A stretch of 64,000 bases of DNA from Candidatus Marinacidobacterium sp. (lineage in GTDB: Bacteria; Acidobacteriota; Vicinamibacteria; Marinacidobacterales; Marinacidobacteraceae). The DNA is taken from the NCBI GenBank assembly GCA_965204755.1, contig OZ242011.1:3552001-3616000 (forward strand), given 5' to 3'. The notes below the pieces were generated by a model, which saw only the letters and a list, made by a program, of their open reading frames with translations, was not told the origin of the DNA and searched no databases. Shown piece by piece: positions 1 through 64,000 of this stretch. Within the stretch, counting starts at the first letter, position 1. Each line of letters opens with the position of its first letter. A program made the position numbers and the translations under genes.

Positions 1-330
1 GGTCAGCCGATGCGCCCCCTCGGGAACGGAGTCGAAGCGGAAGACGCCGGCGGCGTCGCTCTCCGCTTCGCGGACTTCCCCGCTCTCGAGGGAGAGGGTC
101 ACGGCCGCGCCGGCGACCGGAAGGCCCTGCGGCCCGGTGACTTCGCCGGCGAGACTCCCGAAGGCGCCGGCGGGCGCCGCGCGGACGGTTCCGGGACGGG
201 CAGCCGCCGCTCCGGCGGCGACCGGCAGCAGCAGGAGCGCCGCCGGGAGCGCCGCCCCGAGGGCGGTTGCCCGTCGCCGGCGGCGCCGTCGTCCGGGGAG
301 AGGTATGCGGGCAGGCGGGGTGGCGGCCAT
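1..330 (-). CDS. Exported protein with carboxypeptidase-regulatory-like N-terminal domain (probable TonB-dependent receptor), 3' end outside window
   Basis: Not in the ORF track. Manual translation from ATG at 330 is open to base 1: MAATPPARIPLPGRRRRRRRATALGAALPAALLLLPVAAGAAAA...GSLAGEVTGPQGLPVAGAAVTL...SDAAGVFRFDSVPEGAHRLT. This is a signal peptide plus the typical G-x-V-x-x-x-x-G-x-P-V-x-G-A-x-V pattern. Confidence 0.7.
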   Translation of the reverse strand, partial: MAATPPARIPLPGRRRRRRRATALGAALPAALLLLPVAAGAAAARPGTVRAAPAGAFGSLAGEVTGPQGLPVAGAAVTLSLESGEVREAESDAAGVFRFDSVPEGAHRLT

Positions 331-391
331 TCGCCGGGGAGGATAGAAGTACGCGGGGGGTTCGGCCCGGGTCGTCCCGTAGAATCCGGGA

Positions 392-847
392 ATGGAAATC
401 CAGGGCACCGAAATCGTCGCCGCGCCCCGCGAGAAGGTGTGGCGGTTCGTGACCGACGCCGAGTCGGTCGGAGCGTGCACTCCCGGCGTGGAGTCGGTGC
501 GCGTCCTGGAGCCGGGTCGGAAGTTCGAGGTGGTGGGCGGCGTGAATCTCGGAACGGTGGCGCTCAAGGCGACGACGGTCTTCGAGTGGACGGACCTGGT
601 GGAACTCGAAGAGGCCCGGATGACCATGCGGGGGAAAGGCCCGGGCACGACCATCGACGGCGTGAGCGAGTTGCGCCTGCGGGATGCCGACGGCGGCACC
701 GCGCTCGACTGGAAGGGGACCGTGAAAGTGCGGGGGCCGGTCGCGGCGATGGCCGCCCGGCTGCTCCAGCCGGTGACCGAGCGCGTGCTTCGCGAGTTCT
801 TCGCCGCCGTCAAGTCGAAGATCGAGTCGTCGGCGGAGACCGACTGA
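392..847 (+). CDS. CoxG/SRPBCC (START-like) family protein
   Basis: MEIQGTEIVAAPREKVWRFVTD...CTPGVES N-terminus and a C-terminal amphipathic helix typical of CoxG. Confidence 0.85.
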   Translation: MEIQGTEIVAAPREKVWRFVTDAESVGACTPGVESVRVLEPGRKFEVVGGVNLGTVALKATTVFEWTDLVELEEARMTMRGKGPGTTIDGVSELRLRDADGGTALDWKGTVKVRGPVAAMAARLLQPVTERVLREFFAAVKSKIESSAETD

Positions 848-917
848 CCCCTCGCGCCCTCCCGCCCGCGGCGCCGCCGCGGCCTCCGGGAAGCCATCGC
901 AAGAGAGGAACAGGGCC

Positions 918-2177
918 ATGATCCACTACGGAGACAGCGACCTCCGATCCGTCGGGACCGTCCGCCGCCGCCCCGCGCGGCCGTATCGGGTGATCGTCGG
1001 CGCCGCCGCGGCAGCGCTCTGGGCCTCGGTCGGCGCCGCCGCGCAGACCCCGTACTTCCCGGAGCGCCACGAATGGCTGACCCGGGCGCCGGCGGAAGCC
1101 GGCTTCGACCCCGCGGCGCTCGAAGAAGCGATGGACTTCGCCTCGGCGTCGGAGTCGGACGCTCCGCGCGACCTGGCGCTCAACCACGAGTTGACCTTCG
1201 CCCGCGAGCCCTTCGGGAGCCGGATCGGTCCCACGACGGTGCGCGGCGCCCTCAGCGGGATCGTCGTCCGGGGCGGTTACCTGGTGGCCGAGTGGGGCCC
1301 CGCCGAGAAGGTGGACATGACCTTCAGCGTCTCCAAGACCTTCCTCTCCACCGCGGTGGGCCTGCTCTACGACGACGGCCTCATCGCCTCGGTGGACGAC
1401 CGGGTGGGGCCGTACATGCCCGACGACGAACTGTTCGGGGCCGAGCACAACCGCCCGATCACCTGGGACCACCTGCTGCGGCAGACCAGCGACTGGCAGG
1501 GGACGCTCTTCGGCAAACCCGACTGGGCGGACCGGCCGGTGGGCGACCACCCCTTCGAGTACCCGGACCGGCCGATGCACGAGCCCGGAACCCACTACAA
1601 GTACAACGATGTCCGGGTGAACCTGTTGGCTCTGGCGGCGCTCCAGGTGGCGCGCGAGCCGCTTCCGGTACTGCTCCGCGAGCGGATCATGGATCCCATC
1701 GGCGCCTCGAACCGCTGGAGGTGGCACGGCTACGAGAATTCCTGGGTCATGGTGGACGGCCGCCGGATCCAGTCGGTCAGCGGCGGCGGCCACTGGGGCG
1801 GGGGAATGCACATCAGCGCCCGCGACTTGGCGCGCTTCGGGCTCCTGTTCCTGCGCGGGGGCCGGTGGAAGGGCGAGTCCCTGATCTCCGAGGAATGGAT
1901 CGCGATGGCCCGGACGCCGGGAGAAGTGAATCCCGGTTACGGCTACATGAACTGGTTCCTGAACCACCCGGTGGACCGGGACGGCGAACTCGCGAAATCC
2001 GTCCCGGCGGCGCCGGATACGGCGGTCACCTTCCGCGGCGCCGGCAGCAACATCGTCTATGTGGACCGGGAAAACGACCTGGTGGTCGTCGTCCGCTGGA
2101 TCCGGGGAGACGCGGTGGCCCCGTTCCTCGAACGCGTCCTCGCCGCGCTCGATTCCGGAGCGACGGACGGACGCTGA
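918..2177 (+). CDS. Exported serine hydrolase, beta-lactamase class C-like family
   Basis: SxxK (FSVSK), LLRQTS and PG...YKYND motifs; signal-like N-terminus; AGAGGA RBS upstream. Confidence 0.85.
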   Translation: MIHYGDSDLRSVGTVRRRPARPYRVIVGAAAAALWASVGAAAQTPYFPERHEWLTRAPAEAGFDPAALEEAMDFASASESDAPRDLALNHELTFAREPFGSRIGPTTVRGALSGIVVRGGYLVAEWGPAEKVDMTFSVSKTFLSTAVGLLYDDGLIASVDDRVGPYMPDDELFGAEHNRPITWDHLLRQTSDWQGTLFGKPDWADRPVGDHPFEYPDRPMHEPGTHYKYNDVRVNLLALAALQVAREPLPVLLRERIMDPIGASNRWRWHGYENSWVMVDGRRIQSVSGGGHWGGGMHISARDLARFGLLFLRGGRWKGESLISEEWIAMARTPGEVNPGYGYMNWFLNHPVDRDGELAKSVPAAPDTAVTFRGAGSNIVYVDRENDLVVVVRWIRGDAVAPFLERVLAALDSGATDGR

Positions 2178-2226
2178 ACGCCCTCGCCGGCGCTCCGGCG
2201 CGGCGGGGCCCGCGGGCGGCGCCCCG

Positions 2227-2235
2227 TGCTACGAT
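2227..2235 (+). promoter_or_regulatory. Putative extended -10 promoter for tRNA-Val/thrS
   Basis: TGcTACGAT (TGn plus TAnnnT) ends 17 nt before the tRNA. Confidence 0.4.
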
Positions 2236-2252
2236 CCTTCGCCGCATCGGTC

Positions 2253-2327
2253 AGGCGCGTAGCTCAGGGGGAGAGCGCTACCTTGACACGGTAGAAGTCG
2301 GCGGTTCAAATCCGCCCGCGCCTACCA
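2253..2327 (+). tRNA. tRNA-Val(GAC)
   Basis: Acceptor stem AGGCGCG/CGCGCCT, TAGCTCAG D-arm, anticodon arm CTACC-TTGACAC-GGTAG, GGTTCAAATCC T-arm, encoded 3' CCA. Confidence 0.97.
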
Positions 2328-2517
2328 CCCAGCGCGCCGTCGGGGGTTCCCGATGGGGGTTCCCGATCGGGCGGCCCCGCCGTGTCCGGAGGGCGGCCCG
2401 TCCGCGGGTCGGCGGCTTCGATCCGCGGCCGGTCCGCGGAACCCCGGCGTCCGCATCGCGTTACTCGCCCTCTCCGGCCCTTCGCTTCGGCAAAAAGACA
2501 CCGCTCTTCCAGGAAAC

Positions 2518-4422
2518 ATGACCACCGATCCCGTTCGCCTCTCGCTGCCGGACGGGGTGAGTCTCGAGATACCCGCCGGGGCGCCGCTCGCCGAAGCCGC
2601 CCCGAAGACCGCGGTGGCGGCCATCTTCGCCGGCCGGGAAGTGGACCTCGCGTTCCGCCCGGAAGAAGACGGCGAAGTGGAGTTCCTCACGGCGGAGGAC
2701 CCGCGCGGCCTGTATGTGTTCCGCCACAGTTCCGCGCACCTGCTCGCCGCCGCCGTCAAGGAGGTCTTTCCCGACGCGCAATACGGCGTGGGGCCGCCGA
2801 TCACCGACGGCTTCTTCTACGACTTCCGCGTTGACGAACCGTTCACCACCGAGGACCTCGAGCGGATCGAAAAGCGCCTGCGGGAACTGGTGAAACGGCG
2901 CCTGCCGTTCGAGCGCGAGCACCTGAAGAAGGAGGAAGCGATCCGCGTTTTCGAGGAGCAGAACGAACCGTTCAAGGTGGAACTCATCCGCGAGAAGGGG
3001 GACGAAACGGTTTCCTGTTACCGCGTCGGGAACTTCTTCGACTTCTGCGACGGGCCCCATGTGCCGCACAGCGGGGTGGTCCGGGCGGTCAAGGTCCTCT
3101 CGAGTTCCAACGCCTACTGGAAGGGCGATGCCGACGGCATCCCGATGCAGCGCATCTATGCGACGAGTTTCACCGACCGGAAGGAACTCGCCGCGCACCT
3201 CCACCGCCTCGAAGAGGCGAAACGTCGGGACCACCGGCGCATCGGCAAGGACCAGCGCCTGTTCCTGATCGCCGAAGAGGCGCCGGGGCAGGTGTTCTGG
3301 CTGCCGGCCGGCATGGGGATCGTGAACCGCCTGGTCGAAACCATGCGGGAGAAACTCGACCGGCGCGGCTACCAGGAGATCCGCACGCCGCTCGTGCTCA
3401 GGGAGACGGTCTGGGAGCGCAGCGGGCACCTCGACCACTACCGCGACAACATGTTCTTCGTCGAGTCGGACGAGTCACGCTACGGGCTGAAGCCGATGAA
3501 CTGTCCGGGAGCGGCGCTGGTGTACCGCTCGGACATCCGTTCCTACCGGGACCTGCCGCTGCGCTTCTCCGAGTTCGGGCACTGCCACCGTTTCGAACCC
3601 TCGGGCGTGCTCTCCGGCCTCACCCGCGTCCGGGCTTTCACTCAGGACGACGCCCACATCTACTGCCGACTCGACCAGGTCGAGGCGGAAATCCTGGGAA
3701 TGATGGAGTTGGTCTCCGAGGTTTACGGCGACTTCGGTTTCGAGGACATCCGGGTGGAACTCTCCACCCGCCCGGAGAAGTCGGTCGGCGGGGACGCGGC
3801 CTGGGAATCGGCGGAAGCGGCCCTCGCCTCCGCGCTTGCGGCCTCGGGCCTCGACCACGCCCTGAACCCCGGCGACGGGGCGTTCTACGGCCCGAAGATC
3901 GACTTCCATGTCCGGGACGCCCTCGGCCGGTCGCACCAGTGCGCGACGATCCAACTCGACTTCTCGCAGGCCGACGCCTTCGACCTGACCTACGCGGCGG
4001 AATCCGGCGGGCGGGAGCGCCCGGTGGTGATCCACCGCGCCATCCTCGGATCGGTGGAGCGGTTCTTCGCGCTTCTGGTCGAGCACACCGCCGGCGCGTT
4101 CCCGGTGTGGATCGCTCCGGCGCAGGCGCTGATCGCCCCGATCGCCGACCGGCACCGGGAGGCGGCGAGCGGCCTCGCCGGGCGGCTCTCCGCCCGCGGG
4201 CTGCGCGTGGAGGTGGACGACCGCCGGGAGAAGATGGGCTACAAGATCCGGCAGGCGGAACTCCGGCGCATCCCCTTCATGCTGGTCTTCGGGGACCGGG
4301 AACAGGAGGAGGGCGTCCTGACCGTCCGCACCCGGGGAGTCCGGGAGCAGGAGACGCTCACCGAAGCGGAATTCGCCGAGCGGCTGGAGGCCCTGGTCGC
4401 CTCCAGGGCGCCGACTCCTTGA
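2518..4422 (+). CDS. thrS: Threonine--tRNA ligase
   Basis: FRHSSAHLLA, CDGPH, RDHRRIG, KPMNCP, GAFYGPKID and IHRAILGS motifs. Start taken as ATG 2518 after the AGGA RBS. Confidence 0.97.
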   Translation: MTTDPVRLSLPDGVSLEIPAGAPLAEAAPKTAVAAIFAGREVDLAFRPEEDGEVEFLTAEDPRGLYVFRHSSAHLLAAAVKEVFPDAQYGVGPPITDGFFYDFRVDEPFTTEDLERIEKRLRELVKRRLPFEREHLKKEEAIRVFEEQNEPFKVELIREKGDETVSCYRVGNFFDFCDGPHVPHSGVVRAVKVLSSSNAYWKGDADGIPMQRIYATSFTDRKELAAHLHRLEEAKRRDHRRIGKDQRLFLIAEEAPGQVFWLPAGMGIVNRLVETMREKLDRRGYQEIRTPLVLRETVWERSGHLDHYRDNMFFVESDESRYGLKPMNCPGAALVYRSDIRSYRDLPLRFSEFGHCHRFEPSGVLSGLTRVRAFTQDDAHIYCRLDQVEAEILGMMELVSEVYGDFGFEDIRVELSTRPEKSVGGDAAWESAEAALASALAASGLDHALNPGDGAFYGPKIDFHVRDALGRSHQCATIQLDFSQADAFDLTYAAESGGRERPVVIHRAILGSVERFFALLVEHTAGAFPVWIAPAQALIAPIADRHREAASGLAGRLSARGLRVEVDDRREKMGYKIRQAELRRIPFMLVFGDREQEEGVLTVRTRGVREQETLTEAEFAERLEALVASRAPTP

Positions 4423-4474
4423 CCTCCGGCGGCCGTTCGGTTCGCGGCGGGCGCCGCTCCCGGAGCGGCGCGGA

Positions 4475-4504
4475 TTGCAAAATCGGCGGGCCAGTGGTGA
4501 TAAT
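4475..4504 (+). promoter_or_regulatory. Putative sigma70 promoter for infC-rpmI-rplT
   Basis: TTGCAA-18 nt-GATAAT, just downstream of a GC hairpin (4452-4470) that follows thrS. Confidence 0.35.
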
Positions 4505-4537
4505 CCCGGATTCCGCAACCACCTGCGGAGGTGATCC

Positions 4538-5251
4538 ATCGAAAATTCGCTCCGAGTAAACGACCGCATTCGCGCGCAGGTCGTCCTCGTCATCGGCGAG
4601 TCGGGCGAGAAACTCGGCGAACGGGCGCTGGAAGAAGCGCTCGGCCTGGCTCGGGACCGCGGCCTCGATCTCGTCGAGATCGTGCCGGACCGGGTCCCGC
4701 CGGTCTGCAAGATCATGAACCACGGCCGGTTCGTGTACCAGCAGAGCAAGAAACTGCAGGAGAACCGGCGGCACCAGCGTCAGAACCAGGTCAAGGAAGT
4801 CAAGTTCCGCATCATCATCGGCGTGCACGACCGGGAAACGAAGATGCGGCAGATCCGGCGCTTCCTCCACGAAGGGCACAAGGTCAAGGCCACGATCTGG
4901 TTCAAGCGGGCGCGCGAGCGCAGCCACCGGGAGATCGGCGACCAGATCCTCGACGAAGTGACCGAGGAACTCCGCGAGGTGGCTTCGGTGGAGTCGCGGT
5001 CAAGCATGGTCGGGAACCAGATGAGCATGATCCTGAGCCCGGCCCGCCGGCTGCTCGACGCGCTCCGCACCGGGCGCACCGGCCGCGCCGGGGAGGACGC
5101 CGCGCCGAAGCCGCGCCGCGCCGCCCGGGAGGCCGCGGCGGCGAGCGCGGCGCCGGCGGCGGAGTCGGACGGCCGGCCCGCCGCGGGCCCGGTCGAGCCC
5201 GAGCCGGCGGCCGCGCTCGCCGCCGCGCCGGGAAGCGCGGCTTCCCGCTGA
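4538..5251 (+). CDS. infC: Translation initiation factor IF-3, non-canonical AUC start, Ala/Pro-rich C-terminal tail
   Basis: SD GGAGGTG at 4527-4533, then in-frame ATC-GAA-AAT giving ENSLRVNDRIRAQVVLVIG...GLDLVEI...PPVCKIM...KEVKF. Lies between thrS and rpmI. Confidence 0.93.
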   Translation: MENSLRVNDRIRAQVVLVIGESGEKLGERALEEALGLARDRGLDLVEIVPDRVPPVCKIMNHGRFVYQQSKKLQENRRHQRQNQVKEVKFRIIIGVHDRETKMRQIRRFLHEGHKVKATIWFKRARERSHREIGDQILDEVTEELREVASVESRSSMVGNQMSMILSPARRLLDALRTGRTGRAGEDAAPKPRRAAREAAAASAAPAAESDGRPAAGPVEPEPAAALAAAPGSAASR

Positions 5252-5343
5252 GCCCGGCGCGCCGCTCCCGTTAGAGTCCCCGTTTCCCGGAGTCCCCGTT
5301 CCCCGGAGTCCCCTCCCTGCCGCCGCAAACCCTTGCCGAGACG

Positions 5344-5538
5344 ATGAAGATCAAGCGAAAGACCCACCGAGGCGCCGCCAAGCGCTTCTCGAAGACCGCC
5401 TCGGGCCGCGTGCGCCGCCGCCGCGCCTACCACAGCCACATCCTGACCAAGAAGTCCTCGAAGCGCCGCCGCCGCCTGCGCAGCGGCTCCTGGGTGTTCC
5501 GGGGCGAGGCGAAGAACATCGCCTCCATCATCGGCTGA
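5344..5538 (+). CDS. rpmI: 50S ribosomal protein L35
   Basis: [13 protein letters not shown]...[14 protein letters not shown]; operon context. Confidence 0.97.
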
Positions 5539-5557
5539 GACCGGGGAGCGAGAGGCC

Positions 5558-5926
5558 ATGTCACGCGTCAAGAGGGGAACGCACCGGCGGGACCGCCGCC
5601 GCCGCGTCCTGAAACTCACCCGCGGCTACCGCGGGATGCGGGGCTCGCTCTACCGCCACGCGAAACAGGCGGTGGATCGGGCGCTCTCCTACGCCTATCG
5701 GGACCGCCGCCGGAAGAAGCGCGACTTCCGCCGGATCTGGGTCACCCGCATCAGCGCCGCGGCCCGCGAGCGGGGGCTCCCCTACGCCCGCTTCGCGCAC
5801 GGCCTGTCCGTGGCCGGAGTCGGCGTCTCGCGCAAGCAGTTGGCGGAACTCGCCGTCCACGATCCCGGCGCCTTCGACCGGCTGGTGGACACCGCCCGCG
5901 CCGCCCTCGACGACCGGTCGGCCTAG
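5558..5926 (+). CDS. rplT: 50S ribosomal protein L20
   Basis: MSRVKRG...YAYRDRRRKKRDFRRIWVTRISAA. Confidence 0.97.
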   Translation: MSRVKRGTHRRDRRRRVLKLTRGYRGMRGSLYRHAKQAVDRALSYAYRDRRRKKRDFRRIWVTRISAAARERGLPYARFAHGLSVAGVGVSRKQLAELAVHDPGAFDRLVDTARAALDDRSA

Positions 5927-5972
5927 GCGGGTCGGCCTCGAGTCGGAGCCGCCGGCGGCCCGAACGGAACCG

Positions 5973-6554
5973 GTGCCCGAACCGCCGGCCTCCGGGGCGC
6001 CCGAGGCGGAGGCGGCGGACACCCGCGCCGCGTTCTCCGAAGCGGCGGCCGCCGCGCGCGGCCTGATCCCCGAACTCGAGCGGCTGGCGGTTCGCGCGCG
6101 CCGGCGAAGGCAGCAGGCGGACGAAGAGCGCGGCCGGGCGGAGGCGGCGGAGGCCGCCCGACGGGAGGCGGAGTCGGCCCAACGCGAGGCCGAGTCGGCC
6201 AAACGCGAAGCGGAATCGGCCCAACGCGAAGCGGAGTCGGCGCAACGCGAGGCCGAGTCGGCCCAACGCGAAGCGGAGTCGGCCCAACGCGAAGCGGAAT
6301 CGGCCCGCACCGCCGCCGAGGGCCGGGAGGCCTCCGAAACGGAGAAGCGCGAGGCGGCCGAGGCGGACTCGCAGGAGCAGCGCTCCCGCGCCGACCGGGC
6401 GCTCTCGGCGGTGCAGGTTCTCCGGGAAGAGCGCGCCGAGGCGCGCCGGGCGCTCGCGACCGTGTTGGACGAGCCGGGCGCGGGCCAACCGGGCGCGGGC
6501 GAGCCGGGCGCGGGCCGGCCCGAGCGGTCGGAACCGGCCGGAGCCGCTTCGTGA
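5973..6554 (+). CDS. Coiled-coil protein upstream of zapA (ZapB-like position) with heptad tandem repeats
   Basis: E/R/A-rich helical sequence; GTGA overlap with zapA. Confidence 0.6.
   Translation: MPEPPASGAPEAEAADTRAAFSEAAAAARGLIPELERLAVRARRRRQQADEERGRAEAAEAARREAESAQREAESAKREAESAQREAESAQREAESAQREAESAQREAESARTAAEGREASETEKREAAEADSQEQRSRADRALSAVQVLREERAEARRALATVLDEPGAGQPGAGEPGAGRPERSEPAGAAS
6162..6308 (+). repeat. 7 x 21-bp coding tandem repeat (REAESAQ)
   Basis: Unit of consensus type CGCGA(A/G)GC(G/C)GA(G/A)TCGGCCCAA, repeated seven times with mostly synonymous variation. Confidence 0.95.
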
Positions 6555-6841
6555 GCCGCACCGTCTCCGTCGAGGTGGACGGCAAGACCTACCTGCTCGC
6601 TTCGGACGAGGACGGGCCGGATCTCGCCGCGGTGGCGCTCCTCGTGAACGAGCGCCTCGCCGCCATCCGCAAGGCCTCCCCGACGATTTCGACGGAACGC
6701 TCCGCGATCCTCGCCGCCCTCAACCTCGGCGACGAACTGCTCCGGGAGCGCGCCGCCGGCCGCGAAGGGGCCGCCGCCGTCGCCGGGGCGGTCGCCGAGG
6801 TGCGGGAGCGCCTCGCCGGGCTGCTGGAAGAGGAGGCGTGA
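6551..6841 (+). CDS. zapA: Cell division protein ZapA
   Basis: VSVEVDGKTY.L...VA.LVNER...AILAALNLGDEL pattern. Confidence 0.85.
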   Translation: MSRTVSVEVDGKTYLLASDEDGPDLAAVALLVNERLAAIRKASPTISTERSAILAALNLGDELLRERAAGREGAAAVAGAVAEVRERLAGLLEEEA

Positions 6842-7959
6842 CCCGGGAGGAGCGACTGCTCGCCCGGATCCTCGAGTCCCTCCGCGAGAACGCGCTCCCT
6901 TCGAGTTCCGGGAGCGGCGCCGGCGCCGGCCTGAACCCGGCGCCCGACCGGATCGGGCCCCCGCCAATCGGGCCCCCGCCAATCGGGCCCCCGACGGTCT
7001 CGCCCCCGTTGGTCGGGCCGGGCGACGACGCGGCCGTGCTCGCCGCGCCGGACGGGCGGACGCTGCTCCTCACCGTGGACGCCGCGGAAGACGGCGTCCA
7101 CTTCGACCGCTGCCGGCACTTCCCGGAGGACATCGGGCGCCGCGCCGTCGCCGCGGCGGCGAGCGACCTGGCGGCGATGGGCGGGCGGCCGCTGGCCTTC
7201 CTCGTCTCGCTGACGGCGCCGGCGGGGGATCCGGAGGAAGACGAGGCGGCGCTCCGGGTCTCCCGCGCGGCCTCCCGGCGGGCCTCCGAGATCGGGGCGC
7301 CCGTGGTCGGCGGCAACCTCACCGCCGGCGCGCGGCTCGCGCTCCATGTGAGCGTCCTCGGCGCGATGGCGCCCGGCGTGGCGCCCCTCCTTCGCTCCGG
7401 CGCGCGCCCCGGTGACGGCGTGTTCGTCAGCGGGCCGCTCGGGGGGGCGGCGCTCGGCCTCGAGGTCCTGCGCCGGCGCGGGGAAGAGTCCGCCGGCCGG
7501 AGCGCGGACGACGAGGCGGCGCTGCGGAAGCACCTCGATCCCGAGCCGCGCCTCGCCCTCGGGGAGGCGCTCGCCGCAAGCGGTTGCGTTTCCGCGGCGA
7601 TGGACCTCTCGGACGGGCTCGCGCTGGATCTCCACCGGCTCGCGGGGGCCAGCCGGGCGGGAGTCCTTCTCGAGGCCGAGCGGCTCCCCGTCGCCCGATC
7701 CCGGGCCCGGGCGGGCGCCGCCGCGCCGGCCCGCGCGTTCGACGCCGCGCTGTTCGGCGGCGAGGACTACGAGTTGCTGTTCACCGGCGCCGACGAGGCG
7801 GCCCTCCGGGAAGCGGCCGCGAAGGCCGGCGAACCCCCGCCGGTCCGGATCGGCGAGGTCGTCGCGCCGGATCTCGGAGTCCGCATCCGCGCCGCCGGCG
7901 GCGAGCCGGCGCCGCTCCCGCGCCGCGGCTGGGACAGCCTCGCCCCGCCGACCGGCTGA
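6838..7959 (+). CDS. thiL: Thiamine-monophosphate kinase
   Basis: GPGDDAAV, TVD...GVHF, SDLAAMGG, GGNL, DLSDGL and GGEDYELLFT motifs. Carries a Pro-rich (IGPPP)n insertion near the N-terminus. Confidence 0.92.
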   Translation: MTREERLLARILESLRENALPSSSGSGAGAGLNPAPDRIGPPPIGPPPIGPPTVSPPLVGPGDDAAVLAAPDGRTLLLTVDAAEDGVHFDRCRHFPEDIGRRAVAAAASDLAAMGGRPLAFLVSLTAPAGDPEEDEAALRVSRAASRRASEIGAPVVGGNLTAGARLALHVSVLGAMAPGVAPLLRSGARPGDGVFVSGPLGGAALGLEVLRRRGEESAGRSADDEAALRKHLDPEPRLALGEALAASGCVSAAMDLSDGLALDLHRLAGASRAGVLLEAERLPVARSRARAGAAAPARAFDAALFGGEDYELLFTGADEAALREAAAKAGEPPPVRIGEVVAPDLGVRIRAAGGEPAPLPRRGWDSLAPPTG

Positions 7960-7977
7960 CCGGGAACGGGAGTCGGC

Positions 7978-9402
7978 TCAGACGATCTCCGCCACGGCCG
8001 CCGCGGCGGAGAGGAGCGGCGCCTCGCGCCAGGGCGCGGCGACGAGTTGCACCCCGAAGGGGAGCCCCTCCCGCTCCCCGGCGGGCAGCGAGATCGCCGG
8101 GACCCGGGCGAGCGCCGCGAGGATCGTGAAGCGGTCGGAGTCGTATTCGGCGCTCGGGTCGGGTTCCTCCCCGATCCGGCGCGGAGGCTCGACGGTGGTC
8201 GGGAGGAGGAGGAATTCCGCCTCGTCGAAGAGGCCGAGCAGCGCGGCGGTGATCTCCCGCCGCGCCTCGCCGGCGGCGTGGTACACCGCGTCCCGGTACC
8301 CCTTCGACAGGATCGTCGCGCCGAGCAGCACCCGTCGCCGCACTTCGGCCCCGAAGCCGAGGGAGCGGGTCTCCCGATAGACATCGAACAGCCAGCCGGC
8401 GCCCCGCCGCCTTCCGTAGCGCATCCCGTCGAAGCGGGCGAGGTTGGAACTCGCCTCCGCGCAGGCGAGGAGGTAGTAGGCGGCGACCGCGGCCTCCGGA
8501 GGGGGCAGGGGCGCCTCCCGGACCTCGCAGCCGGCCTGCTCGATGGCCCGCACCGTTCGGGAAAAGGCCTCCCGCGAGGCCGGATCGAGGGCGGCGAGTT
8601 CCTCCGGCCCGGCGACGGCGAGCCGCTTCGGGAGCCGGGGCGCTTCGGCGGCGGCGCCGAAGTCCGGGACCGGCCGGGAGGCGCTGGTGGCGTCCCGCGG
8701 ATCCTCCCCGGCGATGACGGTGAGCAGGCGCCCGACCCACGCCAGGTCCGCGGAGAGGCACCCCACCTGGTCGAACGAGGAGGCGTAGGCGGTGACGCCG
8801 TAGCGCGAGACCCGGCCGTAGGTGGGGCGGATGCCGAAGATCCCGCAGTGCGCCGCCGGCTGGCGGACCGAGCCGCCGGTGTCCGTGCCGAGCGCGGCGA
8901 ACGCGGAGCCGGCGGCGGCGGCCGCGGCCGAGCCGCCGGAGGAGCCGCCGGGGATCCGCAGCGGATCCGCCGGGTTCCCCGTCGGGTGTCGGTAACTGCG
9001 GGTGGTGGAGGAGCCCATCCCGAACTCGTCGAGGTTCGTCTTGCCCACGATCACCGCTCCGGCGCGGCGGAGCCGTTCGACCACGGTCGCGTCGTAAGGC
9101 GCGCGGTAACCGTCGAGCAGGGCCGACCCGGAGGTGCAGGGCGCGCCGCGGACGGCGATGTTGTCCTTGACGGCGACCGGCAGGCCGGAGAGCGGCCCCC
9201 GCTCCGCGCCCGGCAGGGAGTCCTGACGACGCGCCTCCGCGAGCGCCCCTTCCGGGTCGAGATGGAGGAAGGCGCGGAGCGATGGCTCGGTCTCCCGGGC
9301 GCGGGCGAGCGCGGTCCGCGCGGCCTGCTCGGCGCTCAGCCCGCCCGCCCGAAGACGCGCCGCCGCCGCCCGGACGGGGAGTCCCTGCGATCCGCCCTCC
9401 AC
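7978..9402 (-). CDS. gatA: Glutamyl-tRNA(Gln) amidotransferase subunit A
   Basis: Amidase signature (KDN, GKTNLDEFGMGS, PGGSSGGS, LGTDTGGSVRQPA) plus GatA-type EASSNLARFDGMRYG and GFGAEVRRRVLLG. Confidence 0.9.
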   Translation of the reverse strand: MEGGSQGLPVRAAAARLRAGGLSAEQAARTALARARETEPSLRAFLHLDPEGALAEARRQDSLPGAERGPLSGLPVAVKDNIAVRGAPCTSGSALLDGYRAPYDATVVERLRRAGAVIVGKTNLDEFGMGSSTTRSYRHPTGNPADPLRIPGGSSGGSAAAAAAGSAFAALGTDTGGSVRQPAAHCGIFGIRPTYGRVSRYGVTAYASSFDQVGCLSADLAWVGRLLTVIAGEDPRDATSASRPVPDFGAAAEAPRLPKRLAVAGPEELAALDPASREAFSRTVRAIEQAGCEVREAPLPPPEAAVAAYYLLACAEASSNLARFDGMRYGRRRGAGWLFDVYRETRSLGFGAEVRRRVLLGATILSKGYRDAVYHAAGEARREITAALLGLFDEAEFLLLPTTVEPPRRIGEEPDPSAEYDSDRFTILAALARVPAISLPAGEREGLPFGVQLVAAPWREAPLLSAAAAVAEIV

Positions 9403-9498
9403 GGCAAACGCCTCCCGGTCAGCAGCCCGGAGAGAAGATCGGGCGGCGCCGCCCCTCGGCGCGAAGCGCCGGGGGGAATCGCGATGCGATTCGCGCCG

Positions 9499-9813
9499 TC
9501 ACAGGACGCGGGGCACGAGGAGCAGTCCCTCGCGGCGCTCCGGCCCGAGGGCGCCCACTTCCTCGGGCCCCGGCGGACGGGCGTCCGCGGGCGGCGCGTC
9601 CTCGCGCAGCCGGCAACCGGACTCCTCGGCCGGCCGCGGCTCTTCCTCCGGCGCGGCGAGCGGGACCTCGACGGGCGCGCGCCCGATCACCCGCTCGACC
9701 AGCGAGGAGAGCGTTTCCCGGGCCGTCGTGTAGGCGTGGTGTTCCTCCTCGGTCTCCGGGGCGTTCAGGCGCGACAGGGCGCACACCTTCCGGATCTCCT
9801 GCTCCCGGTTCAC
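9499..9813 (-). CDS. gatC: Divergent GatC-like subunit
   Basis: 104 aa, immediately upstream of gatA; has V.ALSRL, LRED and C-terminal VPRVL. Confidence 0.65.
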   Translation of the reverse strand: MNREQEIRKVCALSRLNAPETEEEHHAYTTARETLSSLVERVIGRAPVEVPLAAPEEEPRPAEESGCRLREDAPPADARPPGPEEVGALGPERREGLLLVPRVL

Positions 9814-9893
9814 GACGCCCCTCCGGGGAAGTCCGGCGGCCCCGCCGCCTCCGGCGCGGAAAAGTCGCCGCCGTCGGCCCTATAGTCCGAACG

Positions 9894-11231
9894 ATGCGAG
9901 GCGCGCGGCGGGCGGAGAGGGCGGCGCGGGCCGCGCCGTTCCTCGTCGGGCTCGCCGCCGCCGCTGCCGCAGCCGGCGCTCCGAAGTCCGGGCAGGACGA
10001 CGGCGCCGTCCCCCCGGGCGCGCCCGTCGAGGAGCGGTTCACCTTCCCGGCGGAGTTCGAGCCCCACCGGGCGCTGTGGATGGCGTGGCCGACCTACGAG
10101 AACAAGGCCGGGCTCCCCACCGAGCCGCTGCTGCTCGAGATCGTCCGGGCCGTCGAGGGCCGGGTGGCCGTGGAGATCCTCGCCGGGGACGAGGCCGAGA
10201 CCGCCGAGATCCGGGAAATCCTCCGCCGGGAGGGGCTGGACTCCGGGGAAGTCGGGATTCACGCCGTGCCGCACGGGGACATCTGGATGCGGGACATGGG
10301 CCCGATCTTCCTGCGCGGCGACCGAGGCGGGATGCGGGTGGCGGACTTCGGCTTCGACATGTGGGGGTACGAGTCGCCGGACTCGGCGAACTCGAGACTC
10401 GAGGAGGCGGTGGACCGGCGGGTCGCCGCCCTTCTCGGCCTCGACACCGTGCCCTCCGAACTCGTTTCCGAGGGCGGCTCTCGGGAGTTCAACGGCCGGG
10501 GAGTGATGCTCGCGGTGGAGGCCGTGGAGCGGCAGCGCAATCCGGGGTGGACGCTCGACGGGATGGTAGCGGAGTTCCGCCGGGTCCTCGGCGTGTCCAA
10601 GGTCATCTGGCTGGCCGAGGGCATGGCCGAGGACGACCACGCTTTCCGCGGCCCGCTCCCCGGCGGCGTCTATACGGTGATCACCACCGGCGGGCATGTG
10701 GACGAGTTCGCCCGGTTCTCCGATGCCCGGACGATCCTGCTGGCCGAAGTCACCGAGGAGGAGGCCCGCGCCGACCCGATCGCGGCGATCAGCCGCGAGC
10801 GCCTCCTGGAGAACGAAGCCCGGCTCCGGGCGGCCACCGACCTGGACGGGAACCCGTTCCGCATCGTGCGCGTGCCGGCGCCCGATTCCCTGTTCGAGAC
10901 CATGCGCCGGGGCGACGGGGTCTTCGACTACCTCCAACCGCTGGAATACGAGGACGGCTCGACGATCCACCCGGACGACGAGATCCGGGTCATCGCCGCC
11001 GCCAGTTACCTCAACTTCATGGTGACGAACGGCCTGGTGCTGGCCCAGGCCTACTGGAAGCCGGGGCTCCCGGAGTCCATCCGGGAGAAGGACGAACGCG
11101 CGCTGGCGATCCTCCGGGAGGCCTTCCCCGGCCGCGAGGTCGTGCCCCTCGACGCGATGGCGGTCAACCTAGGGGGAGGCGGGATCCACTGCATCCTGCA
11201 GCAGGAGCCGCTCCGCACTCCTCCCCGTTGA
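9894..11231 (+). CDS. aguA: Agmatine deiminase (peptidylarginine deiminase-like), with signal-like N-terminus
   Basis: FPAEFEPH...WMAWP, WMRDMGP, EGG, GHVD, SYLNF and GGGGIHCILQQEP motifs. Confidence 0.88.
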   Translation: MRGARRAERAARAAPFLVGLAAAAAAAGAPKSGQDDGAVPPGAPVEERFTFPAEFEPHRALWMAWPTYENKAGLPTEPLLLEIVRAVEGRVAVEILAGDEAETAEIREILRREGLDSGEVGIHAVPHGDIWMRDMGPIFLRGDRGGMRVADFGFDMWGYESPDSANSRLEEAVDRRVAALLGLDTVPSELVSEGGSREFNGRGVMLAVEAVERQRNPGWTLDGMVAEFRRVLGVSKVIWLAEGMAEDDHAFRGPLPGGVYTVITTGGHVDEFARFSDARTILLAEVTEEEARADPIAAISRERLLENEARLRAATDLDGNPFRIVRVPAPDSLFETMRRGDGVFDYLQPLEYEDGSTIHPDDEIRVIAAASYLNFMVTNGLVLAQAYWKPGLPESIREKDERALAILREAFPGREVVPLDAMAVNLGGGGIHCILQQEPLRTPPR

Positions 11232-11298
11232 GCCCCGGGGCGCCCCCGCGCGACGGTCGGCCGGGCGCCCCCCGCCGGGGGCGGCGGCGCGCTCCGGC

Positions 11299-12681
11299 TT
11301 GAGCGAGCCGCTCGCGGGCGGGCCGCTCAGCCTGCTGCCCTCGCTGACCGTCCTCGGCCTGGCGGTCCTCACCCGGCGTCCGCTGGAGGCGCTCATCGTC
11401 GGCTCGCTGGTCGGGTACGGGCTCCTCTCCGGGGCGGGCTTCGCCGCGTCCTTCCTCGAAGGGGCGCTCCGGGTGATGGCCGAACCGGCGAGCGGCTGGG
11501 TGATCCTGGTGGTGTCGCTCTTCGGCGCGCTGATCGGCGTACTCGCCCGCTCCGGGGGCTCGCAGGCCTTCGGCGCGGCGCTCTCCCGCCGCCTGCGCAC
11601 CCCGCGGTCGCTGCTGTTCGGCGCCTTCGGGCTCGGCCTCGTCACTTTCGTGGACGACTACCTGAACGCCCTCGCCGTGGGTTCCGCGTTCCGCTCGGCC
11701 GCCGACCGCCTCCGGGTCTCCCGCGCCCGGCTGGCGTATGTGGTGGACAGCACCGCCGCCCCGGTCTGCGTCCTCGCGCCGGTCTCGACCTGGGCGGTCT
11801 TCCTCGCCGCTCTTTTCGAGGAGCGCGGTCTCGCCGCCGCCGGCGCGGGGGTCGGCCTCTATGTCTCGCTCGTCCCGTTCTTCCTCTACCCGTGGTTCGC
11901 GCTGCTGGGCGTCCTGCTGCACCTCCGCGGCCCCGGCCTCGGCTTTTCCGCGATGGCGGCCTCGGAGCGCGCCGCCCGGGCGGGCCGGCCGGCCGCGGCG
12001 CCGGCGCTCGACGAGTCGCTGCTCCCGGGGGAGGGCGAAGCGCCGCCGGGCCGGCCCCGGCTCGCTCCCTGGGTCTTCGCCGGGCCGATCCTCGCGCTGC
12101 CGGCGGCGACCCTGCTCTTCGACGGCGACGCCCTCTTCGGGGTCTTCGCGGCGCTGGGGCTCGCCCTCCTGCTCGCCGCGCTGCTCCGGCCGGGCGGCGG
12201 GGCGGGCGCGGTCGCCGACGGCGCCGCGCGCGGCATGGAGCAGATGGTCTATCCGCTGGGGATCGTCCTCGTCTCCTTCGTCCTCCGCGATGTGAACGAC
12301 GCCCTCGGCCTCACCGGGTTCGTCATCGCCGGAATCACGCCGATCGCCACCGCCTGGCTCCTCCCGGCGCTCGTCTTCGCGTCCCTCTCGGCGGTGGCCT
12401 TCGCCACCGGCTCCTTCTGGGGCGTCTATACGGTCGCGCTGCCGATCGTCCTCGGACTCCAGCAGGCGCTCGGCGCGCCCCTCCCGTTGACCCTGGGGGC
12501 GCTGGTGTCGGCGGGGGCCTTCGGCTCGCACGCCTGCCTCTACGGCGACGCCACCGTCCTCGCCGCGCGGAGCGCCGGCTGCCCGCTCGGGGAGCATGTG
12601 CGCACCCAACTCCCCTACGCGCTGCTCGCGGCCGCCGCGAGCATCCTCGGCTTCGCGGCGCTGGGACTGCTCTTCGCCTGA
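11299..12681 (+). CDS. NhaC/MleN-family membrane transporter (possible agmatine or putrescine transport)
   Basis: FVDDYLN, LAYVVDSTAAP..P.STW, FATGSFWG, FGSH...GDAT and HVRTQLPY motifs; many hydrophobic segments. Confidence 0.85.
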   Translation: MSEPLAGGPLSLLPSLTVLGLAVLTRRPLEALIVGSLVGYGLLSGAGFAASFLEGALRVMAEPASGWVILVVSLFGALIGVLARSGGSQAFGAALSRRLRTPRSLLFGAFGLGLVTFVDDYLNALAVGSAFRSAADRLRVSRARLAYVVDSTAAPVCVLAPVSTWAVFLAALFEERGLAAAGAGVGLYVSLVPFFLYPWFALLGVLLHLRGPGLGFSAMAASERAARAGRPAAAPALDESLLPGEGEAPPGRPRLAPWVFAGPILALPAATLLFDGDALFGVFAALGLALLLAALLRPGGGAGAVADGAARGMEQMVYPLGIVLVSFVLRDVNDALGLTGFVIAGITPIATAWLLPALVFASLSAVAFATGSFWGVYTVALPIVLGLQQALGAPLPLTLGALVSAGAFGSHACLYGDATVLAARSAGCPLGEHVRTQLPYALLAAAASILGFAALGLLFA

Positions 12682-12719
12682 CGCCGGGCCGTCGGCGGCT
12701 ACCCTTTTCCGCCCCCGCC

Positions 12720-13583
12720 GTGTCCGTCCGCCTGGCCCTGATCCAGCGCTCCGTGGAGCCGGACCGCGAAGCCGCGCGGCAGGGAGCGGAGGACGCCGTC
12801 CGCGCCGCCGCCGAGGAGGGCGCCGGGATCGTCTGCCTGCCCGAACTCTACGACCTCCCCTACTTCCCGCGGGAGGTCTCGGTGGAACTCACCGCGCTCG
12901 CGGAACCCCAGCCCTCCCCCTCCAGCGCCGCCCTAGGGCGGCTGGCCGCGAAGACCGGCGTCGTGCTCGTCGTCCCGGTCTTCGAGCAGGCGGCGCCGGG
13001 GGTCGCCTTCAACACGGCGCTGATCTACGACGCCGACGGTTCGCTCCTGGGCCGCTACCGGAAGAACCACATCCCGGACGGCCCCGGCTACCACGAGAAG
13101 TACTACTTCACCCCCGGCGATGGCGGCTACCCGGTCTGGGACACCGCCCGCGGCCGGATCGGCGTGGGGATCTGCTGGGACCAGTGGTTCCCGGAGACCG
13201 TCCGCGCCTTCGCGCTCGGCGGCGCGCAACTCGTGCTGTTCCCGACCGCCATCGGGTCCGAGCCGGACCGTCCGGGCTACTCCTCGGAGGAGGCCTGGCG
13301 GACGGTGATGCGGGGCCACGCTGTCGCCAACGGCCTCTTCGTCGGCGCCGCGAACCGGGTCGGCGTGGAGGGGGACCTGACCTACTACGGGGGCAGTTTC
13401 GTGGCCGACCCCTTCGGCGAAGTGCTGGCGCGGGCCGGCGAAACGCCCGACCTGGCGCTCGCCGACCTCGAATTCGACCGACTCGCGGAACTCCGGAACC
13501 TCTTCCAGTTCTTCCGCGACCGCCGGGTGGACACCTACCGCGACCTGCTCCGCGTGACGCCGTCTCCGGCCGGTTCCCGCTGA
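12720..13583 (+). CDS. aguB: N-carbamoylputrescine amidase (nitrilase superfamily)
   Basis: LPEL, YRKNHIPDGPGYHEKYYF, ICWDQWFPE and PTAIGSEP motifs; GTG start at 12720. Confidence 0.9.
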   Translation: MSVRLALIQRSVEPDREAARQGAEDAVRAAAEEGAGIVCLPELYDLPYFPREVSVELTALAEPQPSPSSAALGRLAAKTGVVLVVPVFEQAAPGVAFNTALIYDADGSLLGRYRKNHIPDGPGYHEKYYFTPGDGGYPVWDTARGRIGVGICWDQWFPETVRAFALGGAQLVLFPTAIGSEPDRPGYSSEEAWRTVMRGHAVANGLFVGAANRVGVEGDLTYYGGSFVADPFGEVLARAGETPDLALADLEFDRLAELRNLFQFFRDRRVDTYRDLLRVTPSPAGSR

Positions 13584-13605
13584 GCGACGCCCGGCCCCGG
13601 AACGC

Positions 13606-14379
13606 GTGTTTTCAGCGGGCGCCCCGGCCGGGGCCGACGGCGCTTCCGAACGGGTCCGGGAGCAGGTCTTCCTCACGCTGGCCGCGGTCTTCCTGGCGGC
13701 GCTCGTCGCGTGCAACCTGATCGTCCGCAAGTTCTTCGTCTGGGAGATCCCGGCGCTGGCCTTCTTCGGCCTGGAGCCGGCGATGGAACTGTCGGTCGGC
13801 ATCCTCGCCTACCCGGTGACCTTCATCTGCACCGACATCCTCTCGGAGTTCTACGGGCGGCGGCGGGTCAGCCAACTCGTCACCGCCGGCTTCTTCGCCA
13901 GCGCGTTCGTGGTGGGGCTGGTGGCCCTGTCGAACGCGGTCCCCGCCGCCTCCTGGAGCGAAGTGGACGACGCCACCTTCGACCTGGTGTTCGGCATCCA
14001 GACCATCGCGGTGACCGCCTCGATGGGGGCTTACCTGGGCGCGCAGTACCTGGACATCCGCCTGTTCCACTACTGGAAACGGCGCACCGGCGGCCGCCAC
14101 CTGTGGCTCCGCAACAACGCCTCCACCTTCACCTCGCAGTTGGTGGACACCATCCTGGTTACGGTGCTGTTCGGCGTCCTCGGCGCCGAGGAGTTCACGG
14201 CGCAGCGGATCCCGGTGCTGATCGCCAACGGGGTGGTCTTCAAGTGGATCGTCGCCGTCGTGGACACGCCGCTGGTGTACGGAGCGGTCTGGCTCATCCG
14301 CGACCGGCTGCGGATCGCTCCGGCGCCGGCGGCCGGGGCGCCGGACGGGGGCGCTCCGGTCAGGCCTCGACGGTCATAG
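13606..14379 (+). CDS. Queuosine precursor transporter (YhhQ/VUT family)
   Basis: YPVTFICTDILSEFYG, QYLDI..F and LWLRNNAST..SQLVDT motifs. Confidence 0.9.
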   Translation: MFSAGAPAGADGASERVREQVFLTLAAVFLAALVACNLIVRKFFVWEIPALAFFGLEPAMELSVGILAYPVTFICTDILSEFYGRRRVSQLVTAGFFASAFVVGLVALSNAVPAASWSEVDDATFDLVFGIQTIAVTASMGAYLGAQYLDIRLFHYWKRRTGGRHLWLRNNASTFTSQLVDTILVTVLFGVLGAEEFTAQRIPVLIANGVVFKWIVAVVDTPLVYGAVWLIRDRLRIAPAPAAGAPDGGAPVRPRRS

Positions 14380-15367
14380 TGACGGCGGCCGCCGGCGCGG
14401 CCACCCAGTCGCAGGCGCGCTCCAGCCCCTCTTCGAGACCGACCTCCGGCCTCCAGCCGAGCGCGCGCATCCGCGAGGCGTCCACCGCATAGCGCCGGTC
14501 GTGGCCCGGCCGGTCGGCCACCCGTTCGATCCGCCCGGTCCGCCCGGTCCTTCTCCGGGCGAGGGCGATCAGGCGTTCGGCCATCTCCCGGTTCTCGGCG
14601 CCGCGCTCGGCGCTGATGTTGTAGATCTTCCCGGGTTCGCCCGACCGCAGCAGCAGGTGGAGCGCCCGGCAGAGGTCCTCGACGAAGATCCACTCGCGCA
14701 CCTGCCGGCCGTCGCCGTACACCGGGAGCGCCTCTCCCGCCAGGGCGGCCGCCAGGAAGGTGGGGATCATCTTCTCCCGATGCTGGCGCGGGCCGTAGGT
14801 GTTCGCCGCCCGGCTCACCACGACCGGCAGGCCGTGGGTGGCGTGGTACGAGAGCGCGAGCAGGTCCGCCCCGGCCTTGCTCGCCGCATAGGGGTTCCCG
14901 GGGCGGAGCGGGGCCTCCTCGTCCGCCCGGCCCGAGGCGAGCGGCCCGTACACCTCGTCGGTGGAGACCTGCAGGAACCGGCGGCGCCTCCCCTCCGGCC
15001 CGCTCTCCCGGCCGGCCCGCCGGAACGCCTCGAGGAGGATCCCGGCGCCGTACAGGTTGGTGCGCGCGAAGGGCTCGCCCTCGGCGATGGCGCGGTCCAC
15101 ATGCGTCTCCGCGGCGAAGTTGACCACCCGGTCGACGCCCTCGACCAGCGGCCGCATCGTTTCGGCGTCGCAGATGTCCGCGTGGACGAAACGGTGGCGG
15201 GGATGCCGCTCGGCGTCCGCGAGGTTGTCGCGCGACCCGGCGTAGGTGAGCCGGTCCACCGTGATGACCCGCCATTCGGGCTCCTCCCTCAAGAGGAGGT
15301 CCACGAAGTGGCTGCCGATGAAGCCGGCGCCGCCGGTGACCAGGCAGACCGGCTCGCCGCGGCTCAC
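14360..15367 (-). CDS. rfbB: dTDP-glucose 4,6-dehydratase
   Basis: LVTGGAGFIGSHF, LTYAG, AAETHVDR, STDEVYG, YAASK and DRPGHDRRYA motifs. GTG start overlaps the upstream stop. Confidence 0.92.
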   Translation of the reverse strand: MSRGEPVCLVTGGAGFIGSHFVDLLLREEPEWRVITVDRLTYAGSRDNLADAERHPRHRFVHADICDAETMRPLVEGVDRVVNFAAETHVDRAIAEGEPFARTNLYGAGILLEAFRRAGRESGPEGRRRRFLQVSTDEVYGPLASGRADEEAPLRPGNPYAASKAGADLLALSYHATHGLPVVVSRAANTYGPRQHREKMIPTFLAAALAGEALPVYGDGRQVREWIFVEDLCRALHLLLRSGEPGKIYNISAERGAENREMAERLIALARRRTGRTGRIERVADRPGHDRRYAVDASRMRALGWRPEVGLEEGLERACDWVAAPAAAVTMTVEA

Positions 15368-16374
15368 GGGATCGAGACGGCGATCTTGCCGAAGTGCCGG
15401 CCGCTCTCGAGGAATTCGAGCGCCGCCGGCAGGTCGGCGAGCGGGTAGGTCCGGTCGATCTGCGGCCGGAGGTCGGAGGTTTCCAGGAACGAGACCAGGT
15501 CCCGGAGCGCCCGGCGGCAGTCGGTCATCACACCGGCGATGCGGATCCGGCGCATGATGGCCGGGGCCAGGTCCACCGGGGCGCTGAGCCCGGAGAGCGC
15601 GCCGAGGAGCGCCACCGTGCCGCCCGCCCGGGTGGCGCGAAGCGACTGGCTCAGGGTCGCCGCCCCCACATTCTCCACGACCAGGTCCGCGCCTTCGCCC
15701 CCGGTGACCTCGAGCGCCGCCCGCTCCCACTTCGGGACTTCCAGCCGGTGGATCCCCACCTCGGCGCCGAGCGCCCGGGCGCGGTCGAGTTTCTCCTCGG
15801 AGGAGGAGGTGAGGATCACCCGCGCCCCGAACGCCCGCGCCAGTTGGAGCGCGAAGACGGAGACGCCGCCGGCGCCGAGGGTGAGCACCGTCTGCCCCTC
15901 GCGCACCGGCCCTTCGGTAACCAGCGCGCTCCAGGCCGTGAGCGCGGCGATGGGGAGGGTGGCCGCCTCTTCGTGGGAATACCCGGCCGGCGCCCGGCAG
16001 AGCGCGGCCTCCGGCAGCGCCACCGCCTCCTGGCCCATTCCCGGTCCGGGGCCGCCGAGCGTCGCCCGGGCGTAGGCGCGGCGGAAGGGGCCGTCCTCCC
16101 AGCCGACCGCCGGGTGGGTGATCACCCGGTCGCCCGGCGCGAACTCGGCGGCCCCTTCGCCGACCTGCTCCACCACGCCGGCCCCGTCGCTCACCGGAAC
16201 CTGGGGCAGGGGGAGCCGCGGGTTGTACGCGCCGCTCAGGATCAGCAGGTCCCGGTAGTTCAGCGAGGCCGCGCGCAGCCGGACGAGGACTTCGCCGGGG
16301 CCCGGTTCCGGCGCCGGGGACTCTTCGAGACGCAGGTTCTCCGCCCCGAACCGGTCGAAAACCCAGCGCTTCAC
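15364..16374 (-). CDS. NAD(P)-dependent MDR-family oxidoreductase
   Basis: SLNYRD, SDGAGVV, EAATLPIAALTAW, GAGGVS and HFGKI motifs. Confidence 0.9.
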   Translation of the reverse strand: MKRWVFDRFGAENLRLEESPAPEPGPGEVLVRLRAASLNYRDLLILSGAYNPRLPLPQVPVSDGAGVVEQVGEGAAEFAPGDRVITHPAVGWEDGPFRRAYARATLGGPGPGMGQEAVALPEAALCRAPAGYSHEEAATLPIAALTAWSALVTEGPVREGQTVLTLGAGGVSVFALQLARAFGARVILTSSSEEKLDRARALGAEVGIHRLEVPKWERAALEVTGGEGADLVVENVGAATLSQSLRATRAGGTVALLGALSGLSAPVDLAPAIMRRIRIAGVMTDCRRALRDLVSFLETSDLRPQIDRTYPLADLPAALEFLESGRHFGKIAVSIP

Positions 16375-16451
16375 GATTCGGCGAGTGTACCGACGGGAGG
16401 GACGCCTCCCGGCGAGCGAATCCGCCCCCCGGCTGTTAGGGTTTTCCCGCC

Positions 16452-16898
16452 GTGGCCGAAGCGACCGTTTTCGAACGCATCATCCGGGGGGAGATCCCCT
16501 GCCACCGGGTGTACGAGGACGACCGGGTCCTCGCTTTCCTCGATGTGGCGCCGCAGAGCCGGGGGCACCTGCTCGTCGTCCCCAAGGAGGCGAAGGCGAC
16601 GCTCGGCGAGTTGTCGGACGAGTCCGCCGCCGCGCTCGGGCGCGCGCTGCCCCGGCTCGCCCGCGCCCTCGCCCGGGCGGTGGGCACGCCGCACCTGAAT
16701 GTCCTCCAGAACAACGGGACCCCCGCCGGACAGACCGTCCACCATGTCCACTTCCACCTCATCCCCCGCTTCGGCCCGGCCGGCGCCGCCGGTTCCGGGC
16801 TGCAGGTCGCCTGGCGGCCGGGAGCGCTCGGCGCGCGCGAAGGCGCGGAGACGGCGGCGGCCATCGCGGAGGAAGCGGCCCGGGACTCCGGCGCCTGA
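16452..16898 (+). CDS. HIT family nucleotide hydrolase
   Basis: IIRGEIP..VYED, GH.LVVPK and histidine triad HVHFHLI. Confidence 0.93.
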   Translation: MAEATVFERIIRGEIPCHRVYEDDRVLAFLDVAPQSRGHLLVVPKEAKATLGELSDESAAALGRALPRLARALARAVGTPHLNVLQNNGTPAGQTVHHVHFHLIPRFGPAGAAGSGLQVAWRPGALGAREGAETAAAIAEEAARDSGA

Positions 16899-16949
16899 CC
16901 GGGGCCGGGGGAGTTCGCCGCGGCCGCCGCAGCGTCCACGCCGTCCGGC

Positions 16950-18692
16950 ATGAGCGAGCCGAAGCGCCGGACCGGCGCCCAACTCATCTGGGAGACCCTG
17001 CTGCGGGAGGGCGTCGAGACCGTCTTCGGCTACCCGGGCGGGGCGATCCTCCCCGCCTACGACGCGATGCTGGACTACCCGGTCCGGCACATCCTGGTGC
17101 GCCACGAACAGGGCGCGACCCACATGGCGGACGGCTTCGCCCGCGCGACCGGCCGGGTCGGCGTGGCGATCGCCACTTCGGGGCCGGGCGCGACGAACAT
17201 GGTCACCGGGATCGCCACGGCGATGCTGGATTCCTCGCCGATCGTCTGCATCACCGGCCAGGTGGGCAGCGGCCTCATCGGCACCGACGCCTTCCAGGAG
17301 ACCGACATCACCGGGGTCACCCTCCCGATCACCAAGCACAACTACCTGGTGACCGAGGTGGACCAGATCGCCCCGGCGATCCACGAGGCGATGTATGTCG
17401 CCCGCTCCGGCCGCCCCGGCCCGGTTGTGGTGGACATCACCAAGGACGCCCAGCAGGCGGCGACCACCGGCGAATGGGACCCGGCGGACATCGAACTCCC
17501 CGGCTACTCGCCCACCCCGAGGCCCCGACCCGCCGAATACCGCGCCGCCGCCGCGCTGATCAACCGCGCCAGGCGCCCGGTCATCCTCGCCGGCCACGGC
17601 ATCCTCCTGTCGGAGGCGACGGCGGAGGTGCGGGAACTGGTGGAGCGCGCGGACATCCCGGTGGCGATGACCCTGCTCGGCATCGGCTCGGTCCCCGCCC
17701 GGCACCCGCTGAACCTGGGGATGATGGGGATGCACGGCGAGAGTTGGGTCAACCACGCCATCCAGGAAGCCGACCTCCTCATCGCGCTGGGGATGCGGTT
17801 CGACGACCGGGTCACCGGCAAGTTGCAGCAGTACGCGCCGAACGCCCGGAAGATCCACCTGGACATCGACCCCTCGGAGTTCGACAAGAATGTCCGCGTG
17901 GACCTCGCCCTGGCGGGCGACCTGGCCGCCGTGCTCGGCGAGTTGCTGCCTTCGGTGCGGCCCCGGCGGCGCGAGAAGTGGATCGAGGCGATCACCCGGA
18001 TGAAGGGGGACGCCGCCGTCCGCGACATCCAGAACCTGCCCGACGCCGGCGTCCTCTGCGCCGCCCATGTGATCCACGACATCTGGCGGCTCACCGGCGG
18101 GCGGGCGATCCTGGCCACCGATGTGGGGCAGCACCAGATGTGGGCGGCGCAGTACTACCGCCACGACGAGCCCCGGTCGCTCATCACTTCCGGCGGCCTC
18201 GGGACCATGGGGTTCGCCCTGCCGGCGGCGGTGGGCGCCAAGGTCGGCCGCCCCGACGAGGAGGTCTGGGTGATCGCCGGCGACGGCGGCTTCCAGATGA
18301 CGATGTGCGAACTGGCGACGATCGCCCAGGAACGCCTCAAGGTGAACATCGCCGTCATCAACAACGGCTACCTGGGCATGGTGCGCCAGTGGCAGGAGTT
18401 CTTCTACGACCGCCGGTACGCCGGCACGCCGCTGCTCAGCCCCGACTTCGCCGCCCTGGCGCGCTCCTTCGGGCTCGGCGGCGAGTCGGTCGGCAGCCGG
18501 GCGGAGGTCGAAGACGCGGTGGAGCGCGCCCGCGCCGACGAACGGACGGTGGTGCTGGACTTCCGGGTGGAGCGCGAGGACACCGTGTACCCGATGGTGC
18601 CGACCGGCGCGGAACTCCAGGACATGATCCGCCGCCCGGAGCCGGCGCTCGCCGCTTCCGCCGCCGGCGAGGACGGCGGCCGCGAGTGGTGA
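16950..18692 (+). CDS. ilvB: Acetolactate synthase large subunit
   Basis: FGYPGGAILP, RHEQGA, TSGPGATN, GMRFDDRVTG and TPP motif GDGGF...NN. Confidence 0.96.
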   Translation: MSEPKRRTGAQLIWETLLREGVETVFGYPGGAILPAYDAMLDYPVRHILVRHEQGATHMADGFARATGRVGVAIATSGPGATNMVTGIATAMLDSSPIVCITGQVGSGLIGTDAFQETDITGVTLPITKHNYLVTEVDQIAPAIHEAMYVARSGRPGPVVVDITKDAQQAATTGEWDPADIELPGYSPTPRPRPAEYRAAAALINRARRPVILAGHGILLSEATAEVRELVERADIPVAMTLLGIGSVPARHPLNLGMMGMHGESWVNHAIQEADLLIALGMRFDDRVTGKLQQYAPNARKIHLDIDPSEFDKNVRVDLALAGDLAAVLGELLPSVRPRRREKWIEAITRMKGDAAVRDIQNLPDAGVLCAAHVIHDIWRLTGGRAILATDVGQHQMWAAQYYRHDEPRSLITSGGLGTMGFALPAAVGAKVGRPDEEVWVIAGDGGFQMTMCELATIAQERLKVNIAVINNGYLGMVRQWQEFFYDRRYAGTPLLSPDFAALARSFGLGGESVGSRAEVEDAVERARADERTVVLDFRVEREDTVYPMVPTGAELQDMIRRPEPALAASAAGEDGGREW

Positions 18693-18707
18693 GCCGGTGA
18701 GGGGATC

Positions 18708-19325
18708 GTGAGCGGCGGCGGGGAAGGGGACGGCATCCGGCCCCGGGTGTTCGCGGTCTGGGTGGAGGACCGCCCGGGCGTGCTGAACCGCATCACTTCG
18801 CTCTTCCGCCGCCGCGGCTTCAACATCGAGTCGCTCTCCGTCGGCCGGGCCAAGGCGCCGGGCGTTTCCCGGATGACCATCGTCGTCCGCACCGACGCGA
18901 CCGGCGCCAAGCGGATGGCGGTCCAGTTGTACCGGCTGGTGAATGTCCTCCGGGCGGACGACATCACCGGGGCCGCGGCGATCCGCAAGGAACTGGCGAT
19001 GTTCAAGGTCTCCGCGAACGCCAAGGAGCGGACCGAGGTCATCCAACTCGCGACGGCCACCGGCGCCCGGATCGTGGATGTGGCGCCGGGTTCGGTGGTG
19101 GTGGAAGCGGCGGCCGCGCCGGAGAAGATCGAAGGGCTCGCCGAAGTGCTCCGCCCCTACGGCATCCTGGAGCAGGTGCGCACCGGCCTCGTGGGGATGG
19201 CGCGGGGCGCGGAGAGCGTGATGCGCGACCCGGCCGCCCGCCGGGTCCCGCAGCCCTCCGCCGGCGGCGCCGAGGACGATCCGGAGTCGGGGCGCCCTCC
19301 GGCTTCCTCCGACGGTTCGGTCTGA
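18708..19325 (+). CDS. ilvN: Acetolactate synthase small (regulatory) subunit
   Basis: EDRPGVLNRITSLFRRRGFNIESL ACT domain. Confidence 0.95.
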   Translation: MSGGGEGDGIRPRVFAVWVEDRPGVLNRITSLFRRRGFNIESLSVGRAKAPGVSRMTIVVRTDATGAKRMAVQLYRLVNVLRADDITGAAAIRKELAMFKVSANAKERTEVIQLATATGARIVDVAPGSVVVEAAAAPEKIEGLAEVLRPYGILEQVRTGLVGMARGAESVMRDPAARRVPQPSAGGAEDDPESGRPPASSDGSV

Positions 19326-19514
19326 CGACTTCGCCCCATGGTTCCGGCCGACGCTTCCGTATAGTTAGTTCGCCGCGCGCCCGCCGCTTTCCGGGTCGGG
19401 CCCCGGGGCCGGCGGAACCGGCGCGGGGCGCTCGGGCCGCCGCTCCGCGCGGCCGCGCCGGGCGCCCGCCTCCCGGCAACCGAGCCCCGGCCGGCCCTCC
19501 CGAAGGAAGTCCCC

Positions 19515-20528
19515 ATGGCGAACATCTACTACGACGACGCTGCCGATCTCTCCCTGATCCGCGCCAAGAAGGTCGCGGTCTTCGGCTACGGCTCGCAGGG
19601 CCACGCCCACGCGCTGAACCTGCGCGACAGCGGGGTGGAGGTCCGCGTGGCGCTCCGTCCGGGGAGCCGGTCGCGCGAGCGCGCCGAAGCGGACGGGCTG
19701 ACCGTGGTGGACGGTGAGGAGGCGGCGGAGTGGGGCGAAGTCATCTCCCTGCTCACCCCGGACACCGGCCAGGCGGAGATCTACGAGACCCAGGTCGCCC
19801 CGCGCCTCGGCGCCGGCAAGACCCTGATGTTCGCCCACGGCTTCAACATCCGCTTCGGCGCCATCCGGCCGCCGCCGGAGGTGGATGTCTCGCTGATCGC
19901 GCCCAAGGCGCCGGGGCACCGGGTCCGGGAACTCTTCGTCGAAGGCGGCGGCACGCCGGCGCTCGTGGCGGTGGAGCGGGACGCCTCCGGGAGCGCGCTC
20001 GCCCTCGCGCTCTCCTACGCCCGGGGCGTCGGCCTCACCCGCGCCGGCGTGATCGAAACCACCTTCGCGGAAGAAACCGAGACCGACCTCTTCGGCGAGC
20101 AGAGCGTGCTCTGCGGCGGCGTCAGCGCGCTGGTCAAGGCCGGGTTCGAGACGCTGATCGAGGCCGGTTACCAACCGGAGATCGCCTACTTCGAGTGCCT
20201 CCACGAACTGAAACTCATCGTGGACCTCTTCTACCGGGGCGGCCTGAACTACATGCGGTATTCCGTCTCGGACACCGCCGAGCACGGCGACTACACCGGC
20301 GGGCCGCAGATCGTCACCGACGAGACCCGCGCGGCGATGCGGCGCATCCTCGCCGAGGTGCGAAGCGGCGCCTACGCGAAGAAGTGGATCGAAGAAGACC
20401 GCAACGGCCGCCCCTGGTTCATGGAGCAGCGGCGGAAGGAGCAGGAGCACCCGATCGAGACGGTCGGCGCCGAACTCCGCAAGATGATGCCGTTCCTCGA
20501 CGCGGTGACCCTCAAGGAATCCGTCTGA
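19515..20528 (+). CDS. ilvC: Ketol-acid reductoisomerase
   Basis: [38 protein letters not shown] and AYFECLHE motifs. Confidence 0.97.
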
Positions 20529-20596
20529 CCGCTCCCCCGTTCCGCGCCCCCGCTTCCGGGCGCGGGCCTCGTCCGGGAAACCCGCCCCGCGGAGGT

Positions 20597-23242
20597 ATGC
20601 ACTTGTCCCGATTCCCTCGCCCGCTCCGGCTCGGAGCGCTCTTCCTCCTCCTCGCGACCGGGCCGGCGCTTCCCGCCGCGGCGCAGCCGCCGACGCCCGC
20701 CGAAGTCCTGGGTTTCGAGCCCGGGGACGACTACCGGCTCGCCAAGTGGGACGAGTTGACCGGGTACTACCGCCGTTTGGCCGAAACCAGCGACCGCGTG
20801 GAGTTGCGCGAGATCGGGGAGAGCGTCCTCGGCCGCCCGCTGTTCGTCCTCTATATCTCCTCCGAAGAGAACCTCGCCCGGCTGGACGAGATCCGGGAAA
20901 CCAGCGCCGCGCTGGCGAACGCCCGCCTCTCGCCGGAGGAAGCGGCCGACCGCGCCGCCGGCGGCAAGGCGGTGGTCTGGATCGACGCCGGACTCCACGC
21001 CACCGAGGTGGCGCCCGCGCAGATGGCGCCGCTGCTCGCCTGGCGGGTCGCGACCGAAGAATCGACGGAGATGCGCCGCATCCGCGACGAAGTGGTGCTC
21101 ATCCTGATGCCGTGCATGAATCCCGACGGGCTCGACATCGTGGCGTCCTGGTACCTCAGCCAAGTGGGGACGCCGTTCGAAACCACCCGGCCGCCCGAGT
21201 TGTACCACCACTATGTCGGGCACGACAACAACCGCGACTGGTTCATGAACAACATGCCGGAGACCGCCGCGGTGAGCCGAATCCTCTACCGGGAATGGTT
21301 TCCCCAGGTGGTTTACAACCACCACCAGACCGGGCCGGCCTGGGCGCGGATCTTCATTCCCCCGTTCGCCGACCCGGTGAATCCGCGGATCCACCCGGGC
21401 GTCACCACCGGCGTGAACATCTTCGGCTCGGCGATGGCCAGCCGGTTCGCCCTGAAGGGAATGCCCGGCGCCGTCTCCGACATGATCTATTCCATGTGGT
21501 GGAACGGCGGTATGCGCACCGTCCCGTACTTCCACAACATGATCGGGCTGCTCACCGAGACCTCCCACGCCTCGGCCAGCCCGAGGAACTACGACCCGGA
21601 GGACCGGCCGGAGTTCGTGGGGAATCCCCGGCGCGGGCAGGCCGCGCCGACCAACGGCACCGATGTCTTCTATCCCTATCCGTGGGAAGGGGGCGAGAGC
21701 CCGTTCAGCGACCCGATTCGCTACACGCTGACCGCTTCCATCGCCGTCCTCGACACCGCGGCGAGGATGAAGGAGAAGTGGCTCCACGACATCTGGCGGA
21801 TGGGCCGGGACGCCATCGAGCGGAGCGAGGGCGGCTGGGTCGTCCCGGCGGAGCAGTGGGATCCGGGAGAAGCCGCCGCGATGGTGAATGTCCTGCTCGA
21901 CGGCGGGATCGAGATCGAACGGGCGGACGAGGCGTTTTCCCTGGGAGACGAGTCGTTCGCCGCCGGCGCCTACCTGATCTCCCGGAAGCAGGCGTTCAGC
22001 GCCTACGCCGCGGACCTGCTCGAGGCCCAGGACTATCCGGACCGGCGCCGAACCCCGGACGGCGCCCCTGACCCGCCGTACGACCTGGCCGGCTGGACGC
22101 TCCCGATGCAGATGGGGATCCGGGTGGAAGCGGTGGACTCGCTGCCGGCGCCGGCGTCCTCCCCGGTCGCCGGGCCGGTCGCCGCGCCTGCCGGCGAAGT
22201 CTCCGGGGGCGCCGGGTTCGGCTACGCGATCTCGCACCGCCCGAATGCTTCGGTGGTGGCGCAGAACCGGCTGCTCGCCGCCGGCGCCGTCGTGAGTTGG
22301 GCGGCCCGGCCGTTCGAGTCCGGCGGCTCGGAATTCCCCGCCGGCACGCTGGTCGTCCGGCGCTCGGCGCCCTCCGAGTCGCTGGTGGAGGGGATCGCGG
22401 CCGAGTTGGGCCTCGATGTCCACGGCCTGGCGGAGTCCCCGGACGCGCCGCTGCTGACGCTCCGCGCCGTGCGGGTGGGCCTCTACAAGTCGTTCGTCGC
22501 GAGCATGGACGAAGGCTGGACCCGCTGGATGCTCGAGGACTACGAATACGAACTCGAGACCATCGAGGACGGCGATGTGCGGAGCGGCGACCTCTCCCGG
22601 TTCGATGTGATCGTCCTGCCGCACCAGTCGCCGGAGGCGATCCTGAACGGCCACGCCCCCGGCACGATGCCGGAGGAGTACACCGGCGGGATCGGGCTCG
22701 AAGGGACGCTCGCGCTCTCCCGGTTCGTGGAGGAGGGAGGCACGCTGGTCGCGCTCGACGCCGCCGGCGACTTCGTGATCTCGCAGTTCGGACTGCCGCT
22801 GCGGAACGCCACCGCCGGCCTCGCGCCCGAGCGGTTCTTCATCCCCGGGTCGCTGATTCGCGCCCGGGTGGACACCGCCCACCCGCTCGCCTTCGGGATG
22901 CGCGAGGAAGTCGCCGTGCAGTTCGTCCGCAGCCGCGCGTTCGAGACCGTGCGCCTGCCGCGCCGCCGGGAGGGCGGGGAAGAGACCGCGCCGCCGTCCC
23001 CTCCGCCGAATGTGGAGGTCGTCGCCCGTTACGCCGAGGACGACCTGCTGATGAGCGGCTGGGCGCTCGGCGAGGAGAGCGCCATCGGCGGCAAGATCGC
23101 CATGGCCCGCGCGCCGGTCGGCGCCGGGGAAGTCGTGGTGTTCGGCTTCCGCCCGCAGTTCCGGGGGCAGCCCCGCGGCACCTACAAACTCTTCCTGAAC
23201 GCCCTCAACGGAGCGAGCGTCGAGGACTTGAGCCAGCCCTGA
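20597..23242 (+). CDS. Exported M14 zinc carboxypeptidase with C-terminal class I GATase-like domain
   Basis: GGAGGT RBS then ATG 20597; signal peptide; HATE, NPDG, DNNRD, YNHHQ and MDEGWTRW motifs. Confidence 0.88.
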   Translation: MHLSRFPRPLRLGALFLLLATGPALPAAAQPPTPAEVLGFEPGDDYRLAKWDELTGYYRRLAETSDRVELREIGESVLGRPLFVLYISSEENLARLDEIRETSAALANARLSPEEAADRAAGGKAVVWIDAGLHATEVAPAQMAPLLAWRVATEESTEMRRIRDEVVLILMPCMNPDGLDIVASWYLSQVGTPFETTRPPELYHHYVGHDNNRDWFMNNMPETAAVSRILYREWFPQVVYNHHQTGPAWARIFIPPFADPVNPRIHPGVTTGVNIFGSAMASRFALKGMPGAVSDMIYSMWWNGGMRTVPYFHNMIGLLTETSHASASPRNYDPEDRPEFVGNPRRGQAAPTNGTDVFYPYPWEGGESPFSDPIRYTLTASIAVLDTAARMKEKWLHDIWRMGRDAIERSEGGWVVPAEQWDPGEAAAMVNVLLDGGIEIERADEAFSLGDESFAAGAYLISRKQAFSAYAADLLEAQDYPDRRRTPDGAPDPPYDLAGWTLPMQMGIRVEAVDSLPAPASSPVAGPVAAPAGEVSGGAGFGYAISHRPNASVVAQNRLLAAGAVVSWAARPFESGGSEFPAGTLVVRRSAPSESLVEGIAAELGLDVHGLAESPDAPLLTLRAVRVGLYKSFVASMDEGWTRWMLEDYEYELETIEDGDVRSGDLSRFDVIVLPHQSPEAILNGHAPGTMPEEYTGGIGLEGTLALSRFVEEGGTLVALDAAGDFVISQFGLPLRNATAGLAPERFFIPGSLIRARVDTAHPLAFGMREEVAVQFVRSRAFETVRLPRRREGGEETAPPSPPPNVEVVARYAEDDLLMSGWALGEESAIGGKIAMARAPVGAGEVVVFGFRPQFRGQPRGTYKLFLNALNGASVEDLSQP

Positions 23243-23394
23243 CTCCGGCGCCCCGAGCCGCGCGGGAGGAACGCGGTGGGAGGGGACGCCGGTTCGCTAG
23301 AATTCCCGGCTCCCCTCCGAACCACCTCCCTCCCCGAAACGCCCGGACTGCCGCCCCGCCGCCCGCCTCGCCCGAACCGCCCCGAGCCGACGCC

Positions 23395-23664
23395 ATGTCC
23401 CGAACCTGCAAACTGACCGGAAAGCGGCCGTTGGCCGGCAACTCCATCAGCCACGCCCACAACAAGAACCGGCGCCGGCAGTTGCCCAACCTGCAGTGGA
23501 AGTCGGTCTGGGTCCCGGAACTCGGCCGCTCGGTCCGGCTCCGGCTGAGCGTCCGCGCGCTGCGGACGATCGACAAGAAGGGGCTGCTGGCCTACCTGAA
23601 GGACGAAGGGCTGCGGCTTCGGGATGTCCTGCCGGCCCGCGCCCACGCCCGCCGCTCGGACTGA
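23395..23664 (+). CDS. rpmB: 50S ribosomal protein L28
   Basis: MSRTCKLTGKRPLAGNSISHAHNKNRRRQLPNL. Confidence 0.95.
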   Translation: MSRTCKLTGKRPLAGNSISHAHNKNRRRQLPNLQWKSVWVPELGRSVRLRLSVRALRTIDKKGLLAYLKDEGLRLRDVLPARAHARRSD

Positions 23665-23740
23665 ACCCCCGGTCCTCCGGGGCTCCTCCGGCGCCGAGGC
23701 CGGCGCCCGCCGGTAACGCCGAAGCGCCGCGCTCCGGGCG

Positions 23741-25024
23741 ATGATCGATCGGGAGCGGCTGCTCGCTTCGATCCGGGCCGGGGAAGACTCCGAACTGGAA
23801 CTCGCGGAAGTCGTCTTCCGCGGCGGCCGCGTCACCCTCGGCGGCAGGAAGGGGCGGGCTGCGTCCGAGTTGGCCGAGGTCTTCGTCAGCATGGCGAATA
23901 CCGGCGGGGGCCTCGTCGTTTTCGGCGTCCGTGACTCCGACCGCGCTGTCGTGGGCATCGAACCGGGTCGGCGAGAGGCCGTCGAGCGGTTCGCGGTGGA
24001 TGCCGCCGCGGAGAACTGCGAGCCGGCGATCTTCCCCGGTCTCGACTGGGAACACCTGCCCGGCGCGGACGGAATCGAGCGGCTCTGCCTGGTGGTCCGT
24101 ATCCCGCGCTCGCTCCACGAAGTGCACCGGACGAACGAGGGCCGCTATCTGGAGCGAATCGGGACGCATCGGCGTTTGGTCTCCCCCGATCGACTCTCGC
24201 GGCTCCTGATCGGGCGCGGACTCGCGGCGCCGGTCGAAGTTTGGCCGGCCAGACAGGGCCGGCTGGACCAACTCGACCGCGGACGCCTCGTCGAGTACTT
24301 CCGGGGCCGCTTCGCCGACTGGTCTCCTCCCGCGGACTGGCCCCTCGGGTGGACCGAGGCGCTCGTCCCGCACAAACTCGCCGCGGTGACGGATGCCGGG
24401 CCGACCCCGACGAATCTCGGCATCCTGATGTTCGCCGAACGGCCGGAACGAGTCCTGCCGAGCGCCTTCGTCGAGATGGTCGCCTACCGGCGCGACGAGC
24501 CGGACGGCAACTCGGCGGACAGCAAACGGATCACCGGGCCGATCCCCCGCCAGATCGAGGCGGCGGTGACTTACCTCCAAGTGTCCCCCCTGAACCCCGT
24601 CCTTTCCGTGAAGGGCGGCGGCGGGAGGAAGGATTACCCGGCGTACGACCTCCGCGCGCTCCAGGAAGCGGTGGTGAACGCGGTCGTCCACCGCGACTAC
24701 GCCGCGCCCTCGCAGGTCATCGTCCGACTGTTCCCGGACCGGATCGAGTTCGCGAGTCCGGGCGCCCTCCCGAACGGTCTGACGCCCGCGGACCTCTACG
24801 CCGGCTGCATGCCCCGCCGGCGCAACGAGAACCTCGCCGGGTTCCTCCGCTACTACGAGAGCCGCGCCACCGGGGGAGCGTTCATGGAGGCGCGCGGCGA
24901 AGGCTTCCTGAACCTCGTCCGCGCCAGCGAACGCCTCTCCGGCCGCCGCCCCCGGCTGGAAGAGATCGGGGACTCGACGAAACTCACGATCTACGCCGCC
25001 GCGCCGGAGGCCGCCGGGGCCTGA
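23741..25024 (+). CDS. Schlafen/AlbA_2 domain plus HATPase_c_4 (RecG C-terminal-like) ATP-binding protein
   Basis: GEDSELE...SMANTGGGLVVFGVRD N-terminus; ALQEAVVNAVVHRDY...SPG...RN...GEG C-terminus. Confidence 0.85.
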   Translation: MIDRERLLASIRAGEDSELELAEVVFRGGRVTLGGRKGRAASELAEVFVSMANTGGGLVVFGVRDSDRAVVGIEPGRREAVERFAVDAAAENCEPAIFPGLDWEHLPGADGIERLCLVVRIPRSLHEVHRTNEGRYLERIGTHRRLVSPDRLSRLLIGRGLAAPVEVWPARQGRLDQLDRGRLVEYFRGRFADWSPPADWPLGWTEALVPHKLAAVTDAGPTPTNLGILMFAERPERVLPSAFVEMVAYRRDEPDGNSADSKRITGPIPRQIEAAVTYLQVSPLNPVLSVKGGGGRKDYPAYDLRALQEAVVNAVVHRDYAAPSQVIVRLFPDRIEFASPGALPNGLTPADLYAGCMPRRRNENLAGFLRYYESRATGGAFMEARGEGFLNLVRASERLSGRRPRLEEIGDSTKLTIYAAAPEAAGA

Positions 25025-25122
25025 GCCCGCCCGGCGGCGGCGCGCGGGCGCCGCCGGTATTCTCCGATCCCCCCGCGGCCGCCCGGAGCGGCGGCGTTCA
25101 GGAGAGGAGACACCGGAACGGA

Positions 25123-27777
25123 ATGCGAGACCCCTTCGACCCGCGGCTCCGGGCATACGGCGCCCCCGCGGCCCCCGCTGCGTTCGGGGCGCTCCTGGCC
25201 GTCTCGACCCTCGTCGGCGCCGCCTCGGCGCAGACGCCTGCGGAGAGCCCGTTCGAGCCCGCCGGCGGCTATTTCGAGCCTGCCGGCGGCTATCCGGCGG
25301 CGCGCCACGGCGGGAACTACATGCACAACTACTACTTCCCTCCGGCGCCGAGCGGCACTCCCTGGGCGCCGGCCTGGGCCCCGGACGGCGCCTCCATCGC
25401 CGTGGCGATGTCCGGCTCCATCTGGCGGGTGGATCCCGAGACCGGCGCCGCCGAAGAGTTGACCTCCGGCCCCGGCTACCACTCGCTGCCGGCCTGGTCG
25501 CCCGACGGTCTATACCTCGCCTATACGGTGGACGACAACGGCGGCAACATCGGGATCGGACTCCTCGACCTCGAATCGGGAGAGCAGCGAATGCTCCTCG
25601 ACGACGAGCATCTCTACACCGATCCGACTTTCTCCCCGGACGGGACGAAATTCGCCTATGTCACCACCGCTCCTTCCGGCTACTTCAATGTCCGCATCCG
25701 GGAGTTCCGGGACGGCGGGCTGACCGGCCCCGCTATCGAGGTGACGCGCGACAACGACTTCGGCCGGAACCGGCTCTACTTCGGCCCCCACGACATGCAC
25801 ATCACCCCGGCCTGGATGCCGGACAGCCGGGAACTGCTCCTCGTCTCCAACCGGGATGTGCCGCTCGGCTCCGGGAATGTGGTTCGCGCCGCCGCCGCGC
25901 CGGACGGTTTCGAAGAACGGACGACGGTGCTGGCGGAGCAGTCGCTCTACCGCACCCGGCCCGATGTCTCGCTCGACGGCAAACGGTTCGTCTATTCCTC
26001 CACCGCCGGCGCCGCCGACCAGTTCTCGAACCTCTATGTCCAGCCGACGACCGGCGGCGCCCCCTACAAACTCACCTTCTTCCAACACGACGCCTTCCAC
26101 CCGAGATGGTCGCCGGACGGCGAGTGGATCGCGTACATCGACAACGAGGGCGGCCTTCCCCGGCTGGCGCTCCTCGAAACCTACGGCGGCAAGCGCCGGG
26201 TCGTCCGCATCACCCGCCGCGCCTGGCGGCGCCCGACGGGCATCCTCTCCGTGCGAACCGTGGACGGAACGACCGGGGAGGAGACCGCCTCCCGCATCCA
26301 TCTCGCCGCCGGCGACGGCCGGTTCTACCCGCCTCCCGACGCCTTCGCCCGCATCGGCGGCGCCCGGGAACATTCCTTCCACCAGTCGGGGCGGTTCGAG
26401 TTGGAAGTTCCCGTCGGCCCGCTGGCGGTCGAGGCGGTCAAGGGATTCGAATACGAGCCGGCGAGCGAGCGCGTCGAGATCACTCCCGGCGATGTGACCG
26501 AAGTGACGCTCCGCCTGCCGCGCCTCACGGACATGGCGGCGAAGGGTTGGTGGAGCGGATCCACCCATGTCCACATGAACTACGCCGGGAACCTCCACAA
26601 CACGCTGGAGAACCTGATGTTCATGTCCGCCGCCGAAGACCAGGATGTGGTGCTCGAACAGATCGCCAACAAGGACAACCGCATCCTGGACTACCAGCAT
26701 TTCGTTCCCGGCGGCGGCGCCCATCCGCTCTCGACCGAGGACCGCATCCTCGTCGTCGGACAGGAGTACCGGCCGCCCTTCTACGGCCATGTCTTCTACT
26801 TCGGCTTGCGCGAGCACCTGATCTCGCCCTTCGTCACCGGTTACGAGGGAACCGGCATCGAGAGCCTCTACCCGTCCAACACGGACATGTTCCGCAAGGC
26901 GAGGGCGCAGGGCGCCACCGTCGGCTATGTGCATGCGTTCTTCGGGGAGGACGATCCGCTGGTCGGTCCGGACGGGGGGCCGGGGAGCCTCGGCGGAGCG
27001 AAGGGCTACATGGTGGACGCCGCGCTCGGAACGACGGACGCCGTGGAATGGTCGGAAGCGTCGCGCGCCGGATTCCATCCCTGGTACGCGACCCTGAACA
27101 ACGGCCTGCGCGTAACGGCGGTCGGCGGCGAAGACTCGATCAGCAACATGCAGCGCTCGAAACTCGTCGGCTCGGTGCGCACCTATGTCCACACCGGGGA
27201 CGAGGGGCTGGCGCTCGAACCCTGGCTCGCCGGACTCCGCGCCGGCCGCGCGTTCGTGAGTTGCGGCCCCCTCCTCGACTTCCGGGTGGAGGGAAAGATG
27301 CCGGGAGGCGAAGTGGAAGTGGCGGCGCCCGGCGGCGAGGTCGCGTGGAGCGCCTGGATCCGCTCGCCCACGCCGCTTGAACGCGCCTGGCTCGTCCGAA
27401 GCGGCGAGGACGCGGGCGAAGTGCCCCTGTCCGCCGACCGGAAGTCGGCCACCGCCACCGGGACCATCGCGGTGGACACCAGCAGTTGGCTGATCCTCCG
27501 CGCCGAGGGCTCACCCGAAGAGCGCCGCCCCCTCGACTGCAGTTACGCCCAGGCATTCACCAACCCGGTGTGGGTCTCGGTGGGCGGCCAACCCGTGCGC
27601 AGCGCCTCCGCCGCCGAATACTCGATCCGCTGGATCGCCCGACTCCGCGAGATGGCCGAGGCCTGGCCCGGCTGGAGATCCGAAGCCGAGCAGTCCCATG
27701 TCTATGCCCAGTTCGACGAAGCCCGCGCCATCTACGAGAGTTTCCTGACCGAAGCCCGCACCCTCGACCGCCCGTAA
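25123..27777 (+). CDS. Exported TolB-like beta-propeller plus CehA/McbA-type (PHP-like) metallohydrolase
   Basis: Repeated PAWSPDG/FSPDG motifs; STHVH, GQEY, GHV, YVH and GGED metal-ligand motifs. Confidence 0.8.
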   Translation: MRDPFDPRLRAYGAPAAPAAFGALLAVSTLVGAASAQTPAESPFEPAGGYFEPAGGYPAARHGGNYMHNYYFPPAPSGTPWAPAWAPDGASIAVAMSGSIWRVDPETGAAEELTSGPGYHSLPAWSPDGLYLAYTVDDNGGNIGIGLLDLESGEQRMLLDDEHLYTDPTFSPDGTKFAYVTTAPSGYFNVRIREFRDGGLTGPAIEVTRDNDFGRNRLYFGPHDMHITPAWMPDSRELLLVSNRDVPLGSGNVVRAAAAPDGFEERTTVLAEQSLYRTRPDVSLDGKRFVYSSTAGAADQFSNLYVQPTTGGAPYKLTFFQHDAFHPRWSPDGEWIAYIDNEGGLPRLALLETYGGKRRVVRITRRAWRRPTGILSVRTVDGTTGEETASRIHLAAGDGRFYPPPDAFARIGGAREHSFHQSGRFELEVPVGPLAVEAVKGFEYEPASERVEITPGDVTEVTLRLPRLTDMAAKGWWSGSTHVHMNYAGNLHNTLENLMFMSAAEDQDVVLEQIANKDNRILDYQHFVPGGGAHPLSTEDRILVVGQEYRPPFYGHVFYFGLREHLISPFVTGYEGTGIESLYPSNTDMFRKARAQGATVGYVHAFFGEDDPLVGPDGGPGSLGGAKGYMVDAALGTTDAVEWSEASRAGFHPWYATLNNGLRVTAVGGEDSISNMQRSKLVGSVRTYVHTGDEGLALEPWLAGLRAGRAFVSCGPLLDFRVEGKMPGGEVEVAAPGGEVAWSAWIRSPTPLERAWLVRSGEDAGEVPLSADRKSATATGTIAVDTSSWLILRAEGSPEERRPLDCSYAQAFTNPVWVSVGGQPVRSASAAEYSIRWIARLREMAEAWPGWRSEAEQSHVYAQFDEARAIYESFLTEARTLDRP

Positions 27778-27800
27778 CGGTCCGTCACCAGGACTGCCAG

Positions 27801-27809
27801 TGATATACT
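27801..27809 (+). promoter_or_regulatory. Putative extended -10 promoter of the NACHT gene
   Basis: TGaTATACT about 100 nt upstream of the CDS. Confidence 0.4.
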
Positions 27810-27911
27810 CCCGCAAGACGGCAGTAGCCGGGTTCCCGTGAAGCCTCGTCGCCCCGCCCATCGCGCCACCCGGCCGATGGTGCGCCTTGAACCCCTGCCT
27901 GGGGGCTGGCC

Positions 27912-30368
27912 GTGATGCTCACGGAGAAGGCCGCCTCGTATCTGACGGCGTGGGGCTATCAGATTCTCGACAGGAGTCCTGACTTGCTCGTCGCACGAAA
28001 GAAGGACGAGGTCGGTTCCGAGAACATAAAGTGCGTCTGGATTTCGGAGCGCGAACCTGACAGTGCCGTTGAGGACAAGTTCATTGAACGTTTTCTTGAC
28101 GACGATGTCTCGACTCGCCATGCGTCCGTCGACAAGATTTTCTTGACAGAGAGTCTCAACTACTCCTCACAGTTCCGTCGAGACTGCAGTAAGGAACTAC
28201 GAGTTCGGATCTTGTCTCCCGTGAGGTTCTTCGACACCCCCTTCAACTTCGACAACGACAAGGCGGCCGCCGGTGTCGTCAAACAGCTGGCCGACGACGG
28301 GAAGCAGTGGGAGGCGTGCCGCGTACGGCAACCCTTCAGTATCGTCGCCCGTTCACTTGATGATCGGGAGCGGGAAATCCACCGTGAAAAGGATCTGGCC
28401 GAACATCTTTTCGGGCAGGTGAGGCAGCGCGCCCGGCGACCTCAGCCGACGCTATGGATAGTCGCGGCTCCAGCCGGATGTGGAAAAACTCGGCTCTTTT
28501 CGTCCCTTTTCGCGGGTGTCTACGGCGAGTTCCACAGCCACAAGAATAGGCACATGTTCTTTCCGCGCCCCTTTCCCATGGTCGCGGAACATCTTCGCAG
28601 AGCCGCTGGGCCCAACATTACGGGCCTGATTGACGCGTTCCTTAAGACGGACTTTGCGCGCCATGCCGACGAGCGCATGTTTCGGTGGATGGTTGATCAC
28701 GGTCACGCGCTGTGGATGTTGGACGGGTTGGACGAAGTGATCACGGGTGATCCATCGTTCGTGCCGTGTTTGTTGGAGTATTTCACTACTCCCGCGGCGA
28801 CACCGTTCGTTCTCATGTCCGTGCGAGATTCGGTGCTGCGTTCGAACGAGGATCTTGCGGAACTGATCGAGGGGAGTGGGGAAGCGGTCACAGTCTTCGA
28901 ACTGGAGCGGTGGGGACGACGAGAGAAGCGCCAACTGGCTTGGACGCAAGTCCATAGGCGTCTCCCGGCCCGTGGACTGAAGGACGACCGGCCGATCTTG
29001 GACCTGATGTCCTCTCTGACTCGCGACGCGGTGGCGAACGAGTTGTCGTCAACGCCGTTCTATGCGTCCATTCTGGCACAGGAGGCCGGGAGGGACGCGC
29101 GGAAGAGGTTGGAGGGCGAACTGGGGCTGCTTGACATGGCCGTGGAGGCAATGTGCAAACGGGAGTACAGGAAGGGTGGGCCGATTGACGAGAGGGTCCT
29201 GTCGCTCGCGGCGTTTCGGGAGTGGCTTGAAGAAGTGGCCGCTGAGGTCGTGGAGAGCGACGGTATGGAAACGGATCGCTTGGTGGACCTGGCCGAGTTG
29301 GTGATGGCCCTCGTAGAGGATGGCTCTGAAGCATCCGAGCACCGCAGTCCGCTGGTAGAGCAGATCAAGGCGATGCCTTTCTTGCGCATGACTCGGGCAT
29401 CGGACCGACTGGAGTTCGTCCATGAACTACTTGGCGACTACTTGGCGGGCTCCTACTACCTCCGCCGTACACGCGAGGAGACGGAACGAAAGGTGTCGCT
29501 GAGGCATCGAAGAACGGTGCAGTTGGGGCGATACGTTGGGCGAGCAGATCTCCCGAACGACTCCCTTCGCTTGCGGACGATGGCCGTCGGCTTCGGAAAG
29601 GATCGTGAAGTCCTTGTTCGTGCGCTGATCGAGGCACCGAGTTGCGCCACCGGGGAGGCGTTGCGAAACTGTCTGCGGATCATTGCCCAGATGGAATCGG
29701 GGCGCGAGATCATCGATCGAGTGAACATGTCGTTGGAGGGGCAGGATCTCTCGGGAGTTGATTTCGGGGACCTGGATCTGACGAGGATGAACTTGGCAGG
29801 CTCTGACCTGAGTTTCGCGAACTTGGAACGTGTGACCCTGCGTGAAGCGGGACTGGAATCCGTACGTCTTCGGAACACGGTGTTTGCGGGCGCGGAGAGC
29901 GGTCTCTTGGACGGAGCGAGCTTTGGCGGAGGGCAGAATTTCGTGTCCATCCAAAGCGAAGGTCGCGAGATCACCAGCTATGCGCAGTTCCGGAAATGGG
30001 CGGTGAGAGCGACGAGCGTGCCGATGGACAGCGATCGACCGTGTGGAGCGGTGCGGCAACTCGCGCACATCTTCGGAAAGTTCGTGCGACCGTCCGGCAG
30101 CGCTCGTCGAGACGAAATCGATGAGCGAGGAGTTCTTCGGGGGCGAAGAGAGAAGGGAGTGAAGAGTTATCGGCGCGTCGTGGAGGAAGTCAGGAAGTGG
30201 GGCTACCTGGAGTCGAGGCATCGCGGGCGCGTGGGTAAACCAGGTCCGGAGAAGTACGCGGAGATCGTGCGCTTTGTGATGGACTCTCGGGGCCTCTCGT
30301 CGGGGCTTCGGCAGATCGCAGACTCGGTCTGTGAGGAGCCGGGCTGCGAGCACGTGGACAGGGAGTAG
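27912..30368 (+). CDS. NACHT/STAND NTPase with pentapeptide repeats (NLR-like), foreign composition
   Basis: Walker A APAGCGKT, Walker B WMLDGLDE, TPFY, FVHELLGDYLAG winged-helix motif, pentapeptide stretch QDLSG-VDFGD-LDLTR-MNLAG-SDLSF-ANLER. Visibly lower GC than its neighbours. Confidence 0.85.
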   Translation: MMLTEKAASYLTAWGYQILDRSPDLLVARKKDEVGSENIKCVWISEREPDSAVEDKFIERFLDDDVSTRHASVDKIFLTESLNYSSQFRRDCSKELRVRILSPVRFFDTPFNFDNDKAAAGVVKQLADDGKQWEACRVRQPFSIVARSLDDREREIHREKDLAEHLFGQVRQRARRPQPTLWIVAAPAGCGKTRLFSSLFAGVYGEFHSHKNRHMFFPRPFPMVAEHLRRAAGPNITGLIDAFLKTDFARHADERMFRWMVDHGHALWMLDGLDEVITGDPSFVPCLLEYFTTPAATPFVLMSVRDSVLRSNEDLAELIEGSGEAVTVFELERWGRREKRQLAWTQVHRRLPARGLKDDRPILDLMSSLTRDAVANELSSTPFYASILAQEAGRDARKRLEGELGLLDMAVEAMCKREYRKGGPIDERVLSLAAFREWLEEVAAEVVESDGMETDRLVDLAELVMALVEDGSEASEHRSPLVEQIKAMPFLRMTRASDRLEFVHELLGDYLAGSYYLRRTREETERKVSLRHRRTVQLGRYVGRADLPNDSLRLRTMAVGFGKDREVLVRALIEAPSCATGEALRNCLRIIAQMESGREIIDRVNMSLEGQDLSGVDFGDLDLTRMNLAGSDLSFANLERVTLREAGLESVRLRNTVFAGAESGLLDGASFGGGQNFVSIQSEGREITSYAQFRKWAVRATSVPMDSDRPCGAVRQLAHIFGKFVRPSGSARRDEIDERGVLRGRREKGVKSYRRVVEEVRKWGYLESRHRGRVGKPGPEKYAEIVRFVMDSRGLSSGLRQIADSVCEEPGCEHVDRE

Positions 30369-30435
30369 CAGCGAAGTCGGCGGCTTGGTTTGGAGTGCGA
30401 CCGCGCATTGGGTGCGGTGACGGGCGTCGCTGCCA

Positions 30436-32076
30436 TCAGGGGCGGAGGGGGCGGCCGGCCAAGGCGTTCGTGGCGGCGCCGCCGCGGATGGCGAAGACGC
30501 CGTTCACGAGGACCTGGACGGTTCCTTCGGAGTAACTGCGCGGGTTCTCGAAGGTGGCGGTGTCGCGCAGGCGGTCCCGGTCGAGGACGACCAGGTCGGC
30601 CTTCATTCCTTCGGCGAGGTAGCCGCGGTCGGTCAATCCCAGGAAGTCGGCGGCGAGGCCGGTCATGCTGCGGATGGCGAAGGGCAGGGAAATGATTCCC
30701 TCGTCGAGGGCGTAGCGGCGCAGTTTGCGGGTGAACGCGCCGGAGACCCGGGGGTGGCCGACCTCGGCTTCCGGAGGGATGTCGCGGCCGTCGGTGCAGG
30801 TCATCATCCAATCCTGCTGCGCCAGGAACCGGGTGTTCTCCTCGTCGTAGAGCCGGAGGTTCATCACCGAAGCGTTTCCGCCGCGCAGGACCTCCCGCGC
30901 CGCCGCCGGGGGATCGAGTCCGAGTTCGTCGGCGACTTCGGCGAGCGTCTTGCCGTTCAGTTCCGGGCGCGCCGAGGAGAAGAGGATGGCGTCGGCGCCG
31001 CCCCGGATAGCCAGCATCTCGGCGGTGGCTTCGCCGATGACCGCGGCGGTGTTCGGGTCGTCGAACCGGGCGAGCATCGCCTCCCGCCCGCCGGCGGCGG
31101 CCCAGCGCGGGACCGTGTAGGCCCGGAGGCTGGACTGGGTGGCGGTATAGACATGCTGGGCGCCGGCGACTTCGACGCCGCGCTCGCGGGCCTCTTCGAT
31201 GAGTCGGGCGCCCTCCGGGGCTCGCCCGTAGTTCCGGACGCCCTGCGCGTTGAAGTGGCTGAAGATCACCCGCAGGCCGGATTCCTCGCCGATGCGGATC
31301 GCTTCTTCGATGGACGCGAGATAGCCGAACGAGGGATAGGCCGCTCCGAGGTCCCGGTCGTGGGTGTCGTAGATGGTTCCGCCGGCGTCGGCCGCCGCCC
31401 GGCCGAGCGCGATGACCTCCTCGGTCGTCGCGTAAGTTCCGGGGACATAGAAGAGCCCGGTCGAGAACCCGAACGCGCCTTCCTCGACGCCTCGGCGCAC
31501 GAGGGCCTCCATCTCCCCGAGTTCCTCCCCGGTGGGCGCGCGGTCCTCTTCGCCCATCACCCGGCGGCGAACCGCTCCGTGGCCCACATAGGTCAGGGCG
31601 TTCACGCCGATTCCGCGCGCTTCCCAACCGGCGAGCGTCGCCGCGACTTCCGGGGAACCCCCGCCGTCCACGCCGAGCACCACGGTGGTGATGCCCTGGT
31701 GGAGGAAGGGCAGCGCCTCCTTGGCCCAGTCGTCCCCGACCTGCGAATGGGAGTGCATGTCGATGAATCCGGGCGCGACGAGCAACCCGGAGACATCCAG
31801 CGTCTCCTCGCCGGTGATCCCGGCGGCATCGGCGTCCCCGACGAAGACGATCTCGTCCCCGGAGACCCCGATGTCCGCGCGCACCGGTTCGTTCCCGGAA
31901 CCATCCAACACGGTTCCGCCGGCGAGCAGCAGTTCGACCGACTGCCCGCCGCAACCGGAAGCGGCGGCCAGCGCGAGCGCGGCGCCGGCGACGAAAAGGG
32001 AATGCGGCAGCGTCCCGAACCGCCGGGCCGCCGCCCGCGCGGCGGAGCGGGCGCGGCCCTCGGACGAAGACCTCAC
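30436..32076 (-). CDS. N-acyl-D-amino-acid deacylase family amidohydrolase (lipoprotein)
   Basis: APGFIDMHSH, GFSTGLFY.PG, THDRD, ISH-like FSH, CTDG, HPR..G.F and ADLVVLD motifs; lipobox ASGC. Start position uncertain. Confidence 0.88.
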   Translation of the reverse strand: MRSSSEGRARSAARAAARRFGTLPHSLFVAGAALALAAASGCGGQSVELLLAGGTVLDGSGNEPVRADIGVSGDEIVFVGDADAAGITGEETLDVSGLLVAPGFIDMHSHSQVGDDWAKEALPFLHQGITTVVLGVDGGGSPEVAATLAGWEARGIGVNALTYVGHGAVRRRVMGEEDRAPTGEELGEMEALVRRGVEEGAFGFSTGLFYVPGTYATTEEVIALGRAAADAGGTIYDTHDRDLGAAYPSFGYLASIEEAIRIGEESGLRVIFSHFNAQGVRNYGRAPEGARLIEEARERGVEVAGAQHVYTATQSSLRAYTVPRWAAAGGREAMLARFDDPNTAAVIGEATAEMLAIRGGADAILFSSARPELNGKTLAEVADELGLDPPAAAREVLRGGNASVMNLRLYDEENTRFLAQQDWMMTCTDGRDIPPEAEVGHPRVSGAFTRKLRRYALDEGIISLPFAIRSMTGLAADFLGLTDRGYLAEGMKADLVVLDRDRLRDTATFENPRSYSEGTVQVLVNGVFAIRGGAATNALAGRPLRP

Positions 32077-32104
32077 GCCGCGCGCTGCGACTCGGCGCGC
32101 AGGG

Positions 32105-32533
32105 TCAGTCCTCTTCGGCGCCCGGATAGACCCGTTCTCCCTCGTAGTCCCTCAGACCGCAAAAACCGGTGACTTCGAATCCGTTGGACTGGAGCATCTC
32201 CGCGGCACGCGCGGCTCTTCCTCCGCCCTGTCAAGCGGTGAGGATGGGAACGCCGGTCGGCAGTTCCCCCATCCGGGCCTCCAGTTCGTCGATCGGGATG
32301 TGGACGAACCCGTCGAGGGTTCCGTGTTCGGCGAGTTCTTCGGGGGTCCTCACATCGAGGAGCAGCGCGCCGCCGGCGAGCGCGGCGTCGATGTCCGCCG
32401 CTTCGACGCGCGGAGCGGGCGCCGGTTCCGGCTCTGCCGCGGGCTCGCTCGACGACGACTCTTCGCCACCGCCCCCGCCGCAGGCGAGGGAGACGCCGAC
32501 GAGGCCGGCGGCGAGGGGAAGAAGACTGCGCAT
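32105..32533 (-). CDS. Selenocysteine-containing rhodanese, lipoprotein (UGA at 32231-32233 read as Sec)
   Basis: MRSLLPLAAGLVGVSLAC lipobox, then LLDVR..E...G...HIP.DEL...PILTA-UGA-QGGGRAARAAEMLQSNGFEVTGFCGLRDY..., with the true stop at 32105-32107. The UGA aligns to the catalytic Cys of the rhodanese CxxGxR loop. Confidence 0.85.
32200..32215 (-). promoter_or_regulatory. Putative bacterial SECIS hairpin
   Basis: GCCGCGCGUGCCGCGG at +16..+31 after the UGA: stem CCGCG/CGCGG, loop CGUGC containing GU. Confidence 0.7.
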
Positions 32534-32597
32534 GGGGAAACCCTCCCGGGTGAGACTCGACTCGTGTTTCGGCCGAACGGCGTCGCGGCGCCGCGGG

Positions 32598-32942
32598 TTA
32601 TTCCGGCAGCGGCCGGTACTCGCGGCGGCCGCGGTAACTCTTGAGGCCGCAGAAACCGCGCACCTCGAAACCGGCCCGCTCCAGGATCGCCGCGGCACGC
32701 GCGGCCCGGGGGCCGACCATTCAAGTGGTCAGGATCGGGCGGTCCCGCGGGATCTCGTCGGCGCGCTCGGTCAACTCGTCGAGACCGATGTGGAGCGCGC
32801 CCGGGATCGTTCCCGATTCGGCGAGTTCCACCGCCTGCCGCACATCCAGCAGGACGACTTCGCCGCCCGCCAACTGGCCGTCTATCTCGTCGGCCGGAAC
32901 GAAGGGGGCGCGGGTTCCGAACATGCGGCCGACGATCGCCAT
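32598..32942 (-). CDS. Selenocysteine-containing rhodanese, no signal peptide (UGA at 32721-32723 read as Sec)
   Basis: MAIVGRMFG...VLLDVRQAVE...GTIPGALHIGLDEL...RDRPILTT-UGA-MVGPRAARAAAILERAGFEVRGFCGLKSY..., with the true stop TAA at 32598-32600. Alternative start at 32924. Confidence 0.85.
32690..32705 (-). promoter_or_regulatory. Putative bacterial SECIS hairpin
   Basis: The same 16-mer GCCGCGCGUGCCGCGG at the same +16..+31 offset from the UGA as in the paralog. Confidence 0.7.
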
Positions 32943-32997
32943 CGCGCGCCGCCCGTCCGGTCTCTCGCGCCCGCCCTCTCTCTCGTCCGGTTCCGCC

Positions 32998-34173
32998 CTA
33001 GGCGGCCATCTTCTGCGCGGAGTCGAGCACCGCCGCGAACGCCTTGGCGGCGCGCTGCATCTCGTCCATCGTCCCGATGGAGATGCGGCAACGCGTCCAC
33101 AGTGGCGGGAACGGCCGTCCCACGCGGACGCCTTCGGCGGCGCAGGCCGACTGGAACTGCTCCACCGGCATCCCCACATCCGCGAAGATGAAGTTCGTCT
33201 GCGCGTCGGTGGCCGAGTAGCCGCGGTCGCGGAAGAACTTCAGGATGAAGTCGCGCGCCTCGGCGTTCCGCTTCTTCTCGTTGGGGAGGAAGTCCGGGTC
33301 CTTCCGGTCGCGGTCGAGCGCCGCGTTGGCCGCCACCAGCGAGAGCGTGCTCACCGTGTTCCCCATGTGGAACTCGCGCAGGTGGGCGATGGTGTCCTCG
33401 TGGGCGATGGCGTAGCCGACGCGGAGGCCGGCCATGCCGTAGGCCTTCGAGAAGGTGCGCGCCACGATCACCCGCGGGTTGTCGAGCGCCAGCGGGATCA
33501 TCGTCTCGTGGCCGGGCGTCGTCACATAGTCGATGTACGCCTCGTCCACGAGGATGCGGAGGTCCTTCTCCGTATCGAGCGCCCGGTTCAGGAAGTCCCG
33601 CCCATCGGTCGGGTCCACCAGCGTCGCCACCGGGTTGTTCGGGTTGCAGAAGAAGAGCATCCCGCTGCCCTTGACTGCGTGGAGCGTCTGGTCGAGGTCC
33701 ATCTTGAGTTCGGAAGTCAGCGGAACCGCCTTCGTCCGATACCCCATGAGCGCGGCGTAGCCGAAGCACTCTTCGTAGGTGGGGAGGGAGCCCACCAGCG
33801 CCTTCTCGGCGCTTGCGTACTGGTGGGTGACATTCACCAGGATCTGCGTCGAGCCGGCGCCGATGAGGACATTGCCCGGCTTCACGCCCCACTTCTCGGC
33901 GATGGCTTCCTGCATCGGGCCGACGAAGCGGAACGGGTACCGGCCGGCGATCGTCCCCTCGGGGCCGATGACGGCGTCCACGGCGTCCATCACCGCTTCA
34001 CCGGGGCCGAGCGAGTTCTCGTTGTTGGCGAGGTTGATCGCGTCTTCGGGCGCGATGCCCATCTCGGCGGCGAAAGCGACCTGCTCGCGCAGGCGGGAGC
34101 GGACCAGGGTCGCCGCGTAGAGGCCGGCGGCGCCGGCGGAAGCGCGGTTCAGGAAACTGCGGCGGGAAAACAT
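32998..34173 (-). CDS. Tat-exported PLP-dependent aminotransferase class I/II (HisC-like)
   Basis: SRRSFL twin-arginine motif; NENSLGP, CNPNNP, DEAY and RTFSKAYGMAGLRVGY motifs. Confidence 0.9.
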   Translation of the reverse strand: MFSRRSFLNRASAGAAGLYAATLVRSRLREQVAFAAEMGIAPEDAINLANNENSLGPGEAVMDAVDAVIGPEGTIAGRYPFRFVGPMQEAIAEKWGVKPGNVLIGAGSTQILVNVTHQYASAEKALVGSLPTYEECFGYAALMGYRTKAVPLTSELKMDLDQTLHAVKGSGMLFFCNPNNPVATLVDPTDGRDFLNRALDTEKDLRILVDEAYIDYVTTPGHETMIPLALDNPRVIVARTFSKAYGMAGLRVGYAIAHEDTIAHLREFHMGNTVSTLSLVAANAALDRDRKDPDFLPNEKKRNAEARDFILKFFRDRGYSATDAQTNFIFADVGMPVEQFQSACAAEGVRVGRPFPPLWTRCRISIGTMDEMQRAAKAFAAVLDSAQKMAA

Positions 34174-34251
34174 GGTCGTTCCTCCTCGGGGGCGAACGGG
34201 ACGGCGCGGTGTCCGGGGCGTCGGCGGGAAAGCGGGAAAGGGGAGCGGGCC

Positions 34252-35448
34252 TTACTGCTGCTGGTTGTCGGTGGTCGCCAGCCCGAGCACCTCCGCGAAG
34301 ACCGCGGTCGCGCGCTGCATCTCCTCGAGCGTGCCGATGGAGATCCGGGCGTGGCTGTTCTCGTAGGGCGGGAAGTCCCGGCCCACCATGATGCCCTTCT
34401 CGGCGCAGGCCTCGCGGAAGGACTTGGCGCTGCGGCCGATGTCCACGAAGATGAAGTTCGTCTGGCTGGGCACCGGGTCGAGGCCGTTGCTCGAGAAGAA
34501 GTCCAGCGTGAACTGCCGGGCGGCGTCGTTCCGCTTCACTTCGTTCCGGATGTAGTCCGGATCCTCGAGCGAGCCCATCGCCGCGGCGATGGAGAGGATC
34601 GAGGTCCCGAAGGTGAGCGCCAGCGGCGCGAGCCGGGCGATCGTGTCCTTCTGGCCGTAGGCGTAACCGACCCTGAGACCGGCCATGCCGTACGCCTTCG
34701 AGAAGGTGCGGCCCACGAACACATCGCGGTACTTCATGGCGAGGCCGGCGCCGGTCTCGAACGACTTGTCGGTCACATAGTCGTAGTAGGCCTCGTCGAG
34801 CAGGATCGCCGTGTAGGGCGACTCCTTCTTCACGAAGTCCACGAAGTCGGTCACATCGGCGAGGCTGTGGATGGTGCCGGTGGGGTTGTTCGGGTTGCAG
34901 AGGAAGACGAGCCCGGCGCCCATCGCGGCCCCGGCCATCTTGTCCAGGTCGAGGCCCAAACTCCCGGTGTTCGGGACCGCCTTGACCGGCGCGCCGAAGT
35001 ACTCGGCGGCGCGCTTCGGGCTCTCGAAGGAGCAGGTGGCGGTGACCAGCGGGCGGCCCTTGCCGGTGTACACCCGCACGGCGTTCCGGAGGATCTCGGA
35101 GGAGCCGGGGGCGAGCACCACATTCTCGGCGCCGCCGCCGTACATCTCCCCGAGGCGCTTCCGCAGGTCGTTCCCGCTGATGCGGGCGTTCATCGGGTAG
35201 CGCATGATGGAGCCGTACTCGCCCCGGAGCGCCGCCACCGCCGCCGGGCCGGGGCCGAGCGGGTTCTCGTTGCTGCTGATGCGCACCTCGTCCGCCTCGG
35301 GGGGCGGCACGAACACCGGGGCCTCGCGGAAGCCGTTCGCGGCCTCCCAGGCTTCCCGTCCGCGGGCGCCGATGGCGTGGAGCGCCGCCGGGGAAACGGC
35401 GGGGGCGCCGGCGGCCAGACTCAGAAAGCGGCGGCGGTTCGATTTCAT
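34252..35448 (-). CDS. Tat-exported PLP-dependent aminotransferase class I/II (HisC-like), paralog
   Basis: NRRRFL twin-arginine motif; SNENPLGP, CNPNNPTG, DEAY and RTFSKAYGMAGLRVGY motifs. Confidence 0.9.
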   Translation of the reverse strand: MKSNRRRFLSLAAGAPAVSPAALHAIGARGREAWEAANGFREAPVFVPPPEADEVRISSNENPLGPGPAAVAALRGEYGSIMRYPMNARISGNDLRKRLGEMYGGGAENVVLAPGSSEILRNAVRVYTGKGRPLVTATCSFESPKRAAEYFGAPVKAVPNTGSLGLDLDKMAGAAMGAGLVFLCNPNNPTGTIHSLADVTDFVDFVKKESPYTAILLDEAYYDYVTDKSFETGAGLAMKYRDVFVGRTFSKAYGMAGLRVGYAYGQKDTIARLAPLALTFGTSILSIAAAMGSLEDPDYIRNEVKRNDAARQFTLDFFSSNGLDPVPSQTNFIFVDIGRSAKSFREACAEKGIMVGRDFPPYENSHARISIGTLEEMQRATAVFAEVLGLATTDNQQQ

Positions 35449-35706
35449 CGGGTTTCTCCCAAGTTCAGTGGGCCGGATCGGTGCGATCGGTCAGAGGGGA
35501 TTTCGGTTCCCGGAGAGCGGCCCGGACGGAAGTTCCGACCCGGCGGTCGGGGCGGGAACGCCCGCTCCCGGGCCCGTCCTTCCGGGCGCTCCGTGGGGCT
35601 GAGGCCGAAGGGCAAGAGTAGCGGGAGGCGGGCAGCCGCCGCAACCGCGAAGGGGCGCTCCCGCGGGGGCGGCGAGGCGGCGGCGGGGGGCTCTTCCCAC
35701 GGGCGG

Positions 35707-36240
35707 TCAGTGCATCATCAGCGGCGCGACCAGGGCGGTGGAGCCCCAGTGCATCCGCAGCGAGCCGTTCATGCCGTCGTCGGCGGAGACCACGCTGATC
35801 GTGAACATTTCGGCGGACTCGGCCGCCTCTTCCACGGTGAGCGGGACGCCGAACAGGTCCTTCTCCGGGTCGCGCGCCATCCCCGACTGCCCGGTCTCGC
35901 CGTTCACGAGGAGGGTCCAACCCTCGTCCGTCTTCTCCGCGAAGAGGGTGTAGGAACCGGCCTCGACGCTCTTGCCGCCGAACCACAACTGGCCTTCGGT
36001 CATGAGGGTGGTGGCGTCCTCCGAGCCGAGCCGCCAGACCATGCCGGACTGGGCCTGGCCGAGCATGTCCCGCCCCTTCAGGCTGGGGCGGCCGTAGGTG
36101 ACGCTGATCTTCTTCCCGGCGATGGTCGCTTCCGCGGTGCCGCGGGGGTTGTGGGCGGCGGCGAGAGCGGCGCCGAAGGCGAGCAGCAGCGCCGGAAGGG
36201 TGAGCGCGCGGTGGAGCGCGCGGCGGCGGGTGGTGGTCAT
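35707..36240 (-). CDS. Exported DUF2911 domain protein
   Basis: Signal peptide; ISVTYGRPSLKGR, VWRLG...AT, AGSYTLF and MHWG motifs. Start ATG at 36240. Confidence 0.85.
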   Translation of the reverse strand: MTTTRRRALHRALTLPALLLAFGAALAAAHNPRGTAEATIAGKKISVTYGRPSLKGRDMLGQAQSGMVWRLGSEDATTLMTEGQLWFGGKSVEAGSYTLFAEKTDEGWTLLVNGETGQSGMARDPEKDLFGVPLTVEEAAESAEMFTISVVSADDGMNGSLRMHWGSTALVAPLMMH

Positions 36241-36513
36241 CGGCTGGGGTCTCCTCGTCTCCGGTCTCGTCGGATTCGTCTTCGTCCGGTCGCGCTCGTC
36301 AGCGGGGCCGAACCGGCCCCGGCGGGCGGCGAATTCTAGCGGGCGCGGAAGTGGGGGCGGCCGCCGCCGGCGCGGTCGGAGTTCCCGGTCGGGGAATGCC
36401 GGATTCGAGTCGGGCGGGGGCGGCGCCGCTGATTGCGGCGCTCGTCGGGGCCGGGATAGTCTCCCGCCGAAGCCCCGGCCTCTCCCGCCCCTCCGGGCCG
36501 GGCCGACCCGCAG

Positions 36514-38844
36514 ATGACTCGACGCCGCCTCCCTTCGCTCCCCGCTCCCCCGGATCCCGCGATTCCGGTCGTTCCCGGTCGTTTGGTTCCCGGTCGTTTG
36601 GTCCCCGGTCGTTCGCGGGCGCGCCCGGGGCGGCGGCTCGCCCCGGCGGCGGTCGGGGTCTCGGCCCTGCTCGTCCTCGCCGCCCCGGATGCGGCGCTCG
36701 CCGCGTCCGCCGGCGCCGCTGCCCGAGCAACAGCGGAGGACGACCGACTGGAGCGCCTGCCGGAGGAACACCGCCTCTGGCTCGAGGAAGAGGTCGTCTA
36801 CATCATCACGCCGCCGGAGCGGGAGGTCTTCCTGGGCCTCGAGAGCCACGAGGAGCGCGAGTACTTCATCGAGGCGTTCTGGGATCGGCGCGACCCGTTC
36901 CCGGCGACGCCGGAGAACGAGTTCCGGGACGAGCACTACGAGCGCATCGCCTACGCGAACCGCTTCCTGGGTCGGGACGCCCCCCGGCCCGGCTGGCAGA
37001 CCGACCGGGGCCGCCACTGGATCATCCTGGGGGAGCCCCGCACCCGGGAAGTCTTCGAGGGCCGGAACGAAGTGGTCTCCATGGACCTCTGGATCTACGA
37101 CGGCGACACCTCGCTGGGCCTGCCGCCCCGCTTCAACCTGCTGTTCTTCAAGGAGAACGATGTGGGCGAGTACCAGTTGTACGACCCGTGGGGCGACGGG
37201 CCGGACGCGCTGGTGGCCCGGGGGGAACTGCTGCGGAACCGGCAGCACCAGGCCGTGGACCTCCTCGAGACGGTCTCGATGGATGTGGCGCGGGCGAGTC
37301 TGGTGGTGGACCTGACCGACCCCCACGCCGACTTCCTCTCGGCCACGAACACCATTTCGCCGCAGTTGCAGACGGTGCGGCCCTCCATGAGCACCGGCCG
37401 GAACTTCCTGGACATCTCCAACTCGCCGCACCGCCGGGTGGACCTGGACGAGATCGAGGGGTACCTGCGCTACGGCGACCGGGTCACTTCCGAGTACTCG
37501 TTCCGCTTCGTGGAGAGCCGGTCGGACTTCCGGGTGCTCCTCGGCCCCCGGAACACGCCGTTCGTCCACTACAGCGTCGCGCTCGCCCCGAAGGACTTCA
37601 CGCTCGAACTCGACGAACGGGAGAACCTCTACCGGACCACCCTCGAGGTGGAGACGGAGGTGCGGACCGCGGAGGGCCAACTGGTGGCCATCCAGCGGAA
37701 CGAGCCGGCGATCGAACTCACCGAGAGCCAGCACCAGGCCGCCGGCGGCAGTCCGTTCGCCTACCGGGACAATCTCCCGCTGATTCCCGGCGACTACGAA
37801 GTGAGCGTCCTGCTCCGGAACCGGGCCACCCGGCAATACACGGTCGCCACCGCCGAGGTGCGCGTCCCCGGCACGGGCGGGGCCGAGCCGGGCCTCGCCG
37901 ATCCGGTGCTCGCCTACCGGCTCGACGAGTCTTCCGCCGCCGCGGCCTCGCCCGGAGCGCCGCGTTTCGGGACCTTCGAGTTCGGCGGCGTTGTCCTCGA
38001 ACCCTCGATCGGCGGCGTCTTCTCCGCGTCGGAGACCCTCACCGCGGCGGTGCAGGCGGTGAACCCGCCGCCGGACGCCCGGGTCCGCCTGCGGATCGCC
38101 CCGGAGCAACTGCCGGACTCGGCGTCGGCGGACGAGACCGCGGAACCGGAGGTCGGCCCGCCCGTCGCCGAGGAGACGGCCCCCGCGGGCGCCGCGGCCT
38201 CCCCCCCGATCGTGGAATTCCCGCTCGCCGGGATCCCCGCGGGACGCTACCGGCTGACCGCGGAGTTGCTCGACGCGGAGGGCGCGGTCACCGCCCGACG
38301 GGACGCGCCGTTCTCGATCTCCCCCCGGGCGGCGGTGGCCCGTCCGGCGTTCATCGTCCGCCGTTCCTTCGGCGCTCACATCCCCGGCCTGCTGGCCCTG
38401 ACCCTCGGCGAACAGTTCATGGCCCGGGGACGGATCCACGAGGCGACGGTGGCGCTCCGGGAGGCCTCGGTGAATCCGGACCTGCCGATGGCCCGCTGGA
38501 AATTGGCGAGCGCGCTCCTGTTCGCGCGGGACGCCGACGGCGCGCTCGACCTCCTGCTGCCGCTCGAAGCGGAGCACCCGAACGAGATCGAGGTCGTCGA
38601 GGGCGTGGGCTTCGGCTACTACCTGCGCCGGGAGTGCGCCGAAGCGCTGCCCCGCCTCGAACACGCGCTGACCCTCCGCGCCCCGGACATCTCGCTGCTC
38701 AACGCGGTGGGCGACTGCCTGGAAGAGGAAGGCGAGACCGCCCGGGCGGAGGAGATCTTCACCCGGTCCCTCGAGTTGAACCCGGAGCAGACGGCGGTGG
38801 CGGACCGGCTGGCCGGACTCCGCGAGCCCGAGGGGCGTCGGTAG
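36514..38844 (+). CDS. GWxTD domain protein with C-terminal TPRs
   Basis: WLEEEVVYIIT..E...F, FW.RRDP.P.TPENEF and PGWQTDRGR...LGEP motifs; TPR-like C-terminus. Confidence 0.9.
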   Translation: MTRRRLPSLPAPPDPAIPVVPGRLVPGRLVPGRSRARPGRRLAPAAVGVSALLVLAAPDAALAASAGAAARATAEDDRLERLPEEHRLWLEEEVVYIITPPEREVFLGLESHEEREYFIEAFWDRRDPFPATPENEFRDEHYERIAYANRFLGRDAPRPGWQTDRGRHWIILGEPRTREVFEGRNEVVSMDLWIYDGDTSLGLPPRFNLLFFKENDVGEYQLYDPWGDGPDALVARGELLRNRQHQAVDLLETVSMDVARASLVVDLTDPHADFLSATNTISPQLQTVRPSMSTGRNFLDISNSPHRRVDLDEIEGYLRYGDRVTSEYSFRFVESRSDFRVLLGPRNTPFVHYSVALAPKDFTLELDERENLYRTTLEVETEVRTAEGQLVAIQRNEPAIELTESQHQAAGGSPFAYRDNLPLIPGDYEVSVLLRNRATRQYTVATAEVRVPGTGGAEPGLADPVLAYRLDESSAAAASPGAPRFGTFEFGGVVLEPSIGGVFSASETLTAAVQAVNPPPDARVRLRIAPEQLPDSASADETAEPEVGPPVAEETAPAGAAASPPIVEFPLAGIPAGRYRLTAELLDAEGAVTARRDAPFSISPRAAVARPAFIVRRSFGAHIPGLLALTLGEQFMARGRIHEATVALREASVNPDLPMARWKLASALLFARDADGALDLLLPLEAEHPNEIEVVEGVGFGYYLRRECAEALPRLEHALTLRAPDISLLNAVGDCLEEEGETARAEEIFTRSLELNPEQTAVADRLAGLREPEGRR

Positions 38845-38883
38845 GGCCGGGAAACGGCGGCGCCCGGGTTACCGGGGCGGCCG

Positions 38884-41100
38884 TCAGCGGGCGAGGTAGC
38901 GGGCCCGGAATTTCTCGATTGCCGGCAGCAGGGGCTGGCGGTCGTGGAGGGCGTCGGCGAACAGGTCGCCCAGCCGCGCCAGCCGGTCGGGCATCGAGCG
39001 GATGGTGAACTGCTCGGGGCTGAGGTCGCCGTTCAACTCGTCCCAGTCCAGCGGCGCGGAGACCGAGGCGGCCGGCACCGGGCGGGCGGCGTAGGCGGGC
39101 ACCACCGTCTGCCCGCGCCGGTTCTGCAGGAAATCCAGGTACACCCGGCGGCCCCGGCGGGACACCACCCGCTCCACCGTCGCGATCTCCGGGTGCTCGG
39201 CGGCGACATGGGTGGAGACCGCCTCGCAGAACTGCCGCACCAGGTCGTAGGGGTAGATCGGCTCCAGCGGCACCTGGACATGGAGCCCGGTGGCCCCGGA
39301 GGTCTTGACCAGCGGGCGGAGCCCGATCCCCCGCAGCACCTTCCCGAAGGCGCGGGCGAGCCGCGCGACATCGGAGAAGGGACCGCCGCCCGGGTCGAGG
39401 TCGAAGACCGCCCAGTCCGGCCGGTCGAGCCGGCCCCGGATGGAGAGCCACGGGTGGATATCGATGCTGCCCAGGTTGGCGGCGAACAGCAGGGCCGAGG
39501 GGTCGTTGCAGATCAGGAACCGGATCGTCTCCCCGCGCGACCCGGAGGCGATCTCCTCGACTTCGACCCAGTCCGGCGTGTGTTCGGGCAGGTCCTTCTG
39601 GTAGAAGGCCTTGCCGCCCACGCCGTCCGGCATCCGCAGCAGGTGCGCCGGCCGCTCGTGGAGGTAGGGCAGCATGTGCTCCGCCACCCGGTCGTAGTAG
39701 CGGATCAGGTCGCCCTTGGTGTAGCCGGACTCCGGCCAGAAGACCTTGTCGAGGTTGGTGAGCCGGATGGGCCGGGCGGCGCTCCGCTCGGCCCGGCCCC
39801 GCGCGAGCCCGGCGAGCACATGGTCGTCGTCCGCCGGCGCCGCTTCCGGCCGGGCGGGAATCCGCGCGGTGTCGGGCGGGCGGGTTTCCGGGGCCGACCG
39901 GCGCCGGCCCCCGGCCGGTTCGAGCGCCCCCTCGCCATCCGCCGGGGGTACGCCCGGATACGCGCCGTCCACCCGCCTCGCGATCGTCCCGGAGAGCCCG
40001 GCCGCCTCGCAGGCGGCGTGGAACTCTTCGCCCCGAACCCCCACATGCTCCCCGAAAAGGAGGCGGGATGATTGCGCAATCATGCTGCGCAACAGTTGCT
40101 TCCGTTCGAGCAGCGGGACCCGGCGGATGTCCCAGTCGTCGTAGCGGAGGAGGTCGAAGAGGTAGAGCGAGACCGCGATCGAGTCGTCTCCCCCGAGCCG
40201 CGCGGCGAGTCGGTCGGCGGAAGGGCGTTCCGACCGGTCGGTCGCCACCAGGATCCCGTAGGCGAGGAACGCTTCGGCGCGGATCCCCTCGGCCTCGGCC
40301 CGGAGTTCGGGCAGGCCGGGCAGGGGGCCGCCGCCGGCCGCGGGAGCGAGGCGGGGGCCGTCTTCGCCGCGCTCCAGGAAGACCGGGAGGCCCTCCATCT
40401 CCGGCTCGAAGAGGAAGTTGCGGTCGGAGAACGGCGCGGCCTCCCCTTCCGGCTCGGGCGGGATCGGCGGGGGATCGCCGGTCCAGGGCTCGGCTTCCGC
40501 CAGGGCGAAGAACGGCTGCCGGTCGGACTCCTTCCGGGCGTAGCGGTCGCGTCCCTTGAACAGGAGCCACTCGTCGGCGCCCCGCTTCGTCTTGACCAGG
40601 TGCCAGGCGCCGCGCAACTTGCGGCCGCGAAGTCGGACCACCAGTTTCCCGGCCTCGACGCCGGCGGCGCCGCCGTCGCCTTCCCCTTCGGTGATCTCGT
40701 AGGCGCCCCGATCCCAGATGACCATCGTCCCGCCGCCGTACTCCCCGGCGGGAATCACCCCGTGGAAGTCGGTGTAGGCGAGCGGGTGGTCCTCGGTGCG
40801 GACGGCGAGTTTCTTGACCTCCGGGTCGTAGGTGAACCCGCGCGGCACCGCCCAGGACTTGAGGACGCCGCCGATCTCCAGGCGCAGGTCGTAGTGGAGC
40901 CTTCGCGCCTCGTGCCGATGCACGACGAACGCTCGCGCCGGAGGGGACGGCGCCGCCGCGTCCCCCGGCGGCGGCTCGGGAGTCCGGTCGAACCGCCGCT
41001 TGGCGCCGTAGGCATCTATGGACTTCCGCTCGGGCCGCTCCCCCGGCCCGGCGGGCGGGGCCGGCGCTTCCGGGGAGGGTCTCGATCGGGAATCGGGCAT
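38884..41100 (-). CDS. ligD: LigD-like protein: 3'-phosphoesterase, degenerate ligase domain and primase-polymerase domain
   Basis: Phosphoesterase: FVVHRHEARRLHYDLRLE..GVLKSWAVP, EDHP, YGGG..WD.G. Polymerase: TNLDKV, FDLDP, KTSG..GLH, YLDFLQN, VSAPL.W. Ligase motifs are degenerate. Confidence 0.85.
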   Translation of the reverse strand: MPDSRSRPSPEAPAPPAGPGERPERKSIDAYGAKRRFDRTPEPPPGDAAAPSPPARAFVVHRHEARRLHYDLRLEIGGVLKSWAVPRGFTYDPEVKKLAVRTEDHPLAYTDFHGVIPAGEYGGGTMVIWDRGAYEITEGEGDGGAAGVEAGKLVVRLRGRKLRGAWHLVKTKRGADEWLLFKGRDRYARKESDRQPFFALAEAEPWTGDPPPIPPEPEGEAAPFSDRNFLFEPEMEGLPVFLERGEDGPRLAPAAGGGPLPGLPELRAEAEGIRAEAFLAYGILVATDRSERPSADRLAARLGGDDSIAVSLYLFDLLRYDDWDIRRVPLLERKQLLRSMIAQSSRLLFGEHVGVRGEEFHAACEAAGLSGTIARRVDGAYPGVPPADGEGALEPAGGRRRSAPETRPPDTARIPARPEAAPADDDHVLAGLARGRAERSAARPIRLTNLDKVFWPESGYTKGDLIRYYDRVAEHMLPYLHERPAHLLRMPDGVGGKAFYQKDLPEHTPDWVEVEEIASGSRGETIRFLICNDPSALLFAANLGSIDIHPWLSIRGRLDRPDWAVFDLDPGGGPFSDVARLARAFGKVLRGIGLRPLVKTSGATGLHVQVPLEPIYPYDLVRQFCEAVSTHVAAEHPEIATVERVVSRRGRRVYLDFLQNRRGQTVVPAYAARPVPAASVSAPLDWDELNGDLSPEQFTIRSMPDRLARLGDLFADALHDRQPLLPAIEKFRARYLAR

Positions 41101-41243
41101 GGCGGAAGGCGCCCGCCGGCGCCGGCCTCCCGGTCGGCAGCGGGCCTCGCCAATTCTGACGGCCGACCCCGGCCGGGGCCGGTGGCACAATCGGCGGCCG
41201 CGCGACGGGCGGGAAGACCGCCCGCGCCGAGGAGGGCCCGACC

Positions 41244-43475
41244 GTGCCGACCATGAACGCCGAACCACGAGGAAAGAGCCGGGGCGCCGCCCCGCCGACC
41301 CGGAGCGCGGTCGGGAACCGCCGGAGAGCCCGGCGCCGGGCGACCGTCATCGCGGGCGGGGCCGCGCTCGCCGCGCTGCTCGCCGCCGGGTGCGGCTCGG
41401 AGGAGGCCGCCCCGGAACTCACTCTGGAACAGATCCTGGCCATCCGCCACCCGGCGAGTCCGGTCTGGAGCCCCGACGGCGAGCGGATCACCTTCGTCTG
41501 GGACCGCAACCAGGAGATGGACCTCTACTCGGTCGAGCCCGGCGCCGGCGAGGCGCCCCGCCCGCTCACCCGCTGGGGCGAGTCCTACGAGGAGATCGGC
41601 GGCCTCTTCTGGGGCCCGGCCGGCGAGTTTCTCCACTTCGTCCGGAACGGCGCGCTCTACCGGATGAACCCGGAGCAGCCGGGCACCCTCGAGCGCGTCT
41701 TCGACGAGGAGCCGGGCGGCGAGTCGGGCTACTCGCCCTCCCCCGACCGCGCGCGGATCGCCTTCCTCCGCGGCGGCGACCTGCATGTCCGCGACCTCGA
41801 CTCGCCCGCCGAGTTCCCGCTCACGGGTACGCCGGACCTCCGGGAGGGAGCGGCCGTCTGGTCGCCGGACGGGCGGTTCGTGGCCTACACCGTCGCCTCG
41901 ACCGAAGCCATCGAGAAGACCCCGGAAGTCTCCGGGGCCAAACTGGCCTTCCGCAGCCGACGGTCCACCCCGCCCGACCTTTGGGCGGCGCCGGTGATCC
42001 GCCGGGGCGTCCCGCGCCGGATCGCCGCCGGCGAGAACTTCCAGTCCTCCCCCGGATGGCTCGACGCCGCGCGGCTGGTCTTCCTCGAAGTCAGCGCCGA
42101 CTACCGCGAGCGCTCCGTCCGGGTGGCCGACCTCCGCGACGGCTCGGTGCGGACCCTGTCCAGCACCCGCGACCCGAAGTGGTGGAGCCTCACCTTCCTC
42201 GGCGCGGAGCCCCGCCCCTCGCCGGACGGGAAGTGGGTGGCGTTCGTGGACGACGCCTCCGGCTGGGACCGGTTGATGGTCGTCTCCGTGGACGACGGCT
42301 CGGAGACCGCCCTCACCGACGACGGCGCCGAGGTCCGCCGCTACGCCTGGTCACCCGACGGCCGCTACCTGGCGTGGGACGCGAATCCGGAGCACCCCGG
42401 CCGCCGCCAACTGTTCGTCGTCGAAACCGCCTCGCTGCCGGACGCCGCGCCCCGCGCCCTCACTTCGGGCCCGGGCGCGAACACCCAGCCCGCCGCCCGC
42501 ACCGGCTTCCGCCTCTCCGCGGAGTTCGGCGGCTTCTCCCCGGACGGCAGCCGGATCGTTTTCCAGCGCACCGGCCCCCGCGCCCCGGCCGACCTCTACA
42601 CGGTGGCGGTGGACGGCGGCGGCGAGCCGGTGCGCCTCACGAATTCGCTGCCGGAGGGACTCGACCCGGCCCTGTTCACCGAGGGCGAGTTCCTGCGCTT
42701 CCCGGCGCGCGACGGCGGCGAAGTGCCCGGCTACCTGTTCACGCCGGAGGGACTCGACCGCTCCCGGAAGCACCCGGCCATCGTGTGGGTCCACGGCGAC
42801 GGCATCGCCCAGAACTACGAAGGCTGGCATGTCCGCCGGGACTACGCGGCGTACCACTCGTTCCACCAGTTGCTCCTCCGGGACGGTTATGTGGTGCTCA
42901 TGCCGGACTACCGGGGTAGCGTCGGCTACGGGCGCGACTTCCGGCAGCAGTCCTACCGAGATGTCGGCGGCGGCGACTACCAGGATGTGGCGGCGGCGGG
43001 GGACTACCTGAAGACCCTCGACTTCGTGGACCCCGAGCGCGTCGGCGTCTGGGGACTCAGTTACGGCGGCTTCATGACCATGCAGGCGCTCACCCTCGAC
43101 CCGACGCTCTTCGCCGCCGGGGTGAATGTCGCCGGGGTCGGCGACTACCGGCTCTGGTTCCAGGACCCCGGGGGGAGATGGGTGGTCAGCCGGATGGGGA
43201 CTCCGGAGGAGAACCCGGAGGTGTACGACCTCGCCGCTCCCGCCGACCGGGTCGAGGCGATCGAGCGGCCGCTCCTCATGATGCACGGCACTTCGGATGT
43301 GAATGTTCCCTACTTCGAGTCCGTCCACCTTGCCGACCGCCTGCTCCGCGCCGGCAAGGACTTCGAGTTCGTCACCTACCCGGGCGAGTTCCACTACTTC
43401 CACCGCGAACATGTCCTCCGGGACGCCTGGAAGCGCGTGCGCCGATTCTTCGGGGAGCACTTGGCCGCGCGGTAG
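41244..43475 (+). CDS. S9 family (prolyl oligopeptidase/dipeptidyl peptidase-like) lipoprotein
   Basis: WSPDG propeller repeats; YRGS.GYG, GLSYGG nucleophile motif, HGTSD.NV and YPGEFH; lipobox AAGC. True start may be downstream. Confidence 0.9.
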   Translation: MPTMNAEPRGKSRGAAPPTRSAVGNRRRARRRATVIAGGAALAALLAAGCGSEEAAPELTLEQILAIRHPASPVWSPDGERITFVWDRNQEMDLYSVEPGAGEAPRPLTRWGESYEEIGGLFWGPAGEFLHFVRNGALYRMNPEQPGTLERVFDEEPGGESGYSPSPDRARIAFLRGGDLHVRDLDSPAEFPLTGTPDLREGAAVWSPDGRFVAYTVASTEAIEKTPEVSGAKLAFRSRRSTPPDLWAAPVIRRGVPRRIAAGENFQSSPGWLDAARLVFLEVSADYRERSVRVADLRDGSVRTLSSTRDPKWWSLTFLGAEPRPSPDGKWVAFVDDASGWDRLMVVSVDDGSETALTDDGAEVRRYAWSPDGRYLAWDANPEHPGRRQLFVVETASLPDAAPRALTSGPGANTQPAARTGFRLSAEFGGFSPDGSRIVFQRTGPRAPADLYTVAVDGGGEPVRLTNSLPEGLDPALFTEGEFLRFPARDGGEVPGYLFTPEGLDRSRKHPAIVWVHGDGIAQNYEGWHVRRDYAAYHSFHQLLLRDGYVVLMPDYRGSVGYGRDFRQQSYRDVGGGDYQDVAAAGDYLKTLDFVDPERVGVWGLSYGGFMTMQALTLDPTLFAAGVNVAGVGDYRLWFQDPGGRWVVSRMGTPEENPEVYDLAAPADRVEAIERPLLMMHGTSDVNVPYFESVHLADRLLRAGKDFEFVTYPGEFHYFHREHVLRDAWKRVRRFFGEHLAAR

Positions 43476-43527
43476 GCCGATCCTTCCGGCGCCTCGGTGC
43501 ACCGGCTGTCTTGAGTCTGCGGGCTCG

Positions 43528-44937
43528 TCAGCCGGGATCGCGCAAGGCTTCGCGGAACGCCGGCGGGATCTCCATGCCGAGGCCTTCCGCCTCCCCCAGG
43601 TGCCGGAGGGCCTCGGAGCGGTTGCCGCGTTTCGCTTCCACATCCGCCAGCAGGAAGTGGAGCCCGGCGCGGCGAGAGGCGTCGGCGGGGGCGGAACCGG
43701 TTCGACCCAGCGCCGCGCCCAGCGCCTCGGCGGCCTCGTCGAAACGCCCGCGGGTGGCGAGCAGTTGGCCGAGGCCCTGGAGGGCGCCGGGGTCGCCGGG
43801 CGCGACTTCGAGCGCCTGGCGGAGGAGTCTCTCGGCGCCGCGCAGGTCGCCGCGCTGGAACCGCAGGCTGGAAGCCCCGAGCAGCGTGGGCAGGTGGGTC
43901 GGGTCGTTCTCGGCGGCTCGCCGGTAGAGCGAGTCGGCCTCGGCGTCCCGCCCGGTGCGGACGAGCAGGTTGGCGAGATTCGCCATCGTTGGGCTCGACT
44001 CCGGGTCGAGGGCGAGCGCCTCCCGGTAGGCGGCCTCGGCTTCGTCGGGCTGTCCCCGGCGCGTGAGCACATTTCCCAGGTTGTAGCGGAGCGCGGGTTC
44101 CTCGGGCCGCTCGGTGATGAGGCGGCGGTAGATCGCTTCGGCGGTCTCCGCGTCCCCGGCGGCGGCGGCGCGGCGCGCGCGCGCTTCCCTCCCGGCGGCG
44201 TCGGCGCGCAGGTCCTCGACCACGGTGAGCAGCGGGTCGGGATCGCCGACCGCGCCGGAGGAAGGGGAGCGGGCAGCCGCGCGCGCCCTCGCCGCGGCTT
44301 CGGCCGCCCCTTCGGGGTCGTCGCTCCGGCGGCGGATCTGGGCGAGGAAACTCCAGGCGGCGGCCGCTTCGGGCGCCCGGCCGGTCACGGCTTCCATCGC
44401 TTTCTCGGCGGCGTCGAGATTCCCGGCGGCGAGGTCGCGGCGGCCGAGGGCCATCTCCGCCTCGATCGAAGACGGGCGCGCCGCCCGCAGCGCCTCCCAC
44501 GCGGCGCCGGCGTCGTCGGCCCGGCCCAGCGCTTCCAGCAGCCGGGCGCGGAGCGCCAGCGTGGGAGAGGCGCCCGGACCGCGCCGCAGCGCCTCCTCCG
44601 CGAGCGCGAGCGCCGCCTCCGGATCTCCGGCTTCCAGCAACCGGGCGTGGAGGTGCGGCCACGCCCGGTCCGAGGAGTCCAGCCGGGCCGCCTCCGCGTA
44701 CGCCGCAGCCGCCGGCGCCGCGAGCCGGTGGGCGTGGAGGATCATCCCCAGCCGCCCCCGCCGCGCCGGGTCACGCGGGTCGGCCGCGGTCTCGGCCCGC
44801 GCGTTCTCGACGAGCGCCGCCACGGCCGGCTCCATCCCGACGGTAGCCACCGGGGGGACTTCCGCGCCGCCGCAGGCGAACAGGAGCGGCGCCGCGAGGG
44901 CCGGCGCGAGCGCTCGACAGCGCCGCCGTTCAGCCAC
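43528..44937 (-). CDS. TPR-repeat lipoprotein
   Basis: GTG start overlapping the upstream gene; LFAC lipobox; repeated YNLG..L...G..EA..AY..AL.LDP motifs. Confidence 0.85.
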   Translation of the reverse strand: MAERRRCRALAPALAAPLLFACGGAEVPPVATVGMEPAVAALVENARAETAADPRDPARRGRLGMILHAHRLAAPAAAAYAEAARLDSSDRAWPHLHARLLEAGDPEAALALAEEALRRGPGASPTLALRARLLEALGRADDAGAAWEALRAARPSSIEAEMALGRRDLAAGNLDAAEKAMEAVTGRAPEAAAAWSFLAQIRRRSDDPEGAAEAAARARAAARSPSSGAVGDPDPLLTVVEDLRADAAGREARARRAAAAGDAETAEAIYRRLITERPEEPALRYNLGNVLTRRGQPDEAEAAYREALALDPESSPTMANLANLLVRTGRDAEADSLYRRAAENDPTHLPTLLGASSLRFQRGDLRGAERLLRQALEVAPGDPGALQGLGQLLATRGRFDEAAEALGAALGRTGSAPADASRRAGLHFLLADVEAKRGNRSEALRHLGEAEGLGMEIPPAFREALRDPG

Positions 44938-46606
44938 CGGGCGTTCCCTCGCCGCGGACGACGACCGCCGCGCGGTTCGGCGGCGGGGCCGGGAACCGTT
45001 CCCGCTCGCCGTTCGACCAGCGGACGACGAGGCCGGTGACCTCCGCTCCGGGTTCGATCCCGAAGTGGGCGCGGGGGTCGCCGGAACCCAGGTAGGAGAC
45101 GCCCCGGTTCGCCCGCCCGACCCGAATCCCGGCGGTCGTTTCCAGGAACACGGTCGCGCCGTGGTCGGGGAGTCCGTTCGCGGGCAGGCGCGGTTCCACC
45201 AGCAGCCAGCCGCCTTCGGGTGTCGAGTCGTTCCGCAGCATCCTCGCCGGGCCGTCGCCGGCGGCGAGCGCGAAGTCGAGATCGCCGTCCCCGTCGAGGT
45301 CCCCCGCCGCGAGGCCGCGCCCCACGACTCGGGCCGCGAGTCCCGGAGAGGCATCGCCGGCTCCGGAGAACCGCCCGCCTTCGTTCCGCAGCAGGAGGGT
45401 CGGCTCGGCGTAGGAGTCGAAGAACGGTTCGCGGGGCGGCGCCCCCGGAGGACGGGCCACGCGGCCGTTCGCGATGACCGCGTCCGGGCGGCCATCGTGG
45501 TTCCAGTCGCCGACGGCGACCCCGAACCCGGTGGTCGAGAGGCCGAGCGAGCCGAGGCCCCAAGCGTTCGAAGCGTCCACGAAGAACCCTCCGTCCTCCG
45601 CCAGGTAGAGGGTGTTCGTCTCGTCGGCGAAGTGGGTGACGAGCAGGTCGAGCGCCCCGTTCCGGTCCAGGTCGGCGACTTCGATCCCCATGCCCGCCTC
45701 CGGCCTTCCGAAGCCGCTGAGGGCTGCGCCGGACTGCATGGCCTCTTCGCGGAAGCCCCCCGCGCCATCGTTCACCCAGAAGTGGTTCGCCTCGGTGTCG
45801 TTGGCCACATAGAAGTCGGGCAATCCCTCCCCGGTGAGGTCGTGGCAGACCACGCCGAGCCCCCGGGCGGCCAGCGAGCCGATCCCGATCCGGCGACCGA
45901 CTTCCTCGAACCGCCCGCGGCCGAGGTTTCGGTAGAGGAGGTCGGGGACGCCGGGGAGTTCCGTCGGGCCGCAGTAGTCGCGGCGTCCGTCGGCGGCGAA
46001 GCACTCGAACGCCGGGTCGTAGTCCATGTAACGCGTGACGAACAGGTCGAGATGCCCGTCCGCGTCGTAGTCGCAGAACACCGCGGAGGCCGACCATCCC
46101 TCGTCGGCCGGAAAGGTCGCGGAGGCGGAGTATCCCGCCGCGTCGTCGTCCCGGAGGAGCAGGGCGTCGGCGCCGTAGGCCGTTCGGTAGAGGTCGAGGT
46201 CGCCGTCCCCGTCCGCGTCGCCGACCGCGGCGCCCATCCCGTAGCCGGCCGGTGGCGGGAGCGCGTCGGGTACCGCGGCGAAACGCAGCGCCGCCGGGTC
46301 GGACCCCCGGTTCTCGTAGAGCGCGTCCGACCCGGCGCCCTGGACGAAGTGGAGGTCGAGGTCCCCGTCGCCGTCGTAGTCCAGCAGCGCCAAGCCGCCG
46401 CCCATGATCTCGGGCAGGAAGTAGTCGGGCTGCGCGTCCGTTCCGCGGCCCGAGTGCCGCCGGAACTCCACGCCGGCGGCCTCGGTGATGTCGGTGAACC
46501 GGATCTGGAGGCCGGTTCCCGCAGCGGGAACCGCGACGCCGAGCGCGACGGAAGCCGCGCCGAGCCTCGACCGGCGGGCGCGGCGCCGCAGGCCTCCGGT
46601 CGTCAG
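44930..46606 (-). CDS. CRTAC1-family FG-GAP repeat protein with ASPIC/UnbV domain (start uncertain)
   Basis: FTDITEAAGV, repeated DYDGDGDLDL motifs, AGMG and C-terminal SYLG.GD.RAHFG...VRW..G. Confidence 0.85.
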   Translation of the reverse strand: MTTGGLRRRARRSRLGAASVALGVAVPAAGTGLQIRFTDITEAAGVEFRRHSGRGTDAQPDYFLPEIMGGGLALLDYDGDGDLDLHFVQGAGSDALYENRGSDPAALRFAAVPDALPPPAGYGMGAAVGDADGDGDLDLYRTAYGADALLLRDDDAAGYSASATFPADEGWSASAVFCDYDADGHLDLFVTRYMDYDPAFECFAADGRRDYCGPTELPGVPDLLYRNLGRGRFEEVGRRIGIGSLAARGLGVVCHDLTGEGLPDFYVANDTEANHFWVNDGAGGFREEAMQSGAALSGFGRPEAGMGIEVADLDRNGALDLLVTHFADETNTLYLAEDGGFFVDASNAWGLGSLGLSTTGFGVAVGDWNHDGRPDAVIANGRVARPPGAPPREPFFDSYAEPTLLLRNEGGRFSGAGDASPGLAARVVGRGLAAGDLDGDGDLDFALAAGDGPARMLRNDSTPEGGWLLVEPRLPANGLPDHGATVFLETTAGIRVGRANRGVSYLGSGDPRAHFGIEPGAEVTGLVVRWSNGERERFPAPPPNRAAVVVRGEGTPGG

Positions 46607-47874
46607 AGGCGCCTGACCGAAGCCGGCCCGATGTCGCCGAGCGACGGGGTCCCCGCGAGTTGCATGGCGAGTTTCAACTCGGCGCGCAGCATCCGCAGCA
46701 CCGCCGCCACTCCCGGTTCGCCGAACGCGGCCAGCCCCCATAGGTAGGCGCGCCCGACGAGCACGGCGTCGGCGCCCAGCGCGAGCGCCTTGAAGATGTC
46801 CACCCCGCGCCGGATGCCGCTGTCCATGAGGATCGGGATGCGCCCGCCGATCGCGGCGGCGACCTCGGGGAGGCTGTCGAGCGTGCCGATCCCGCTTTCC
46901 TCGGCGCGCCCGCCGTGGTTCGAGACCACGACGGCGTCCACGCCGTGTTCGATGCAGAGTTCGGCGTCTTCGGCGGTGACGATTCCCTTGAGCAGCAGCC
47001 GCATGTCGGTCGTGTCCCGGAGCCGCCGGATCACTTCCCAGGTCATCGCCGGCTGGTTCAGGCCGGCGAAACGGCTCCGCCCCACCGCGTCCGCGACTTC
47101 GATCTCGTCGAACATGGACTTCCGCGACACATAGTTGGCGAACCCGGGCTGGTGGCAGATCGTGCATTCGCGCTGGTCGAGACGGGCAGAGAGCGCCTGC
47201 GTGATCCGGTTGCTCCCGGCGGGGAGGTCCACGGTGAGCACCAGCGCCGGGCAGCCGGCGGCTTCCGCCCGCGCCACCAACTGCTTCGTGACCTCGAAGG
47301 AGGTCGTCGGATACAACTGGTACCAGACCGGCTCGCCGCGCGCCTCGTTCACTTCCTCTACCGAGGAGGTCGTCACGGTCGAGAGCAGTTGCAGGTGGTC
47401 CTCGCTGCGGGCGGCCAGCGCGACCGCGACTTCCCCGCCGGCGTGGAACGCCTTCTGGCTGCCGCAGGGAGCGATCCCGATCGGCGAAGTCCAGCGCCGC
47501 CCGAAGAGGGTCACGGACAGGTCCGGCTCGGACACATCCACCAGCCGCCGCGCCCGGATGCCCACCCGCTCGAACGCCGCCCGGTTCGCGGCCAGCGTGC
47601 CTTCCCCGTCCACCCCGGTGGCGATGTAGCCGTAGTGCGCCGGCGGCAGGTTCCGCTCGGCGAGCGCCCGGAAGTCGAAGACATCGGCCGCTTCGTCCGG
47701 GGCCTCGATGAGGGCGCGCGGGAACCGGTTGTAGCCGAACCGCTCCGCGCTCTCCTGCCCGCCCTCGGCGCGCGCCGGCGGCGCGTCCGGGTCGTAGCAG
47801 GCCGCCCCGCCGAAGAGCGCCGGACTCCCGGCGAGATAGCGGAGAAACCGCCGCCGTTCGAGAAATCGGGTCAT
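46603..47874 (-). CDS. Tat-exported FMN-dependent alpha-hydroxy acid oxidase/dehydrogenase
   Basis: RRRFL signal; WYQLY, LTVD, KGI, SNHGGR, DSGIRRG.D..KALALGA motifs. Start ATG at 47874. Confidence 0.92.
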   Translation of the reverse strand: MTRFLERRRFLRYLAGSPALFGGAACYDPDAPPARAEGGQESAERFGYNRFPRALIEAPDEAADVFDFRALAERNLPPAHYGYIATGVDGEGTLAANRAAFERVGIRARRLVDVSEPDLSVTLFGRRWTSPIGIAPCGSQKAFHAGGEVAVALAARSEDHLQLLSTVTTSSVEEVNEARGEPVWYQLYPTTSFEVTKQLVARAEAAGCPALVLTVDLPAGSNRITQALSARLDQRECTICHQPGFANYVSRKSMFDEIEVADAVGRSRFAGLNQPAMTWEVIRRLRDTTDMRLLLKGIVTAEDAELCIEHGVDAVVVSNHGGRAEESGIGTLDSLPEVAAAIGGRIPILMDSGIRRGVDIFKALALGADAVLVGRAYLWGLAAFGEPGVAAVLRMLRAELKLAMQLAGTPSLGDIGPASVRRL

Positions 47875-47978
47875 GTGTTCGCCCCCTGCTCGCTGGGCCG
47901 CCGATTCTCCCACGACGGCCAGCCGGGGCGCTGTGACGGCGGTGTCTCGCCCGTCGGTCCGGGGCGCCGCTCGCTGCC

Positions 47979-49046
47979 CTATCCCGTCGAGGTGGTCAGC
48001 GATCTCGCCATGACTTCCCGGTAGATCGGATTGGCGATTCGGGGCGGGGGAGCGGGGGCGAGGAGGCCCGTATCGCGGAGATACAACAGGTCGTCTGTCT
48101 CGAAGGGCGGGCGTTGCCTCGAACCGGTGATCAACGGTTCGATACTGCGTCGGACTCGCTCTTCCCTGAGCCTCCGGATGACCGGTTCGAAGTGACCGGG
48201 ACGGTTCGCTAGCCATCGCTCTCGCGCGGCCGAGACCGCGTCCCTCGTGATTTCCCGGTTCCCATCCCGGCCCTTCGGGTCGCGGAAGCAGGCGGTGTCG
48301 GCCAAGGCGTTGACGAGCCACGGCTGGCCCAGCGTCGAATCCCGGATTTCCTCGACGGCGTCCGGTGTGAACCGCTGTCCGGTCTCCGCCGTGTGCTGCT
48401 CGAGCAGCGCGCGGGATTCGGCCTCCGAGAAGGGACGGAGTGGAACGAACTCCACCATGATGTTCAACGCCTCGTGGCGGGAAATCGCATAGTCCTTGGG
48501 GTGACGCCGACCACAGAGAACGATGCTCCAAGGAAACTTGGCAGGGCGTCTCTCGTAGCCGGCTCGGAGTTGGTGGAGGACGGTCAGCAGGGATTCATCC
48601 CGAAGGGAGTCCACTTCGTCCAGGAGCAAGACGATGGGCTGGGGACTGGCGGCGCTCCACCGGTTGAGCACCCAGCGGAGGGCATCCTCGGGGCCGGCGC
48701 GTTCGAGGCAGTTCTCCCATTCGCGGGATAGGAAGTCGTCGTCCAGAGAGTCCGAGGCCTCGGTCGCCAAGCGGTTGAGCGTCGCCCGGATTGCCCGCTC
48801 CAAGTCGTCGTCGGCCGTCTGCACGCCCTCGAGATTCACATGCATGGCCCGGTAGCCCCGGTCGTTCAGGGCGTCCCGCAGCGCATACAACGCGGTCGTC
48901 TTTCCGGTCCGGCGCGGCGCGAACACCGCGAAGTACTTCTTGCCCTCGACGAGATCCGGCATCGTGTCCGCGCCGAACCGTTGGAGCGGGTGGATGTGGT
49001 AGTGGTCATCCGGGAGGATCGGGCCGGAGGTGTTGAACTCCCGCAT
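47979..49046 (-). CDS. STAND/AAA-like ATPase without the C-terminal nuclease (truncated paralog)
   Basis: FNTSGP, APRRTGKTT, LLLDEVD, GQPWLVNAL; ends just after ANPIYREV. Confidence 0.85.
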   Translation of the reverse strand: MREFNTSGPILPDDHYHIHPLQRFGADTMPDLVEGKKYFAVFAPRRTGKTTALYALRDALNDRGYRAMHVNLEGVQTADDDLERAIRATLNRLATEASDSLDDDFLSREWENCLERAGPEDALRWVLNRWSAASPQPIVLLLDEVDSLRDESLLTVLHQLRAGYERRPAKFPWSIVLCGRRHPKDYAISRHEALNIMVEFVPLRPFSEAESRALLEQHTAETGQRFTPDAVEEIRDSTLGQPWLVNALADTACFRDPKGRDGNREITRDAVSAARERWLANRPGHFEPVIRRLREERVRRSIEPLITGSRQRPPFETDDLLYLRDTGLLAPAPPPRIANPIYREVMARSLTTSTG

Positions 49047-49061
49047 GGCCTCTCGGGTCGG

Positions 49062-50714
49062 TTACAGGCCCCAGATCCGGATTCCGCGATCCGTCGGGGC
49101 GGGGGATTCCGTAGCCGGGACCGCCTGCCACTCGGCGCCGGTCGGCTCGTCGCCGCGTTCGGGGCGGCTCGTTCTGCGCACCTTGACTTCGCGGTCGAAG
49201 ATCTTCTCCTCCCACGACTTGTTGCGGTCCGAGTCGAAGATGACCAAGTGCCCCTCCTCCGCGCCGGAGCGATCCATGTAGCCGGCGGTCTGCGCCGCGC
49301 CCTTTCGGATGACTTCCTCCAGACCGTCCCGCGTCCGCCGTACCTTGCACTCGATCACGAAGACTTGGGGGCGACCGCGCTTGCGCCACTCGATACGAAG
49401 ATCCGTGCGCCCCATGCCCAAGCCGTACTCCCTGGCTACGACGCCGCCGGCGTTCACCACGCGCTGCAGGAATGCCTGCAGCAGTACCTGGGCGGCGGCT
49501 TCGCCGTATGCGAAATCTCGCGACCACCACTCTGCGTTCTCGCGGAAGAACTGCCGGAACTCCGTCAGCAGGAGGATGGCATCGAGGGAGCCGTCGCTTT
49601 GGAGGTAGCGCGCGCTGTCGTTCGTCAGTCGCTCATCCGCATCGCGAGACAAGATACGAGGGATGACCTCCCGGTAGATCGGATTGGCGACCCGGACGGG
49701 AGGGTCAGATGCGATGAGCCCGATGTCGCGGACATACTCGACATCCTCGTTCGCCAATCGAGGCCATTCTTCGGACGCGGCCAGGACCGGCTCCATGACG
49801 CGGCGAACCCGATCTTCCTTGAGTCGGCGGGCGATGTGTTGGAAATGGACCGGTCGGCGCAGGATCAGGCGTTCCCGCGCGGCCGAGATCGACTCGGAGG
49901 TGATGTCTCGATCCCGAGCGGATCCGTCCGGGTCGTCGAAACAGGCGTGGGCGGCTAAGGCGTTCACCAACCAAGGTTGTCCCCGGGTCGCGCCCCAGAG
50001 GGCTTCGACAGCACTGTCCGTGAATCGCTGTCCGGTCTCCGTCGTGTGCTGGCCGAGCAGGTCGACCACCTCGGTCTCGGAAAAGTCGCCCAGACGAAGG
50101 GAGATGTCCGCGATGTTGAACGGGCTCGTGCTCGACAGGGTGTAGTCCTGGACCCGGCGCAGCCCGCACAACGCAACACTCCGGGGGAAACCGTCGTGGC
50201 GCCGGGGGTAGTCAGCCCGAAGTTGATGGAGAATTGCGAGCAGCGTCTCGTCGCGGAATCCATCCGCTTCATCCAGCAACAGTACGAGCGGCTTCGGGCT
50301 GGCCTCGGCCCAGCGGCCGAGAGCCTCGCGGAGGGCATCCTTCGGGCCGGACTCTTCCAGCAGTGCCCTACGATGTCGAGAGAGGAATTCGTCGCCGAGG
50401 GTGCGCCGCGCCTCGCTCGCCAAGCGACCGAGAATCGTTCGCATCGCCTGTTCCACATCGTCGTCGGGCGCCTGGGCACCCTCGAGGTTCGCATAGACAG
50501 CGCCATAGGCGCCGGCGTTCAGGGCATCCCGCAGAGCGAAGAGGGCGGTGGTCTTTCCCGTCTGGCGCGGGGCGTACACCACGAAGTACTGACTGCTCTT
50601 CACCAGGCGCAACAGGCGGTCGCAGCCGGCCCGCTGAAGCGGAGGGATGTGGTAATGCATCTCCGGCACGATGGGGCCGGCGGTGTTGAAGGTCCTCGTG
50701 GCTGGGGCGGTCAC
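49062..50714 (-). CDS. STAND/AAA-like ATPase fused to a PD-(D/E)XK nuclease
   Basis: FNTAGP, APRQTGKTT, LLLDEAD, GQPWLVNAL; C-terminal REY..G.GRTDL...VIECK...Q..GY. Confidence 0.87.
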   Translation of the reverse strand: MTAPATRTFNTAGPIVPEMHYHIPPLQRAGCDRLLRLVKSSQYFVVYAPRQTGKTTALFALRDALNAGAYGAVYANLEGAQAPDDDVEQAMRTILGRLASEARRTLGDEFLSRHRRALLEESGPKDALREALGRWAEASPKPLVLLLDEADGFRDETLLAILHQLRADYPRRHDGFPRSVALCGLRRVQDYTLSSTSPFNIADISLRLGDFSETEVVDLLGQHTTETGQRFTDSAVEALWGATRGQPWLVNALAAHACFDDPDGSARDRDITSESISAARERLILRRPVHFQHIARRLKEDRVRRVMEPVLAASEEWPRLANEDVEYVRDIGLIASDPPVRVANPIYREVIPRILSRDADERLTNDSARYLQSDGSLDAILLLTEFRQFFRENAEWWSRDFAYGEAAAQVLLQAFLQRVVNAGGVVAREYGLGMGRTDLRIEWRKRGRPQVFVIECKVRRTRDGLEEVIRKGAAQTAGYMDRSGAEEGHLVIFDSDRNKSWEEKIFDREVKVRRTSRPERGDEPTGAEWQAVPATESPAPTDRGIRIWGL

Positions 50715-50794
50715 GACGGTGTGGAGGGCTTGGTTCGGGGAGGGAGGAGAGCGGGGCGTCGCTGCGGACGGCCGAATGGTAGGGCAGCGGCCGG

Positions 50795-51604
50795 TCAGGT
50801 GGCGGGGAGGGGGAGGAGGCGGCGGCGTTCGATGAGGGCTCGGAATCGGGTGGAGACGCTGAGGGCGAGGGGGCGGTCGCGGAGGACGATGCCCATCTCG
50901 ATGTTGCGGTCGAAGGCGGCTTCGGTGAGGTTGGCGGAGGTCACGAAGACGGATTCGTCGTCGGCGACGACGGCTTTGGCGTGGAGGACGCCGCCTTCCC
51001 CGCCGCCGTTGCCTTCCGGCGCGAGGGAGCGGGGGTCGTAGAAGACGGAGGGGCGGCGGCCGCCGGGCCAGTCCTTGTTCCAGAAGCGGTCAGCGAAGCG
51101 GCGAACCAGTTGGTCGGCGGGAGCGTCTTCGTGGCGCCGGCGCTGGATGTTCAGGAGCAGGGTGACTTCGAGGGCCGGGCGGTTCTCCATTCGCCGGGCG
51201 AGCGGGTGGAACGCCCGGGGGCCGTCGAAGAAGACGAACGACGAGACGAGCAGGGAGCGTTCGGCGCCGCCGATCAACTCCTCCACGACCCGGCGGGTAG
51301 CCCGGCCGTGGCAACCGGGGACCTCGGGGCCGGACCACACCAAGTCGGGGCGGGACCGGCGGCCCGACACGGCCTCGAACCCGGCGAGCCAAGCCGCGCA
51401 CCCCTCCGGGGAGACGCCGAGGCGGTCCAACTCGCCGAGCGCCGCCGCCACGCGTTCGGCGTCTTCGTCCGGCGGCAGTTCGGCCCGTACCGCGCCAGCC
51501 GCGTACGGCGGCGTCAGGAAACCGGTCGCGAGCGCCGTTCGCAGCCGCTCCCGCGCCGGGGGCGGCAGGGCGAGCAGGGTCTCGGCCGGGTCTCGATCAG
51601 ACAG
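50795..51604 (-). CDS. drmC: DISARM phospholipase D nuclease DrmC (start uncertain, first canonical start at 51451)
   Basis: LVWSGP, LHAKAVVAD (HxKxxxxD) and TSANLT..A..RNIE motifs; follows drmB. The frame stays open upstream to a CTG at 51604. Confidence 0.85.
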   Translation of the reverse strand: MSDRDPAETLLALPPPARERLRTALATGFLTPPYAAGAVRAELPPDEDAERVAAALGELDRLGVSPEGCAAWLAGFEAVSGRRSRPDLVWSGPEVPGCHGRATRRVVEELIGGAERSLLVSSFVFFDGPRAFHPLARRMENRPALEVTLLLNIQRRRHEDAPADQLVRRFADRFWNKDWPGGRRPSVFYDPRSLAPEGNGGGEGGVLHAKAVVADDESVFVTSANLTEAAFDRNIEMGIVLRDRPLALSVSTRFRALIERRRLLPLPAT

Positions 51605-53411
51605 GGGAGTCGAAGAAGGCGGCGCCGCTACTCCCGAGGGTCGGGGCGACCAGTGCGCGGTCGAGGTAGTCGTTCCGCATTTCGCAGGAAGTCTCGGAGA
51701 TCAGCGTGCAGCCGTGGCAGGCGGCGCCGTGGAGCCAGCGGTGTTCGAGAGTCGAAGCCGGCTCGTGTTCGGAGCACACCGGATCGTTGGAGCAGACCTC
51801 CGCCATCCGCCGCGCGAAGCGCAGGTGCGCCTCGATGTTCCGGCCTTGGTGCACCAGGCCGCCGAGCGTGCCTTCGGCGTCCGGGCTTCCGGTGTAGAGC
51901 AGGATCCCGGCGCCCCGCTCCTCGACATAGATGCGTTCGCGGATCGCCCCGGCCGGGTAACCGCAGCGGAGCGCGAACGAGGAGATGAGCAGGTGGGAGA
52001 GCGTGTGCAGGAGGATGTAGCGCGCTCCGGGGAACGGCGGCACGACTTCGTTGCGCTGCGCGCGCCAGTGGTCGTATCCGGCTTCGAGCGCGGCCTCCCG
52101 CCGTTTCACCTCCGGGCGCGCCAGCCAGGACTGCAGGGCGTCCCCGGAGAACTCGAGGAAGACGCCTTCGCCCCGGTTCTCCACCGCGGGGTACCAGCGC
52201 GGCTCGTCCGCCAGACGGGCCACTTCCACATCGCCGGGGAAGTCGCCGTGGATGTCGGAAAGAAGCGCGTCGAACCGCGTGAATCCGGTGAGCGCCAACA
52301 CCTCCCGGAGGCGGTGGAGTTGATAGACGGCGACCGGGCCGGACGCGTCGGAAGAGCGCCGCCAGTGGAGGTCGGGGAGCCGGCGCACATGGAAGTCGTC
52401 GTCCACCGGCGGCTCGTCGCCGCAACCCTCCGGCGCGTCGAGGATGGCATCCAACTCGGCCTCCTTGACGGATCCCTTCTTCTTGCCGCCCGCCCGGTGC
52501 CCCTCGATCGCCCGGAGCACTTCGTCGTCGCCGTACGCTTGGAGAGCGGCGGTGATCCGGGGCTTCCGCTTCACGAATTCGAGACTCACGGCGTCGTCGA
52601 CGATCGAGAAGTCGTCCCAGTGTTCGTCCACGGTCTTCGCCAGTCCGACCTTGCCTTCCGGGAGGGAAAGGACGCGGAGCAATCGGGGGAAGTAGGAATT
52701 CGTGGCGGTCCGCACCAGGAGGCGGCTCTGTTCGGAACACGGCTCCCGTTTCCCGGGACCGAGCCAGGGAAGCGCGCCGGAGCAGGAACCGAGCGCCCCC
52801 TCCGCGGTCGCTTCGTGCATCCGCCGCGACGCCTTGCAGTCGCAGCGGACGATGATCTCGCCCAAGTCGCCGCCGGTGCCGTCTTCGTCCAGCCAGAGCG
52901 GCCGCGTTCCCGGGCACTCCTTCGAGCCGTGGACGAACTCCTGCCAGTCCAGGTCGTCCACATGGCCCTTCCGGCAGGCGCGGACGAAGCGGATCGGCAC
53001 CACCCGGTCGCCCTCGAAGCGGAGCCTCCGCCCCTGCTCGAGCATGTTGCGGTGGACCAGTCGTCTCTTTCTCCGGCTCCCGACGCTTCGCTCGTCGGGA
53101 CCGGGTTTCGCCTGCGCCACGAACCACAGCGGAAACCGCCAGCCGTCTATCCCCTCCGAGGAGGGCCGCTTCGACGAAGAATCCGAAGGCGGGGCGTAGA
53201 ACTGCGGCCACTCGATCCCGTAGACGCCGCGCAGCAGCCGCGACAGGCGCGGCTCGACGATCTCCTCCAGTTCGGAGAGTTGACCCTTCGGCGGCCAGGT
53301 CTCCGTGCCGGCGACGATCGCCGAGTCGCGGGGAAGGTCGAGCAGCGCTCCCGGGCCGTAGGTCGTGATGACCTGGCTGCGGCGAATCGTCCCGCCGTCG
53401 GAAACGCTCAC
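51597..53411 (-). CDS. drmB: DISARM DUF1998 protein DrmB
   Basis: IRRSQVITTYGPG, C..GH.DD, GEG.FL, LHTLSHLL, EGTLGGL and CSNDPVC...AACHGC..SETSCE (Zn) motifs; GTGA overlap with drmA. Confidence 0.92.
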   Translation of the reverse strand: MSVSDGGTIRRSQVITTYGPGALLDLPRDSAIVAGTETWPPKGQLSELEEIVEPRLSRLLRGVYGIEWPQFYAPPSDSSSKRPSSEGIDGWRFPLWFVAQAKPGPDERSVGSRRKRRLVHRNMLEQGRRLRFEGDRVVPIRFVRACRKGHVDDLDWQEFVHGSKECPGTRPLWLDEDGTGGDLGEIIVRCDCKASRRMHEATAEGALGSCSGALPWLGPGKREPCSEQSRLLVRTATNSYFPRLLRVLSLPEGKVGLAKTVDEHWDDFSIVDDAVSLEFVKRKPRITAALQAYGDDEVLRAIEGHRAGGKKKGSVKEAELDAILDAPEGCGDEPPVDDDFHVRRLPDLHWRRSSDASGPVAVYQLHRLREVLALTGFTRFDALLSDIHGDFPGDVEVARLADEPRWYPAVENRGEGVFLEFSGDALQSWLARPEVKRREAALEAGYDHWRAQRNEVVPPFPGARYILLHTLSHLLISSFALRCGYPAGAIRERIYVEERGAGILLYTGSPDAEGTLGGLVHQGRNIEAHLRFARRMAEVCSNDPVCSEHEPASTLEHRWLHGAACHGCTLISETSCEMRNDYLDRALVAPTLGSSGAAFFDSPV

Positions 53412-56400
53412 CGTTTCGGCTCCCGATAGACCGGGTCCCGGACGGAGATCCGGACCTCCGGCTCCACATCGCGGAGGGACCGCGCGGCGCGGAACTTCCG
53501 GTGGTGCTCGGTCTGGAAGTCCCGATCCAGCACCTCGCGGAGGAGCGGCGGACCGCTGTTTCCTTCGCGGGGCTGGTAACGAAGCGGGGAGCGGTCCTTC
53601 TCGTAGCCGTCCCGGATCCGCCCCCAGGCATCGAACAGGTCGGCCGTTCGCGCCTGGGCGGTCGCCTCGGCGGCGTCCCGTTCCTCGTCGCTCAGCGGCT
53701 GCCGGCGGATGCGTTCCCGGAACACGGACGCCACCCGCTCCCGCAGGTCGGCGGGCGCGTCCGAGATCCGGCGAGCGCCCTCGGCCGGCGTGAGCACGGG
53801 TTCGGCGTGGCGCGCGAGGGCCACCATCGCGCCGGCGAAGCCCCGATCCAGCGCCCGCGAGGAGAACGGCGTGACGGTCGCGGCCTCCACCGAACGGTAG
53901 AAGGTCTCGTGGTAGTGGCGGAAGCGTTCGTAGTGGGAGCGGTCGCGCGGTTTGTCGATGCTCAACAGCGTGACCACCAATCCCGGCCGGTTCGCGTCGC
54001 GCCCGACCCGGCTCGTCGCCTGGATGTATTCGGCGTGCACCTTCGGCTGGCCGAGGACGACCATCAACCCGAGGCGCTGGATGTCCATCCCGACGGAGAT
54101 CATGTTCGTGGCCAGCGCCCAGTCCACGGGGCTCTTTTCGTGGAAGCCGCGACCCAGGCGTTCGCGGGCGCGGGCGACTTCGCCGGTGGAAACGCGGGAA
54201 GTCAACTCCACGATCTCGGACCGGATGTCCCGGTCGCGGAACAGTCCCGGTTTCTCGCCCAGCCGGCGCCGAATGCCCAGCGACCTCAAGGTGCTTCGGA
54301 CTTCCTCTTCGAGGATGCGGCGGGCGCCGCCCAGGACGCGCAGGTTGTTGAAGTAACCGAGGACCGTCATGTAGGGATCGGCCGGGTTGTTCTCGTTCCT
54401 GTTCCACCCGGCATCGCCGAAAGCGCGCTGCGCCGCCCCCATCAGGGCGAGGACGACGCGGCGCATGAGCACCCTCGGGCTCCGTCCGGGCGCGGCGAGC
54501 CCCAGGTAACGCCGCGCCGGACTCTCTTCGGGAGTCCTGGCGCGGGCGAAGAAGGAATCGCGGCGCGTGATGCCGGGAGGCGGGAACAGGGCGGTTCGCG
54601 GGCGGGCGAAGACGGCCTGCATCTGCTCGTTCGCGCCGCGCGAAGTGGCCGTCGAGGCGATGATCTTGGGATTCGCGCCGCTTCCCCGAAGGGAGCAGAG
54701 ACCGCCGATGGCCGTCTCGTAGAGCCCGACCATGGTGCCGAGCGGGCCGGAGATCAGGTGCACTTCGTCCTGGATCACCAGGTCCGGCGGCGGGAGCGGC
54801 GAAGGAAGGCGTCGGCCGCCCCGTGAGGCGGAACCCGGCCCGGAGAAGCCCTGCGCATCCCAATGGGTAGCGCCGCCGAGCAGCAGGCCGGAGTCCCCGG
54901 TCCACGGGAGCGCTGCGAACTTGTCCACGGTGGCGATCAGGAAGGCGGGGAGCCGGCGGTAGAGCGGTTCGTCCACCCCGAGCACCGGGAGCGGACGGCC
55001 CCCGCCGAACTCGCACTCGAAGTCGAGGCACCGAAGGCGAAGGTCGCGCGGCCGGTCGGCGTCCGGTTCGAGTTGGAAGGACGCCGGCTCGAAGGACTTG
55101 CCGCACCACGGGCAACTCGCCAGCGGAATCGGGAGCGTCCTGCCGTCCCGCTGGAACTCGACGACCTTGGCGCGCGCCGTGTCGTCGCGCCTGTCGCCTT
55201 TCCGTCCCATCTGGTTCGGCGTGGCGGCCTTACCGACCCACAGCCCGATCTCGAACGGCCACAAGCCGTAGCGCTCCGGCGCCTTCTCGCGCTCGAGTTC
55301 GAGGGCGCAGACCAACCGGGAGGCGCGGTTCAACTGATCTATGGTGAGCAGCCGCAGCGTGTAGCGCATGATGACGCTCACCCCCGCGCCGGCGCGTCCC
55401 TCCTCCTCCGGCCGACGCAGCCGCCGGAGAACCATGGCGACCGCGGCGAGGCCGAGGTAGGCCTCCGTCTTCCCGCCGCCGGTGGGGAAGAACAACAGGT
55501 CCACCAGGTCGCGATCCGCGTGTTCCCCGTCGTTGAGCGCCGGAAGGTTCAATAGCAGGAAGGCGAGTTGGAAAGACCGCCAACGCGGTGAGTCGTCGGC
55601 CGTTCCCTCGGCGCCGGGGGCGCGAAGCGCCGCCGCAACGGCCCGGTTCGCGGTGCGGAAGGCGTCGAGGAGGGTCAGGTCGTCCGCCAGCGCCTCGATC
55701 CCGCGCTCGATTCGCGCGGCGGCGACCCCCGCCTCGTGGAGCAGGCGTTCCGCCGTTTCGCGCCGCTGCCGGGGCAGGGAATCGGCGCTGGCGCGCTGCT
55801 CTTCGATCCACGCCCGATAGCCGGTCGCGAGCGGCTCCAGCGCGGCGAGCGCCGCCGGGCCGTCCCGAAGGGCGCCGAGGGCATCCATGGATCTCTCCGC
55901 GCCCGTCGCGTCCTCGGTCTCCACGCGCTCCACTGCGGCGCTGCCGATCCACTCGGTCCGCACCCGGCGGCAGCCACCGCCGCCTTCCTCCGTCTCCCAG
56001 GCAGCCGAAACGCCGTGGCCCACGGCGAACTCCGGGGCGTCGGCGTAGTGGAGGTCGGCGACCCGTTCGTCGGGATCGTCCGCGTCCGCGCCGCGGAGAT
56101 CGTGCATCGGGGCGAACGGCGTGTCGGCCCGGACTTCGAGTTGGGCCTGGAACGCGAAGCGGAGGTCGCGCTCCTTCTCGTCCTTCGCGCGCCGGCGGCG
56201 ATTCGCCAGGAACACCGAGACGGAGCGCTCGCCGCCCTTCGCGCCCGCGTCCCCGCCGTCCGCCGACGCCGGGCGCGACCTCACATGGAATTGGAGTCCG
56301 TCGGAATCGGGGACCTCCAGGTCGGCGTTACCGGACGACAGGCTGACGGACACCGCGCCTTCCTTCTCCGCGCGCCGCCAGCAGCGGGCCTTCTTCCCGT

Positions 56401-56860
56401 CGTCCCGATCCTCATCCACCAACTCGTAGTCGCCCCAGCGCGCTACGAGTTCGAGGGTGTCGAGGCCGCCCGGCGCGCGGAAACTGAGGCCGATGGACGA
56501 GGGGAAGAAGGTCTTCTTGGCGGCCTTCTCCTTCGCCGCCGAGTCTTCGGAGTCGCCCTCACCCGCCGGTGTTTCCCCCACCTCCTCGTCCTCGCCCAGA
56601 TCAACCGTCCGGTCGTCGGTGGGCACCAGGAACCCGGTCAGGTACCACTTCGACGGCCGTTCCCGCTTGGGAAGCCGCTCGTCGGCGAACCGGTGGCCCG
56701 GCGTCGGCCCGACCAGGTCCAGCCGCAGCGCTTCGACGAGCGACTTGCGGACAGCGACGGAATCGGCCGGTGGCCGGTCGGCCCCGGCGCGTCCGTCCGT
56801 GGAAGCCGCGCCGGTGTCTTCCGGGGCGGCGTCCGCCGCCGAGCGCCCCTCCCTGTCCAT
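53408..56860 (-). CDS. drmA: DISARM SF2 helicase DrmA
   Basis: LRLDLVGP...P...YLTGFL, WRSFQLAF, PTGGGKTEAY, RYTLRLLT.DQ, QDEVHLISGPLG, ATNMISVG.D and YIQATSRVGR motifs. Confidence 0.93.
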   Translation of the reverse strand: MDREGRSAADAAPEDTGAASTDGRAGADRPPADSVAVRKSLVEALRLDLVGPTPGHRFADERLPKRERPSKWYLTGFLVPTDDRTVDLGEDEEVGETPAGEGDSEDSAAKEKAAKKTFFPSSIGLSFRAPGGLDTLELVARWGDYELVDEDRDDGKKARCWRRAEKEGAVSVSLSSGNADLEVPDSDGLQFHVRSRPASADGGDAGAKGGERSVSVFLANRRRRAKDEKERDLRFAFQAQLEVRADTPFAPMHDLRGADADDPDERVADLHYADAPEFAVGHGVSAAWETEEGGGGCRRVRTEWIGSAAVERVETEDATGAERSMDALGALRDGPAALAALEPLATGYRAWIEEQRASADSLPRQRRETAERLLHEAGVAAARIERGIEALADDLTLLDAFRTANRAVAAALRAPGAEGTADDSPRWRSFQLAFLLLNLPALNDGEHADRDLVDLLFFPTGGGKTEAYLGLAAVAMVLRRLRRPEEEGRAGAGVSVIMRYTLRLLTIDQLNRASRLVCALELEREKAPERYGLWPFEIGLWVGKAATPNQMGRKGDRRDDTARAKVVEFQRDGRTLPIPLASCPWCGKSFEPASFQLEPDADRPRDLRLRCLDFECEFGGGRPLPVLGVDEPLYRRLPAFLIATVDKFAALPWTGDSGLLLGGATHWDAQGFSGPGSASRGGRRLPSPLPPPDLVIQDEVHLISGPLGTMVGLYETAIGGLCSLRGSGANPKIIASTATSRGANEQMQAVFARPRTALFPPPGITRRDSFFARARTPEESPARRYLGLAAPGRSPRVLMRRVVLALMGAAQRAFGDAGWNRNENNPADPYMTVLGYFNNLRVLGGARRILEEEVRSTLRSLGIRRRLGEKPGLFRDRDIRSEIVELTSRVSTGEVARARERLGRGFHEKSPVDWALATNMISVGMDIQRLGLMVVLGQPKVHAEYIQATSRVGRDANRPGLVVTLLSIDKPRDRSHYERFRHYHETFYRSVEAATVTPFSSRALDRGFAGAMVALARHAEPVLTPAEGARRISDAPADLRERVASVFRERIRRQPLSDEERDAAEATAQARTADLFDAWGRIRDGYEKDRSPLRYQPREGNSGPPLLREVLDRDFQTEHHRKFRAARSLRDVEPEVRISVRDPVYREPKR

Positions 56861-56915
56861 CGGGGACCGGCCCTCCTGCGTCTCGGCTCGGTGAGGAAGG
56901 ACGCCGGCGGGACGA

Positions 56916-57398
56916 TCAGTCCGTCTCGAACGGGACCTGGAGACGGATGGACATGGCGCTCGTCGGCACGAAGAAGATCTTCGCCAGGGCCTCGACCGTG
57001 TTCGCGCCGCGCGAAGCCTCGTCGCGGATCAGGCCCATGGGCATCAGGAGCCAGGCGGCGAAGCGGTTGGCCTGGGTCTCCGCCCTCCCGCCGAGGCGGC
57101 TTCGGTAGAGCCCGTCGTCCGTGACGCCCCGGCCGATGCTCTCCAGATGCAGCACATAGTGGCCGATCTCGTGGGCGATGGTGTAGCGGCGCCGAGCGTC
57201 CGGGTGCGCGGCGTTGGTCAAGATCTTGTAGCCGCTGGAGCCGGTCTTCTCCGGGTCGGGCCTGATGCCGCCGGAAGCGCCGTTCTTCCAGTCCGCCATG
57301 AACAGGGGGATCCCGAGGTCGCGAGCGACCGCGGCCACGGAGACGGGAGCGCTGCGCCGATGGGAGCACACGATCTCCATGACGGTCTTCGAAGCCAT
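56916..57398 (-). CDS. ImmA/IrrE family zinc metallopeptidase
   Basis: RRRYTIAHEIGH (HExxH) and ETQANRFAAWLLMP motifs; short C-terminal HTH-like segment LAKIFFVP. Confidence 0.9.
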   Translation of the reverse strand: MASKTVMEIVCSHRRSAPVSVAAVARDLGIPLFMADWKNGASGGIRPDPEKTGSSGYKILTNAAHPDARRRYTIAHEIGHYVLHLESIGRGVTDDGLYRSRLGGRAETQANRFAAWLLMPMGLIRDEASRGANTVEALAKIFFVPTSAMSIRLQVPFETD

Positions 57399-57763
57399 CA
57401 GGGCACGATCTCCTTCCGTTCTTCAGAGTCCTCTTCGCCCTCGGGCTCGGTAGGGAGGTGTTCGTCCGCGACCCGAAGCGCGCGCATCTGGCGGCGAGCC
57501 TCCTTCCCGGCGACCCGCCCGGCCACCGAGCGCGCCTCGTTCTTGAGGGACTGGTAGCCGAGGACGCCGAAGACCCCGACGACGAGAGCCAGGATGACCA
57601 GGATCATCTCCATGAACCAGAGGTGGAGGGACACTTGGCTGTAGATGCGCTCCGCGAACAGGGGCGGGGCCAGCCGCACCGGCACGCCCACGAAGCCGAG
57701 GAGCAGGGCGCCGATCCCGCAGACCGCGCCGACGACGGCGCTGACGCTCACGAGCCGGGTCAT
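57398..57763 (-). CDS. Small two-TM membrane protein, translationally coupled to the peptidase
   Basis: Two long hydrophobic segments and an acidic tail; GGAGGC RBS; TGATG stop/start overlap at 57398. Confidence 0.7.
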   Translation of the reverse strand: MTRLVSVSAVVGAVCGIGALLLGFVGVPVRLAPPLFAERIYSQVSLHLWFMEMILVILALVVGVFGVLGYQSLKNEARSVAGRVAGKEARRQMRALRVADEHLPTEPEGEEDSEERKEIVP

Positions 57764-58215
57764 GCCTGCCTCCGGTGAGTCGAGCCCGGACGCCGGACGC
57801 CGGGGCGAACTCCGGGCGGAGCGTCCGCCGGGCGGCCGAAGAGGGCCGTGGTCGAGAAAAGGGGCCTCAGAGCCCCGAACCGCGATCCCCGAACCGGGAA
57901 CCGCGGGGGATACCGCAAGAGCACTTGCCGTAACTCCTTGAAAAAGCGAACAACATCAAGATTCAAGGTTGGGACAAGGTTGCCCGGAAGGCTATCACGG
58001 CGGAAAGGACAGGCCGGTGTCGACGAGCCCTGACCGGCGCACCGAGTAACGACCCGTCTCGCCGCTTCGGGACCGGTCGGCGGGTTCTGTCGGAATTCGC
58101 GTGGCGGAGGAGTCCACCGGCGGCGTCGTCCCGGCCTGCCGCGGCGCCCCGCCGGGATGGTTCCTGATGAGGAGAGGCGAGGCAGCCGGAGCGGGGAGCC
58201 CGGCAAGACGGCGGG

Positions 58216-60432
58216 TTACCGGTGGCGCTCGTTCGCTGATTGTGGAGTTCGTTCCTCGGCGGCGCGTTCAGTGTTCAGGGCAAGGAGGCGGGCGAGAACT
58301 TCGTCGTGCACCTCGTCCGGCCAACGGTAGCGCCACCGTTTCCCCGCACCCGATAGCGGTACCTGGTTGCCTCTGTCATCGTGATCGACGAGAAACTCGC
58401 ACTTCGTAGGAATGTCGTTCCAGCCGTAGGCGGCGAGGACGGCACTGTCCATCGCCTCGTGAAGTTCGCGGAGGCGGTGGATCGCAGGATCATGCTCGTC
58501 GGGCGCATGAAAGCGGTTGTACGTCTTAGTCAGTCCCTCCCTCCGCGCGCTCATATATTTCGCCCGCCATGCGTCGTACTGGTGCCCGGCAGTCTCGAGA
58601 TTTGTACGGGTCTGCCACTTCTCGGGAAGAGGAAAAGTGTCGAAGCAAGTGGACGGGTGGTAGTCCCCTCGCGATGAACCGAAGAAGCGCGCCCAGATCT
58701 CATGTAGACGGGATTGGAGGACACAATAGGTAGCATAGGTCTCAAGCGCGAAGATGATCAGGGAGTGTTGATAGATCATCTCGGTCGGGAGAAACGCGAA
58801 CGCCGTGTGTGAACTCACACTGGCGATAGCCAAGACACGGGAAAGTCCGTGCGTCGCGGCGTAGAGATGCGTGCGATGGTCCCCATAGCGCCACCAACGA
58901 TCACTGTGGGACTTGCGGCGTTGACGCAGACGCTCGGGGCGGACTTTGTGTTTGACGATCTCCAAGATGTCTGGCCAGTCCTCGGCAACCGGGTCGGGGT
59001 AGTCCAGCGGCACGACCGTCTGGCGCCGCATGTGATTTCGTTCGCGGTCATCGGCGCGTGACCACAACCGACCGATGTCGTCGCGCCGAAGGGGCCAGTC
59101 CTGGAAGTCGATGGCGTAGCGGTGATGTGCGTGAGTAGGACTGGTGTTCAGTTCGAGCCCGCCGATGGTGGGGTGAACGACGTTTCGGTTTCGCTCGTCA
59201 CTCCGAAAGAGGTGTCTCATCGTGCTCAGAGGTGTGGCGGCATCGCTTCGTGCGAAGTCGTCGAAGGTGAACCCCATGCCGTGAAGAAAACTGCCGACGA
59301 AACTCTTTCCGCGATTTGAGTCTAAGGAAACCGGACCGCGATCGCTGCCCGAGTGAAACAGAAATGCGGTAATTCGGTCAACCGGACGCCCGTTCAGGTG
59401 TCGGCGTAGAGGGAACGCACCCTTGCGGACATGAGCGACACTCACGAAGACGGTGGCGGGGCCGGGCCAGCTCAGGCGAGTTCGTGCGTCGTAGATTGTT
59501 CCGCCTGACTCGCAGATAGTTTGTAGGCCGTGGACGCGGGTGTCACCAGTGGTGATCTCGCTAGTGGCGATGAGGCCGAAGTGACCTTGATCGCGGAGCA
59601 GGGAAAAGGCTTGCCGGAGGAAATGGGCGGCGAGATCAGCATTGCTCGTGCGTGATCGGTGACGAGTGGCCAGCCAGTCGCGGTACTGTGAGCCGAGGAC
59701 TGTGCTGATTCGTTTTCCGCCCAGAAAAGGCGGATTGGAGACGATCGCGTCAAATCCGGGATTCTGGCGGCCAAAGACCTCCGGGAACTCGACTTCCCAA
59801 TGGAAGGGAGCAAACGGTGGATCGTGGGTTCGCTGTTCTTCGAGCGATGGCCGTAGCTCGGCCGCGGTATCGTTGAGAACGAGGAGGGCAAGTTCGCGAA
59901 GTCTTCTGCTCCGAGCGGCCGGCCGAGTGCTGTGGAAGAAGGCGGAGAGAGCCAAATCACCGTAGAGAGTGACATTCGCCGCCGCGTCCCGTGCCTCGCG
60001 CTCCCAGTCGCGGAGTCGCCGGTCCGGCGTGTCGGGTTCGGCGGTTTGAATGCGCCGGCGGAATTCGGTGACCTTCCGGACCTGGTTGGAGACGATTTCT
60101 GCCTCGAAACGCTGTTGAATGGGTTCGCCGTCGGCGAACCAGTGGAATCTGTCGATCTGCTTTTGGGACAGTCCCACGAGGGAATCGCCCGCCCGGAGGG
60201 CGTGGTCGACAAAGCTGAGCGGCTGGTCTTTGGCCAGCGTGGCCAACCAGAGGGACAACTTAGCGAGGTCCACGGCGATGGGGTTTCTGTCCACACCGTA
60301 GAGGCACCGACGGACGATCAGCCGCCGAGCGAAGGTCTCGTCGTCTTGGTCAGAGGGTATCTCTGGGCGGTCCCCGTGGTGGCACCAGGACTCGGTCAGT
60401 TGTCGGCCCAAATGGCGGCAGACTTCGACTAG
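58216..60432 (-). pseudogene. drmMI: DISARM adenine methyltransferase DrmMI, C-terminal part (cut off by IS1634)
   Basis: VEVCRHL...CLYGVD.NP.AV.LAKLSLWL, GDSL, FHW..EFPEVF, GFDAIVSNPPF (motif IV) and MmeI-like C-terminus LARLLALN. Confidence 0.88.
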
Positions 60433-60523
60433 GCCGAAGTTCCAGCCCGAAGAGCGCTTCAAGCCCTTGTGCGCCAACGAGTTCCGCCCGTTTCGGAGGA
60501 GCATATTGTAGCCAGTAAATGAC

Positions 60524-60552
60524 TTGCTTTCCGCTCCGGACGACCTTACGAT
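60524..60552 (+). promoter_or_regulatory. Putative transposase promoter
   Basis: TTGCTT-17 nt-TACGAT, with the ATG 9 nt downstream (very short leader). Confidence 0.45.
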
Positions 60553-60561
60553 TCCCCCGAG

Positions 60562-62319
60562 ATGCCCCGGAGGAAGAGCCCCGGTCATGTCGCCAAGATC
60601 GTCCACAGACGGAACGGCAAGACCTACACCTCCTACCTCCTCCGGCGGTCCTACCGCGAAGGCGGCAAGGTCAGGCACGACACCTACGGCAACATCTCCC
60701 ACTTCCCGCCGCATCTCATCGATGTCGTCCGACGGGCGCTCGGCGGCGAGACCCTGGTCCCCGCCGGCGAGGCGTTCGCCTGTGAGCGCTCCCTCCCCCA
60801 CGGCGCCGCCGCGGCCGCCCTCGGCCTGCTCCGCGCCCTGGGCCTCGACCGCGCCCTCGCCGCCCGCCGCTCCCGCCAGCGCGACCTCGCCGTGGCGATG
60901 ATCGTCGCCAGCCTGCTCGAACCCCGAACCAAACTGGCCACCGCCCGCGCCCTCCGCCCGGAGACCGCCGCCTCCTCCCTGGGCCAGCTGCTCGACCTGG
61001 GGGAGGTGGACGAGAACGACCTGTATGCCGCCCTGGACTGGCTGGGCCGGCGGCAGGCGGCGGTGGAGGCCCGGCTCGCCGGGCGGCACCTGCGCCGGGG
61101 CTCGTTGGTGCTCTACGACCTGAGCTCCTCCTGGTTCGAGGGGCGCTGCTGCCCGCTGGCGGCGCGGGGCTACAGCCGGGACGGCAAGCGGGGGACGCGG
61201 CAGGTGGTGTTCGGGCTGTTGTGCTCGGCCGAGGGGTGCCCGGTGGCGGTGGAGGTGTTCGAGGGGAACACCGTGGACTCGGCGACGGTGACGGCCCAGG
61301 TGGAGAAGTTGCGGGAGCGGTTCGGGCTCTCGCGGGTGGTGCTGGTGGGGGATCGGGGGATGCTGACCGAGGCCCGGATCCGGGAGGACCTGTCCGGGGT
61401 CCCGGGGCTGGGCTGGATCACCGCGCTGCGCTCCACCGACCTCCGCCGACTGGTGCGGACCGGGACGGTGCAGCCCTCGCTGTTCGAGGAGCGGGACCTG
61501 GCGGAAGTGCGGGCGCCGGAGTTCCCCGGGGAGCGGCTGGTGGTGTGCCGCAACCCCCGGGTGGCGGCGGACCGCCGGCGCACCCGGAAGGACCTTCTCA
61601 GGGTCACCGAGGCGGGGCTGGCCCGGCTGCGGGCGGCCACCCTCCGGGAGCGGGCGCCGCTGCGCCGCGAGCGCGCCATCATCGAGCGGGCCACCCGCAT
61701 CCTCGACCGCCACCGGATGCGGAAGCACTTCGAGATCGAAACCGGCCCCGGACACTTCGCCTTCCGCCGCCGCGAGGCCCGGATCGCCGAGGAGGCGGCC
61801 CTCGACGGCTTCTATGTGGTGCGCACCAATGTCCCCGCCGACGCCCTCCCCGCCCCCCGCGTCGTCGCCGCTTACAAGCAGCTCAGCGCGGTGGAGGCCG
61901 CCTTCCGCTCGTTCAAGACCTTCTCCCTGCACGTCCGCCCCATCCACCACTGGCGCGCCGACCGCGTCCGCGCCCACTTCTTCCTCCGCATGCTCGCCTA
62001 CCACCTCGAATGGCACCTGCGCCGCCGCCTCGCGCCGCTCCTCTTCCAGGAAGAAGACCCCGCCGCCGCCGAAGCCGCCCGCGAGTCCGTGGTCGCCCCC
62101 GCCGTCCGATCCCCCAAGACCCGAGCCAAGACCGCCGCCCGCAAGACCGAGGAGGGCTTCCCCCTCCACTCCTTCGACACCCTCCTCCAAGACCTCCGAA
62201 CCATCAGCCGCGTCACCGTCCGGATCGCCGACACCCAACACACCTTCGATCAGCTCACCGAACTCACCCCCCTCCAGCGCCGAGCCTTCGACCTCCTCGC
62301 CGTCTCCCCCAACCAGTAG
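60562..62319 (+). CDS. IS1634 family DDE transposase
   Basis: YLLRRSYREGGKVRH, LYDLSSSWFEG, GYSRD.K, FEGNT.D, VGDRGM, DG.YV.RTN, YK.L..VE.AFR and RP..H...RVRAH motifs. Confidence 0.93.
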   Translation: MPRRKSPGHVAKIVHRRNGKTYTSYLLRRSYREGGKVRHDTYGNISHFPPHLIDVVRRALGGETLVPAGEAFACERSLPHGAAAAALGLLRALGLDRALAARRSRQRDLAVAMIVASLLEPRTKLATARALRPETAASSLGQLLDLGEVDENDLYAALDWLGRRQAAVEARLAGRHLRRGSLVLYDLSSSWFEGRCCPLAARGYSRDGKRGTRQVVFGLLCSAEGCPVAVEVFEGNTVDSATVTAQVEKLRERFGLSRVVLVGDRGMLTEARIREDLSGVPGLGWITALRSTDLRRLVRTGTVQPSLFEERDLAEVRAPEFPGERLVVCRNPRVAADRRRTRKDLLRVTEAGLARLRAATLRERAPLRRERAIIERATRILDRHRMRKHFEIETGPGHFAFRRREARIAEEAALDGFYVVRTNVPADALPAPRVVAAYKQLSAVEAAFRSFKTFSLHVRPIHHWRADRVRAHFFLRMLAYHLEWHLRRRLAPLLFQEEDPAAAEAARESVVAPAVRSPKTRAKTAARKTEEGFPLHSFDTLLQDLRTISRVTVRIADTQHTFDQLTELTPLQRRAFDLLAVSPNQ

Positions 62320-62401
62320 TAGCCAGAAACCGAGCCCCGCCACACCCCCGAACCCCAAGAACTACAAGGGACTGAGCGCCTCAAGGCCCTGGAACTTCGG
62401 T

Positions 62402-64000
62402 CTAGGAAGGCTCCGGAACCCATGGCGATATCGCAGATCTTGAGGTCCAAAATGGCGGACGGGCGGGGTGGGGTGTCCTCATCATCACGGAGGCGGGCGA
62501 GGATCGGTTCCAAGGTGCGGCGGACGATTGGTTCGGTGAGCGATCGGGGCGTGTAGTGGGTGCCGGAGCGGCGGCGTTCGTTCGTCGGCTGAAGGATCAT
62601 CCGTCCGGTCCTGACGGGTTCCGGTGTGGCGGCCTTGTCGATGACCGGGTCGAGCGCGGCGTCGAGGGCGTCCATTGTGTTTGCGCCGCGGAGCGCCGCT
62701 TCCTGTTTGGGGGTGAGTTTCCGGTCGCTTCGTTTGCGGAGGAAGGCGGGGCGCTCTCGGGGCGGTGTAGCCAGGAGTTCGTCGAAGTTCAGGATTGCGG
62801 GGGCGCCGCCCTTCTTGGCGGCTCGGATGGCGCGGGAGCGGCCCTCGGCCTGTTCGAGGCGGAAGCCCATCATCGTTTCGTACACGGTGCCGATGTGTTC
62901 CACATCGAGCGCCCGGTAGGAGACGCGTTCGCCGTCGAGGACCAGCAGGTTCTCGAGCGCGCGGTGGATCGCGCCGTCGGGGATGAACGGCGGGTCTATC
63001 GGGGTAGTGAGGGGCGGGCCGATGCGCTGCTGGATCTGCCAACTGCCGGTTTCGCCGCGGCCTTCGAGGAACTTGTACTCGTCGGGGTCGAAGAGGACGC
63101 CCTGGCGGGCGGGGAGCCGCATCGCGCCGGACTTCGCGCCGGCGAACACCATGCGGAACAGCGAGAGAAGCCCGGCCCAGGCGCCGAACCGCTGTTCCAT
63201 CGTGTCCGGGTGCCTCGCGGCGTCTTCGCGGAGGCGCTCGTAGAGGCCGGTGAGCGAGTAGTGACGGAGGAAGACGCCGCTCTCGGCGGTCGGCAGCAGG
63301 TCGCGTTCCTCCGCGTAGAGGAGGAACACGAACCGGAGGACGACGGTGAGCAGGCCGCGGTAGATGCGGTTCGGCGCGGTCTTCAGGACTTCGGAGAGGA
63401 GCCGGCCGTCCGTCTTGTCGTCGGCGGTCTGGAGGCCGCGCAGCAACTCGTAGAGCGAGTGGAGCACCTGTTCGGCAAGGCGTTCGCTGACATCGTTCTG
63501 GTACTTGCGGCTCTTTTCCAGCAGGGCCGCGAGCCGCCGGTCGGTCGGCACGGCGAGGAGGCGCTGTTCGCCCAGCAGCAGCCGCATCGCGGAACAGATG
63601 GGGCGGCCGGCGGTCTCGGTCATCTGGGCGAAGCGGAAGTCGAGCCAACCGGAGTTCTCGCCTTCCGGGGCGGAGATCAGGCGCAGGGACCGTCCGTTGA
63701 AGATGAGGCCGGCCGGGACCTTCTTGGCGCGGAGCAGGCGCTCCATCTCGACTCCGGGGGAGAGGTCGGTGGCGGCGTCCCTGTCGTCGAACTTCCGGGT
63801 CGGGGGGAGGACGCGGACGAGGAGTTGGAAGTCGCTGTCGTCCTTGCCCTTCCGGACGGCGTAGTCCGGGCGGATCACTTGGTCGCCGCCGGGCAGTCGG
63901 ACTTCGAGGTCATCCGGGATCGGGGACTCCGGGGTTCCGGCGTACCCGGAAGGGAAGAAACGCCAACCGAGAGCGCCGCGGGCGAACGCTTCGAAGTCAG
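62402..64000 (-). pseudogene. drmMI: DISARM adenine methyltransferase DrmMI, N-terminal part (5' end outside window)
   Basis: Frame open to the window edge; RFVFLLYAEER.L, LDVEHIG.VYE, RRRSGTHYTP and DIAMGSGAFL (SAM-binding motif I) right at the IS junction. Confidence 0.88.

Follow-up and report, generated by a model that had tools for sequence, protein, structure and literature searches.

Rhodanese-like selenoproteins with a UxxG motif were first reported from the Sargasso Sea metagenome (PMC1088965), and a selenoproteome review lists 'form 2' and 'form 4' as rhodanese-related sulfurtransferases (PMC13188914). The bSECIS model given in that review comprises a loop of 3-9 nt, a stem of 4-16 bp, a G within the first two loop positions, a distance of 16-37 nt from the UGA, and an MFE of at most -7.5 kcal/mol. 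Among exported transaminases, the passages on PtaA in another review present this periplasmic enzyme of Pseudomonas fluorescens as a HisC-like, fold-type I PLP protein that is carried by Tat together with its cofactor, with homologues also in species not making pyoverdine (PMC6206403).

We analyzed a window of 64,000 nucleotides from Candidatus Marinacidobacterium sp., a marine acidobacterium of the Vicinamibacteria whose relatives at 90% identity bear this genus name, in which a 5-kb block brings relatives of these selenoproteins and transaminases next to a relative of the Alcaligenes D-aminoacylase. In this block, three independent modules, DUF2911-AT1-AT2, RhdA-RhdB, and Amd, have probably come to lie side by side within one lineage. 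All three belong to kinds known before, and the two main ones correspond to the UxxG rhodanese selenoproteins (PMC13188914) and the PtaA-like periplasmic transaminases (PMC6206403). The three appear to be separately inherited units that stand together only in this genus.

Gene content of the block

AT1, AT2, RhdA, RhdB, and Amd are encoded by five consecutive ORFs on the minus strand, separated in that order by spacers of 78, 55, 64, and 28 bp. A gene for a DUF2911 protein (35707..36240, minus strand; PF11138, 113.1 bits), which has a signal-like N-terminal stretch, precedes AT1 in the same orientation at a distance of 258 bp. The search for terminator-like sites on the minus strand found none in the intergenic gaps of the five genes, and all four sites lie inside genes. 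Due to the tight spacing (28-78 bp) and the lack of an intergenic terminator-like site, the five genes are possibly co-transcribed in the genus. Additionally, the five-gene arrangement was reproduced in contigs (X3, X4, and X11) that come from three other studies and is therefore stable in the population, and none of the variants listed for these contigs falls at either in-frame TGA of the rhodanese genes.

The initial annotation had described five co-directional genes with gaps below 80 bp, comprising two Tat-type PLP aminotransferases, two selenocysteine rhodaneses acting on either side of the membrane, and a D-aminoacylase, with four export signals among the products (two Tat, two lipoboxes). 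The strand and spacing were confirmed. PF00155 matches and twin-arginine motifs bear out the aminotransferases, and both rhodanese genes have an in-frame TGA at the catalytic-Cys codon. Motifs suggestive of export were found on AT1, AT2, RhdB, and Amd, with RhdA being signal-less and RhdB a predicted lipoprotein.

Tandem transaminases and the adjoining amidohydrolase

AT1 (34252..35448, minus strand, 398 aa) and its paralogue AT2 (32998..34173, minus strand, 391 aa) share 42% identity and are PLP-dependent class I/II aminotransferases of the HisC/PtaA-like group (Aminotran_1_2, PF00155; 150.1 and 151.7 bits, respectively). PRK09105 (NF006580) was the best-scoring NCBIfam model for both, with an alignment that starts at residue 2-3 and spans the signal region. 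Nevertheless, AT1 and AT2 scored below the cut-offs of this subfamily (265.7 and 249.2 bits vs. 444), of HisC (TIGR01141; 225.3 and 187.5 bits vs. 276.55), and of PtaA (NF051461; 216.8 and 220.2 bits vs. 500), and they were not assigned to any of the three. The best solved relative of AT2 is a putative histidinol-phosphate aminotransferase (PDB 3ly1, 2.8e-39).

The N-termini of AT1 (MKSNRRRFLSLAAG) and AT2 (MFSRRSFLNRASAG) were read from the sequence, and all signal peptides were judged by reading sequence motifs, the lipobox pattern being our own regular expression. AT1 starts with the twin-arginine signal MKSNRRRFLSL (motif NRRRFLSL) and AT2 with MFSRRSFLN (motif SRRSFLN). Both combine the twin-arginine motif with a hydrophobic region, and the genome harbors the translocase gene tatC (206.5 bits), which together suggest export by the Tat pathway. 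Of the 134 AT copies in 80 related loci, all but three (131) begin with a region containing an RR-x-[hydrophobic]2 motif. The Tat signal argues against a role of these enzymes in cytoplasmic histidine synthesis.

PtaA of Pseudomonas fluorescens was reportedly described by Ringel et al. in 2017. Like PtaA as portrayed in the review (PMC6206403), AT1 and AT2 are HisC-like-group PLP transaminases with Tat signals; unlike it, they are conserved tandem paralogues accompanied by a DUF2911 gene, and no pyoverdine context was seen. Every one of the 24 family genomes has the tandem, with the two genes adjacent in 23 and separated by a contig end in G017, and it also occurs at 56 of the 80 loci from within and outside the Vicinamibacteria. 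The DUF2911 gene lies upstream of AT1 in the family loci, whereas it is absent beside the AT pair outside the family.

Amd (30436..32076, minus strand, 546 aa) is an Amidohydro_3 metallohydrolase of the D-aminoacylase family (PF07969, 82.9 bits). Its long n-region contains an RRF motif, and its lipobox (...LALAAASGC-GGQ), with the invariant Cys, points to a lipoprotein in a genome that encodes lgt (130 bits). The PDB matches were 9g5m (2.3e-61), D-aminoacylase 1m7j (7.2e-59), and N-acyl-D-glutamate deacylase 3gip (1.5e-52). Amd shares the Amidohydro_3 fold and the HxH motif with the Alcaligenes D-aminoacylase (1m7j, 1rk6) and with 3gip, and the aligned His and Asp positions are kept. In D-aminoacylase, the Cys of 'GNCG' is a zinc ligand; Amd differs from the Alcaligenes enzyme in having Asp at this position and in its lipoprotein signal. 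The earlier D-aminoacylase label was upheld for the family and the lipobox; as an enzyme, Amd is a candidate D-aminoacylase, with the Cys-to-Asp change and a score of 182.8 bits against NCBIfam PRK09061 (cut-off 340). Amd is one of at least six D-aminoacylase-family paralogues in the genome (E<=1e-40), and its substrate need not be an N-acyl-D-amino acid, because the family also includes the carbohydrate de-N-acetylase 9kb3.

Exported hydrolases recur after AT2 in relatives, which lends weak residual support to a hydrolase-transaminase link alone. The AT pair and an adjoining exported amide or peptide hydrolase, here Amd, would then form a periplasmic 'release then transaminate' unit, and the rhodanese pair would be an unrelated insertion. 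Directly downstream of AT2 and on its strand, genus g2 has a signal-bearing M24 peptidase, the sister family a Tat-signal Amidohydro_2 (with a lipoprotein Amidohydro_3 nearby in 8 loci), and Vicinamibacterales a Tat-signal protein without a known family, each in 8 of the 80 loci. However, the downstream hydrolases span four unrelated families, none orthologous to Amd, and the search for Amd matches at 1e-6 in related AT loci returned only a 40% fragment in L162. The Amd orthologue is unlinked in relatives: in each of the ten genomes with both genes on one contig, 166 kb or more separate it from AT2. Elsewhere, PQQ dehydrogenases (10/80 loci) and NHL proteins (9/80) are equally recurrent neighbors of the ATs, and the pattern may merely reflect islands of periplasmic enzymes. 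We consider such a partial coupling unlikely compared with three independent modules.

Linkage of the five genes in related genomes

Only this genome and one congener (G001), 2 of the 25 family genomes, have the five genes side by side in one orientation; the arrangement occurs in 1 of 80 named loci. Among the 24 other family genomes, 13 have the Rhd pair convergent to the AT pair at a distance of 0.9-5.6 kb, so that a shared transcript is impossible there. In five, the Rhd pair lies 42-577 kb from the ATs or on the other contig of a two-contig assembly; four more are fragmented assemblies, and one yielded no rhodanese pair. The neighbors of the Rhd pair depend on the genus, with rpmB upstream in g4 and g6; in g2, the gene on the upstream side encodes a PD40 protein and the one on the downstream side is senA.

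The initial annotation had proposed one envelope pathway from one operon. In that proposal, the deacylase frees amino acids, the ATs turn Cys or Sec into a keto acid resembling 3-mercapto- or 3-seleno-pyruvate, and on either side of the membrane the Sec-rhodaneses receive the sulfane sulfur or the selenium. The close co-directional spacing without an intergenic terminator-like site, the export signals on four of the five products, and the arrangement common to the congener and the contigs of three other studies are all in line with it. However, the conservation of the gene neighborhood, which the annotation itself had named as a possible refutation, went against the proposal, as the genes are unlinked in relatives. 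Furthermore, the signal-less RhdA cannot directly meet a periplasmic product.

The chemical logic fits poorly as well. The route from Cys to 3-mercaptopyruvate relies on a transaminase of the AspC type together with a 3-MST that has two domains. The block resembles the route onward to persulfide (aspartate/cysteine aminotransferase plus SseA) in that an aminotransferase and a rhodanese-fold protein are neighbors, but the aminotransferases belong to another subfamily, with HisC/PtaA-like rather than AspC-like scores. The rhodaneses are single-domain proteins with a U-x-x-G-x-R loop and not of the two-domain 3-MST type. In addition, the enzymes are predicted to reside in different compartments, and their linkage is not conserved. 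A D-aminoacylase would free D-amino acids, whereas fold-type I transaminases normally use L-substrates. Taken together with the linkage data, we regard the single pathway as highly improbable.

Rhodaneses with predicted selenocysteine at the catalytic position

RhdA (32598..32942, minus strand, 114 aa) and RhdB (32105..32533, minus strand, 142 aa), whose lengths count TGA as U, are single-domain rhodaneses with PF00581 scores of 46.8 and 37.1 bits, above the gathering cut-off of 22.2. Their active-site loops, UMVGPR in RhdA and UQGGGR in RhdB, have six residues in the C/U-x4-R form; a six-residue loop marks sulfurtransferases as opposed to phosphatases. The in-frame TGAs, at residue 74 of RhdA (32721..32723) and residue 101 of RhdB (32231..32233), both take the place of the catalytic Cys in the alignment to the rhodanese domain of PDB 3icr, where U74 of RhdA is aligned to that Cys. 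The peptide after U is conserved (…U-xGGGR-AARAA-LL…GFCGL), and a further conserved Cys, within GFCGL, follows U at a distance of 25 residues.

RhdB lies directly downstream of RhdA throughout the family. The pair is present in 23 of 24 family genomes, and the orthologues have exactly one in-frame TGA. No signal was found on RhdA or on any of the 24 RhdA-type orthologues. RhdB has the lipobox ...VGVSLAC-GGGG in a lipoprotein-type signal as well as a low-complexity linker, and this invariant Cys, together with lgt, again points to a lipoprotein; a hydrophobic stretch terminating in [AGS]C was found in 23 of 24 RhdB-type orthologues of the family.

RhdA and RhdB resemble UxxG forms 2 and 4 of the review in being PF00581 proteins with Sec for the catalytic Cys (UMVG and UQGG), a placement based on domain and motif. 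They also share the bSECIS hairpin with an apical-loop G directly downstream of the UGA. The proteins here differ in forming a conserved tandem with one predicted cytoplasmic and one predicted lipoprotein copy and in having a second Cys; the review's passages on the UxxG forms (PMC13188914) say nothing of pairs or of location in the cell. The model NF041203 (rhodanese_LYCAU; 'form 3', rhodanese-related (seleno)protein) also represents small rhodanese-type selenoproteins, but its motif is CxU rather than U-x-x-G; RhdA scored 25.1 bits against its cut-off of 115, and RhdB gave no match, which places both outside this family.

Judged by sequence comparison, the TGAs of RhdA and RhdB are selenocysteine codons. 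The genome encodes the Sec machinery with all scores above the cut-offs: selA (474.6 bits), selB (286, or 308 including the C-terminal part), selD (245.8), and tRNA-Sec (71.8). The best 57 matches of the RhdA search, from 41 related genomes that are non-independent samples, each have one in-frame TGA at the same codon, and the alignment reaches residue 108-114 of 114. Likewise, a single TGA is found in every one of the best 23 matches from a phylum sample of 301 genomes, and weaker matches that lack it occur in larger multidomain proteins.

The SECIS-like hairpin of RhdA (32689..32705, minus strand) has a 6-bp stem (GCCGCG/CGCGGC) and folds at -11.5 kcal/mol, and that of RhdB (32200..32214, minus strand) has a 5-bp stem (CCGCG/CGCGG) in the same register and folds at -7.8 kcal/mol. 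Both have the 5-nt loop CGUGC, which begins 21 nt past the UGA with G then U at loop positions 2-3, and both fall within the published bSECIS constraints. Pairing is kept in 97.6% of cells over 66 distinct sequences, with compensatory changes in two of the five pairs, and third-codon identity is 0.90 within the hairpin vs. 0.52 outside. For the Arg in the loop, 55 of 62 sequences use CGT, compared with 1 of 102 Arg codons of the three neighboring genes. The hairpin energy is not beyond chance in this G+C-rich sequence (z of -0.10 to -0.94; 35-81 of 200 shuffles equally stable), and a proposed lower stem was unsupported, with 49.7% of cells paired. Since the energy does not exceed that of the shuffles, the case for a SECIS rests on conservation, and most pairs are invariant.

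There is next to no chance that the TGAs are true stops of truncated pseudogenes or fragments, followed by a frame that merely happens to be open because the DNA is G+C-rich: under standard ORF calling both genes stop at the TGA, the real stop of RhdB is also TGA, and the hairpins are no more stable than shuffles, but the recurrence of the TGA with alignment continuing beyond it, the complete Sec machinery, and synonymous sites frozen exactly across the hairpin speak against it, and a fragment ending ahead of the catalytic loop would be without an active site.

Proposed roles of the three modules

Export and selenium incorporation are inferred here, and the three modules are proposed to work as follows. 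In the first module, AT1 and AT2 would take up their cofactor while folding in the cytoplasm and then be exported by Tat, as is Pseudomonas PtaA, and they may transaminate some periplasmic amino or keto compound. In the second, the UGA of each small rhodanese would be recoded by SelB and tRNA-Sec at the hairpin downstream, placing selenocysteine in the position of the catalytic cysteine. RhdA would remain cytoplasmic, whereas RhdB would be lipid-anchored in the periplasm, and on its U-x-x-G-x-R loop each most likely binds sulfane sulfur in the form of a Se-S adduct. The third module would be one of several D-aminoacylase-family lipoprotein hydrolases. If the genes are co-transcribed in this genus, the block would represent a newly arisen operon able to gain a joint function.

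Organization of the Gene Block and Export Signals

Six minus-strand genes span positions 30436-36240 of the window, in which the G+C content is about 70%. These are a DUF2911 gene (35707-36240), the tandem Aminotran_1_2 proteins AT1 (34252-35448) and AT2 (32998-34173), two genes with a single rhodanese domain each, RhdA (32598-32942) and RhdB (32105-32533), and the Amidohydro_3 hydrolase Amd (30436-32076). From AT1 to Amd, the five genes are separated by 78, 55, 64, and 28 bp. Export signals were taken by eye from the translated sequences: twin-arginine motifs were read in AT1 and AT2, a lipobox-like ...LAC in RhdB, and a lipobox-like ...SGC in Amd. The five neighboring genes described in the initial annotation, four of them with export signals, were hence confirmed at their coordinates, with the signals visible in the translations.

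Two further genes are syntenic with the aminotransferase module throughout the family Marinacidobacteraceae. The first encodes a LigD-type protein (38884-41268, minus strand) with primase-polymerase and phosphoesterase domains, for which the ligase domain had no match in Pfam at 1e-5, and the second, adjoining it, encodes a GWxTD/TPR protein (36514-38844, plus strand). Beyond Amd, an 818-aa gene (27912-30368, plus strand) that encodes a P-loop-like motif and pentapeptide repeats lies in a stretch of 59% G+C within a genome of roughly 70%, and contigs from other samples part from the window sequence at the stop of Amd (about 30436-30472). This gene appears to be an insertion that was acquired recently and varies among strains.

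Predicted Selenocysteine Codons in the Rhodanese Pair

Under standard ORF calling, both rhodanese genes end at a TGA. Readthrough places this codon where the loop has its catalytic cysteine, giving UMVGPR in RhdA and UQGGGR in RhdB (U, selenocysteine, Sec), and the position aligns with the catalytic Cys in the rhodanese domain of the CoA-disulfide reductase 3icr. The window's own genome, a single contig of 3.98 Mb, contains selA, selB, selD, and tRNA-Sec, each above its curated cutoff. In 41 related genomes, each of the 57 best RhdA matches harbored exactly one in-frame TGA, with similarity past the codon reaching residue 108-114 of 114, and the TGA was present in every RhdA match at E <= 1.4e-23. 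Both copies occur in 23 of the 24 other family genomes; in the remaining one (G020, an assembly 89% complete in 210 contigs), the pair was not found. Across 301 genomes sampled broadly from the phylum, all 23 best matches had one TGA, and the weaker matches were a mixture of TGA and Cys forms, the latter within larger multidomain proteins. One genome of the phylum sample (G089) and one of the relatives (G033) enter the denominators only. The peptide after Sec is strongly conserved (U-xGGGR-AARAA-LL...GFCGL). Taken together, the comparisons identify RhdA and RhdB as predicted selenoproteins.

A second cysteine, within GFCGL, lies 24 residues past Sec (RhdA residue 98, RhdB residue 125). It is kept in all listed RhdB-type sequences, including distant ones, and many RhdA orthologues have Ser in its place (GFSGL). 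This residue may be a resolving cysteine for a Se-S bond.

The recoding signal was assessed in an alignment (A1) from which four false hits of the Sec-motif regular expression (L055, L061, L074, and L081) had been removed by eye; L128, from genome G089, was left out of this alignment and of later counts. A hairpin, CCGCG-CGUGC-CGCGG, occurs in both RhdA and RhdB, and its loop begins 21 nt past the UGA. Among 66 distinct aligned sequences, 97.6% of the cells in the five hairpin pairs are standard pairs, with compensatory changes at two pairs (C-G to U-A, G-U, or G-C; G-C to A-U or C-G). The majority of the pairs are invariant across the alignment, which counts against the case for a recoding signal, and RNAalifold retained just four pairs, in the upper stem. 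A candidate lower stem (alignment columns 8-12 with 38-42) was rejected with 49.7% of its cells paired. Mean third-codon identity was 0.90 in the hairpin versus 0.52 in flanking third positions. In 55 of 62 sequences, CGT is the Arg codon that contributes the U of the loop; AT1, AT2, and Amd together use CGT for 1 of their 102 Arg codons. These frozen synonymous sites are a stronger argument for a recoding signal than the pairing.

The consensus bacterial SECIS model, as quoted in PMC13188914, covers loop size, stem length, a G then a U early in the loop, a spacing of 16-37 nt, and an MFE <= -7.5 kcal/mol. Both hairpins fit this model in every respect, with folds of -11.5 and -7.8 kcal/mol. 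The fold is not more stable than shuffled G+C-rich sequence (z from -0.10 to -0.94), and hairpin stability was not counted as support.

Rhodanese selenoproteins were predicted in 2005 (PMC1088965), and five forms, two with UxxG, are distinguished in a review from 2026 (PMC13188914). RhdA and RhdB match the motif of the UxxG forms but fail the NCBIfam model of the CxU form.

Predicted Localization of RhdA and RhdB

A signal was absent in 24 of 24 RhdA-type orthologues. In 23 of 24 RhdB-type family orthologues, a hydrophobic segment terminates in [AGS]C and leads into a low-complexity linker. Distant single-copy relatives carry either a lipobox or a standard signal peptide, the lipobox pattern being found in 42 of 55 B-type sequences, and the Lgt gene is present in the window's genome. 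RhdA, which lacks a signal, is thus predicted to stay in the cytoplasm, and RhdB, with its lipobox motif, to be anchored on the periplasmic side, which agrees with the earlier proposal of Sec-rhodaneses on either side of the membrane.

Aminotransferases and Amidohydrolase

AT1 and AT2 share 42% identity. Their nearest NCBIfam models are PRK09105, PtaA, and HisC, every score being below cutoff, and the closest solved structures are HisC-like enzymes. The RR-x-hydrophobic motif was found in 131 of 134 aminotransferase copies from 80 loci, 56 of which have two adjoining copies, and tatC is present in the window's genome. The closest loci belong to Candidatus Marinacidobacterium, Vicinamibacteria, and Acidobacteriota MAGs, and remoter single copies to Gemmatimonadota, Woeseiaceae, Pseudohongiellaceae, Glaciecola, and Bacteroidota MAGs. 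A Tat-exported PLP transaminase has already been described, PtaA of Pseudomonas, with homologues in species that do not produce pyoverdine (PMC6206403). Judged by sequence, AT1 and AT2 are PtaA-like enzymes, not PtaA.

Near the Tat aminotransferase, PQQ-dependent dehydrogenases (PF01011, up to 771 bits) were observed in 10 of 80 loci, which span several phyla (cluster 12, including L174, L177, L183, L188, L191, L193, L196, and L203) and NHL/SGL-repeat proteins in 9 of 80. Such neighbors hint at alcohol, aldehyde, or amine chemistry in the periplasm. The gene that follows AT2 on the same strand in 8 of 80 loci encodes a roughly 290-aa protein that has a twin-arginine signal and matched no family in Pfam or NCBIfam; examples are in the Vicinamibacterales loci L189 (8158-9105) and L200 (8156-9097).

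The best solved relatives of Amd are the amidohydrolase 9g5m, the D-aminoacylase 1m7j (7.2e-59), an N-acyl-D-glutamate deacylase, and a carbohydrate de-N-acetylase. Amd keeps the HxH motif and has an Asp aligned to the Cys of 'GNCG', which we take to be a zinc ligand. The D-aminoacylase family (Amidohydro_3, E <= 1e-40) is strongly expanded, with 6 matches in the window's genome and as many as 14 in related genomes, so that Amd is one of several paralogues. Some related copies contain an in-frame TGA or TAG within the match. The long n-region of Amd shows an RRF motif before the lipobox (…AARRFGTLPHSLFVAGAALALAAASGC), and the combination suggests that Amd could be a Tat-dependent lipoprotein. 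The N-termini of Amd orthologues align only from residue 14-39 onward.

Conservation of the Five-Gene Linkage

Neighboring genes were defined as stop-to-stop ORFs checked by Pfam or NCBIfam, so small or family-less neighbors may be missed. Two home-made callers based on G+C position were dropped because known genes were missed or mis-called. All-against-all clustering of 4510 ORFs from the 80 loci yielded antisense shadow ORFs of G+C-rich DNA as clusters 1-4, and only Pfam-confirmed clusters were used.

The AT1-AT2 tandem occurs in 24 of 24 other family genomes, with the two genes adjacent in 23 and separated by a contig end in G017; the sister family has it too. RhdA and RhdB always form a tight pair, whose genomic place varies. 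The pair lies right behind AT2 and co-directional with it only in the window's genome and its congener G001. It is convergent to AT2 at 0.9-1.5 kb in three genomes of the genus g4 and at 3.9-5.6 kb in ten of the genus g2, lies 42-577 kb off in G005, G006, G010, and G015, and is on the other contig of the two-contig assembly G013; its placement was not readable in four fragmented assemblies (G002, G003, G007, and G016). Upstream of the pair, g4 and a third genus, g6, have rpmB and an M14 peptidase, and g2 has a PD40 protein. An Amd orthologue (63-84% identity) is found in 22 family genomes; in 10 of 10 genomes with both genes on one contig, it is separated from AT2 by 166 kb to 1.9 Mb. Of the 80 named loci that surround AT2 homologues, the one from G001 alone shows the same five-gene order. 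The block is three modules, and the five-gene pathway or operon proposed by the initial annotation is not a conserved entity.

The interval from PD40 to AT2 contains RhdA, RhdB, senA, senB, and an M24 peptidase in g2, and the low-G+C P-loop/pentapeptide gene, Amd, and the inverted rhodanese pair in the window's genus. As the pair and its neighbors vary by genus, this interval is a rearrangement spot.

A functional link between an exported hydrolase and the periplasmic transaminases retains modest standing: relatives repeatedly carry an exported hydrolase behind AT2 (a signal-peptide M24 peptidase, a Tat-signal Amidohydro_2, or a lipoprotein Amidohydro_3), but these are unrelated to one another and to Amd. 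Within the window's genus, a link among the five genes is favored by operon-like spacing, by four minus-strand terminator-like sites that all lie inside genes with none between, and by the same gene order in contigs from three other studies. A sigma-70 promoter scan, with 0 sites versus 0.2 expected, is uninformative for this phylum. In sum, the components of the block hold up but are of familiar kinds, and the block is not supported as a new operon.

In the g2 locus L083 (7109-9375, genome G022), the selenoneine genes senA (475.1 bits; cutoff 420) and senB (398.8 bits; cutoff 300) adjoin the Sec-rhodanese pair, and senA is convergent to RhdB within about 300 bp in 12 of 12 g2 genomes with both. 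A wide distance separates senA from the rhodanese in other families, and neither senA nor senB exceeded cutoff in the window's genome. We regard it as very improbable that cytoplasmic RhdA and lipoprotein RhdB would make up a dedicated two-compartment relay of sulfane sulfur or selenium for adjoining S- or Se-using enzymes, namely senA and senB in g2, and, in the window's genus, the Tat-exported PLP enzymes and Amd, newly in one transcription unit with the pair.

Significance

The importance of these results lies mainly in annotation. Gene callers end both rhodanese genes at the Sec codon and would thus overlook or shorten two conserved selenoproteins, one of them a predicted exported lipoprotein. 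The block also urges caution, as a tight, co-directional, and plausible operon became three modules after comparison with about 40 relatives. The widespread Tat-exported transaminase tandem is a convenient entry point to PLP chemistry in the periplasm, for which pyoverdine tailoring is the example known to date. If it were true that the paired Sec-rhodaneses move sulfur or selenium between compartments, this would be the first function for the long-predicted, uncharacterized family of rhodanese selenoproteins.

Follow-up and report, generated by a model that had tools for sequence, protein, structure and literature searches.

On the minus strand of the window, by which we mean the whole 64,000-nucleotide stretch of Candidatus Marinacidobacterium sp. 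DNA that was analysed, two short rhodanese genes lie in tandem, each interrupted by an in-frame TGA. The first, rhd1 (32598..32942, TAA stop at 32598-32600), is a predicted cytoplasmic-type single-domain rhodanese selenoprotein gene, and the second, rhd2 (32105..32533, TGA stop at 32105-32107), is a predicted exported, lipoprotein-type gene of the same kind, with a putative Shine-Dalgarno-like motif (GGAGG, 32542..32546, minus strand) 8 nt 5' of its ATG. When TGA is translated as U, rhd1 (32942-32598) yields a protein of 114 aa with U74 in RPILTT-U-MVGPRAARAA, and rhd2 (32533-32108) one of 142 aa with U101 in VPILTA-U-QGGGRAARAA. The original prediction held that both reading frames are interrupted exactly where the catalytic Cys belongs and continue for 40-41 codons. 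Translation and alignment bear this out, as the putative Sec-UGA codons (32721..32723 in rhd1 and 32231..32233 in rhd2, minus strand) fall in the catalytic-Cys column and are followed by 40 codons in rhd1 and 41 in rhd2. Moreover, the PF00581 Rhodanese profile matches residues 17-93 of rhd1 (46.8 bits) and 47-119 of rhd2 (37.1 bits), in each case above the curated cut-off of 22.2 bits and with the UGA inside the match.

The two proteins differ in their predicted localisation. The N-terminus of rhd2 reads MRSLLPLAAGLVGVSLAC-GGGGG and contains a candidate lipobox, VSLA/C, at the end of a putative lipoprotein signal peptide encoded at 32480..32533 on the minus strand (MRSLLPLAAGLVGVSLA followed by C). 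Of 82 distinct rhd2-type N-termini, 57 had a lipobox-like motif according to a crude regular expression, against none of the 27 rhd1-type ones, and the proposal of one cytoplasmic protein and one exported lipoprotein thus fits the sequences. The gene neighbourhood gave no functional clue: no conserved partner gene was found among the neighbours in the window or in relatives. In the window, the pair is located between two class I/II aminotransferases and an amidohydrolase, a synteny restricted to the same genus; neighbours in six relatives were L28, LexA, PIN, FGE-sulfatase, GGDEF-EAL, glyoxalase, GH43 and M28, and a class V aminotransferase lies directly 5' of the gene only in L096 and L098. 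A promoter scan of 31900-33200 returned no promoter-like site. The same interval contains two terminator-like sites, one of them on the gene strand about 80 nt past rhd2, to which we give no weight.

The interrupting TGA is conserved in relatives. Using P0001 as the query against 60 relatives, both paralogues were present in 26 of the 27 same-family genomes, and every match at E <= 9.2e-23 carried a single in-frame TGA; similarly, when 300 genomes were sampled evenly across the phylum, all 31 best rows (E <= 4.4e-16) contained one TGA. The codon is TGA in 27/27 rhd1-type and 30/30 rhd2 orthologues, and U occupies the identical column in all 27 rhd1-type copies, in 30 + 21 rhd2-type copies and in further ones. 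In total, the TGA, the 40/41 codons that follow it and the downstream hairpin described below are conserved in 112 gene copies from relatives. Homologues with Cys at this column were found as well as those with UGA. The UGA/catalytic-Cys column, C61, is invariant in alignment A4, and five homologues compared as protein records (P0005, P0011, P0028, P0159 and P0174) are full length, have Cys in place of U and share the same C-terminus. At the DNA level, scans for Cys forms with P0174 in genome contigs and with P0011 in metagenome contigs found only L127, a more distant homologue with a TGC codon at the UGA column; the nearest relatives recovered by these scans were Sec forms (L119, 77%; L120, 85%; L199, 72%).

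Both genes carry the same 16-mer, GCCGCGCGTGCCGCGG, at +16..+31 past the UGA (32690-32705 and 32200-32215), as had been predicted, and it folds into a CCGCG/CGCGG stem with a GU-containing loop, CGUGC. The rhd1 hairpin, GCCGCG-CGUGC-CGCGGC, spans 32689..32705 on the minus strand (+16..+32 after the UGA) within AARAAA codons, and the rhd2 hairpin, (G)CCGCG-CGUGC-CGCGG, spans 32200..32215 on the same strand (+16..+31). The idea of one shared SECIS therefore has to be modified: there is no single element, and an identical hairpin is present in two copies, one per gene. In rhd2, codons +6..+10 (GCC GCG CGT GCC GCG) are invariant in 30/30 orthologues, and adjacent four-fold sites vary. CGT is indeed uncommon as an Arg codon: it encodes 2.6% of the Arg residues in a set of 957 long ORFs from the genome. 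GCC and GCG together make up 97% of the Ala codons, and some identity between the 16-mers is therefore to be expected; two independent A-A-R-A-A codon draws under genome usage would match by chance with P about 0.02. The comparative test, based on invariance and compensatory pairing, is stronger than this chance calculation.

For this comparison, alignment A3 was reduced from 112 copies to 91 distinct rows by removing exact duplicates, and L110-L117, which the extraction pattern did not match, were excluded. The 5-bp core stem is paired in 454 of 455 cells. Pair 24-36 is CG in 82 rows, UA in 4, UG in 4 and another combination in 1, and pair 27-33 is GC in 86, CG in 4 and AU in 1. Thirteen of the 14 changed stem cells are compensatory or wobble, these compensatory changes being confined to a few lineages; in L105, the stem contains a G-A mismatch. 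The covariation score was 0.076 against 0.031 in shuffles and was reached by 0 of 500 shuffles, a type of test that kinship inflates. The loop is CGUGC in most rows, CGGGC in 7/27 rhd1-type copies and GGUGC in L063, and the CGT codon (A3 column 30) is conserved in over 90% of the distinct rows. The exact element is not universal, as the divergent subfamily L110-L117 has different hairpins.

The bacterial SECIS model, as outlined in PMC13188914, comprises a loop of 3-9 nt, a stem of 4-16 bp, a G in loop position 1 or 2, usually followed by G or U, a spacing of 16-37 nt and an MFE <= -7.5 kcal/mol. As far as that outline goes, the rhd1/rhd2 hairpin fits it, with a 5-nt loop, a stem of 5-6 bp, the loop G, 21 nt from the UGA to the apical loop (columns 7-27 of A2/A3) and a consensus fold of -7.64 kcal/mol (the 60-nt folds reach -28.4 and -20.5 kcal/mol). 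As in the model and in its studied example, Escherichia coli fdhF, the stem-loop lies directly 3' of the UGA within the coding region, and a G followed by U (or G) is found near the start of the small apical loop. In contrast, the stem here is very short, 5-6 bp, and all-GC, the loop CGUGC is kept across the phylum, and the predicted SECIS is embedded in the codons of a conserved Ala/Arg helix.

It could be argued that the genes encode selenoproteins and that the 16-mer nevertheless is no SECIS, reflecting instead the RAARAA peptide combined with codon bias, or gene conversion, with the SelB site elsewhere. Indeed, RAARAA is kept in the Cys forms too, GCC and GCG dominate the Ala codons, and the folding energies of the stretches after the UGA (60 nt and 90 nt) were in no case better than those of shuffles (z of -0.10, -0.74, -0.37 and +0.16). 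These z-scores are uninformative in DNA of 70% GC, however, and we consider this explanation very unlikely, since neither the retention of the rare CGT nor the pattern of compensatory and wobble changes would be expected from it and the consensus fold contains no alternative conserved structure. Gene conversion, in addition, cannot explain the invariance of a hairpin that spans families at about 50% protein identity.

The genome encodes the apparatus that a hairpin-directed Sec insertion would need. Profile matches above the curated cut-offs were obtained for selA (474.6 bits), selB (286 bits, at G000:C1:2782439-2784358) and selD (245.8 bits), and selC is represented by a tRNA-Sec (71.8 bits) whose anticodon is TCA. 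An in-frame UGA within a Pfam domain marks four further candidate selenoprotein genes (two AhpC/TSA, one OsmC and one PCYCGC), and the genome's other classical Sec families show UxxC, TxxU and UxxT motifs. A search of this genome, whose completeness is 89%, gave no formate dehydrogenase alpha (TIGR01553). Stimulatory structures downstream of read-through codons exist in other systems, and one could imagine a selenium-free read-through of the UGA in which a near-cognate tRNA inserts Trp, Cys or Arg and the hairpin is a generic stimulator, particularly since the identity of the inserted residue is deduced from sequence. Such a scenario is highly improbable: it would leave aside a complete Sec pathway kept in the genome, the classical Sec families encoded beside it, a UGA located exactly at a catalytic Cys for which Cys homologues exist, and a hairpin that fits the SECIS model, as outlined, in its spacing and loop G.

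The region after the UGA behaves as part of the gene. Over 36 post-UGA codons, variable sites at first, second and third codon positions number 14/13/34 in rhd1 and 15/10/31 in rhd2, and over 58 pre-UGA codons they number 36/27/58 and 30/31/55, respectively. The post-UGA frame thus varies mainly at third positions, which indicates that it evolves like protein-coding DNA and in an unbroken frame. An AlphaFold model of rhd2 read through the UGA (pLDDT 88.3) shows a complete alpha/beta rhodanese fold with the catalytic residue closing the central strand: in model numbering, strand 57-61 ends with U61, and the residues encoded after the UGA fold into a helix (65-76) and a strand (81-86). All PDB matches to this model are rhodanese domains (the best being 3icr_B, E 1.1e-7, TMq 0.79), and phmmer aligned the U of rhd2 with the catalytic Cys of the solved enzymes 3icr and 4ocg. 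The active-site loop here is U-x4-R; a six-residue loop is a mark of sulfurtransferases rather than phosphatases. That the UGAs are genuine stops, leaving truncated rhodanese fragments of 73 aa and 100 aa or pseudogenes, is extremely improbable. TGA is the commonest stop of the genome, where it terminates 702 of 957 long ORFs, and most database matches are short (70-77 aa in 38 of the 41 best for rhd1, and 87-111 aa in 118 of 120 among the matches listed for rhd2), but these short records are gene calls ending at TGA rather than observed proteins, the 36 codons beyond it evolve like coding sequence and stay in frame in more than 100 copies across the phylum, and, judging from the model, a fragment ending there would be without the active-site loop, a helix and a core strand.

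A Cys in the read-through region, within the motif GFCGL, had been suggested as a resolving residue. This suggestion holds for the exported type, in which 83 of 83 rhd2-type copies keep the Cys, and fails for the cytoplasmic type, in which 21 of 27 rhd1-type orthologues have Ser. The corresponding codons lie at 32159..32161 (Cys125 of rhd2, model residue 85 in the last beta-strand, 81-86) and 32649..32651 (Cys98 of rhd1), both on the minus strand, and Cys125 is a candidate partner for the Sec.

The conserved UGA, the coding sequence downstream of it, the covarying hairpin, the Cys homologues, the Sec machinery and the fold support the original view of both genes as selenoproteins. It is very probable that rhd1 and rhd2 encode full-length single-domain rhodaneses in which hairpin-directed Sec replaces the catalytic Cys. 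SelB carrying Sec-tRNA(Sec) most likely binds the small GC-rich mRNA hairpin, with its stem of 5-6 bp built from codons of the conserved RAARAA helix, and would there deliver Sec to the UGA, allowing translation to run 40 or 41 codons further and to supply the active-site loop, a helix and the last beta-strand. The rhd2 product would be exported and is probably lipid-anchored in the periplasm, and rhd1 would be its cytoplasmic paralogue, having arisen within this family of Vicinamibacterales-like Acidobacteriota. On the basis of homology alone, both would be sulfur (or selenium) carriers, with the sulfane atom held on Sec as a selenopersulfide, an intermediate that the invariant Cys located 24 residues past the Sec could resolve in rhd2-type proteins; alternatively, this Cys could form a selenenylsulfide.

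Predictions of rhodanese selenoproteins date back to 2004-2005. The kind of protein described here is already known, and its biology is expected. Two UxxG rhodanese-like selenoproteins are listed in selenoproteome catalogues: 'form 2', a rhodanese-related sulfurtransferase (COG0607/PspE form 1, MBM9537886.1), and 'form 4', assigned to the COG2897 type and originally found in the Sargasso Sea (PMC13188914, PMC9312934, PMC1088965). MBM9537886.1 and MCY3690685.1 serve as representative records for these forms. As these forms are described, rhd1 and rhd2 share with them the PF00581 domain and a Sec that occupies the catalytic position and precedes xxG (U-MVG and U-QGG; PMC13188914), and all are known from bioinformatic prediction only; our placement with form 2 rather than form 4 follows from single-domain size alone. 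The catalogue passages describing forms 2 and 4 make no mention of a tandem cytoplasmic and lipoprotein pair, an invariant CGUGC hairpin or a C-terminal FCGL cysteine. One metagenome had UxxG rhodanese genes in 8 Sec forms and none with Cys (PMC1976440), matching the Sec-dominated picture obtained here. We also considered membership of NF041203 (rhodanese_LYCAU, 'form 3', CxU), likewise a small rhodanese selenoprotein family, and rejected it: the rhd1 score of 25.1 bits lies below the cut-off of 115, rhd2 gave no match, and, unlike the CxU motif, TT-U and TA-U have Sec at the Cys position and no Cys two residues earlier.

In sequence and fold, the closest matches are rhodanese domains from enzymes that handle persulfides, namely CoADR-RHD (3icr), NADH-dependent persulfide reductase (3nta, 3nt6), CoA-persulfide reductase (8a56) and a persulfide dioxygenase-rhodanese fusion (5ve3), with which the rhd proteins have in common the C/U-Q-x-G-x-R loop and an aligned catalytic residue. 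These enzymes, however, use Cys and are fused to a flavoprotein or dioxygenase, whereas rhd1 and rhd2 are stand-alone, have a predicted Sec and lack a conserved partner gene.

One genome holds seven copies at 96-99.9% identity, and such copies are also present in genomes of two different families; around them lie short repeats, transposase fragments and a gene for a HigB toxin. It is tempting to speculate, doubtful as this broader reading is, that the genes belong to an exported PspE-type clade that uses Sec almost obligately, has its own invariant mini-SECIS in the RAARAA codons and travels in Vicinamibacteria as a cassette, with a cytoplasmic duplicate and a relay between two compartments. 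If so, a cassette of roughly 0.7-1 kb would move between Vicinamibacteria genomes, the duplicate in the window's family would be a cytoplasmic copy mostly without the partner cysteine, and a selenium/sulfur relay might operate in two compartments across the inner membrane.

The main value of these results lies in correcting annotation. Because close public records of both genes end at the UGA (38/41, and 118/120 among the matches listed), with no Pfam domain assigned to the truncated rhd2 fragments, a predicted selenoprotein widespread in Acidobacteriota is invisible in annotation. Moreover, the family provides an unusually clean, minimal and well-sampled example of a putative SECIS, suited to tests of SelB specificity in Acidobacteriota. 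Finally, Sec forms outnumber Cys forms in this rhodanese clade, and this dominance suggests that selenium brings it a real catalytic benefit.

The two short genes rhd1 and rhd2, which lie head-to-tail on the window's minus strand, are very probably a genuine selenocysteine (Sec) rhodanese pair of an already known kind. Translation table 11 splits each of them in two at a TGA. Read with TGA as Sec (U), rhd1 (32942-32598) encodes 114 residues, with U74 in ...DRPILTT-U-MVGPRAARAAAILERAGFEVRGFCGLKSYRGRREYRPLPE, and rhd2 (32533-32108, stop at 32105-32107) encodes 142, with U101 in ...GVPILTA-U-QGGGRAARAAEMLQSNGFEVTGFCGLRDYEGERVYPGAEED. The UGA is followed by 40 and 41 codons, respectively, and the Pfam rhodanese model spans it in both genes (46.8 bits for rhd1 and 37.1 for rhd2; cut-off 22.2). 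Translation and folding reproduced the coordinates, the read-through lengths and the hairpin of the original prediction. Its central claim, that both genes encode selenoproteins, is supported by the conserved UGA, the coding sequence downstream, the Cys homologues, the Sec machinery and the hairpin, and we regard Sec decoding of the two UGAs as very probable; our confidence in the specific chemistry of the pair is lower.

Both paralogues are present in 26 of 27 same-family genomes in a six-frame search of 60 relatives with rhd1 as query, the sole one without both being G020 (89% complete). All matches at E <= 9.2e-23 contain exactly one in-frame TGA each, and many of them belong to two further families of the order. 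Among genes extracted from the loci, U occupies the identical column in 27 rhd1-type and 30 rhd2-type genes, as well as in 21 further genes of the rhd2 type, taken from larger genomes of this order. An evenly drawn phylum sample of 300 genomes (301 counting the window's own) gave matches at E <= 1e-10 in 61 of the 301. All 31 best rows (E <= 4.4e-16) carry one TGA, and stop-free rows appear only from E = 3.2e-15; one of the 31 comes from G107, a genome flagged as unpublished, and no claim depends on it. Across 36 post-UGA codons, variable sites at first, second and third positions number 14, 13 and 34 in rhd1 and 15, 10 and 31 in rhd2, with the same third-position excess as upstream of the UGA. 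This stretch evolves like coding sequence, and the UGA and the frame behind it are kept in relatives, as anticipated. A reassigned genetic code is excluded because TGA is otherwise an ordinary stop: it ends 702 of the 957 long ORFs of this genome, and also rhd2 itself and many of its orthologues, at a conserved C-terminus.

Homologues with Cys at the UGA column also exist. Of the 41 best matches to rhd1 in a large protein database, 38 are 70-77 aa long, and 118 of the 120 matches listed for rhd2 are 87-111 aa. These short records, labelled 'rhodanese-like domain-containing protein' or 'hypothetical protein' and derived from Acidobacteria MAGs, are gene calls ending at the UGA. Five longer matches are full length (P0005, P0011, P0028, P0159 and P0174) and carry Cys precisely where rhd1 and rhd2 have U (e.g. 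ILTA-C-QGGGRAARAA), sharing the C-terminus FCGL...YP with the Sec forms. One genomic TGC form was observed directly (locus L127), and the U/Cys column is invariant in an alignment of 89 sequences.

The hairpin after the UGA is likewise conserved in relatives. Both genes contain the 16-mer GCCGCGCGTGCCGCGG at +16..+31, which folds as CCGCG/CGCGG with a CGUGC loop and appears in the minimum-energy fold of each of the two 60-nt stretches after the UGA. In rhd2, the codons GCC GCG CGT GCC GCG are invariant in 30/30 orthologues while neighbouring four-fold sites are free to vary; CGT accounts for 2.6% of Arg codons in this genome. In rhd1 the stem varies and its pairing is retained through the changes. 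The 112 copies reduce to 91 distinct rows, in which pairing is intact in 454 of the 455 cells of the 5-bp core. Pair 24-36 is CG in 82, UA in 4 and UG in 4, with one G-A mismatch (L105), and pair 27-33 is GC in 86, CG in 4 and AU in 1. None of 500 shuffles and no slid register reaches the covariation score of these rows. The loop G is constant, and the loop U is replaced by G in 7 of 27 rhd1 genes. With a 5-nt loop, a stem of 5-6 bp, G followed by U or G from loop position 2, a UGA-to-loop distance of 21 nt and a consensus fold of -7.64 kcal/mol, the hairpin agrees with all four criteria of the bacterial SECIS model as quoted in PMC13188914. The stem is short and its folding energy is not better than that of shuffles, compensatory events are limited to a few in related lineages, and Ala is mostly encoded by GCC and GCG regardless of the hairpin. 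The more divergent subfamilies (L110-L117) retain both the UGA and the cysteine of FC[GA][LI], but their hairpins, placed similarly far from the UGA, are of two other types: one is GGCGCGC/GCGCGCY around a G[GU]C triloop, the other has the stem GCUCC/GGAGC and an 8-nt loop starting CG[UG]GC. The rhd2 spacer between UGA and hairpin (32216-32230, minus strand) contains the rare codons GGA GGA AGA (frequencies in this genome: AGA 0.4% of Arg codons, GGA 7.7% of Gly codons), and its AGA is kept in 27 of 30 orthologues; these are hints that the spacer is also under nucleotide-level constraint.

The read-through rhd2 domain was modelled from an alignment of 89 sequences (mean pLDDT 88.3, pTM 0.77). 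U61 lies at the end of strand 57-61, and the residues encoded after the UGA fold into helix 65-76 and strand 81-86, so that a product terminated at the UGA would be missing two core elements as well as the active-site loop. Among PDB structures, the model is closest to the rhodanese domains of enzymes that handle persulfides, namely CoADR-RHD (3icr_B; E 1.1e-7, TMq 0.79), NADH-dependent persulfide reductase, CoA-persulfide reductase and a fusion of persulfide dioxygenase with rhodanese. Sequence alignments place U on the catalytic Cys of these domains, within C-Q-x-G-x-R, so by analogy the Sec would be expected to carry sulfane sulfur (or selenium). A Cys 24 residues past U is placed by the model in the last strand (residue 85). 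Because the last strand of the rhodanese sheet lies beside the one that bears the active site, U and this Cys could plausibly form a Se-S bond. This GFCGL cysteine had been proposed as a resolving residue, which suits the rhd2 type, where 83/83 distinct copies keep it; judging by the alignment, it cannot be obligatory in rhd1, since 21 of 27 rhd1-type orthologues have Ser there.

The two products probably also differ in location. The rhd2 protein begins MRSLLPLAAGLVGVSLAC-GGGGG, with GGAGG 8 nt upstream of its ATG. A crude pattern classed 57 of the 82 distinct rhd2-type N-termini as lipobox-like, 17 as hydrophobic and signal-like and 8 as neither, some of these being cut by locus ends; among 27 rhd1-type N-termini, 23 have neither signal and none is lipobox-like. 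This supports the proposal of one exported and one cytoplasmic protein, rhd2 and rhd1, respectively. The pair is flanked on one side by two class I/II aminotransferase genes (32998-34173 and 34252-35448) and on the other by an amidohydrolase gene (30436-32076), all on the minus strand. This neighbourhood is kept only within the genus, with unrelated neighbours in other relatives, and the conserved unit is the rhd1-rhd2 pair itself. Both aminotransferase paralogues have twin-arginine-like N-termini (MFSRRSFLNRASAGAAG... and MKSNRRRFLSLAAGAP...), which is unusual for PLP aminotransferases.

Related Sec-rhodaneses occur in relatives of the window's genome. An rhd2-type unit of ~0.7-1.0 kb has seven copies in one 10.2-Mb genome; the six copies compared as DNA, which come from two families and three genomes, share 96-99.9% identity, and two further genomes have the same protein, compared at the protein level only (loci L060-L062, L065-L073 and L227-L232 in G045, G030, G039, G042 and G043). 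The surroundings of one copy (59% GC) are a mosaic of 65-240-nt repeats, a HigB toxin gene, fragments of a Mutator transposase and of a type I restriction system, and AAA_5 and EAD1 domains. The unit looks like mobile or cassette-borne cargo. A second family (L076, L078-L082), with …VVY-U-AVGGRSRAAAQLL… and a long C-terminal domain, has a hairpin of its own (GCGCAGC/GCUGCGC, loop CGGGCC) about as far behind the UGA; a search for it in the window's genome found none.

The Sargasso Sea analysis counted rhodanese-related sulfurtransferases as a selenoprotein family (PMC1088965), the Olavius symbiont study gave eight Sec genes and zero Cys homologues (PMC1976440), and reviews name 'COG0607 form 1' and 'form 2 (CxU)', the 2026 review having five rhodanese forms, two with a UxxG motif (PMC9312934, PMC13188914). 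Rhd1 and rhd2 have UxxG in a single PspE-sized domain, so by motif and domain size 'form 2' (COG0607 form 1) is the most likely assignment within these schemes. Membership in NF041203 was rejected (25.1 bits for rhd1 against a cut-off of 115, and no hit for rhd2).

The genome has the machinery that the original prediction called for: a tRNA-Sec (71.8 bits; anticodon TCA by ARAGORN), and selA (474.6 bits), selB (286 bits, plus its C-terminal part) and selD (245.8 bits) above curated cut-offs. SelA and selD lie ~7 kb apart or less on the same strand (G000:C1:1382122-1388866), with selB and tRNA-Sec elsewhere. Formate dehydrogenase alpha (TIGR01553) had no match in this genome. A scan of it for in-frame TGAs flanked by coding sequence and accompanied by a hairpin yielded 71 candidates, four of which, outside the window, have a Pfam domain across the UGA (L233-L236; TGA positions on G000:C1): an AhpC/TSA gene with W-U-PFC (3796851, +), an OsmC-like gene with GG-U-MVGT (3798001, +), a second AhpC/TSA gene with DWTGG-U (159537, -) and a PCYCGC-motif protein (PF13798) with T-U-STC (342354, +). 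About 1.1 kb separates the first two. These four candidates suggest that the organism makes use of the Sec trait. The main value of the rhd1-rhd2 pair is that it mends a systematic mis-annotation and supplies a clean, compact SECIS example.
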